Of a stretch of 32,000 nt of DNA, positions 1 through 32,000 are shown piece by piece. Position 1 is the first letter of the stretch; each line of letters opens with the position of its first letter. Below the pieces are notes generated by a model. The model searched no databases. It worked only from the letters and a program-made list of their open reading frames with translations, and was not told the origin of the DNA. The stretch spans positions 1,500,001 to 1,532,000 of the forward strand of contig NC_000916.1 in NCBI RefSeq assembly GCF_000008645.1, read 5' to 3'. This DNA is from Methanothermobacter thermautotrophicus str. Delta H. GTDB taxonomy: Archaea; Methanobacteriota; Methanobacteria; Methanobacteriales; Methanothermobacteraceae. A program made the translations under genes and the position numbers.

Positions 1-477
1 TTCGTTGAGTTCCGGGTCCACAGCCTGGAAATCAACCACATCAACCCCATCTGAAGGTTTTTCTGTACCACAGAGGAAACCCAGGACCCTGAGAACGTTT
101 CTGGTTGGGGATTTGAGGTTGTCAATCATTCTCTGAAAGGTCACATCATTGGCATAGAGGTCTATCCTCACATTTTTGAGGGCCCATCCAGGAACATGTT
201 CAAGGGCAACAACCAGGAATCTCTTACCCTTCATTGCAACGGTACCTGTCAGGTCGCTCCTGAGGGGGTTTCCCCTACTTATAAGGACGAGGTCACCCAC
301 GGATATCTGGGTGTCTATGGGGTCACGTCTTCCGTACTTGACAAGGTGAAATCCCAGCTCCCTCCCGGTTATCTTACCGTTCAATCCATTCACAGCCCTT
401 CGAGCCCTCTCGCGCTGTCGGGGGGAAAGCCTCCTTATCTCATTCATCATGGCGCTTATTTCGGCTTCCCTCTCCAT
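1..477 (-). CDS. SF1 helicase (Upf1/IGHMBP2-like), N-terminal ~160 codons only; the gene runs off the left edge
   Basis: The minus-strand frame is open from 546 to position 1. The hand translation ...YIKRLIRLVEMEREAEISAMMNEIRRLSPRQRERARRAVNGLNGKITGRELGFHLVKYGRR...VRIDLYANDVTFQRM... resembles the conserved N-terminal region of IGHMBP2/Upf1-type helicases (ELEREAE helix, beta-barrel insert). The first canonical start is ATG at 477; see the finding on the upstream ATC codon. The listed + ORF 196..510 is its antisense shadow. Confidence 0.6.
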   Translation of the reverse strand, partial: MEREAEISAMMNEIRRLSPRQRERARRAVNGLNGKITGRELGFHLVKYGRRDPIDTQISVGDLVLISRGNPLRSDLTGTVAMKGKRFLVVALEHVPGWALKNVRIDLYANDVTFQRMIDNLKSPTRNVLRVLGFLCGTEKPSDGVDVVDFQAVDPELNE

Positions 478-628
478 TTCAACAAGTCTTATGAGCCTCT
501 TTATATATGATTTCAGCCTGCTGATTCTCTCACCCTCTCCGGATCTTTATAGACTCTCAGAAGATCATATGCTGAAGGGGGTACCATGTCCATTCTGGAT
601 TTCAGGGATTTTAGTCCAGGATCCTCTA

Positions 629-1252
629 TCAGAATGGCGGGTACTCCCCGAAGAATTCCCGGGCATATCTTCTCGCGGTTTCAACCTGCACAGGATACCT
701 GCCTTCAAGACGAAGTTCAAGTTCTTCCCTGGTTTCCGAGGATGCAACCGTCCTGAGGAATTCCACATAGACATCAAGACTCCTGTCTGATCCACCATCC
801 AGACATGGCATCTCAACTGTGAGACAGATATCATCACGTTTGAAGAGCTTCTTACGTATATGTGGAGACACCGATCCTATAAGTACACCCTCTTCAAGTT
901 CTATGAGTGGAGGAACACCCTCAGATGACTTCCTTGACGGATCTGTGAGCTTATCATAGTTTTCCCTGCGGTAGCAGTGGGCCTCAAGGTAGGTTGATGG
1001 CCGGTACTTCTCTATGAGTCTGAGTATCTCCCTCCCCTGGGGGCTCCTGTAGTAGTCAGGGTTGAGGGTGCTGATGTAGGGAGTGGGGTTGCAGCTGTAT
1101 ATTATCAGCCTGCCATTCTCTATGTCATTGAAACCCAGTCTTCTGAGGGCCCTTATGGTGGTGAGACCCTCCCTTCCATGCACACCACCCACAAATAACC
1201 TTACAGGGCCATCCCCCTTATCTATCAACCTGAAAAACCCCAATATGGTCAC
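629..1252 (-). CDS. Conserved archaeal protein with an M14/AstE-like zinc-hydrolase motif (DUF2119-like)
   Basis: ORF track 629..1339. FVGGVHGREG (HxxE-type) followed by a later LEAHCY His resembles succinylglutamate desuccinylase/carboxypeptidase-type metal sites. The ATG at 1339 would overlap ahcY by 77 nt. The GTG at 1252 lies just past the ahcY stop and was preferred, so the start is uncertain. Confidence 0.6.
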   Translation of the reverse strand: MTILGFFRLIDKGDGPVRLFVGGVHGREGLTTIRALRRLGFNDIENGRLIIYSCNPTPYISTLNPDYYRSPQGREILRLIEKYRPSTYLEAHCYRRENYDKLTDPSRKSSEGVPPLIELEEGVLIGSVSPHIRKKLFKRDDICLTVEMPCLDGGSDRSLDVYVEFLRTVASSETREELELRLEGRYPVQVETARRYAREFFGEYPPF

Positions 1253-1262
1253 CTGTGGTAGA

Positions 1263-2516
1263 TCAGGTTCCTTCTTCCCAGTTTTCAAGGTAGAGTCTCT
1301 GTTTTTCTGTGAGTTCATCGATCTCAATGCCCATGGCATCGAGTTTCATCCGGGCAACCATCAGGTCTATCTCATCGGGTGCCCGGTAGACTCCAGGGTC
1401 TGGTTTCTCCTGGAGGAGGTGTCTTGCTGATAGTGCCTGCATTGCAAAGCTCATATCCATTATCTCTGCAGGATGACCCTGGCCACGCTCGGATGCAAGG
1501 TTCACAAGCCTGCCCTCAGCCAGAAGATATATTTTACGTCCATCAGGCATTATGAACACCTCGATGTCCTCCTTAACCTTTCCTGTCTCCCTTGAGAGCT
1601 CTTCAAGGGCCTCCCGGTTTATCTCAACGTTGAAGTGGCCGGAGTTCGCCATGACACAGCCATCCTTCATGTTCATGAATTCGGATTCAGAAACCACGTC
1701 TGTGTTCCCGGTGGCTGTTATGAGTATATCGGCCTCCTTAACAGCATCTGAAACCTTCATAACTCTGAAACCATCCATACGTGCTTCAAGAGCTCTTATG
1801 GGATCCACTTCGGTCACTATTACACTGGCTCCAAGTCCCTCAGCCCTCATGGCTATACCGCGACCGCACCACCCGTAGCCGCAGACCACGACGGTCTTCC
1901 CGGCTATCAGCATGTTGGTGGTCCCCATTATGGAGTCAAAGGTTGACTGTCCGGTACCGTAGCGGTTGTCAAAGAGGTACTTGGTGTAGGCGTCGTTCAC
2001 CGCCATCACAGGGAATTTGAGGGCTCCGTCGGCTGCCATTGCCCTCAACCGGTTTATACCAGTGGTTGTCTCTTCACAGGCACCTATTATCCCATCAAGG
2101 AGCTCCGGTCTCTCCCGGTGGACAAGGAATATCATGTCTGCACCATCGTCTATGAGGATTTCAGGTTCATGGTCCAGGACGCGGTGTATGTTCTCATAGT
2201 ATTCCTCGTTTGTCTCCCCACGCCACCCGTACATGTTGAGTCCCATCTTCGCCCCCGCGGCTGTGGCGTCGTCCTGGGTTGATAGGGGGTTGCATCCGGT
2301 CATGGCGACCTCTGCACCGCCTGCCTGGAGTGTGAGACCAAGGTTTATGGTCTTTGGTTCAAGGTGAAGGCATGATCCTATGGTGACTCCTTTGAATGGT
2401 TTCTCCTCTGAGAAGTCACTTTTTATCCTTTCAAGTACAGGCATGTGTTCCTGAACCCATCTGATCTTTTTTTCGCCCTGAGGGGCCAGTGAAATATCTT
2501 TAACTTTATATGGCAT
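1263..2516 (-). CDS. ahcY: S-adenosyl-L-homocysteine hydrolase (adenosylhomocysteinase)
   Basis: 417-aa ORF with a full-length family look: NAD-binding GYGWCGRG motif, ...HLEPKT..., ...DDGAD... An SD (GGGTGAT) lies 3 nt upstream of the ATG. Confidence 0.95.
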
Positions 2517-2791
2517 TGCATCACCCGGTTAACATCTTGGAGTTCCTTGTCTGTAGATAATAGGTTGTGGGTCATCACTTAAAAATAATTAATGGGCCCG
2601 GGGGGTGTTAATCTCAGGTGAGATCACTGAACTCAGAGAGGCCCTCAATAACGCCATTCAGTGCACTGGAGTGGGATTTCAGGAATTCAGATCTTATAAG
2701 AATGATTGATACTGACATTTTTTCCATAACAGTCCCTGATCACATCCATCATATGCCCTCTGTTTATGATTACTATGTAGTTATAAGCATC

Positions 2792-2820
2792 TGATCAAAA
2801 AATTGATCAAAGGTTTATAA
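2792..2820 (+). promoter_or_regulatory. Putative archaeal BRE/TATA (AAAGGTTTATAA), preceded by two TGATCA palindromes
   Basis: TTTATAA at 2814-2820 lies about 60 nt upstream of ATG 2883, which has a GGGGGG SD at 2872-2877. TGATCA occurs at 2792-2797 and 2804-2809, immediately upstream of the BRE-like A-rich stretch. Confidence 0.35.
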
Positions 2821-2882
2821 GTGAGAAAATTGTTAACTTTATCTAACTATTAAAGGAAAAAGTACATTGTAGGGGGGTTAGA

Positions 2883-3350
2883 ATGAGTGAAATATCTAAG
2901 TATTTAGATAAAATCTATAGGGATATCGCAGGTCCTTTCAAGGATCAAAACATATATGTCCAGAACAGAGAGGGTATAAAAAGCATCAGATTATATGATG
3001 AGAGTGATTTGCATGACGGAGAAAGATCTCATTGGGTAGGGACTTCTCATATCATGATTTTTGATGATGAAGAACCCTTCCTTGCCATCGAGGCAAAAAC
3101 TGTGGCCACTCCCAAAGAAATTGCCGGGCCAGTCCCACTCTACGCACTAACACGTATAGTTAAAATCAATGGAAAACCTTATGATGTGGAATCTCCATTT
3201 CTTCTCCTGATTACAGTTCCAGATCAGCCCAGGGAAGGGCAAAAGAGTGAGCAATTATCTGACTTAGAGAACAAGTTAAAAGATATACTTGATTTAGAGA
3301 GCAAATATTCAAATCTTAAAGATTTTGCATCTGTGAAATTAGCGATTTGA
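2883..3350 (+). CDS. Hypothetical protein in an AT-rich islet; possible PD-(D/E)xK nuclease-fold motif
   Basis: 155-aa ORF with an SD and a promoter-like upstream region. The segment HIMIFDDEEPFLAIEAKT has a D ... E-x-K arrangement on alternating hydrophobic stretches. I did not recognise a family. Confidence 0.6.
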   Translation: MSEISKYLDKIYRDIAGPFKDQNIYVQNREGIKSIRLYDESDLHDGERSHWVGTSHIMIFDDEEPFLAIEAKTVATPKEIAGPVPLYALTRIVKINGKPYDVESPFLLLITVPDQPREGQKSEQLSDLENKLKDILDLESKYSNLKDFASVKLAI

Positions 3351-3534
3351 AAAAAACTCTAAAGGAACTTCTGGAGAATAATGGTTATGGGAAATATGCT
3401 GATGATTTTTAGGTGACCATTCAGTTTTCACTTAATTAAATTTTGGAGTCAGTATAAAATTAAATCACAGGAGACCTTAAAAATAGAAGTTCTGCAAAAA
3501 TAAAAGGAGTTATAAAAAGGGAGTTATCGAGGAG

Positions 3535-5787
<2,253 letters not shown>

Positions 5788-5896
5788 CTAGTAAATTTAG
5801 GTTACTATAATACATGTACAGGTAATCATATATAAATGTTTCGGTAAAGTTTATATACTATTAGATGGATTTTGTGCGATGTGGTATTAAACAGAG

Positions 5897-7222
5897 TTAC
5901 ACAGAAAGGGTCAGGATCACCTTATTGAGGCACCGATACCCCTCAGAAACACCCAGAATCTCCTCATAACACTCCCTGTCAAACACCTTAACTCTGAGGG
6001 TTAAGCTGAAATGATCAGGGGGTATCTGGGGCCCACGGTAAAGGTCAACAATTTTCACATCAACCACACAGTCAAGCAGACCAATCAGGTGTGCTATGAC
6101 CTCTGGATCCACGGAATCAGAAAAAACAGCAGATACATCATAGACCCTCAGATCAAGGTTTTCGACCTTCCAGCGGCGGAGTTCCTCCTCTGACAGCACC
6201 CTGATGTTGGAGATCTTGAACTTCATGACCCTCTTACCGGACCTCAGCATGGCATAGTCAGGTGTAACAGACTCAAGTACACCAACATGTACCCTGCCTG
6301 AATAGATGTGCTTGATGCCAATCTCCTGACCAACAGAGTTCCTCAGCACAATCAGTTCCTGATTAAGTGCCTCTATGGCCTTATCTGATCGGCCGAGTGA
6401 TGCCTCCACGTCATCTATGTTCTTGGCTGCAAGGCCCATCCCTGCCACAAAGTCATCCATTCGCCCATCCCTCAGCATCTCGTTTAGCCTGGTAGCAGTT
6501 CTCAGGAAACAATCACGCATCTCCTGCCCGTAGGTGTTGTGGGTCTGGATCGAGTAGGCAAGGTAGGGGTTCTGGGCCACTATCCTGGCTATCGTATCTA
6601 TCATAAGGTTGTAGATTGGGCTTGCAAACTTACGGGATTCCCTTATGTCAACACCCTCAGCCTCCAGTGTGGCTGCTATGCTTATGTAGGCGAAGTGTGT
6701 GAGGACCTGAACAACACTCATCATACGGTCATGGGTGGATGGGTCGGTGACTATCACACGGGCCTTTCTCTCCTCAAGGAACCGGATCACATCATCAAGC
6801 CAGGGGTTATCCCCGGAGGGTGTTAGGACGACTACCTGCCCCTCAAGGGATGATACACGGGGTCCAAACATGGGATGGGCCGGGATGTAGTGGGCGCCCC
6901 TGGCTATGAACCTCTCCATGACCCTGGCTGGCTCCTCCTTGACTGAGGTCACATCCATGAGGAGTCCGCCCTCCCTTACATGGGGCGCAACCTCCCTGAG
7001 GACATCCGAGGTCACCTCTATCGGGACGGATACAACCACAACATCGGCCAGTGAGGCAGCCCTCACATTGTCACGGCAGTACTTCGCACCTATCCTTCCG
7101 GCGGCTGATCTGCCAGTATCAGGGTCCCTCCCGGTGATTATGACCCTGAAGCCCTCCTTCCTCAGGAACCTGGCTATCCAGTATCCAAGTTCACGGGTAC
7201 CCCCTATGATGCTGATAATCAT
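5897..7222 (-). CDS. tyrA: Prephenate dehydrogenase with a C-terminal regulatory-type extension
   Basis: N-terminal Rossmann motif IISIIGGTRELG, an HPMFGP motif and the SVVQVLTHF helix are typical of TyrA. The start could be 7246 (track) or 7222 (MIISIIGG...), and the latter was preferred. Confidence 0.85.
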   Translation of the reverse strand: MIISIIGGTRELGYWIARFLRKEGFRVIITGRDPDTGRSAAGRIGAKYCRDNVRAASLADVVVVSVPIEVTSDVLREVAPHVREGGLLMDVTSVKEEPARVMERFIARGAHYIPAHPMFGPRVSSLEGQVVVLTPSGDNPWLDDVIRFLEERKARVIVTDPSTHDRMMSVVQVLTHFAYISIAATLEAEGVDIRESRKFASPIYNLMIDTIARIVAQNPYLAYSIQTHNTYGQEMRDCFLRTATRLNEMLRDGRMDDFVAGMGLAAKNIDDVEASLGRSDKAIEALNQELIVLRNSVGQEIGIKHIYSGRVHVGVLESVTPDYAMLRSGKRVMKFKISNIRVLSEEELRRWKVENLDLRVYDVSAVFSDSVDPEVIAHLIGLLDCVVDVKIVDLYRGPQIPPDHFSLTLRVKVFDRECYEEILGVSEGYRCLNKVILTLSV

Positions 7223-7258
7223 CTTACCTACCGTTTCATTATCCATGACATCAAGTAC

Positions 7259-7624
7259 TCACAGCCTATCCACATCATTCCTGAAGGCCTTAACAGCTAT
7301 GTAACCTCCGATACTTCCAAGGAGGAGGCTGATGGCACATACAATCAAGAATCCCACTGACAGACTGAACACATCAGGTCCAACAAGTCCAGCGATTCTT
7401 CCAGGCATCTCTGGCCCGAATATCATCCCGGAGGCAAAGCTGAGAACAGCAAGTATGAGGGATGCGGTACCCCCCTCCCCGGCGCTTCTCCTATCTGGCC
7501 TTGTGAGGTAGGTTGCCAGAAAGCCGGTGAAGGTGTAAACAAACAGTCCATCGATGAAGAAGAGCATCACAAACCCGGCGATTATACTGAGGAAGATTGC
7601 AGTTCCAGATCCATAGTCACCCAT
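7259..7624 (-). CDS. Small integral membrane protein (about 4 TM)
   Basis: Hydrophobic ORF. The ATG at 7624 follows a GGAGTG SD by 7 nt. The track start at 7705 would run through the divergent AT-rich promoter region. It probably forms an operon with tyrA. Confidence 0.6.
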   Translation of the reverse strand: MGDYGSGTAIFLSIIAGFVMLFFIDGLFVYTFTGFLATYLTRPDRRSAGEGGTASLILAVLSFASGMIFGPEMPGRIAGLVGPDVFSLSVGFLIVCAISLLLGSIGGYIAVKAFRNDVDRL

Positions 7625-7725
7625 CACATTACACTCCGAAGCCTTCCATGAGAATACTCCTAGTTTTATAATAGCATTCTTATATATTATCATTAACTCC
7701 GCCAATGATTTTTCAGGGTGAATCC

Positions 7726-8787
7726 ATGAGGATAGTTGAAGAGGATGAGAAGAACGGTGTCATTGAACTCGTACCCGAAACCCTTGATGATCTCTGGCAC
7801 CTCTCACACATAATAGAGGAGGGAGACCTCCTATCAGCCAGGACCACGAGGAGGATACAGGATACCAGTGGAGAGAAGATAAGAAGTGACAGGGGAGTTA
7901 AAAAGACATTTTACCTCGGGATAAGGGTGGAAACTGTCAGCTTCCACATCTACACCGGTAGACTGAGGGCCACCGGCGTTATAGAGAGAGGTCCTGAGGA
8001 CCTTGTACCCATGGGCTCCCACCACACCCTTGAGGTAAAACTCAACACACCCCTGAGGATCCAGAAGGAGCACTGGAGCAGATGGACACTTAAGAGGCTC
8101 AGGATGGCTGTAAGGGCATCAAAGAATCTGAAGGCAATCATACTTGTAATGGAGGATGATGTCGCTGAACTGGGCCTCATAAGACAGTACGGGGTGGAGT
8201 ACAGGGGCCCCATAACAGGCCACATTCCTGGTAAGAGAATACAGCAGAGGGACCGGGGTAAACTGAGGCGGGAATTCTATGAGAGCATCGTGGAGTCACT
8301 CCAGAAGTATGGAGACCTTGAGACAATCATAATAGCGGGACCAGGCTTTTACAAGTCAGATTTCTATGACTACCTCATGGAGAGGTATCCTGAAATCGCA
8401 AAGAAGGCGGTACTTGAGAACACCGGGACCGGGGGGCGCGCCGGCATATCCGAGGTCCTTAGGAAGGGGACGGTTGAAAGGGTATCATCAGAGAAGAGGA
8501 TAGCCTCTGAGATAAGGAACGTTAACGAGTTCCTTGAGAAGCTGGCCAGGGACCCTGACTCCGTTGTCTATGGTAAGGTTGAGGTTATGGATGCCATTAA
8601 CATGGGGGCCGTTGAGAAGCTCCTGGTACTGGACAGGGTTGTTAGCAGGGAGGACATTGAGGGCTACCTCGACATGGTTGAGAGCATGGGCGGTTCCGTG
8701 GTACTCATAAGCAGTGAACACGAGGGTGGAAAGCAGCTGGAATCACTGGGAGGCCTGGCAGGGATTCTAAGATTCAAGATCCAGTGA
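7726..8787 (+). CDS. pelA: Pelota/Dom34 (mRNA surveillance, eRF1-like)
   Basis: MRIVEEDEKNGVIELVPETLDDLWHLSHII... is a typical Pelota N-terminus and the three-domain length fits. A GGTGA SD lies 4 nt before ATG 7726. Confidence 0.9.
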   Translation: MRIVEEDEKNGVIELVPETLDDLWHLSHIIEEGDLLSARTTRRIQDTSGEKIRSDRGVKKTFYLGIRVETVSFHIYTGRLRATGVIERGPEDLVPMGSHHTLEVKLNTPLRIQKEHWSRWTLKRLRMAVRASKNLKAIILVMEDDVAELGLIRQYGVEYRGPITGHIPGKRIQQRDRGKLRREFYESIVESLQKYGDLETIIIAGPGFYKSDFYDYLMERYPEIAKKAVLENTGTGGRAGISEVLRKGTVERVSSEKRIASEIRNVNEFLEKLARDPDSVVYGKVEVMDAINMGAVEKLLVLDRVVSREDIEGYLDMVESMGGSVVLISSEHEGGKQLESLGGLAGILRFKIQ

Positions 8788-8804
8788 CTTCAGGGGGATT
8801 CAGA

Positions 8805-9956
8805 ATGTTCAGGAGACTTGAGGATCGATGCAGGGGATGTGGAAACTGCCGCGAACTGAAATGCAGTGAAAACTGCACTGGCTGCAGGGCATGCCTCCTT
8901 GTATGTCCTGAGGACGCGATCCTGCCAGGGGAGCCTGAAACTAAAGAATATACGGTAGCAGTGAATGGGAGGGATGTCAGATCAGGAGGCACAGTTGGAG
9001 ATGCCCTGGAGGGGGCGGGCCTTAGAAGGGCTATGATTCCGGGTGAGGGGGATGTATTCTCACCCTGCGCGTCCGGGGCCTGCCTTGCCTGCAGTGTATC
9101 CATTGATGGCTGCATCGCACCATCCTGTGTAACACCCCTCTCTGAGGGCATGGTCATAGAGACGGCACCGGAACCTCCACTCAGGTATGTGAGCAGCTTT
9201 GGTCCCCACACAGCCGGTGGAGTTGGAACTCCATTTTCTGAGAAGACAGGGGCTCCCGTTGAGGTGGTGTGCTTCACCCATGGCTGCAACCTGAGATGTC
9301 CCCAGTGTCAGAACAGTCAGGTTGCATTCACATCACAGGGAAACCTGCTTGACCCCCATGAAACAGCAGGGATCCTCATGGGCCTTGAATCCATCTACAG
9401 GACTGGCACTGTCACAATATCTGGCGGTGAATGCACCCTCAACAGGACATGGCTCTCCACAACCATCAGGGCAATCAGGGAACTTAAAGGGGATGTTAAC
9501 GTCCATGTTGACACCAACGGAACCATTCTTACCCCTGAATATCTGGATGAACTCCTGGATTCAGGAATGAACCGTATAGGGATTGACCTCAAGGGTCTCA
9601 GGCCTGAGACCTTCATGGAGATATCAGGGCTGCATGATGAGAAAACCGCCAGGGTTTACCTTGAGAATTCATGGAATGCATTCAGGTACCTTTCAGAGAA
9701 TCACCGGGACATCTTCATGGGCCTGGGGGTGCCCTACAGCAGGTCACTCATATCCATGGATGAGCTCTCAGCCATGGCCTCAAGGATATCATCCATAAAC
9801 AGGGACGTTCAGGTAACCGTCCTGGATTACAGACCCGAATTCAGGCGCAGGGATATTGAGAGACCATCTGAGGATGAGATGATGAGGGTGAAGGATGTGA
9901 TGATTGATGAGGGCCTAAGGAACGTTGTGGTCCAGACATCAGCGGGTTTCAGGTGA
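8805..9956 (+). CDS. Radical SAM protein with an N-terminal 2x[4Fe-4S] ferredoxin motif and a 2Fe-2S-like domain
   Basis: CRGCGNC...CTGCRACLLVCP (ferredoxin-type), VAVNG...C..G.C..C...SC (2Fe-2S-like), then the CNLRCPQC radical SAM CxxxCxxC motif with GGE(C) downstream. A GGGGGA SD lies 6 nt before ATG 8805. The gene overlaps the pelA stop region. Confidence 0.8.
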   Translation: MFRRLEDRCRGCGNCRELKCSENCTGCRACLLVCPEDAILPGEPETKEYTVAVNGRDVRSGGTVGDALEGAGLRRAMIPGEGDVFSPCASGACLACSVSIDGCIAPSCVTPLSEGMVIETAPEPPLRYVSSFGPHTAGGVGTPFSEKTGAPVEVVCFTHGCNLRCPQCQNSQVAFTSQGNLLDPHETAGILMGLESIYRTGTVTISGGECTLNRTWLSTTIRAIRELKGDVNVHVDTNGTILTPEYLDELLDSGMNRIGIDLKGLRPETFMEISGLHDEKTARVYLENSWNAFRYLSENHRDIFMGLGVPYSRSLISMDELSAMASRISSINRDVQVTVLDYRPEFRRRDIERPSEDEMMRVKDVMIDEGLRNVVVQTSAGFR

Positions 9957-9962
9957 TCTGGA

Positions 9963-10727
9963 ATGGATGCGCTATTCATACTGCATGCTTCACAGGATCC
10001 CGGCTCCATAATGGTGGCTGCATTCACTGTAGCTGCACTGACACCTCTCATGGCGGCTCTCATATCACGTATGAGGGATTCGAACCTCTACACTGATGTG
10101 AGGGGAGGAACACCACGGGGCACGGGTCTGGTGCCCTGGATTGTACTCTCTGTCTTCATGCCAGAGCCCCTGAGGTCACCTGTTGTCATCATGGGCCTCC
10201 TGGCCTTCATCGATGACCTCTCAGGAAGGAGAAGGATCCGTGACCTTCCAGTTGAGTGGGGTCAGCTCTCAAGGGGCCTTGGTATCATAGCGGTCACCAT
10301 CCTCACATACCCCATCATGGGACCGGCCGCCCTCCTGGTGGCCCTCATGATACAGCCCCTTAACATTGCAGATATGCAGCCTGGTGTTGCATGCAGCCTG
10401 ACAGTAATCATGTCCCTCCTGGCAGCAGCCATTGCATTCGCGGCTGGTTCAGACATCTACCTACCCCTCCTGGTACTGGCTGTATGCGCTGCCTACTCCC
10501 CCCTGGATTACCTGGGAAGGATAATGATGGGTGAGGTCGGAAACCACAGCTTTGCAGTGGCCCTGGGACTTGCATTCTACGTCGCCGGAGGCGCATGGTC
10601 AGTTCTCATGCTCTTTCTCACAGCCCCCCTCGTCACAGCCATCCTCAGGAGGGGGAACCTCACAGGGTTCCTTGAGGAGAAAATCGGAATTGAAAACCCA
10701 ACTTCGGCGACCTCTACATGGATGTAA
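9963..10727 (+). CDS. Polytopic membrane protein, MraY/WecA/AglH-like (GT4 polyprenyl-phosphate sugar-1-phosphate transferase family), possibly C-terminally disrupted
   Basis: Motifs read by eye: RGGTPRGTGL (K/R-x-GTP-x-x-GG-like), AFIDDLSG (DD loop), LNIADMQPG, MGEVGNHSFAVALG (GD-x-GS...LG-like). A perfect GGTGATC SD precedes ATG 9963. See the finding about a frame change near 10693. Confidence 0.5.
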   Translation: MDALFILHASQDPGSIMVAAFTVAALTPLMAALISRMRDSNLYTDVRGGTPRGTGLVPWIVLSVFMPEPLRSPVVIMGLLAFIDDLSGRRRIRDLPVEWGQLSRGLGIIAVTILTYPIMGPAALLVALMIQPLNIADMQPGVACSLTVIMSLLAAAIAFAAGSDIYLPLLVLAVCAAYSPLDYLGRIMMGEVGNHSFAVALGLAFYVAGGAWSVLMLFLTAPLVTAILRRGNLTGFLEEKIGIENPTSATSTWM

Positions 10728-10881
10728 TGACTGGCGGAGGCCTGGGGGATCTTCTGAGGAGAATTTTACTTGGAAGAAGAAGTTTCAGGGTTGATAACCG
10801 GGTTTTAATCGCAGTGGGTGTGAGGAGGCTTCTCTTCAATCCGTATGCATCTCATGGATCAGAAAATCGGTGATTTAACCA

Positions 10882-12558
10882 TCAGCTAAGTCGCCTTGAC
10901 TTTATTATGGATACTATGAGTGCGAGGGCTATCAGAAAACTCACAGCAAAACCGAATATCCCGAGGAAGGGGAACTTCTCGAGTATGAGGGCCTCCCGGG
11001 GGATCGTGACCAGCGATGAACCTATTATGAGTGCCGATACGAGCATGGCAACCGATATCCTGTTGGTCGACCGTTCAATCCGCACCGATATCTCGTCAAG
11101 GTTCCGGTGTTCCAGTTCCATCTTCAATTTACCCTCCTCCAGCTTCTGGAGGGCGCTTATCAGGCCACGGGGGAGATCATTCATTATGTGCTCCAGTTCA
11201 ATGATGGCCGCGGGCACCTCATCAAGGTTCCTCAGGGGGTTGAGCCGGTTTCTTATCAGTTTATGGGTCATCTCCCATGCAACCGCAAGGCCATTGAACC
11301 TTGGATCAAGCCTCTCACCCAGGTCCTCTGCCATGCTCATGACCCTTGCAAGCAGCACGAAGTCACGGGGTATCCTTATCCTGTGCCTCCTTATCATACC
11401 AGGCATTGTGAACTCTGTGAGTATCTCCCCAACCTTCCTGACATCGGCACCGTAATAGCGGTCAAGGAGGTCTATTATGTCATACTTGACCTCCTCAAGG
11501 TCTGTCTCCTCTGTCAGGATGTTCATGTACCTCAGCTGGTTAACTATACCGTTAACATCATAGTTCATAAGGAGTATGAAAAGCTCTGCCAGTCTGTCCC
11601 TGAATGAACGATCAAGATGTCCCATCATCCCAAAATCGAGGAAACAGAGGACATTTCCCTTCTGGACGAGAATATTGCCGGGGTGGGGGTCCGCATGGAA
11701 GAACCCATGTATGAATATCTGTTTAAAGTAACACCTGGCACCCCTCTCGGCTATCACCCGTGCATTGAATTTTATATCTGACTTTAAAATGTCTGTGAGC
11801 TTAACACCGTCCACATACTCCATGGTGAGTACCCTGCCTGTTGAGTACTCCCTGTAAACGTAGGGCGCGTAAACGGTCTCATCATCCATGAACATTGCAC
11901 GGAATCTCTCCACATTGTTGGCTTCCTGGTGGTAGTCCAGTTCCTTTCTGATGGCCCTCTCGAATTCAGCCACTATCCCTGGCAGGTTGTAGTACCTCAA
12001 ACCGGGGACCCTGTCATTGGCAAGCTTTGCAAGGTACTTCATCAGGATTATGTCGCTCTTCACGGTGTCGGCTATGCCCGGGCGCTGGACCTTCACAGCA
12101 ACAGCATCACCATTCCTTAGACGGGCCCTGTGGACCTGTCCTATTGATGCCGATGCCACTGGTTCCTCCTGAAATTCAGCGAAAACTTCCTCCATGGGAA
12201 CTCCGAGTTCAGATTCCAGGACCCTCTTCACATCCTCAAAGGGGAACGGTGGAGCCTCGTCCTGAAGCTTGGCCAGCTCCTCAGCCACCTCCCTACCCAC
12301 AAGGTCTGCCCTTGTGCTCAGGACCTGCCCCAGTTTTATGAAGGTTGTTCCAAGTTCCTCAAGAACCAGCCTGAGACGTACATGGGCGGGTTCATGTACC
12401 TCCTCAGGGCTCTTTATATATAATTTAAGGGTCTCGAAGAGTCTGTTTTTAAGGCCAACCGCCTCAAGGATGTTCCCGAAGTGGTACTTGGTCATGACCC
12501 TTATGATCTCCCTGAGGCGACCCATGTCCGGCCTGTTATTATAGGGGCCTATGTTCAT
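10882..12558 (-). CDS. ABC1/UbiB (AarF) atypical protein kinase family protein with C-terminal TM helices
   Basis: ASASIGQVHRARL, the HADPHPGNIL catalytic loop and FLDFGMMG (DFG-like) are classic ABC1 motifs. The ATG at 12558 was preferred over the GTG at 12567. Confidence 0.9.
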   Translation of the reverse strand: MNIGPYNNRPDMGRLREIIRVMTKYHFGNILEAVGLKNRLFETLKLYIKSPEEVHEPAHVRLRLVLEELGTTFIKLGQVLSTRADLVGREVAEELAKLQDEAPPFPFEDVKRVLESELGVPMEEVFAEFQEEPVASASIGQVHRARLRNGDAVAVKVQRPGIADTVKSDIILMKYLAKLANDRVPGLRYYNLPGIVAEFERAIRKELDYHQEANNVERFRAMFMDDETVYAPYVYREYSTGRVLTMEYVDGVKLTDILKSDIKFNARVIAERGARCYFKQIFIHGFFHADPHPGNILVQKGNVLCFLDFGMMGHLDRSFRDRLAELFILLMNYDVNGIVNQLRYMNILTEETDLEEVKYDIIDLLDRYYGADVRKVGEILTEFTMPGMIRRHRIRIPRDFVLLARVMSMAEDLGERLDPRFNGLAVAWEMTHKLIRNRLNPLRNLDEVPAAIIELEHIMNDLPRGLISALQKLEEGKLKMELEHRNLDEISVRIERSTNRISVAMLVSALIIGSSLVTIPREALILEKFPFLGIFGFAVSFLIALALIVSIIKSRRLS

Positions 12559-12660
12559 ATTAATCACTTATTTAATGTATAATATTTAAATCTACTTTAA
12601 GACGATCGTTTTTGCACTGAGATTTTTTCACAGATCATGTTTATAGAGCTGGTGATGATA

Positions 12661-13706
12661 ATGAAGGCACTTTTCACGGTAACAGGTCGCGGAATGGGAG
12701 GAGACGCCATAACGGCCCTTAATATAGCCGGTGCACTTGAAAGGAGAGGATTTGAATGTGAATTCGCACTTGACCACAGCGCACCGGGGATACTCTTCAG
12801 GAAGAGGGGCATTGAATGGCACCGCGTGAGGATACCCCAGGCAGGTGGCCATGCAGCAAGCAAAGCTAAACTCCTCTCTGCAGCACTCAGAACCACCCGG
12901 GCGATCTATGAGACCTGGAGGCTCATAAGATGCATCCGGCCAGACGTGGTTGTAGGTGTAATAGGGGGAGGAGCCGTTGTGGGGTGCCTGGCAGCAAAGA
13001 TTGCAGGCGTCCCTGCAGTGGGGGTCCTGAATACACCCACCGATTCAAAGGTCTGCACCCGGCTTAACAGGAACGTGGCCCTGCCCGAGTCAGACCTCTT
13101 CGGCAGGGACATTGAGGGTGTTGAAAGCATATACTATCCAATGAGCCCCGATATAACTCTTGGCGACCCTGAAATTGCCTGCAGGAGGATGCCCCCCCAG
13201 TTTGACCCTGACAGACCGACCATAGTCATTTCATCGGGATCATCCCTCTTTAAGGCGATGGCTGAGGCCGCATCGAGGCTGGCGAATTCAGGCATGGAGG
13301 CGAACATTACGGTGCTGGACCACCCCTCAGGGATGAGTATCTCAAGATAATCGACCATGAGGGGATAATAAACCTGGGCTACATTGACTGGGTGAAGGAC
13401 CTCTACAGCATCGCTGACCTGGCTGTACTCTCGGATGATGGTGTGATGGTCCATGAGGCCATCGCACTGGGGGTCCCTGTTGTGGCACTGAGGGGTGTCA
13501 AGTATGGAAGGTACCACAATATGGGGGCTGTATTCAGGGGCGCGGTCCTTGAGGCTGACCCTGAGGATATCGTGGAGGCTGTTTCAGCAGCACTTGAGAG
13601 GTCAGATGAGCTCCGGAGGGCTGCCAGAAAGTACAGTGGGGACGTGATGGTGGCTGCAGATAGGATTGCGGAGATCATAGAGGAGGAGGCATGCCGCAGA
13701 CAGTAA
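12661..13706 (+). pseudogene. GT-B glycosyltransferase, MurG/GT28-like, split by a 1-nt frame change
   Basis: The N-terminal domain is in frame 1 (track 12637..13350; likely start MKALFTVTGRGMGGD at 12661). The C-terminal domain continues in frame 3 from about 13326 (...LRDEYLKIIDHEGIINLGYIDWVKDLYSIADLAVLSDDGVMVHEAIALGVPVVAL...) to 13706. The two frames join at C-run 13323-13326. The joined product has the MurG-like layout (TIVISSGSS ... G.P...). Confidence 0.7.
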
Positions 13707-13729
13707 CCTTCAGGGTGCCACTGACTGCT

Positions 13730-15013
13730 TCAGTACCTTGAAAGGAACCTCATGAGCTTGTATATGGAATCCGTGGAGGGGTGGGTCTCAACGAAGCCCT
13801 CAAACTCATACATGGACACACCGAGCCTCATCAGGAGGGAGAGGTAGGGCATGATGAGCCTTGCACCGGGCGCAACCGAGTATATACCTGAGGGGGTGCC
13901 ATCATCAAGGATTCTGACCTTGCTGATCCCTGTTTTACCATTATTAACTCCCCAGAATGACCCCGGTCCTGCAAGGCCGGGTATCACGGCTTCCCTCCCA
14001 CCCTCACCGGGAATATCCACGAATCCGACATCGTATCTGAGGGAGATTGAGTAGGGGAGGTAACGGTAATCAACCCTCCTCTCAATACCGGCGGCGTTGA
14101 GCCCCGCCACCACCCCCTCCATCCTTGCAACGGGTGTTGTTCCATGGCCCCCTGTAACATCACCGGCGGCATATACATTCTGACGTGAGGTCTCCATACG
14201 GTCATTCACCTTAACTCCTCCGCGGGGTCCCAGTTCAAGGAACCCCTTCAGGAAATCCGAATTTGGTCTGAGACCCGTTGCAAGCATTGGGAGGCCCTCT
14301 ATGTAGCCTCCAGACGTCTGAACACCTGATCCATCTATTTCTGTGGTTGATGTATCCTCCAGTATTCTGACATCGCTGAGGACCTTTTCTGAAACATAGT
14401 CCCTTATCAGGGGGTCCAGTTTACTGAGAAAACCGCTTCTTGATACTACCGTGACCTCTGATCCGAAGGAAGAGAATATGCCTGCAAATTCAGCTGCTAT
14501 AACTCCTCCACCTATTATAACGAGCTTGTCAGGGATTCCGTCGAGGTCGAGGATGTCCCGGTATGTTATGGCTTTGCTGGCGCCTTCAATGGGGGGTATG
14601 AGGGGAGATGCTCCGGTTGCGATTATGAGTCTGTCATAGTCCATCTCCTCCCCCTCAACGAGGAGCCTATCATCCTCAAACTCCGCCACACCGTACACTA
14701 TTTCAATACCGGCATCCAGGGTCTCCCTCTCGGTGACATGCCTTATACGTTCAAGGGTCCTCTTCACACCCCCGGCTATGCGGCGGTAGTCTGCTGAGCA
14801 TTCAACATCCAGCACCCCAAGATCACTGAGCTGCCGGGCATCATCAAGGAACCTTGCAACGTCATTGAGGCCACATACAACCATACAGCCCTCGTTCAGG
14901 CATGTCCCACCAATCAGTTTCTTTTCAACAAGTATTACGTCCATGTCGAGGGCTGCGAGCTCCATTGCAGCGGCCCTTCCAGCTGGCCCTCCCCCTATCA
15001 CAACACATCGCAT
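13730..15013 (-). CDS. FAD-dependent pyridine nucleotide-disulfide oxidoreductase (dihydrolipoamide dehydrogenase-like, class I)
   Basis: VVIGGGPAG FAD motif, GGTCLNEGC redox-active CxxxxC, a second Rossmann motif (VIIGGGVIAAEF) and a GD motif (YAAGDV). The ATG at 15013 follows a GGTG SD. The track start is 15025. Confidence 0.85.
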   Translation of the reverse strand: MRCVVIGGGPAGRAAAMELAALDMDVILVEKKLIGGTCLNEGCMVVCGLNDVARFLDDARQLSDLGVLDVECSADYRRIAGGVKRTLERIRHVTERETLDAGIEIVYGVAEFEDDRLLVEGEEMDYDRLIIATGASPLIPPIEGASKAITYRDILDLDGIPDKLVIIGGGVIAAEFAGIFSSFGSEVTVVSRSGFLSKLDPLIRDYVSEKVLSDVRILEDTSTTEIDGSGVQTSGGYIEGLPMLATGLRPNSDFLKGFLELGPRGGVKVNDRMETSRQNVYAAGDVTGGHGTTPVARMEGVVAGLNAAGIERRVDYRYLPYSISLRYDVGFVDIPGEGGREAVIPGLAGPGSFWGVNNGKTGISKVRILDDGTPSGIYSVAPGARLIMPYLSLLMRLGVSMYEFEGFVETHPSTDSIYKLMRFLSRY

Positions 15014-15135
15014 ATCAGACACCATGGTATTAATTCAATGGCATTGTTTCCCACAAATCTTTATATGTGACGGATCTTTATCTAAACATTAGTGTATTCT
15101 GACTTTAATCCTATTAATTTGGAGAGGGTTATTGA

Positions 15136-15384
15136 ATGTGTATTGCAGCACCTGCTCAGATTATTGAAATTGATAGTGAGGATAACATTGCCACCGTTGA
15201 CTTCGGTGGTGTGAGGCAACAGGTCAAACTTGACCTTGTGGATGATGTTGAGGAGGGCAAGTATGTTCTTGTTCACTCAGGCTACGCCATTGAGGTGATG
15301 TCTGATGAGGCGGCAAGGGAGTCCCTTGAAGCCTGGGATGAACTTCTGAAGGCCCTCGAAGAGGAGGACAGCCTGGAGCTGTGA
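15136..15384 (+). CDS. hypC: [NiFe]-hydrogenase maturation chaperone, HypC/HybG/HupF family
   Basis: An 82-aa protein beginning MCIAAP (the conserved N-terminal Cys motif), with an OB-fold-like core and an acidic tail. A GGAGAGGG SD is present. Confidence 0.9.
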   Translation: MCIAAPAQIIEIDSEDNIATVDFGGVRQQVKLDLVDDVEEGKYVLVHSGYAIEVMSDEAARESLEAWDELLKALEEEDSLEL

Positions 15385-15403
15385 TGCTAACAGTTCCATT
15401 CAT

Positions 15404-15416
15404 TTATTTTTCTTTG
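15404..15416 (+). terminator. T-rich tract downstream of hypC (archaeal oligo-T type)
   Basis: TTATTTTTCTTT begins about 20 nt after the hypC stop. It is followed by a small TTTCGG/CCGAAA hairpin at 15422-15438. Confidence 0.35.
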
Positions 15417-15714
15417 ATTGGTTTCGGAAAAGCCGAAAATAAAGAATTTAAGAAAAATAGGGTTTTTTCATTTTTCACGTGGTATACCATGATTTCTGCG
15501 GATTCCTATCTGTGATTTCTGATGTGGGTATGTCTATCATGAGTATTATAGGGGGATAATATCCCCAGTATCCATTGTATGTCCTCATGATGCTATCCTC
15601 TATAGCTTAAAGGCCTGGGATCCCACTGGCTCCACTCACTCTTATGAAGACTATGTTGTTTGGGATAGTCCACCTCTCATCATTTATACGGTTTTAAGCT
15701 TTGATTTTCATGTT

Positions 15715-16134
15715 TCACGCAGGCGCTTGCCTTATTATCATAGTGCTATACAGAAGACACATTAGAGCAACCACCATGAAACCAATCATTGTAGTTGTAA
15801 ATATACTTTCTTCAAGAGGAACCTTTGAGGTTAAAGAAATTAACAAACCCAAAAAATTGAACCCCACTGTAACTAAAACACTAATTAAAAGTTTTTCGGG
15901 CGATTTTCTAATATTAATATGAACGTAAGTTCCTTTTCCTTTCATCCAACCCAAAATAGCCTCTATTAAACCTAGTGTCATACCTACAACAAATATATCT
16001 AGTAATATTATCCACGAACTTATGGCACTTTTTGGCGGCATCAGTCCAGTACCTTCCATATACCCTGTAAGAGAGATAATGGTAGTTATTATGAATGCTA
16101 TCAGTAAGCTGATTATAATTGGTTTATTTTCCAT
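15715..16134 (-). CDS. 4-TM membrane protein (candidate immunity partner of the orphan tail)
   Basis: 139-aa hydrophobic ORF with a strong GGGAGGGT SD 5 nt before ATG 16134. It lies immediately downstream of the orphan peptidase fragment. No similarity to the 121-aa membrane protein at 16720..17085 is visible. Confidence 0.6.
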   Translation of the reverse strand: MENKPIIISLLIAFIITTIISLTGYMEGTGLMPPKSAISSWIILLDIFVVGMTLGLIEAILGWMKGKGTYVHINIRKSPEKLLISVLVTVGFNFLGLLISLTSKVPLEESIFTTTMIGFMVVALMCLLYSTMIIRQAPA

Positions 16135-16204
16135 TTAGTACCCTCCCGTTATTTAATTTTAAAAAAATAAAATGCAATAGACGTCTTTTTACATGTGTAT
16201 TTGT

Positions 16205-16723
16205 CTAGGCATCGTATTCTATATAATGGATCCTGTGGTCTTTCCCGATATAAGCTCTCACTTTTTTGAACGGAGGATGATAAGCAATGTAACACCAGTA
16301 CTTTTTTGGCACGTATTTATTCCTAACTGAAATGATTATTGTACCTATTGTAACAGGCGCTAGGAATTGCCAGCACTTACCTTTAATGTTCTTCATTTCC
16401 TCATCAGTCAGAGTTCTGTTGTCTGCCTGCACATCAGAGGCGGTATCTGTCAGGTTATTTATGGAGTCTGATGAGTTTGTATTCTTGTTGCTTTGATCTG
16501 TAGTTTCGTTGACCTGTGGATTATTGGGATCCTTTATAACCAGTGTATATCCGCTATAAATCTCAGCGAACTCTTCTATATTCATTTCGATGTTCCCGAG
16601 GCTTGGATCTGCGAGTTTGACCGTGTCATTGGTGATTTCATTTATTACGGTGTAGTGTCCCGTGCCGTCTTGATGGTATCTTCTGGTGTCATTGATGTTG
16701 TGGTGGGGTCTGCGGAAACTCAA
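16205..16723 (-). CDS. 5'-truncated paralog ('orphan') of the C39-like peptidase gene with an alternative 56-aa C-terminal tail; may not be independently expressed
   Basis: Residues DGTGHYTVINEIT...TDEEMKNIKGK are nearly identical to the 17132..18097 product, then diverge into CWQFLAPVTIGTIIISV...VRAYIGKDHRIHYIEYDA. It lacks the signal peptide, catalytic Cys, an SD and an ATG; the track start is a TTG overlapping the upstream stop. Confidence 0.55.
   Translation of the reverse strand: MSFRRPHHNINDTRRYHQDGTGHYTVINEITNDTVKLADPSLGNIEMNIEEFAEIYSGYTLVIKDPNNPQVNETTDQSNKNTNSSDSINNLTDTASDVQADNRTLTDEEMKNIKGKCWQFLAPVTIGTIIISVRNKYVPKKYWCYIAYHPPFKKVRAYIGKDHRIHYIEYDA
16377..16679. repeat. Direct repeat, copy A (303 bp), paired with 17376-17679
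   Basis: Hand alignment against 17376-17679 gives 6 mismatches and one 1-nt indel (at 16669/17669), about 98% identity. The identical antisense ORF N-termini in the track (16493.. and 17492..) show the same repeat. Confidence 0.95.
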
Positions 16724-17085
16724 AGGGATTTTGATCTAGCTTTCGATATAACCTTGTCTATCATGGATCCTAATGTCATCAGTATTAGGACCATGAAAAA
16801 GTATCCAATTAAGGCTATTAAAAAGAGTCCCCCATGAGCAGATAGTAGTGTCCAGGTTGATGAAATATTGTGGTGAATCATCGATCCAAGTAATCCTCCC
16901 AGTAATCCTATGAATAAAGATACTATGGCTGTTATAATCATGTTAACCTCTTTTTCTTCCATCTTACTGAAATGCGCGATAAATAATCCTGCCAGGATAA
17001 CAAAGGACAATGCTAGAGGGAATGCCACTATCAAGGAGATGAGAAGCATTGACAAACCAATTAGCAGGACATATGCCCGTTTCAT
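16720..17085 (-). CDS. 4-TM membrane protein (candidate immunity partner of the full-length peptidase tail)
   Basis: 121-aa hydrophobic ORF with a GGAGGT SD 9 nt before ATG 17085. It starts 46 nt downstream of the peptidase gene stop on the same strand. Confidence 0.6.
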   Translation of the reverse strand: MKRAYVLLIGLSMLLISLIVAFPLALSFVILAGLFIAHFSKMEEKEVNMIITAIVSLFIGLLGGLLGSMIHHNISSTWTLLSAHGGLFLIALIGYFFMVLILMTLGSMIDKVISKARSKSL

Positions 17086-17131
17086 TTTTCACATACCTCC
17101 GAATGATACTCATATTCCACACTTAATTTCT

Positions 17132-18097
17132 TCATGCCGCATACCTATATCCCACGCGCCGATACCAATCCATATAGCGATCACCATAAGTCTTACAGCG
17201 AGCATAATAATAGTCAAAGCCATCAACATCCAGCGTACAAGCACAGCGCACCATTTGGGCTGTATAAGAGACTATATGGAATCCATAATAGGCACGGACA
17301 CGCACAGGATACCAACCATGCCAATGATAAGAATACCGCCACTTCCATGGATGCCAATGTTTATGTCTCCATTTTTTACCTTTAATGTTCTTCATTTCCT
17401 CATCAGTCAGAGTTCTGTTGTCTGCCTGCACATCAGAGGCGGTATCTGTCAGGTTATTTATGGGTTCTGATGAGTTTGTATTCTTGTTGCTTTGATCTGT
17501 AGTTTCGTTGACCTGTGGATTATTGGGATCCTTTATAACCAGTGTATATCCGCTATAAATCTCAGCGAACTCTTCTATATTCATTTCGATGTTCCCGAGG
17601 CTTGGATCTGCGAGTTTGATGGTGTCATTGGTGATTTCGTTTATTACGGTGTAGTGTCCGGTGCCGTCATTGATGGTATAGGCGATCATGTTTTCTTTGA
17701 GTTCAGATATGTTTAGTTTCATGCCGGTTGCGTTCATTCCCTTGGCCCTGCTGGCTTCCAGGAGGCCCTGCATGGTGGTCCCTTCTTCGGTTGTTCCGGC
17801 AAGGCCTGCGAGTTCATCCTCTGTGGTGTTCACTCCGAGTCTCTGGAGGACGGTGGCGAGTGCTGCGGGTCCGCAGGTGTAGTTCCTTGTCTGGAGGACC
17901 ACACCCTCAGAATCCACTGTAACATTATGGGGCAGCGCACCCGTTACATCATCCCCCTGTGCTTCAAGGACTGTACAGTTGTCTGCGCAGGCCGTGTCGT
18001 CCAGTGTGGAGTTGTCTGCAGCGGCTGAAGAGTTAACAGACACCGCGAGGAGGAGCACGACCAGCAACATGACATAAAAACCTCTCACTTTGGACAC
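17132..18097 (-). CDS. Secreted C39-like (papain-fold) cysteine peptidase with an Asn/Thr-rich linker and an 80-aa Trp/His/Tyr/Arg-rich C-terminal tail
   Basis: Signal peptide (VMLLVVLLLAVSVNSSAAA). Peptidase motifs Q-x5-NYTCGPAALATVL (Cys), GHYTVI (His) and LADPSLG (Asp). The tail begins KWRHKHWHPWKWRYSYHWHGWYP... The start is GTG at 18097 or GTG at 18088; GGGGTG precedes both. Confidence 0.75.
   Translation of the reverse strand: MSKVRGFYVMLLVVLLLAVSVNSSAAADNSTLDDTACADNCTVLEAQGDDVTGALPHNVTVDSEGVVLQTRNYTCGPAALATVLQRLGVNTTEDELAGLAGTTEEGTTMQGLLEASRAKGMNATGMKLNISELKENMIAYTINDGTGHYTVINEITNDTIKLADPSLGNIEMNIEEFAEIYSGYTLVIKDPNNPQVNETTDQSNKNTNSSEPINNLTDTASDVQADNRTLTDEEMKNIKGKKWRHKHWHPWKWRYSYHWHGWYPVRVRAYYGFHIVSYTAQMVRCACTLDVDGFDYYYARCKTYGDRYMDWYRRVGYRYAA
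17376..17679. repeat. Direct repeat, copy B (304 bp), paired with 16377-16679
   Basis: See copy A. It covers the distal part of the peptidase domain plus the linker of the full-length gene and ends exactly at the ...KNIKGK / tail junction. Confidence 0.95.
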
Positions 18098-18388
18098 CCC
18101 TATTAACTGATAATAATTCTATACAAAAAACTCATATATATATTACGGATCAGCAATGACTTATTACGTTGGTTGAAGGCAGTAGGGTGCTGGGATTAAA
18201 AAATCACGCATACTTTAAAAATGGATAAAATGTCTGAGAGTGTCACGCTTCAAGGCATTGAGCTGATCAGGGATCATGTTAATCCATGAAATACTTCAGA
18301 TAATGATATTCCGCCATTTAACTAGATTTATCATGGATTTTAAGGCTATTGCATGGTGCGCCCTGTTTTTTCTCCACAATCAATGATC

Positions 18389-18892
18389 TCAGTATATTGA
18401 GACCCTCTTGACGCCATCTATTTTAAGGAAATCCTTGAGCAAGCCTCCCGGGATGGGGGTTTCGGTTATTATTGTGAGCCTGGGTGTTTCATCGAGTTCA
18501 GGGTCCCCTGCATGGGCCTGCCTTATACTTATACCCTTATCTGCGATCAGTCTCGCTGCCGCCGCAAGTATCCCGGGGTTCCGGGCGTCGGCCTCTATTT
18601 CCACCACACCGAAGTCAAGTTCACCTGCAGCGTCCCGCAGAAGGGCTCCTGCCGGCATCATGTTCTCAAAGATGCCCCTCAGTTTCTCGTCCTCCAGTAT
18701 GGTATTTGCCGTCGCCCTCACGGTCCTCCGGTCAACCCCCACAGCCCTTGCAAGGGCAACATCGCTTATCTCAACGTCGTCACAGTATATTTTGCCGTTT
18801 CTGTCTATTCTGAACCCGAGGTCTATGATCTTCCTGGCCACATACATGCGGGAGGGGTATCCCTCAAATCTGTGCTTTATCTGCTTCCACAT
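18389..18892 (-). CDS. trpY: Tryptophan-responsive transcription regulator TrpY (N-terminal HTH, C-terminal ACT-like domain)
   Basis: It is divergent from trpE, as described for Methanothermobacter. The sequence reads MWKQIKHRFEGYPSRMYVARKIIDLGF..., with an ACT-like C-terminus. A GGTGA SD lies 5 nt before ATG 18892. The track start at 18916 sits inside the operator region. Confidence 0.85.
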   Translation of the reverse strand: MWKQIKHRFEGYPSRMYVARKIIDLGFRIDRNGKIYCDDVEISDVALARAVGVDRRTVRATANTILEDEKLRGIFENMMPAGALLRDAAGELDFGVVEIEADARNPGILAAAARLIADKGISIRQAHAGDPELDETPRLTIITETPIPGGLLKDFLKIDGVKRVSIY

Positions 18893-18994
18893 ACACTTCA
18901 CCACATTGATGTACATTATTATACAGACAAGATTTAAATAGTACCTCCGTGTATATGTACTTTGTGGATACAGAGGTGATATGCATGTACAGGA
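18893..18994. promoter_or_regulatory. trpY-trpE divergent promoter/operator region with TGTACA-type (TRP box) hexamers
   Basis: Perfect TGTACA at 18910-18915 and 18986-18991. Degenerate copies are TATACA 18920-18925, TGTACT 18956-18961 and GATACA 18967-18972. TATA-like elements are ATTTAAAT at 18932-18939 and GTATATG at 18951-18957. Confidence 0.7.
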
Positions 18995-20389
18995 GTGAAT
19001 GTTTTTGGCATTACAGAACTGAAAAACCCGGTAAAGGAAAAGATAGAATTTAAAGAACCCTTTGAACTATTCAAAAGTATTTATTCTGAATACGACTCAT
19101 CATTCCTTCTGGAGTCAATGGAAAGCGACACGGGTCTTGCAAGATACTCATTCATGGGATTCGAGCCACAGATGATAATAAGGGCCCGTTCAGGTTTTAT
19201 AGAAGTTGAATACGAGGGATCAAGGGAGGAGTTTGATACAGAAAACCCCTTTGAATTCCTGAGGCAGTTCACAAGACCCGCTGGAAAATCCAGGGGCTTC
19301 TGTGGGGGCCTTGTTGGCTACATATCCTATCAGGCTGCAAGGTTCTTTGACAGTATCAACCTCAGCCCCGGAAACTTCCCGGACTTTGAATTCGGACTCT
19401 TCCTTGACGGTATCATGTTCAACCACCTCACAGGAGAATGCAGTTACATCAGCCTCAAGGAGAACAGACTCCCGGAAATATCAGAACTGCTGCGCGAGGA
19501 AACCCCAACAGGGCACCTTAAATACAGGAGCATGGGGACCCTGTTCTCAAGGAGGAGATACCTTGGAATGGTGGAGGAGGCAAGGGAGAGGATAGCTGAG
19601 GGCGAAATATTCCAGGCAGTCCTCTCAAATGCCACTGACTACAGGCTCCGTGGTGACAGGCTTGCCCTCTACGAAGCCCTCAGGAGGGTTAACCCCTCCC
19701 CCTACATGTACCACCTGAAACTTGGCAGCAGGGAGATAACAGGTTCAAGTCCTGAAATGCTTGTCCGTGTGGAGGATAAACAGATTGAAACCTTCCCAAT
19801 CGCAGGAACCAGGCCAAGGGGGAAAACACCCCATGAGGATGAGAGAATAGCGGCGGAACTGCTGTCAGATGAGAAGGAACTTGCAGAGCACCTCATGCTC
19901 GTTGACCTTGCAAGGAACGACCTCGGGAGAATATCTGAGTTTGGCACGGTCCAGGTACCGGAGTACATGACCATAAGGAGGTTCTCCCATGTTCAGCACA
20001 TCCTCTCCCATGTAACCGGCAGACTCAGGAAGGGCATGGATGCCCTTGATGCCCTTGGCGCGGTCTTCCCGGCAGGTACAGTGAGCGGGGCGCCCAAAAT
20101 AAGGGCTATGGAAATAATAGAGTCACTTGAGGGGGTGCCGAGGAATGCCTACGCCGGTGCCCTGGGCTATCTCTCACTGAACGGTAACGCAGACTTCGCA
20201 ATAACCATAAGATCCATGGTCGCTGAGGGAGCGTATGGAAGAATACAGGCAGGGGCAGGTATAGTACATGACTCCGTACCTGAGAGGGAATACGTGGAGT
20301 GCCAGAACAAGGCCATGGCGGTCCTTAAATCAATGGAACTGGCAGGTGATGGCTTTGATTCTGATGAACCATTTATCGCCAGGAGGTAA
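18995..20389 (+). CDS. trpE: Anthranilate synthase component I
   Basis: FLLES...ARYSF, LSNATDYRL and FPAGTVSGAPKIRAMEII motifs. The GTG start is the only in-frame start after the upstream stop at 18977. Confidence 0.95.
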   Translation: MNVFGITELKNPVKEKIEFKEPFELFKSIYSEYDSSFLLESMESDTGLARYSFMGFEPQMIIRARSGFIEVEYEGSREEFDTENPFEFLRQFTRPAGKSRGFCGGLVGYISYQAARFFDSINLSPGNFPDFEFGLFLDGIMFNHLTGECSYISLKENRLPEISELLREETPTGHLKYRSMGTLFSRRRYLGMVEEARERIAEGEIFQAVLSNATDYRLRGDRLALYEALRRVNPSPYMYHLKLGSREITGSSPEMLVRVEDKQIETFPIAGTRPRGKTPHEDERIAAELLSDEKELAEHLMLVDLARNDLGRISEFGTVQVPEYMTIRRFSHVQHILSHVTGRLRKGMDALDALGAVFPAGTVSGAPKIRAMEIIESLEGVPRNAYAGALGYLSLNGNADFAITIRSMVAEGAYGRIQAGAGIVHDSVPEREYVECQNKAMAVLKSMELAGDGFDSDEPFIARR

Positions 20390-20979
20390 TGGTTGTGATC
20401 CTGATAATTGATAACTATGACTCATTCACCCATAACCTCTACCAGCTTGCAGGGGAGATCCTCCGGGATGAGGGGATGGATGAGGAGATAATGGTCCTCA
20501 GGAACGATGAGGCCAGGATATCAGATCTTAGGGCCCTGGATCCAGAAAAGATAATCATATCCCCGGGTCCTGGCAATCCTTCAAGGAGGAGTGACTTCGG
20601 TGTTTGCATGGATGTGATAGGGGAATTCACGGACAGGCCCCTCCTGGGGGTATGCCTTGGACACCAGGGCATATTCCACGCCTTTGGCGGAAGGGTTGAC
20701 CAGGGGGAACCGGTTCATGGAAAGATAGTTGAGGTATTCCATGACGGATCAGAACTCTTCAGGGACGTTCCAAATCCCTTCAGGGCAACCAGGTACCATT
20801 CACTCGTATGCAGACCCGAAGACACACCTGCAGATATAGAGGTAACTGCTGTGACATCAGATGAAATTATAATGGCCATAAAGCACAGAGAATATCCAGT
20901 CTACGGGCTGCAGTTTCACCCGGAGTCAGCCGGAACCCCAAGCGGAAGAACCGTCATTAGAAATTTCCTCAGGATGTGA
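20389..20979 (+). CDS. trpG: Anthranilate synthase component II (glutamine amidotransferase)
   Basis: IIDNYDSFT, the GVCLGHQ catalytic Cys and LQFHPES. TAATG overlap with the trpE stop. Confidence 0.95.
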
Positions 20980-20983
20980 ACAC

Positions 20984-21802
20984 ATGCTCAGGGATATTAT
21001 AAGGTCAAAGAAACTCGAAGTTAAGGAACTCATGAAAAAAACACCCCTCAGCATCCTAAGGGATGATATAACAGTCATGGACGAGCCAGTGAGCTTCCCA
21101 GCTGCAGTGGGAGGAGGCAAAGTATCTCTCATATGCGAATACAAGAGGGCATCACCATCAATGGGCAGAATATCAGAGAGAGGCCTTGAAGAGATGATGG
21201 AGGTATACCAGGACCTCGCCGATGCAGTATCCATAGTAACCGACGGCAAATACTTCAAAGGCTCCCTGGATCTGCTGAGCGGGGCCACAGATTACGGTAA
21301 ACCACTGCTCATGAAGGACTTCCTGGTCGACGAGTACAAGATCTACCAGGCAAGGGCATCGGGGGCATCCTCGGTTCTCCTAATCACAGGCGTATTCCCT
21401 GACCTTGAGGCAGGGATTCAAAAATGCAGGGAGCTCTCAATGGAGCCACTGGTGGAGTGTCACACATCGCTTGACATCTTCAGGGCCCTTGAAGCAGGTG
21501 CAGAGATAATAGGTGTGAACAACAGGGACCTTGAAACCTTCGAGGTGGACCTTGAAAGAACCCATGCACTGGCACCCCTCGTACCCGATGAACTCATACT
21601 CGTATCAGAGAGTGGTGTCAGGGGCCCCGAGGATGCTGAGATACTGGCAGGTTACGGTGCAGATGCTCTGCTCATCGGCACAGCACCCATGTCAGCCCAG
21701 AACCCACGGGAACTCCTTGAGGAGATAGTAGATGCGGTGAGCCAGTGCAGGGACCGGAGAAGAAGGTACACGGGGGATGAATTCTTTGAACAGTTCGCAT
21801 GA
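20984..21802 (+). CDS. trpC: Indole-3-glycerol phosphate synthase
   Basis: [15 protein letters not shown] and IGVNNRDL motifs. Confidence 0.9.
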
Positions 21803-22511
21803 GTCCCTGGCAGATGTACTCGTAAAGATCTGCGGTATAAAAAGGCCAGAGGACGCAATACTGGCAGATAAACTTGGTGCTGACCTCCTTGGCCTCATAC
21901 ACGTAGAGAGATCACCACGACACCTCACAGGAAGGGAACTGGAGGACATCCTATCACTCATACCTCCTGAGAAGGCCGTGATCGTCCTTGAACCCTCCGA
22001 TCCAGTGGAGGTGGCTGAGGTTATTGAGAGAACAGGTGTGGAGAGAGTCCAGCTCCACTCCATCTCATGTGAAGATGCCAGGGGCATAAAGAGGGTACTC
22101 ACTGAAAACGGGTTTAATCCAGGGATAACAGTCGCAGTACCACCGGAGCCCGGTTCACTGGATGTTCTTGACCACATCCCATGTTCATGTGTCATGCTCG
22201 ATTCCAGCTCCGGTGGTAGAACAGGGGGGACGGGGAGGATGATTCCACCCGAACTGGCCCTCGGGATGCTCCGCCTCATAAGAAGTCATGAGAGCGCACC
22301 GGAGGTGGCCCTTGCAGGGGGCCTTGGACCATCCACTGTGAGGCTTAACCCTGAATACTTACTGGAATTCGATTGTCTGGACTTCAACTCTGGCATTGAG
22401 GCTGCACCGGGGATAAAGGATCATGCAATGATGTTTGAACTCATGGAGTACATGGGGAGGACGGGCGGACTTCAGAAACCGTCCAGGTTACAGAGAGGTG
22501 AGTTATCATGA
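21777..22511 (+). CDS. trpF: Phosphoribosylanthranilate isomerase
   Basis: VKICGI motif near the N-terminus, and LDSS..GG.G. The only in-frame start upstream of VKICGI is ATG 21777, which overlaps trpC by 26 nt. Confidence 0.85.
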
Positions 22512-23686
22512 TAATGGATGGAAAATTCGGTAAATATGGAGGCATATTCGTGCCGGAGCTTCTTATACCGGCACTTGAGGAACTTGAGAGGGCCTTCCTC
22601 CATTACAGGGATGACAGGAAGTTCATGGCTGAACTCGAGTACCATCTCCGGGAGTACGCTGGAAAGCCCACAGGCCTTTACTATGCCAGGAACCTGTCAG
22701 AGAAACTCGGATGCAGGGTGTACCTCAAGAGGGAGGACATGCTGCACACAGGGGCCCACAAGATAAACAACACCATAGGCCAGGCTCTGCTCGCAAGGTA
22801 CATGGGCAAGACCAGGATCATAGCCGAGACAGGGGCAGGGCAGCACGGGATAGCCACCGCCGCTGCCGGGGCCCTCTTTGGAATGGACGTTGATATCTAC
22901 ATGGGCACAGAGGATGTTGAGAGGCAGAAGCTCAATGTATTCAGAATGGAGGTATCAGGTGCGGAGGTCATACCGGTCGACTCAGGTTCAAGGACCCTTA
23001 AGGACGCCATAAACGAGGCCATGAGGGACTGGATTAGCAACGTGGATGACACCCACTACCTCATAGGTTCCACCATGGGCCCCCACCCCTACCCGACCAT
23101 GGTGAAGCACTTCCAGAGCGTCATAGGGAGGGAGGCCAGGGAACAGATACTCGAAGTCGAGGGAGAACTTCCAGACACGGTTATAGCGTGTGTTGGGGGC
23201 GGAAGCAATGCCATAGGCATATTCTCTGCCTTCATGGATGATGATGTTGAACTCATAGGTGCAGAGGGGGGTGGAGAAGGTATAGAGTCAGGAAACCATG
23301 GAGCCACACTCTCTGCGGGCTCAGAGGGAATCCTTCATGGTTCATTATCATACGTCCTTCAGGATGGGGATGGTCAGATAAGTGAGGCACATTCTGTCTC
23401 AGCTGGTCTGGATTATCCGGGTGTTGGACCAGAACACGCCCATCTCATGGATACAGGCAGGGCAAGGTATGAGCCGGTAACAGACACCGAGGCACTCAGG
23501 GGCTTCAGGCTCCTCTCAAGATATGAGGGTATAATGCCAGCCCTTGAGAGTGCCCATGCAATAGCCTGCCTTGAAAGGTACGCTGAGAAACCTGAGAACC
23601 GGGGAAAAACGGTTATCGTCAATCTCTCAGGAAGGGGAGATAAGGACATGTTCATGGTTGCTGGTTTGCTGGGGGTGGGTGTGTGA
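22508..23686 (+). CDS. trpB: Tryptophan synthase beta chain
   Basis: [10 protein letters not shown] (PLP Lys), GAGQHG and GGGSNA motifs. ATGA overlap with the trpF stop. Confidence 0.95.
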
Positions 23687-23730
23687 TTGCTGATGTGTTC
23701 ATGGTTGCTGGTTTGCTGGGAGTGTGATTG
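23648..23730 (+). repeat. Imperfect tandem duplication (period 47 nt) of the trpB 3' end
   Basis: ATGTTCATGGTTGCTGGTTTGCTGGGGGTGGGTGTGTGATTG (23648-23689) is followed by GTGTTCATGGTTGCTGGTTTGCTGGG------AGTGTGATTG (23695-23730). Confidence 0.9.
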
Positions 23731-23732
23731 TA

Positions 23733-24545
23733 ATGTCAGGAGCTAAATCAATGAGTTATGCTGAGATGTTCAGACGGGCGGATGGCTGTGCCTTCGTCCC
23801 CTTCGTGGTTGCAGGGGACCCTGATATGGAGACATCCCTTGAGATCATAAGGACCCTTGTGGATGCAGGGGCCGATGCCCTTGAGGTAGGCTTCCCATTC
23901 TCTGACCCAATAGCAGATGGTACAAGCGTTCAGGGCGCTGATCTGCGGGCCCTCAGGGCAGGCATGACAACCGAGAAGTGCTTCCAGCTTATAGAGAGGG
24001 TCCGGGAATTCACTTCCATACCCATAGGCCTGCTGGTATACTACAACCTGATCTACAGGATGGGTGTTGATGAGTTCTACCGGAGGGCTGCAGAAGCAGG
24101 GGTCACAGGGATACTTGCAGCGGATCTCCCCCCTGAAGAGGCCTCAGATGCACTCAGGGCCGCTGAAAAATATGATATAGATCAGATATTCATAGTTGCA
24201 CCAACAACCGGTAGTGAACGCCTCAAAAGGATCTCTGAGGTCTCATCAGGATTTCACTACCTCGTCTCGGTGATGGGGGTCACCGGCGCAAGATCAAGGG
24301 TTGAGGATGCAACCATCGAACTCATAAAAAGGGTGAAGGCTGAGGGAAGTCTGCCGGTAATGGTTGGATTCGGTGTATCAAGACCCGAACATGTGAGGAT
24401 GCTGAGGGATGCAGGAGCCGATGGAGTTATCGTCGGAAGCGCCATCATAGACGTGATATCCGGGAACCTCGGCGACAGGGAGCTTATGCTCCAGAGGATC
24501 CATGAAATGGCAGGCACTCTGAAAGCCGCAGGAGGATCAGGATGA
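23733..24545 (+). CDS. trpA: Tryptophan synthase alpha chain
   Basis: [23 protein letters not shown] and GFG(V)S motifs. ATG 23733 lies 4 nt after GGAGTGTGAT (SD-like). The track start is GTG 23724, and ATG 23751 is also possible. Confidence 0.9.
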
Positions 24546-25600
24546 AATTCAGGAGGATGATCTCTGAAATAATGGACTTCAGGAACCTCAGTGAGGATGA
24601 GGCCTACAGTCTGATGGAGATGATAATGGCTGGTGAACTTGATGATATTAAGATAGCCGCAATTCTAACGGCCCTTGCAATGAAGGGGGAAACAGTGGAT
24701 GAGATAACAGGCTTCGCCAGGGCCATGCGGGATAGATCCCCCAGGGTCAGGGTTTCAGGGTCCCATGAGGTTGTTGATTCCTGCGGGACCGGAGGCGACA
24801 GTTTCAGGTCATACAATATAAGCACAGCAGCCGCCATGATAGCAGCCGCTGCAGGTGTGAGGGTTGCAAAGCATGGTAACAGGGCGGTCACCGGGTCATG
24901 TGGGGGTGCAGATATACTCGAGGCTGCAGGTGTGAACATAGAACTGGATGCAGCTGCAGCTGCGAGGTCCCTCAGTGATGTGGGCATCTCATTCATGTTC
25001 GCACCCCTATTCCACAGGGCAACTGCTAGGGTGGCGGCGGTGAGGAGGTCCCTGGGATTCAAGACAGTATTCAACATACTGGGACCATTAACATCCCCTG
25101 CTGCAGCAGGAATACAGCTTCTGGGGGTATTTGACCCTCAGCTTGTGGGCCCGGTTGCTGAGGTGCTCAGGAACCTCGGAACACGCTGTGCAATGGTTGT
25201 TCATGGATTCGATGCTAACCTCAACCCTGCCCTGGATGAGATATCAACCGTTGGCCCCACCCTGGTGGCGTTCCTTGAGGATGATGAGATCAGGATTGAT
25301 AGACTGATGCCCCCTGACTTTGGAGTTGAGGTGGGAGAACTTGAACATCTGAGGGCAGGATCAACCACCGCTGAGAACCTGGAGCTGTTCATGGATGTCC
25401 TCAGGGGACGTGAGGATACACCTGAACAGAAATCAAGACTCGATATAGCCCTTGCAAATGCCGGAGCCCTTATCTACCTTGCAGGCCTGGCTGATACACT
25501 GCCTGAGGGAACAGAGACTGCAAAAAGAACAGTTAAATCTGGAGCTGCCCTGGAGCTCCTGGAAGAATTTGTATCATACACAAGGAACCTGCAGTCCTGA
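24542..25600 (+). CDS. trpD: Anthranilate phosphoribosyltransferase
   Basis: [22 protein letters not shown] and LGPLTSP motifs. ATGA overlap with the trpA stop. Confidence 0.95.
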
Positions 25601-25630
25601 ATTCTCAGATATCCGATATAAAAAGGTGGA

Positions 25631-25704
25631 TGGGCCCGCTGGGATTCGAACCCAGGGCCTCACGGTTATCAGCCGTGCGCTCTAACCACCTGAGCCACGG
25701 GCCC
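25631..25704 (-). tRNA. tRNA-Ile (anticodon GAU)
   Basis: The reverse complement GGGCCCG-TG-GCTC-AGGTGGTTA-GAGC-G-CACGG-CTGATAA-CCGTG-AGGCC-CTGGG-TTCGAAT-CCCAG-CGGGCCC-A folds by eye as a 74-nt cloverleaf. The anticodon loop is CT-GAT-AA. No CCA is encoded. A T5 tract lies about 6 nt downstream on the minus strand. Confidence 0.9.
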
Positions 25705-25786
25705 ATATTAAGAATCAGTGGGGTGATTCCAACTTTTGGAGTTACTCCTATATATGCTTTTCTGTGGTTCTGGAGACACACCCTTT

Positions 25787-26356
25787 TCATGGAGTGGTGT
25801 CACCAGCCCATGCGGCTTCAATTATCCCGAGGATATCAAGGGCGGCCTCTTCGGGGTCATGGTTTTCCACTATGCTGACCACTGAGCCCAGGACTGCTGA
25901 ACACACGAACATGGACGTCCTGAGCATTTCCATATGCTCCCTGAGGCTCTCCAGGCTCTCCCTGACCCTCATCTTTGAGTCGGCCATTCTCCTCCAAAGT
26001 ATGCTCTGAGGATCCGATTCAAGGATTACAATTATGTCGGGGGATATGATGTCAACGGGGAGAGAAATAAGATAACCCAGGGGGGACCGGTCGAGTCCAT
26101 GGAGATCCATCAGCACGTAATCCAGTCTCCTTATCCTGTGGGCTGCTTCAAGCCAGATAAGGTGTTGCTGGTCCATGGGGAGTTTGAAGAGGTCCTCCAG
26201 GGTTTCTGCAAGGTTCCACTCACCTGCGACCCGGAGCATCAGTTCCCCATAGTTTATGTAGGTGTGTCTCACCATCCCTGATAGGATCCTGCATACGGTT
26301 GTTTTACCGGTACCCGGCACTCCAACAACCGCAACGGTCCTGGGGACCCCTTTCAT
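25787..26356 (-). CDS. P-loop NTPase, divergent archaeal adenylate kinase (AdkA)-like
   Basis: VVGVPGTGKTT Walker A. The layout ...DLHG...PLGYL..LP...PDIIVILESDP..ILWRRM.D..R.R... parallels the archaeal AdkA pattern (D.H...P.GYLPGLP...IIV.E....IL.RR..D..R.RD). Confidence 0.6.
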   Translation of the reverse strand: MKGVPRTVAVVGVPGTGKTTVCRILSGMVRHTYINYGELMLRVAGEWNLAETLEDLFKLPMDQQHLIWLEAAHRIRRLDYVLMDLHGLDRSPLGYLISLPVDIISPDIIVILESDPQSILWRRMADSKMRVRESLESLREHMEMLRTSMFVCSAVLGSVVSIVENHDPEEAALDILGIIEAAWAGDTTP

Positions 26357-26368
26357 GAGTTTGAGGCT

Positions 26369-26662
26369 CTATTTATTCACCATTTCACTTATGGCATCGG
26401 CCATCATGTGGCCTTCAACTGTGATCTCGGCCCGGTCAATTCCCTCAACCTGTTCGGCGACGTTCCTTGCATCCATCGCCATCCTCGCAGCACTCATACA
26501 TCCAGGGTTTGTGGGCCGGATGGTTATCTTTGCTATGGTTTCACCCTTATCTTCGATTTCAATGTTCTCGACAAGACCCATCTCCACGATACTTATGCCC
26601 ATGTGTGGGTCTGCAACCTTCTTGAGAGCTTCCTTAACCTTTTCCAGGAGTTCTTCTGACAT
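26369..26662 (-). CDS. DUF59/MIP18-family Fe-S cluster assembly-related protein (SufT-like)
   Basis: LKKVADPHMGISIVEMGLV...I..TNPGC resembles the DUF59 signature (DPE....I..LGL...T.P.C). A GAGGT SD lies 7 nt before ATG 26662. The track start is 26695. Confidence 0.8.
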   Translation of the reverse strand: MSEELLEKVKEALKKVADPHMGISIVEMGLVENIEIEDKGETIAKITIRPTNPGCMSAARMAMDARNVAEQVEGIDRAEITVEGHMMADAISEMVNK

Positions 26663-26797
26663 TATTATTACCTCAGATGCTATTTTGATAATCACTGTAG
26701 TGATTCTCTATTTTTAAGCTAACCCTATTTAAAAGTGTTCCTTTCCCCGCAATCTAAATAGGGAATCAAAGCCAGTAAATAGGATACCAGGGCGAGA

Positions 26798-27709
26798 TTA
26801 ACCAGTCCTTCGCCTAACTCTGACAGCCACACCCCTTTCAGCCCTCACCATTTCATCTCCGCTGAGTACAGCCCTCCCTACACCTGCAACTTCTCCTCCC
26901 TGTACTATGACCACCTCATCACCTGGTATGATTCCCGTGTCGGCGTCGGAAACACCGGGAGCAAAGAGTGTGTTGCTTTCAAGGTTGAAGTCTATCTCAA
27001 CCCACTTCACTCCCAGCATGTAAAGGGACCTTCCACCCTCGGGTGAGAGTGAGATGAGTCCACGGTCCATCATGAAGGTGCCTATCTGGGTGCCGTCGGA
27101 TTTGAGGATCTTTCTATGGTATCTTCCGGTGACCCGGCAGTCCTCGGGTATAATCCTTTCTCCGCCAGGTCCGAACTGGTACACTGCAACCGAACGAAGC
27201 ATGTGCAGCAGCCTCTCCCTTGGCGGGATCCTTTCATAACTCTCAAGTTCCCTCTTAAGCCTCTCCAGGGCCTCAGGCGAGGTGGGCCGTGCTTCCATGC
27301 TGGTCGCTGTGAAGGAGTCAAGGTACTCCATGCACACCTCAAGGTAACCTCCATCCACGTGGGCTATGACATCAAGGTCACCCACATATTCCCTTAGGAC
27401 ATCTCCCACCAGTTTCTTTTCCTCATGGGACCACTCTCCAATGGTTGAGACGTCATAGGATGAGATGGGGTAGGTGTTTTCGAGTTCCCGGGGGCATATG
27501 CCGAAGGGTGATGTCAGTATAAGCTCCTGGAAGCCCCTAGTGACTCCTGTGAATTTTCTGTGGGACCTTGATGTTGAGTAGGGCTTCTTCATGCTGCAGG
27601 GAAGCACCACAACAACATCTCCCAGGGGCCTCATTAACCTCATTCTCTCCCGCCACCTGACAGCCTCGGGACGGTGGAGGGATTCTTCAATTGAACATAT
27701 GACCTTCAT
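26798..27709 (-). CDS. ArcS-like protein (DUF5591 core with PC-x3-KPY motif, plus a C-terminal PUA domain)
   Basis: VVLPCSMKKPYSTSRSH matches the PCxxxKPYSxSxSH motif of the archaeosine synthase central domain. The C-terminal ...PGDEVVIV..GEVAGVGRAVLSGDEM...RGVAVRV is PUA-like. ATG 27709 (AGGTTGAT upstream) was preferred over GTG 27727. Confidence 0.65.
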   Translation of the reverse strand: MKVICSIEESLHRPEAVRWRERMRLMRPLGDVVVVLPCSMKKPYSTSRSHRKFTGVTRGFQELILTSPFGICPRELENTYPISSYDVSTIGEWSHEEKKLVGDVLREYVGDLDVIAHVDGGYLEVCMEYLDSFTATSMEARPTSPEALERLKRELESYERIPPRERLLHMLRSVAVYQFGPGGERIIPEDCRVTGRYHRKILKSDGTQIGTFMMDRGLISLSPEGGRSLYMLGVKWVEIDFNLESNTLFAPGVSDADTGIIPGDEVVIVQGGEVAGVGRAVLSGDEMVRAERGVAVRVRRRTG

Positions 27710-27912
27710 TCTATCAACCTTTATCACATCATATTCATGCAGCGCCTATCCACAGTTCAGACAGTACAATAAGCTTTCGACAACATTATACATTTTCACG
27801 GGCAGAATCCTTTTTAAGTGTACCTTAAGTACCTTTCAACCATTTTACGCCTGTTAATTCGGCGACATCCTTTTTAAGGGCGACGAGGTCCTCGGGGTTC
27901 AGTTTCTTCACA

Positions 27913-29064
27913 TCATCCTTTCCGGTGATCCTGGCAAAAGTCGGCAATCTCAGCCGTTGAAACCCTTATGAAGTTTTCAAGTCCTTCAATGGCCCTCTCC
28001 AGGTCCATGTGTTTCAGCAGGTCAGGATCATGGGTTGTTATCCCCGTCGGACACTTGCCGGTGTGGCATAACCTGTGCTGCTGACAGTTGAGGGCTATGA
28101 GTGCCGCTGTACCTGTGTAGACAGCATCAGCACCCAGGGCGAGACACTTTGCCATGTCAGCGGCTGTCCTGAGACCCCCACCTGCAATGAGGGACACCCT
28201 ATCGCCATGACCCTCATTGATGACGGTTTTAACGGCCCGTGGTATGGCTGCGATGAGGGGGATGCCTGTGTTGTCCCTTATATGTGGGTTAACAGCTCCA
28301 GTACCCCCACCAAAACCGTCAAGACTTATAAAATCTACTCCAGCATCAAGCAGGGCCTTAACGTCATCCTCCACGTTGCCACACCCTATCTTGGCACCTA
28401 TGGGTGCCCCTCCACTCATTTTTCTGAGCTCTTTGACCTTCTCTTCGAGTTCCATCTGATCACGTATATCATGGTGGTGTGCAGGCGAATATGACCCCTC
28501 ACCGGGGGCAAGCCCACGGACCCTTGCAACATCAGGGCTTATCTTGTCTGGAGGGAGATAACTTCCTTTACCGGGATATGCACCCTGACCAAATCTTATC
28601 TCTATTGCAGCAGCACCCCTGAGCACATCCTCGGTGATACCGAACCTTCCGGTGGAATACTGGATTATGAGGTAATCGCCTGCCTTTTCAAGTTCCCTCT
28701 GCAGTACTCCACCTTCACCCGAGTTGAATCCAATCTTAAGTCGGTCTGCAACGGATGCAATGGCTATACGGGTCTTCTCTGAAACCGCCCCGTAGCTCAT
28801 ACCACTTATTATTATGGGGGATTTGAGCCGCAGAGGTCTTTTTGATTCAGGTCCGATGATTACATCAGTTTTAACCGGGTCCTCTGCATTGAGGGGGATT
28901 TTTGAGACCTGTGCCGGAAGGAAGTGTAGATCATCAAGTCCCAGGGGCAGCCTCTTCTCGGATCCCATGGACTCAACCGGGACCTCCCCACTATGGGCTA
29001 TCCTTTTTATCTGGACTATTTTGAGATATTCACGGTCATCCTCGGATCTTCTCTGTCTTCTCAT
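27913..29064 (-). CDS. Glutamate synthase large-subunit-like FMN-binding domain protein (GltB domain 2 family); the reading frame stays open upstream to 29295
   Basis: ISGMSYGAVS, FNSGEGG, GG(T)GA and AGGGLRT motifs of the GltS FMN domain. Coordinates use the first canonical ATG. See the finding on the Cys-rich in-frame 5' extension. Confidence 0.85.
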   Translation of the reverse strand: MRRQRRSEDDREYLKIVQIKRIAHSGEVPVESMGSEKRLPLGLDDLHFLPAQVSKIPLNAEDPVKTDVIIGPESKRPLRLKSPIIISGMSYGAVSEKTRIAIASVADRLKIGFNSGEGGVLQRELEKAGDYLIIQYSTGRFGITEDVLRGAAAIEIRFGQGAYPGKGSYLPPDKISPDVARVRGLAPGEGSYSPAHHHDIRDQMELEEKVKELRKMSGGAPIGAKIGCGNVEDDVKALLDAGVDFISLDGFGGGTGAVNPHIRDNTGIPLIAAIPRAVKTVINEGHGDRVSLIAGGGLRTAADMAKCLALGADAVYTGTAALIALNCQQHRLCHTGKCPTGITTHDPDLLKHMDLERAIEGLENFIRVSTAEIADFCQDHRKG

Positions 29065-29435
29065 CCTTATGCCATTCAGTGATTCTGTGTTACAGAAGTA
29101 AAGCTCCCTGAGACCATACTCCCGGTATATGGGGCATGATGCACAGAGGCAACCCCTCTCCTCAACCTCATACCTGCTGCTCCTGCCTTCACAGAAGAAA
29201 AGTTCACCATCCCCATGATCAGGATAGCTGGGACAATCGGGACACAGACATTCCGTTTTTCTGTTTATATAACCCCCTCCCGCTGGTACTGTAACCTAAT
29301 ATGTGGATACTGGTTAAAGTGGTTTCCTTTTTTACAGAGTTAGAAGGGGATTATATTTCCAGGAGATTCCTTGATATCCCCAGTTTCCAGGGGACATTCT
29401 GATGGCTATTACGAAGCCCTTTAAGTCTCCAGGGC

Positions 29436-29918
29436 TTATAGGTGTCCCAGAAGCTCTTCATGAAGCCTTTTAAGACTTTCTATTGAAGGGTGGTCTGCTC
29501 CAAGGCGATCAGACCATTTTTTTATTACAAAATCAATATCAACTTCATCAGAGCCATTTATGAGGTTATCTGCATGGGCAACAATCTTCTCCTCGAGGGT
29601 TCTTGGCATGTAATCTCCTGGAGGAAGTCCCAGGGCCTTTGCCTCCTCAGGGGGTATACCTGCCCCCACGTGTCTTTCAACTATCCTCACAACTTCGGGG
29701 GGGTAACCAAATCCTTCAAGGATGCGCGCACCCTCCACCGCGTGTTCAACACCGCTGGTCCTGCAGCGGCCTATATCATGAAGAATGGCTCCCTCCTCCA
29801 CCAGCTTCATGTCAACCGGGAGTTCACGTGATAACTCGAGGGCCTTTTTTCTGACGGCTAGGGAGTGGTCTATCACCCACTCGGGACATCCAACAACCCG
29901 GAGTAAACGTAGGCTCAA
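29436..29918 (-). CDS. HD-domain phosphohydrolase
   Basis: H..AV...A...LHDIGR (HD motif), ERHVGAG and AHADNL. The TTG start lies 5 nt after a GGTG SD, and there is no in-frame ATG nearby. Confidence 0.8.
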
Positions 29919-29960
29919 GGAGACACCACTATGATTGATCAGAATCAGGAGTATATACGG

Positions 29961-30050
29961 GAAGTTTATTGTTGTGGTTTTTATGGAGCCGAATCTGCTG
30001 TTCTAGGAGTTTATTGTTGTGGTTTTTATGGAGTCGAATCCGTTATTCTC
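29961..30050. repeat. Tandem duplication (2 x 45 nt) straddling the tfe stop codon
   Basis: GAAGTTTATTGTTGTGGTTTTTATGGAGCCGAATCTGCTGTTCT (29961-30004) is followed by GGAGTTTATTGTTGTGGTTTTTATGGAGTCGAATCCGTTATTCT (30007-30050). Confidence 0.9.
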
Positions 30051-30539
30051 ATAGAGACTGAGTTCGTCCTTTATCTCCTGTATTATTTCAGAGTTATCCA
30101 TGAACTCCATTTTTGAACCACATTCAGGGCATGTGAAGTTTTCTTCTGTGGCCTCATCAAAGGTGAATCTGTAGTGCCCATTTACACATACAAAGAACAT
30201 GTTGTTTTCCTCAAACTCAAGGGCTTCCCTCAGCTTTCTTACTATCTCGCTGTGCTTCCTTTTTATCATCTCTGTAACCTTCTCAGGCTCAAATTTCCAG
30301 GTGTAGGTGTACCACTGTGTTTCGGGGTCCTTGCTCCTCTTGTAACTTGCCACACCTGCATCATAGAGCCTGTAGAGTATCCTCCTGACTATGTTGAGTT
30401 TAAGCTGCGTTTTCTCTGATATCTCCTCATCTGTTACCTTGCCCTTCATGAGGCACTCCAGAACTGGTATGGCCTCTTCCTCTTCTTCTTCAGTGATAAC
30501 TTCATGGATCAACTCTTGTAACACCTGTTCATCAATCAA
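30003..30539 (-). CDS. tfe: Transcription factor E (TFE, TFIIE-alpha homolog)
   Basis: Winged-helix region ([29 protein letters not shown]), then a zinc ribbon (FFVC.NGH...FTCPECG). The TTG start lies 7 nt after a GGAGG SD. Confidence 0.9.
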
Positions 30540-30687
30540 TTGAAATCCTCCAGCTTGAAAAATAACTGCATACCGGGTATGCTGATCATCAAATTTTTTG
30601 AGTGCACTCCAATTTATGTGCCTAATCTTATTTAAAATTTTATAAAGGGGCCAGTTTAATACGAAAATTGTTTATCATATGAGTTTA

Positions 30688-31527
30688 TCATGGAGGTCTT
30701 ACAATAACCGCCGGTGTGTGCTCAACCGAGGATAGCATCTCCACTGTGATATTCCCTGGTCTGCCACTGAATTCCCTGGCCATATCATAGACCGTTGCCC
30801 TCTCTGTATTCCTGCGGTGGTATTCCTCTGCAGCTGATGCAACCTCAAGGAGCACCTCCAGTTTCACGGGCCTTGAGGATGCAAGGGGTGTGGGCCAGGT
30901 TCTTCCAGAGAACCGCCCTGCAAGGTAACCCAGGAATCCTGTATCTGACCTTATGCCAGGCACTGAAAGGGGGAGGGAGGTGAAGTATCTTCCAAGTATA
31001 CTGTAGGTTGCATCGGTATCGATTATAACCGTGGTAACATCTGCACCGAACCTCCGCAGGATCTCACCGGCAATAAGATTTGCCACCCCAGATGGGTTTT
31101 CAGGTAGAAGTGAAACAAGGGTCCCCGGCACATTACTCAGATCAATACCGGCCTCGGAAGCCGGCTTAAGGGCGTGTTTAAGTCCATAGTATCTCAGAAC
31201 AACCTCCTTATGGGCCCTTGCCTCTGGCGGCAGTCTTCTGAGGTTCCTTATGGTCCTCCTCTTCATGCCGAGGATCGGGCCCAGGAGGTAGCCCCAGATG
31301 TACTTTGACCAGATATCTGCCAGCAGCACTGCAGTTATGGATGGTTCGAAACGGGATTCATCGACCAGGTTTCCCTGGGCGACCGAGACCGGTGTCTCTG
31401 AGATGACAAGAAAATCTCCATCCCGGGCAAGCTCACCGGCCCTCTCGATGATCTCTGAGAAACCTGCACCCGGTTCTATGTAACCCGTCACCACGGGCAC
31501 TGTCCTGTACTCAGGGGACATTTTCAT
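30688..31527 (-). CDS. CofE-family (F420-0:gamma-glutamyl ligase-like) protein, paralog of unclear function
   Basis: [28 protein letters not shown] and TVIIDTD parallel the PF01996-type motifs (DGD..V...K.VS..EG; AGID.SN; IID(T/S)). ATG 31527 forms an ATGA overlap with the upstream stop. The track start is 31551. Confidence 0.65.
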
Positions 31528-32000
31528 CTGGCCTTCACTGGTGGTGCCCATACCTTGAGGTCTATTCCCTCTATAACAGCCCTTCTACCCTCAAGCTGGA
31601 CAACAACTCCTGAGTGGACCTTCTGCATCATGCAGTGGGCTGGCAGGAAACGTACGGTTTCACCGATATTCGGTAGCTCACCCTCGATCACACCCTCAAA
31701 GCCACCAACCATGCAGACTCCGATGTCCCTGTATTCAAAGTCATCCATGCCGAGGCGGTGGCATGGTCCAACGATGTGCACCGTTATGAGGCCATGGTTC
31801 TCATCCAGTATCTCTGCAAAGTGGGTTATTGGACATCCAAGGGGTCTGTATCTGATTATATCCCCCTTCCGCAGTTCAGTGGACGTGAATGGGAAGAGGA
31901 TCTCCCGGCAGGAGCCCTCATCGGGCAGCGGTTTCAGTATGAAGTCGGCCTCGTATCCGTCAAGGACACCGAAGATCTTCTTCTCCTCCTCAAGGAGTTT
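31524..32000 (-). CDS. Conserved hypothetical protein, C-terminal part; the gene runs off the right edge
   Basis: The minus frame is open from the right edge to the stop at 31524. The hand translation reads ...[38 protein letters not shown]...[29 protein letters not shown]...[10 protein letters not shown]. Codon usage is like the neighbouring genes. I did not recognise a family. Confidence 0.55.

Follow-up and report, generated by a model that had tools for sequence, protein, structure and literature searches.

Does the islet between hypC and a trpY-like gene of Methanothermobacter thermautotrophicus str. Delta H encode a toxin whose active end can be exchanged? We analysed a 32,000-nt stretch of DNA (the window; positions are counted from its first letter), in which an initial annotation had described two tandem modules of four minus-strand open reading frames (ORFs) in an AT-rich islet and read them as a polymorphic toxin/immunity locus. 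The layout was borne out, and all four ORFs are present. The first module comprises a full precursor gene (17132-18097, 321 aa as listed, with Pfam matches and homologues) and a gene for a 121-aa protein (16720-17085); the second comprises a 5'-truncated orphan ORF (16205-16723, 172 aa) and a gene for a 139-aa protein (15715-16134). The 46-nt gap within the first module and the Shine-Dalgarno sequences, GGAGGT and GGGAGGGT, are as described, and the one preceding the 139-aa gene is strong. GC content is about 50% for the window, 54.5% for the 5' part of the head, and 34-45% for the tails and partner genes, with tail B and both partner genes at 34-39%. HypC is confirmed on one flank (PF01455, E=3.5e-26), and the trpY-like gene on the other encodes a weak ACT/HTH protein and is divergent from trpE. 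The true start of the 321-aa gene is likely the GTG at 18088, behind AGGGGTG; NCBI homologues of the precursor begin at MRGFYV....

The precursor consists, in order, of a signal peptide, a C39 peptidase, an N/T-rich linker, a double-glycine-type leader, and a C-terminal tail (tail A), all encoded on the minus strand. Residues 1-26 (18020-18097, ...VNSSAAA|DNS) were read by eye as a Sec-type signal peptide: the n-region is basic, the hydrophobic core spans 13 residues, and AAA marks the cleavage region. The AF2 model has a helix at residues 5-22. The mature part of the 321-aa product carries 12 N-x-S/T sequons versus 3.95+/-1.7 in shuffled sequences (0 of 5,000 reach 12), an excess that fits an exported, N-glycosylated protein. 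The proposed C39-type head was recovered by Pfam (Peptidase_C39, E=4.5e-34) at residues 66-192 (17522-17902); its catalytic residues Gln69, Cys75, His148, and Asp164 are intact and are invariant or nearly so in the family alignment, and the domain is modelled with a pLDDT of 93-98. Among PDB sequences, the head best matches PCAT1, ComA, and LahT, all of them leader-cleaving peptidases, and Foldseek returned the same three as best structures for the head model (rmsd 1.5-1.6 Å over ~130 residues); the pseudomurein peptidase PeiR is a far weaker structural match (E=1.6e-5, TMt 0.49). Profile and structure searches together strongly support the C39 fold. The Asn/Thr-rich linker that follows (residues 193-229, 17411-17521) is predicted to be disordered (pLDDT 39-46) and varies in length and sequence across the family.

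The block preceding the tail switch, LTDEEMKNIKGK (residues 230-241, 17375-17410), has the pattern of a double-glycine bacteriocin leader, with Leu-12, Glu-8, Met-7, Ile-4, and Gly-2. The initial annotation had not recognised the junction as a leader; this is new here. Double-glycine leaders are the substrate type of C39 peptidases, and the head is therefore likely the releasing peptidase for its own tail. Both the block and the family motif fit the consensus LSXXELXXIXGG (PMC1538908), and the block also fits the Leu-12/Glu-8/Leu-7/Val-4 recognition pattern. The motif L[TS]xEEMQxIxG[KR] occurs in 61 of 80 retrieved homologues, with L-12 in 60, M-7 and I-4 in 58 each, and G-2 in all 61. Over its leader part, a segment of leader plus tail A gave a weak match (E=0.11) to the lactococcin G-beta/enterocin 1071B model. 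AF2 models residues 231-240 as a short helix followed by an extended Gly-Lys with a pLDDT of 96, versus 39-46 in the linker before and 40-61 in the tail after; this confidence derives from an alignment that conserves head and leader together. The same profile recurs in a 45%-identical protein of M. fervidus (P0022). The predicted cut lies after Lys241, and the homology between the two copies in the window ends exactly at this predicted scissile bond. The P1 residue is Lys or Arg in 53 of the 61 motif-bearing homologues and never Gly, Ala, or Ser, which speaks against the toxin reading. To our knowledge, no C39 peptidase accepts Lys at P1, so cleavage at this bond remains a prediction.

Tail A (17135-17374) is an 80-aa cargo peptide with a net charge of +9 that contains 7 Trp, 14 Tyr, 6 His, and 3 Cys; it is kept as a unit in distant MAGs (59-62% identity to L002/L003). 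The orphan ORF encodes the distal C39 part, the linker, a leader (16376-16411), and a different tail B (16208-16375), and it matches the Peptidase_C39 profile only distally (positions 81-132, E=7e-12). The two tails are unrelated, as had been claimed, sharing just a 7-residue match (E=0.11). Tail B is identical over 55 aligned residues to the tail of a full-length gene in KEPCO 2, and its partner is intact, with 98.6% identity to an expressed-type copy. The two ORFs share a 293-nt direct repeat: the stretch that encodes distal head, linker, and leader in the full gene (17376-17668) recurs in the orphan (16377-16669) at 98% identity and ends inside the Lys codon of ...NIKGK, after which the switch to tail B occurs exactly as stated. 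Judging from sister genomes, which equal the deletion product between such repeats, this repeat is a recombination substrate.

The orphan lacks a signal peptide and the catalytic Cys, as the initial annotation held; its statement that there is no ATG did not stand, as an ATG (MTPEDT...) is present, out of frame. Other genomes annotate the equivalent orphan from this ATG onward; in the window a 1-nt deletion has shifted it, a point against the toxin reading. Where the tail A cassette meets the displaced copy (16670-16723, minus strand), the sequence is identical, except for the missing T, to that of an orphan at a different chromosomal site (L080); here the 121-aa gene's stop codon overlaps an in-frame TTG of the orphan. 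Downstream, 15490-15687 (minus strand) is tentatively the decayed relic of a third truncated head, which carries a stop codon and has lost an internal stretch: collinear one-frame tblastn matches cover head residues 89-105 (E=0.004) and 163-205 (E=0.38), and a Pfam search of this segment gave no match. It occupies the 3' end of the interval delimited in the initial annotation.

Kyte-Doolittle scans found four hydrophobic segments in both the 121-aa and the 139-aa protein, in agreement with the proposed four-transmembrane (4-TM) topology, and the two are non-homologous (hhalign probability <1%), as are the partner families in general. The 121-aa protein matches M. thermautotrophicus Delta H AAB86134.1 exactly, and its family always lies 3' of A-type tails. 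The family of the 139-aa protein lies 3' of B-type tails in L006, L042, L077, L079, L002/L003, and L093, and is tiny and lineage-restricted (12 representatives among 1.84 billion proteins). The dN/dS values are 0.32-0.50 for the 121-aa gene and 0.12-0.56 for the 139-aa gene. The two proteins are putative immunity partners of tail A and tail B, respectively.

All 80 retrieved homologues of the precursor are from Methanobacteriales, and truncated family members are common in databases. The motif-bearing homologues carry no fewer than 23 unrelated tails, the number of clusters into which 60 tails were sorted. Every tail has a net positive charge (median +7), and the heads are acidic (median -17.5); the aromatic share is 19% in tails versus 3.4% in heads. 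Orthologous loci differ in their tails. At the trpY-hypC site, KEPCO 2 has three full modules (tail D with a 112-aa partner twice, and tail B with the 139-aa protein), and M. thermautotrophicus CP194219 has one, in which the head is fused directly to tail B, followed by the 139-aa gene. Tail class and membrane-gene class co-vary: among module pairs from different loci, 19 were same/same, 8 same/different, 2 different/same, and 152 different/different (Fisher odds ratio 180, p=2e-17, for pairs that are not independent). Metagenomes contain additional tail-partner pairs.

Recombinants of the kind that the initial annotation proposed to look for are present in sister genomes at two chromosomal sites. 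L079 lacks tail A, the 121-aa gene, and one of the repeat copies, and is otherwise equal to the window; at the second site, removing the segment between 333-nt repeats from L080-83 gives L084/L085, a deletion that turns the orphan tail C into the expressed tail. Cassettes have also crossed lineages. Tail B with the 139-aa gene shares 91% nucleotide identity with L006, a distant MAG, at heads that are about 51% identical in protein, and the 5' boundary of the similarity falls in leader-coding DNA. Relatives in CPR bacteria have the same head and a ...xxIxGK junction with tails of 150-700 aa, one of which ends in a Pfam Ribonuclease domain (E=5e-5; 24.2 bits versus a cutoff of 24); after it come a small ORF and an orphan toxin cassette. 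Giant adhesin-like proteins likewise terminate in a C39-leader-tail unit.

We consider it probable that the locus encodes a polymorphic, self-processing, Sec-exported peptide toxin (archaeocin) with cognate immunity genes. The Sec pathway would export the 321-aa protein by means of its N-terminal signal peptide. Outside the cell, in the reducing habitat of the methanogen, the C39 domain would bind the leader C-terminal to itself, with Leu230, Met235, and Ile238 on the short helix and Gly240-Lys241 in the active site, and would cut after Lys241, in cis or between molecules. The freed tail A, cationic and rich in Trp and Tyr, would attack related Methanobacteriales that lack the matching small 4-TM protein, and the 121-aa gene just downstream would protect the producer. 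The second module would be a displaced former tail, not exportable in its present form, that retains a second immunity gene; tail B could return as the expressed tail through homologous recombination between the 293-nt repeats. In this reading, cassettes (repeat, tail, immunity gene, and junction) move between loci and lineages by crossing over in the conserved DNA that codes for the distal head and the leader.

Several observations count against this archaeocin reading. Profile searches matched tails A and B to no toxin or antimicrobial-peptide family, the amphipathicity of the window's tails as helix or strand is not significant, some tail classes lack an adjacent membrane gene, and searches turned up no expression, secretome, or inhibition data. 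Some short tails consist of one hydrophobic helix and a basic end, look like membrane anchors, and pair with SpoIIM-family proteins, so that part of the family may have another role. The interpretation proposed in the initial annotation is nonetheless supported, and none of three potentially refuting findings emerged: the tails are not the same everywhere, the head has the C39 fold, and the window's tails match no cell-wall-binding or anchoring family. Toxicity and immunity are what we infer from this pattern.

The same architecture could serve kin recognition or signalling, with tails as pheromone-like peptides in the manner of ComC/CSP, which are also C39 substrates, membrane proteins as sensors or modulators, and polymorphism for self/non-self discrimination and not killing. 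We regard this as unlikely. The nearest enzymes, ComA and PCAT1, do process quorum-sensing peptides too, the window's tails lack a toxin signature, and Makarova et al. leave open "bacteriocin-like toxin or quorum-sensing" for an archaeal C39 locus. However, the partners are 4-TM proteins of 110-140 aa that lack output domains such as kinases, no gene next to them encodes a regulator, and the tails are all strongly cationic and aromatic; orphan arrays, cassettes passed on horizontally, and relatives with RNase tails are typical of conflict systems. Anchoring or sorting, in which the tail would be the C-terminal membrane or cell-wall anchor of a surface-displayed protease, G-K a sorting or shedding site like GlyGly-CTERM, and the small membrane proteins docking partners, appears quite improbable. 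It would suit tail B, tail D, and the short IVPIIIVGG... tails, where a hydrophobic helix precedes basic residues, and the adhesin-like proteins that end in this unit, but hydrophobic segments are absent from tail A and the F-type tails, and CPR relatives bear nuclease-type tails. It also leaves unexplained the 23 unrelated tail classes, the separate co-varying partner for each class, the truncated spares, and the cross-lineage cassette transfer.

It is very improbable that the head acts as the effector, for example as a protease toxin or cell-wall hydrolase, with tails for receptor binding or targeting and membrane proteins as immunity factors or receptor decoys. C39-fold toxins (StbD-CT, Tox-PL-C39) and pseudomurein endoisopeptidases (PeiR) do exist, but what varies, and co-varies with the partner gene, is the tail and not the head. 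Leader peptidases are much closer to this head than PeiR or StbD are, its own chain contains a conserved leader-like substrate, and the partner families are mutually unrelated membrane proteins. Finally, the islet could be a decaying duplicate of a secreted protease without current function, beside unrelated small membrane ORFs in foreign AT-rich DNA, as the frameshift at the orphan's ATG, the remnant after it, and the many truncated relatives might suggest. This is extremely unlikely, as tail B and its partner are intact (100% and 98.6% identity to expressed-type copies), partner-gene dN/dS is 0.12-0.56, and the same modular pairs occur across genera and at several chromosomal sites.

Taken as an archaeocin, the locus looks like the first toxin-immunity system of methanogens, and the idea is directly testable in a genetically tractable strain. 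Its peptidase belongs to the family and fold of PCAT1 (with its substrate CtA), ComA (with ComC), and LahT, whose substrates share the Leu-12, Glu-8, Leu/Met-7, Val/Ile-4, Gly-2 pattern, and a small cationic peptide predicted to be released, encoded beside a small immunity-type gene, recalls class II bacteriocin and pheromone systems. Unlike in peptidase-containing ABC transporters, the peptidase is a soluble protein with predicted Sec export and not the N-terminal domain of a transporter. In contrast to PCAT1, ComA, and LahT, the leader is internal, enzyme and substrate form one polypeptide, P1 is Lys or Arg in the family and not Gly, Ala, or Ser, export would precede cleavage, and the host is an archaeon.

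With CDI (CdiA-CT/CdiI), Rhs, and related polymorphic toxin systems (Zhang et al. 2012, PMC3482391), the locus shares a conserved N-terminal part, variable C-terminal modules, a sharp junction, a cognate gene directly downstream, 5'-truncated orphan cassettes homologous to the main gene, tail switching through recombination, and the principle of an in-chain releasing peptidase. The releasing peptidases of polymorphic toxins include HINT, ZU5, PrsW, caspase, MCF1-SHE, and others, and C39 figures there only as a toxin domain (PMC3482391). Unlike in these systems, the archaeal cargos are peptides of 27-104 aa and not enzymatic domains, immunity is putatively conferred by small multi-pass membrane proteins, and Sec would take the place of a dedicated secretion machine. 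StbD-CT of Citrobacter rodentium is a C39 domain that processes itself in cis after Gly-Gly in a flexible linker, under reducing conditions only (bioRxiv 10.64898/2026.05.07.723447). It resembles the head in structure (8ssm, E=5e-7) and in combining C39 with a glycine motif in a flexible linker of its own chain. However, the StbD C39 domain is the variable toxin, delivered to the target cytosol, freed from an N-terminal entry domain and bound by its immunity protein, whereas in the window C39 is constant and the piece C-terminal to the cut varies.

Among archaea, the precursor of the haloarchaeal archaeocin halocin C8 (ProC8) is also secreted, and its C-terminal ~76 aa are set free as the active peptide; unlike the window's precursor, it uses Tat, its N-terminal part is the immunity protein HalI and not a protease, and it has neither sequence similarity to the precursor nor cassette polymorphism of this kind. 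An archaeal C39 gene was tied to a possible bacteriocin-like function by Makarova, Wolf and Koonin 2019 (PMC6393860, Fig. 2E), and Fones et al. 2020 (PMC8115248) ascribed such a possible function to a hypervariable "Peptidase C39" in Methanobacterium single-cell genomes. Duplication, variability, and rearranged neighbours are common to these accounts and ours. The Fig. 2E locus is described as having separate proteins with leaders, unlike the single chain of the window. The fusion of peptidase, leader, and cargo in one chain with a G-K junction, the tail-partner co-variation, the orphan cassettes, and the recombinants extend what the available parts of the two accounts describe.

All four minus-strand ORFs that the initial annotation had arranged in two tandem modules were recovered in the ORF listing. 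The 321-aa product of 17132-18097 (-), the full precursor, matches Pfam Peptidase_C39 over residues 66-192 (E=4.5e-34), in line with the proposed C39-like peptidase, and the 172-aa product of 16205-16723 (-), the 5'-truncated orphan, matches just the distal third of this profile, as claimed for a module that repeats only the distal peptidase. The repeat put at about 98% identity is a 293-nt direct repeat (16377-16669 and 17376-17668, 98% identical). On the coding strand it stops within the Lys codon (Lys241) that closes the motif EEMKNIKGK, and the sequence beyond is unrelated, so the switch is as sharp as had been described; the two tails, A in the precursor and B in the orphan, share only a 7-residue match. 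The downstream neighbors have their own Shine-Dalgarno sequences and four hydrophobic segments each, agreeing with their reading as 4-TM proteins (121 aa at 16720-17085, 139 aa at 15715-16134). That they are non-homologous holds in profile-profile comparison, where both, and a third partner family from sister loci, are mutually unrelated (probability <1%). AAB86134.1 of Methanothermobacter thermautotrophicus Delta H is identical to the 121-aa protein. In the AT-rich islet, GC content drops from 54.5% in the 5' head to 42% in the repeat and to 34-45% in tails and partner genes, compared with ~50% in the window. Of the flanking genes named hypC and trpY, HypC was confirmed, and the other side was matched only weakly, to an ACT/HTH protein divergent from trpE.

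Beyond the 139-aa gene, one frame of 15490-15687 (-) keeps fragments of a C39 head (...PNNIVFIRVSG..., then ...PGL*AIEDSI...YNGYWGYY...; tblastn E=0.004 and 0.38) with a stop codon and an internal deletion. Pfam gave no match for these fragments. Tentatively, the stretch can be read as what is left of a third truncated copy, comparable to the longer arrays of L006, a distant metagenome-assembled genome (MAG).

The head scores 117.6 bits against Peptidase_C39 (PF03412; cutoff 22). Among 48 aligned sequences, Gln69 and Cys75 are nearly invariant and His148 and Asp164 invariant, and the catalytic position of PCAT1 aligns with Cys75. Of the proteins with solved structures, those closest in sequence are the PCAT1, ComA, and LahT peptidase domains, and a Foldseek comparison of the AlphaFold model with the same three gave E=5e-10, an rmsd of 1.5-1.6 Å over ~130 residues, and target TM-scores of 0.80-0.85. 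Far lower in the structural ranking come StbD, a C39 toxin, and PeiR, a pseudomurein endoisopeptidase. Judged by sequence and model, the head is a canonical leader-cleaving C39 peptidase, with proteolysis as its predicted function. On match ranking, a PeiW/PeiR-type pseudomurein endoisopeptidase was rejected as the identity of the head. The published C39-like methanogen glycosidase A0A126R2S0 was rejected as a member of the same family; it has a pseudomurein-binding domain and Asn for Asp, and is unrecognized by domain databases. Membership in a peptidase-containing ABC transporter (PCAT/AMS) is not supported, as NCBIfam transporter models aligned over the first ~130 positions only; no ABC transporter gene was called in the neighboring loci examined. 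The precursor instead begins with a typical Sec signal peptide, as read by eye. Its mature part contains 12 N-x-S/T sequons, compared with 3.95±1.7 in composition-matched shuffles (0 of 5000 reach 12), and tail A contains none. The sequon excess and the signal peptide fit an exported, glycosylated archaeal protein.

The main point absent from the initial annotation is an internal double-glycine-type leader at the junction. The pattern L[TS]xEEMQxIxG[KR] precedes the variable part in 61 of the 80 retrieved homologues, all from Methanobacteriales, with Gly-2 in all 61, Leu-12 in 60, and Met-7 and Ile-4 in 58 each. It lies in the same register as the class II bacteriocin leader motif LSXXELXXIXGG (PMC1538908). 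Compared with C39 leader criteria, the Leu-12/Glu-8/Leu-7/hydrophobic-4 pattern and Gly-2 are present, but the Gly-Gly, Gly-Ala, or Gly-Ser ending is absent: at P1, directly ahead of the predicted cut, 53 of the 61 have Lys or Arg, and none has Gly, Ala, or Ser. The lactococcin G-beta/enterocin 1071B model weakly matches the leader and tail A segment (E=0.11), over the leader part. The layout of a class II bacteriocin precursor (small, with an N-terminal leader and a dedicated ABC exporter) was not found here: the leader is internal, beginning at residue 230 in a Sec precursor of 321 aa, and a transporter is lacking.

In the AlphaFold model of the precursor, residues 231-240 reach a pLDDT of 96, flanked by the linker at 39-46 and the tail at 40-61, and form a short helix (232-236) and an extended Lys239-Gly240. 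A Methanothermus fervidus protein (45% identical) has the same confidence pattern (pLDDT 91 versus 43). Such an isolated, confidently modeled 10-residue block amid disorder is what would be expected if it packs onto a folded domain, and it lends indirect support to the predicted cleavage of the leader by the C39 domain. In many Methanobacterium paralogues, a motif of the same type (such as DPMAVKGKG or DPMNIKGKG) also stands directly after the signal peptide (proteins P0024, P0027, P0034, P0037, P0040, P0047, P0051, P0061, and P0076; L008 4683-5897). Its Met-to-Gly spacing is one residue off that of the C-terminal motif, and self-cleavage may also take place at this position, which would separate the protease from its N-terminus.

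The tails behind this one conserved motif are highly diverse: BLAST sorted the 60 tails of at least 25 aa into 23 clusters. All 60 are positively charged (median +7), whereas the heads are acidic (median -17.5), and aromatic residues make up 19% of tails versus 3.4% of heads. Some tails are, by sequence and model, textbook amphipathic cationic helices, such as that of M. fervidus (hydrophobic moment 0.83, p<0.001), for which the model shows one helix. The amphipathicity of tails A and B, tested as an antimicrobial-peptide marker, was not significant. Neither tail A nor tail B matched a Pfam or NCBIfam family, the single weak match (E=0.11) falling over the leader, and searches of tails and partners in these databases gave only sub-threshold noise (MFS_MOT1, holin, DUF373, and DUF7695). 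The UniRef label DUF5518 on the 121-aa protein was not reproduced in family searches, and none of the four proteins had a Pfam match to the halocin C8 family (HalI-like N-terminal and halocin C8 C-terminal domains).

Across genome and metagenome loci, tail class A, present in proteins P0001-3, is followed by partners of 121, 134, or 141 aa, class B by 139, 141, 145, or 169 aa, class C by 114-124 aa, class D by 112 aa, and class E by 131 or 136 aa. Tail and membrane gene had been expected to co-vary, and they do: among module pairs from different loci, 19 were same/same, 8 same/different, 2 different/same, and 152 different/different (odds ratio 180, p=2e-17, which is overstated, as the pairs are non-independent). 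The 139-aa family has just 12 representatives among 1.84 billion proteins. Partner genes have dN/dS values of 0.12-0.56 and the tails 0.65 and 1.14, the latter based on only 11-25 substitutions and suggestive of relaxed or diversifying selection, nothing more. On metagenome contig L090, a tail A partner gene (766-1131, MKRAYVLLIG...) occurs without tail A upstream, flanked by a tail E module on one side and a tail B orphan on the other; it may be an immunity gene in orphan form.

Recombinant states occur at two chromosomal sites, as the proposal of exchange at the junction anticipated. Between trpY and hypC, M. thermautotrophicus CP194219 carries only one such gene, which joins the head directly to tail B, with the 139-aa gene behind it; removing tail A, the 121-aa gene, and one copy of the repeat from the window gives exactly this arrangement. 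In KEPCO 2, the same site holds three complete modules. The second site lies between a methyltransferase gene and dapF. In four genomes it holds the head, tail A, and the 121-aa gene, followed by an orphan tail C with a 114-aa gene, whereas in two metagenome contigs, out of 18 that carry the same protein, the head runs straight into tail C, with the 114-aa gene next to it. These states differ by a clean deletion between 333-nt repeats. The orphan that had been described as a 5'-truncated cassette has counterparts in L002/3, L006, L080-83, and L089. The orphan 5' junction is identical at both sites despite the different orphan tails (B in the window, C at the second site), except for a 1-nt deletion in the window that shifts the orphan ATG out of frame. 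Identical junctions and deletion states together fit the entry of a tail A cassette, comprising repeat, tail A, 121-aa gene, and junction, by one crossover. The cassette would integrate in the distal head and push out the resident tail, which would become the orphan, and it may excise again.

Tail B and its partner gene are 91% identical in nucleotide sequence to those of the distant Methanobacteriota MAG (about 91% and 90% at the protein level), compared with ~51% for the head, and the 5' edge of the similarity lies within leader-coding DNA. This pattern of identity indicates that cassettes cross lineages. Further loci of this kind occur at other chromosomal sites of the same genomes (L080-L085; also L078), so the window holds only one of several. 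AAB85809 and AAB85810 of Delta H belong to the methyltransferase-dapF locus, and beside a ThrE-like gene lies a degraded locus in which tail A is cut off after KKWRHKH.

The same head and a ...xxIxGK junction, followed by tails of 150-700 aa, occur in Uhrbacteria, Peribacteria, Nomurabacteria, and Microgenomates of the CPR bacteria. These loci (L059 4542-8813; L066 4617-8215; L046, L050-L056, and L063) encode a signal peptide, C39 domain, ...IxGK, and long coiled-coil tails, and by this shared organization are a bacterial branch of the same architecture. A Pfam Ribonuclease domain closes the L059 tail (E=5e-5, on the edge of the curated cutoff). Downstream of it come a small ORF and, next, an orphan cassette in which the pre-toxin region is repeated before the sequence diverges. 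The L066 tail ends in a weak GIY-YIG match, and other CPR tails have weak DUF4258 matches. Adhesin-like giants of ~1,800-2,100 aa from Methanobacterium, Methanobrevibacter, and one contig labeled Methanomicrobiales also end in C39, leader, and tail (L018-L022, L041, L044, L047, and L049), with junctions LTDDEMKNIKGN or LSDKMMKEIKGL and tails of 170-300 aa; the L049 contig ends inside the C39 domain, ahead of any junction or tail. In L018 and L022, a 107-109-aa 4-TM gene follows the tail. The CPR and adhesin-like relatives show the Gly-Lys ending to be a trait of this Sec-dependent clade. A short-tail subfamily (L009 4761-6775; L015 4725-6781; L002 718-3078) has a single hydrophobic helix with a basic end (e.g., IVPIIIVGGICVMCAAAYVYW...). 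Next to these tails come a 4-TM gene of 174-189 aa and a membrane protein of the SpoIIM family (PF01944, E down to 1e-11). Methanobacteriaceae, Methanothermobacter among them, also conserve a stand-alone C39 domain of ~150 aa that lacks a signal peptide, a leader, and a tail (Pfam E=4e-36; L035 4941-5390, with matches in L024-L034, L038, L055, and L057).

Elsewhere in the window, Rfam and ARAGORN tRNA scans found no RNA gene other than tRNA-Ile (GAT; 25627-25705, -). Promoter and terminator scans gave counts near shuffle expectation and are uninformative, as the consensus is bacterial and the host an archaeon. The viral contigs searched had no relatives, hence no link of the islet to a virus. 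A second AT-rich islet (2500-3500, 36% GC) lies between an S-adenosylhomocysteine-hydrolase-like gene and a CDC48-like ATPase and encodes a 155-aa ORF (2883-3350, +) with no Pfam match.

We consider it probable, on sequence, models, and analogy, that the locus encodes a Sec-exported, self-processing polymorphic peptide toxin with cognate immunity genes. The precursor would leave the cell by Sec, and in the reducing habitat of methanogens the C39 domain would cut its own leader after Gly-Lys, freeing the cationic tail. StbD-CT offers a parallel: its C39 domain processes its own chain at a glycine motif within a flexible linker, and does so only when conditions are reducing (bioRxiv 10.64898/2026.05.07.723447). 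The freed tail would act on the membrane of related cells and the adjacent small membrane protein would shield the producer, while the orphan module would keep a second partner gene and a spare tail.

The CPR and adhesin-type relatives make a toxin more likely for the family as a whole. Toxicity of the C-terminus draws indirect support from the RNase domain of the CPR relative and from the cationic, aromatic character of the tails. Against it stand the non-canonical P1, the absence of a toxin signature in the window tails, and the absence of a partner gene from some tail classes. The tail may instead serve signaling or kin recognition, and a 2019 review figure (PMC6393860) labels an archaeal C39 locus with separate double-glycine-leader proteins "bacteriocin-like toxin or quorum-sensing"; for the locus studied here we hold such a role unlikely. 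The pairing of anchor-like short tails with SpoIIM-family proteins also speaks against a toxin, and this subfamily looks more like anchoring or sorting; as the function of the locus in general, anchoring or sorting seems to us quite unlikely. That the head itself is the effector, as a C39 toxin or a PeiR-like enzyme would be, is improbable, with both far down its structural ranking. Decay, suggested by the out-of-frame orphan ATG and the putative relic at 15490-15687, is the most improbable account of a locus with an intact tail B and partner and with partner-gene dN/dS values of 0.12-0.56. The remaining probability is reserved for explanations that we have not thought of. Under the preferred reading of a self-processing toxin, the double-glycine leader and C39 logic of bacterial bacteriocins could be rewired into one Sec-exported chain, C39 specificity would extend to Gly-Lys/Arg, and a route would open towards agents against pseudomurein-walled methanogens.

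We know of no antimicrobial peptide or toxin-immunity system characterized in methanogens, and the archaeocins known are nearly all haloarchaeal. M. thermautotrophicus Delta H has long served as a model organism, and tools for its genetics are now available. It has a complete candidate system that makes sharp predictions, with a defined cleavage site, peptide products, and partner genes, and with natural strains that differ only in tail and partner. If correct, the toxin reading would also account for the strain-level hypervariability of "Peptidase C39" genes in subsurface Methanobacterium, where a 2020 paper remarks that such a gene is hypervariable among single cells (PMC8115248).

No paper reached by a literature search, with a 2019 mBio survey of archaeal toxins outside its reach, describes this architecture. 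The releasing peptidases named in the 2012 survey of polymorphic toxins (PMC3482391) are others, and C39 appears there solely in the role of a toxin domain. We see an even chance that the family is a previously undescribed class of cross-domain conflict system in Methanobacteriales and CPR bacteria: a Sec-exported C39 peptidase with an internal leader, a new Gly-Lys/Arg specificity, and exchangeable cargo, in which the methanogen cargos would be the group's first archaeocins and leader-coding DNA would double as a recombination site that moves tail-immunity cassettes between loci and lineages. We rate it as akin to known kinds, namely polymorphic toxins with a releasing peptidase and double-glycine-leader bacteriocins, and not as categorically new. 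Like polymorphic toxin systems, this locus combines a constant N-terminal region with unrelated C-termini past a sharp junction, a specific downstream gene that co-varies with the C-terminus, and 5'-truncated orphan cassettes with recombinational exchange.
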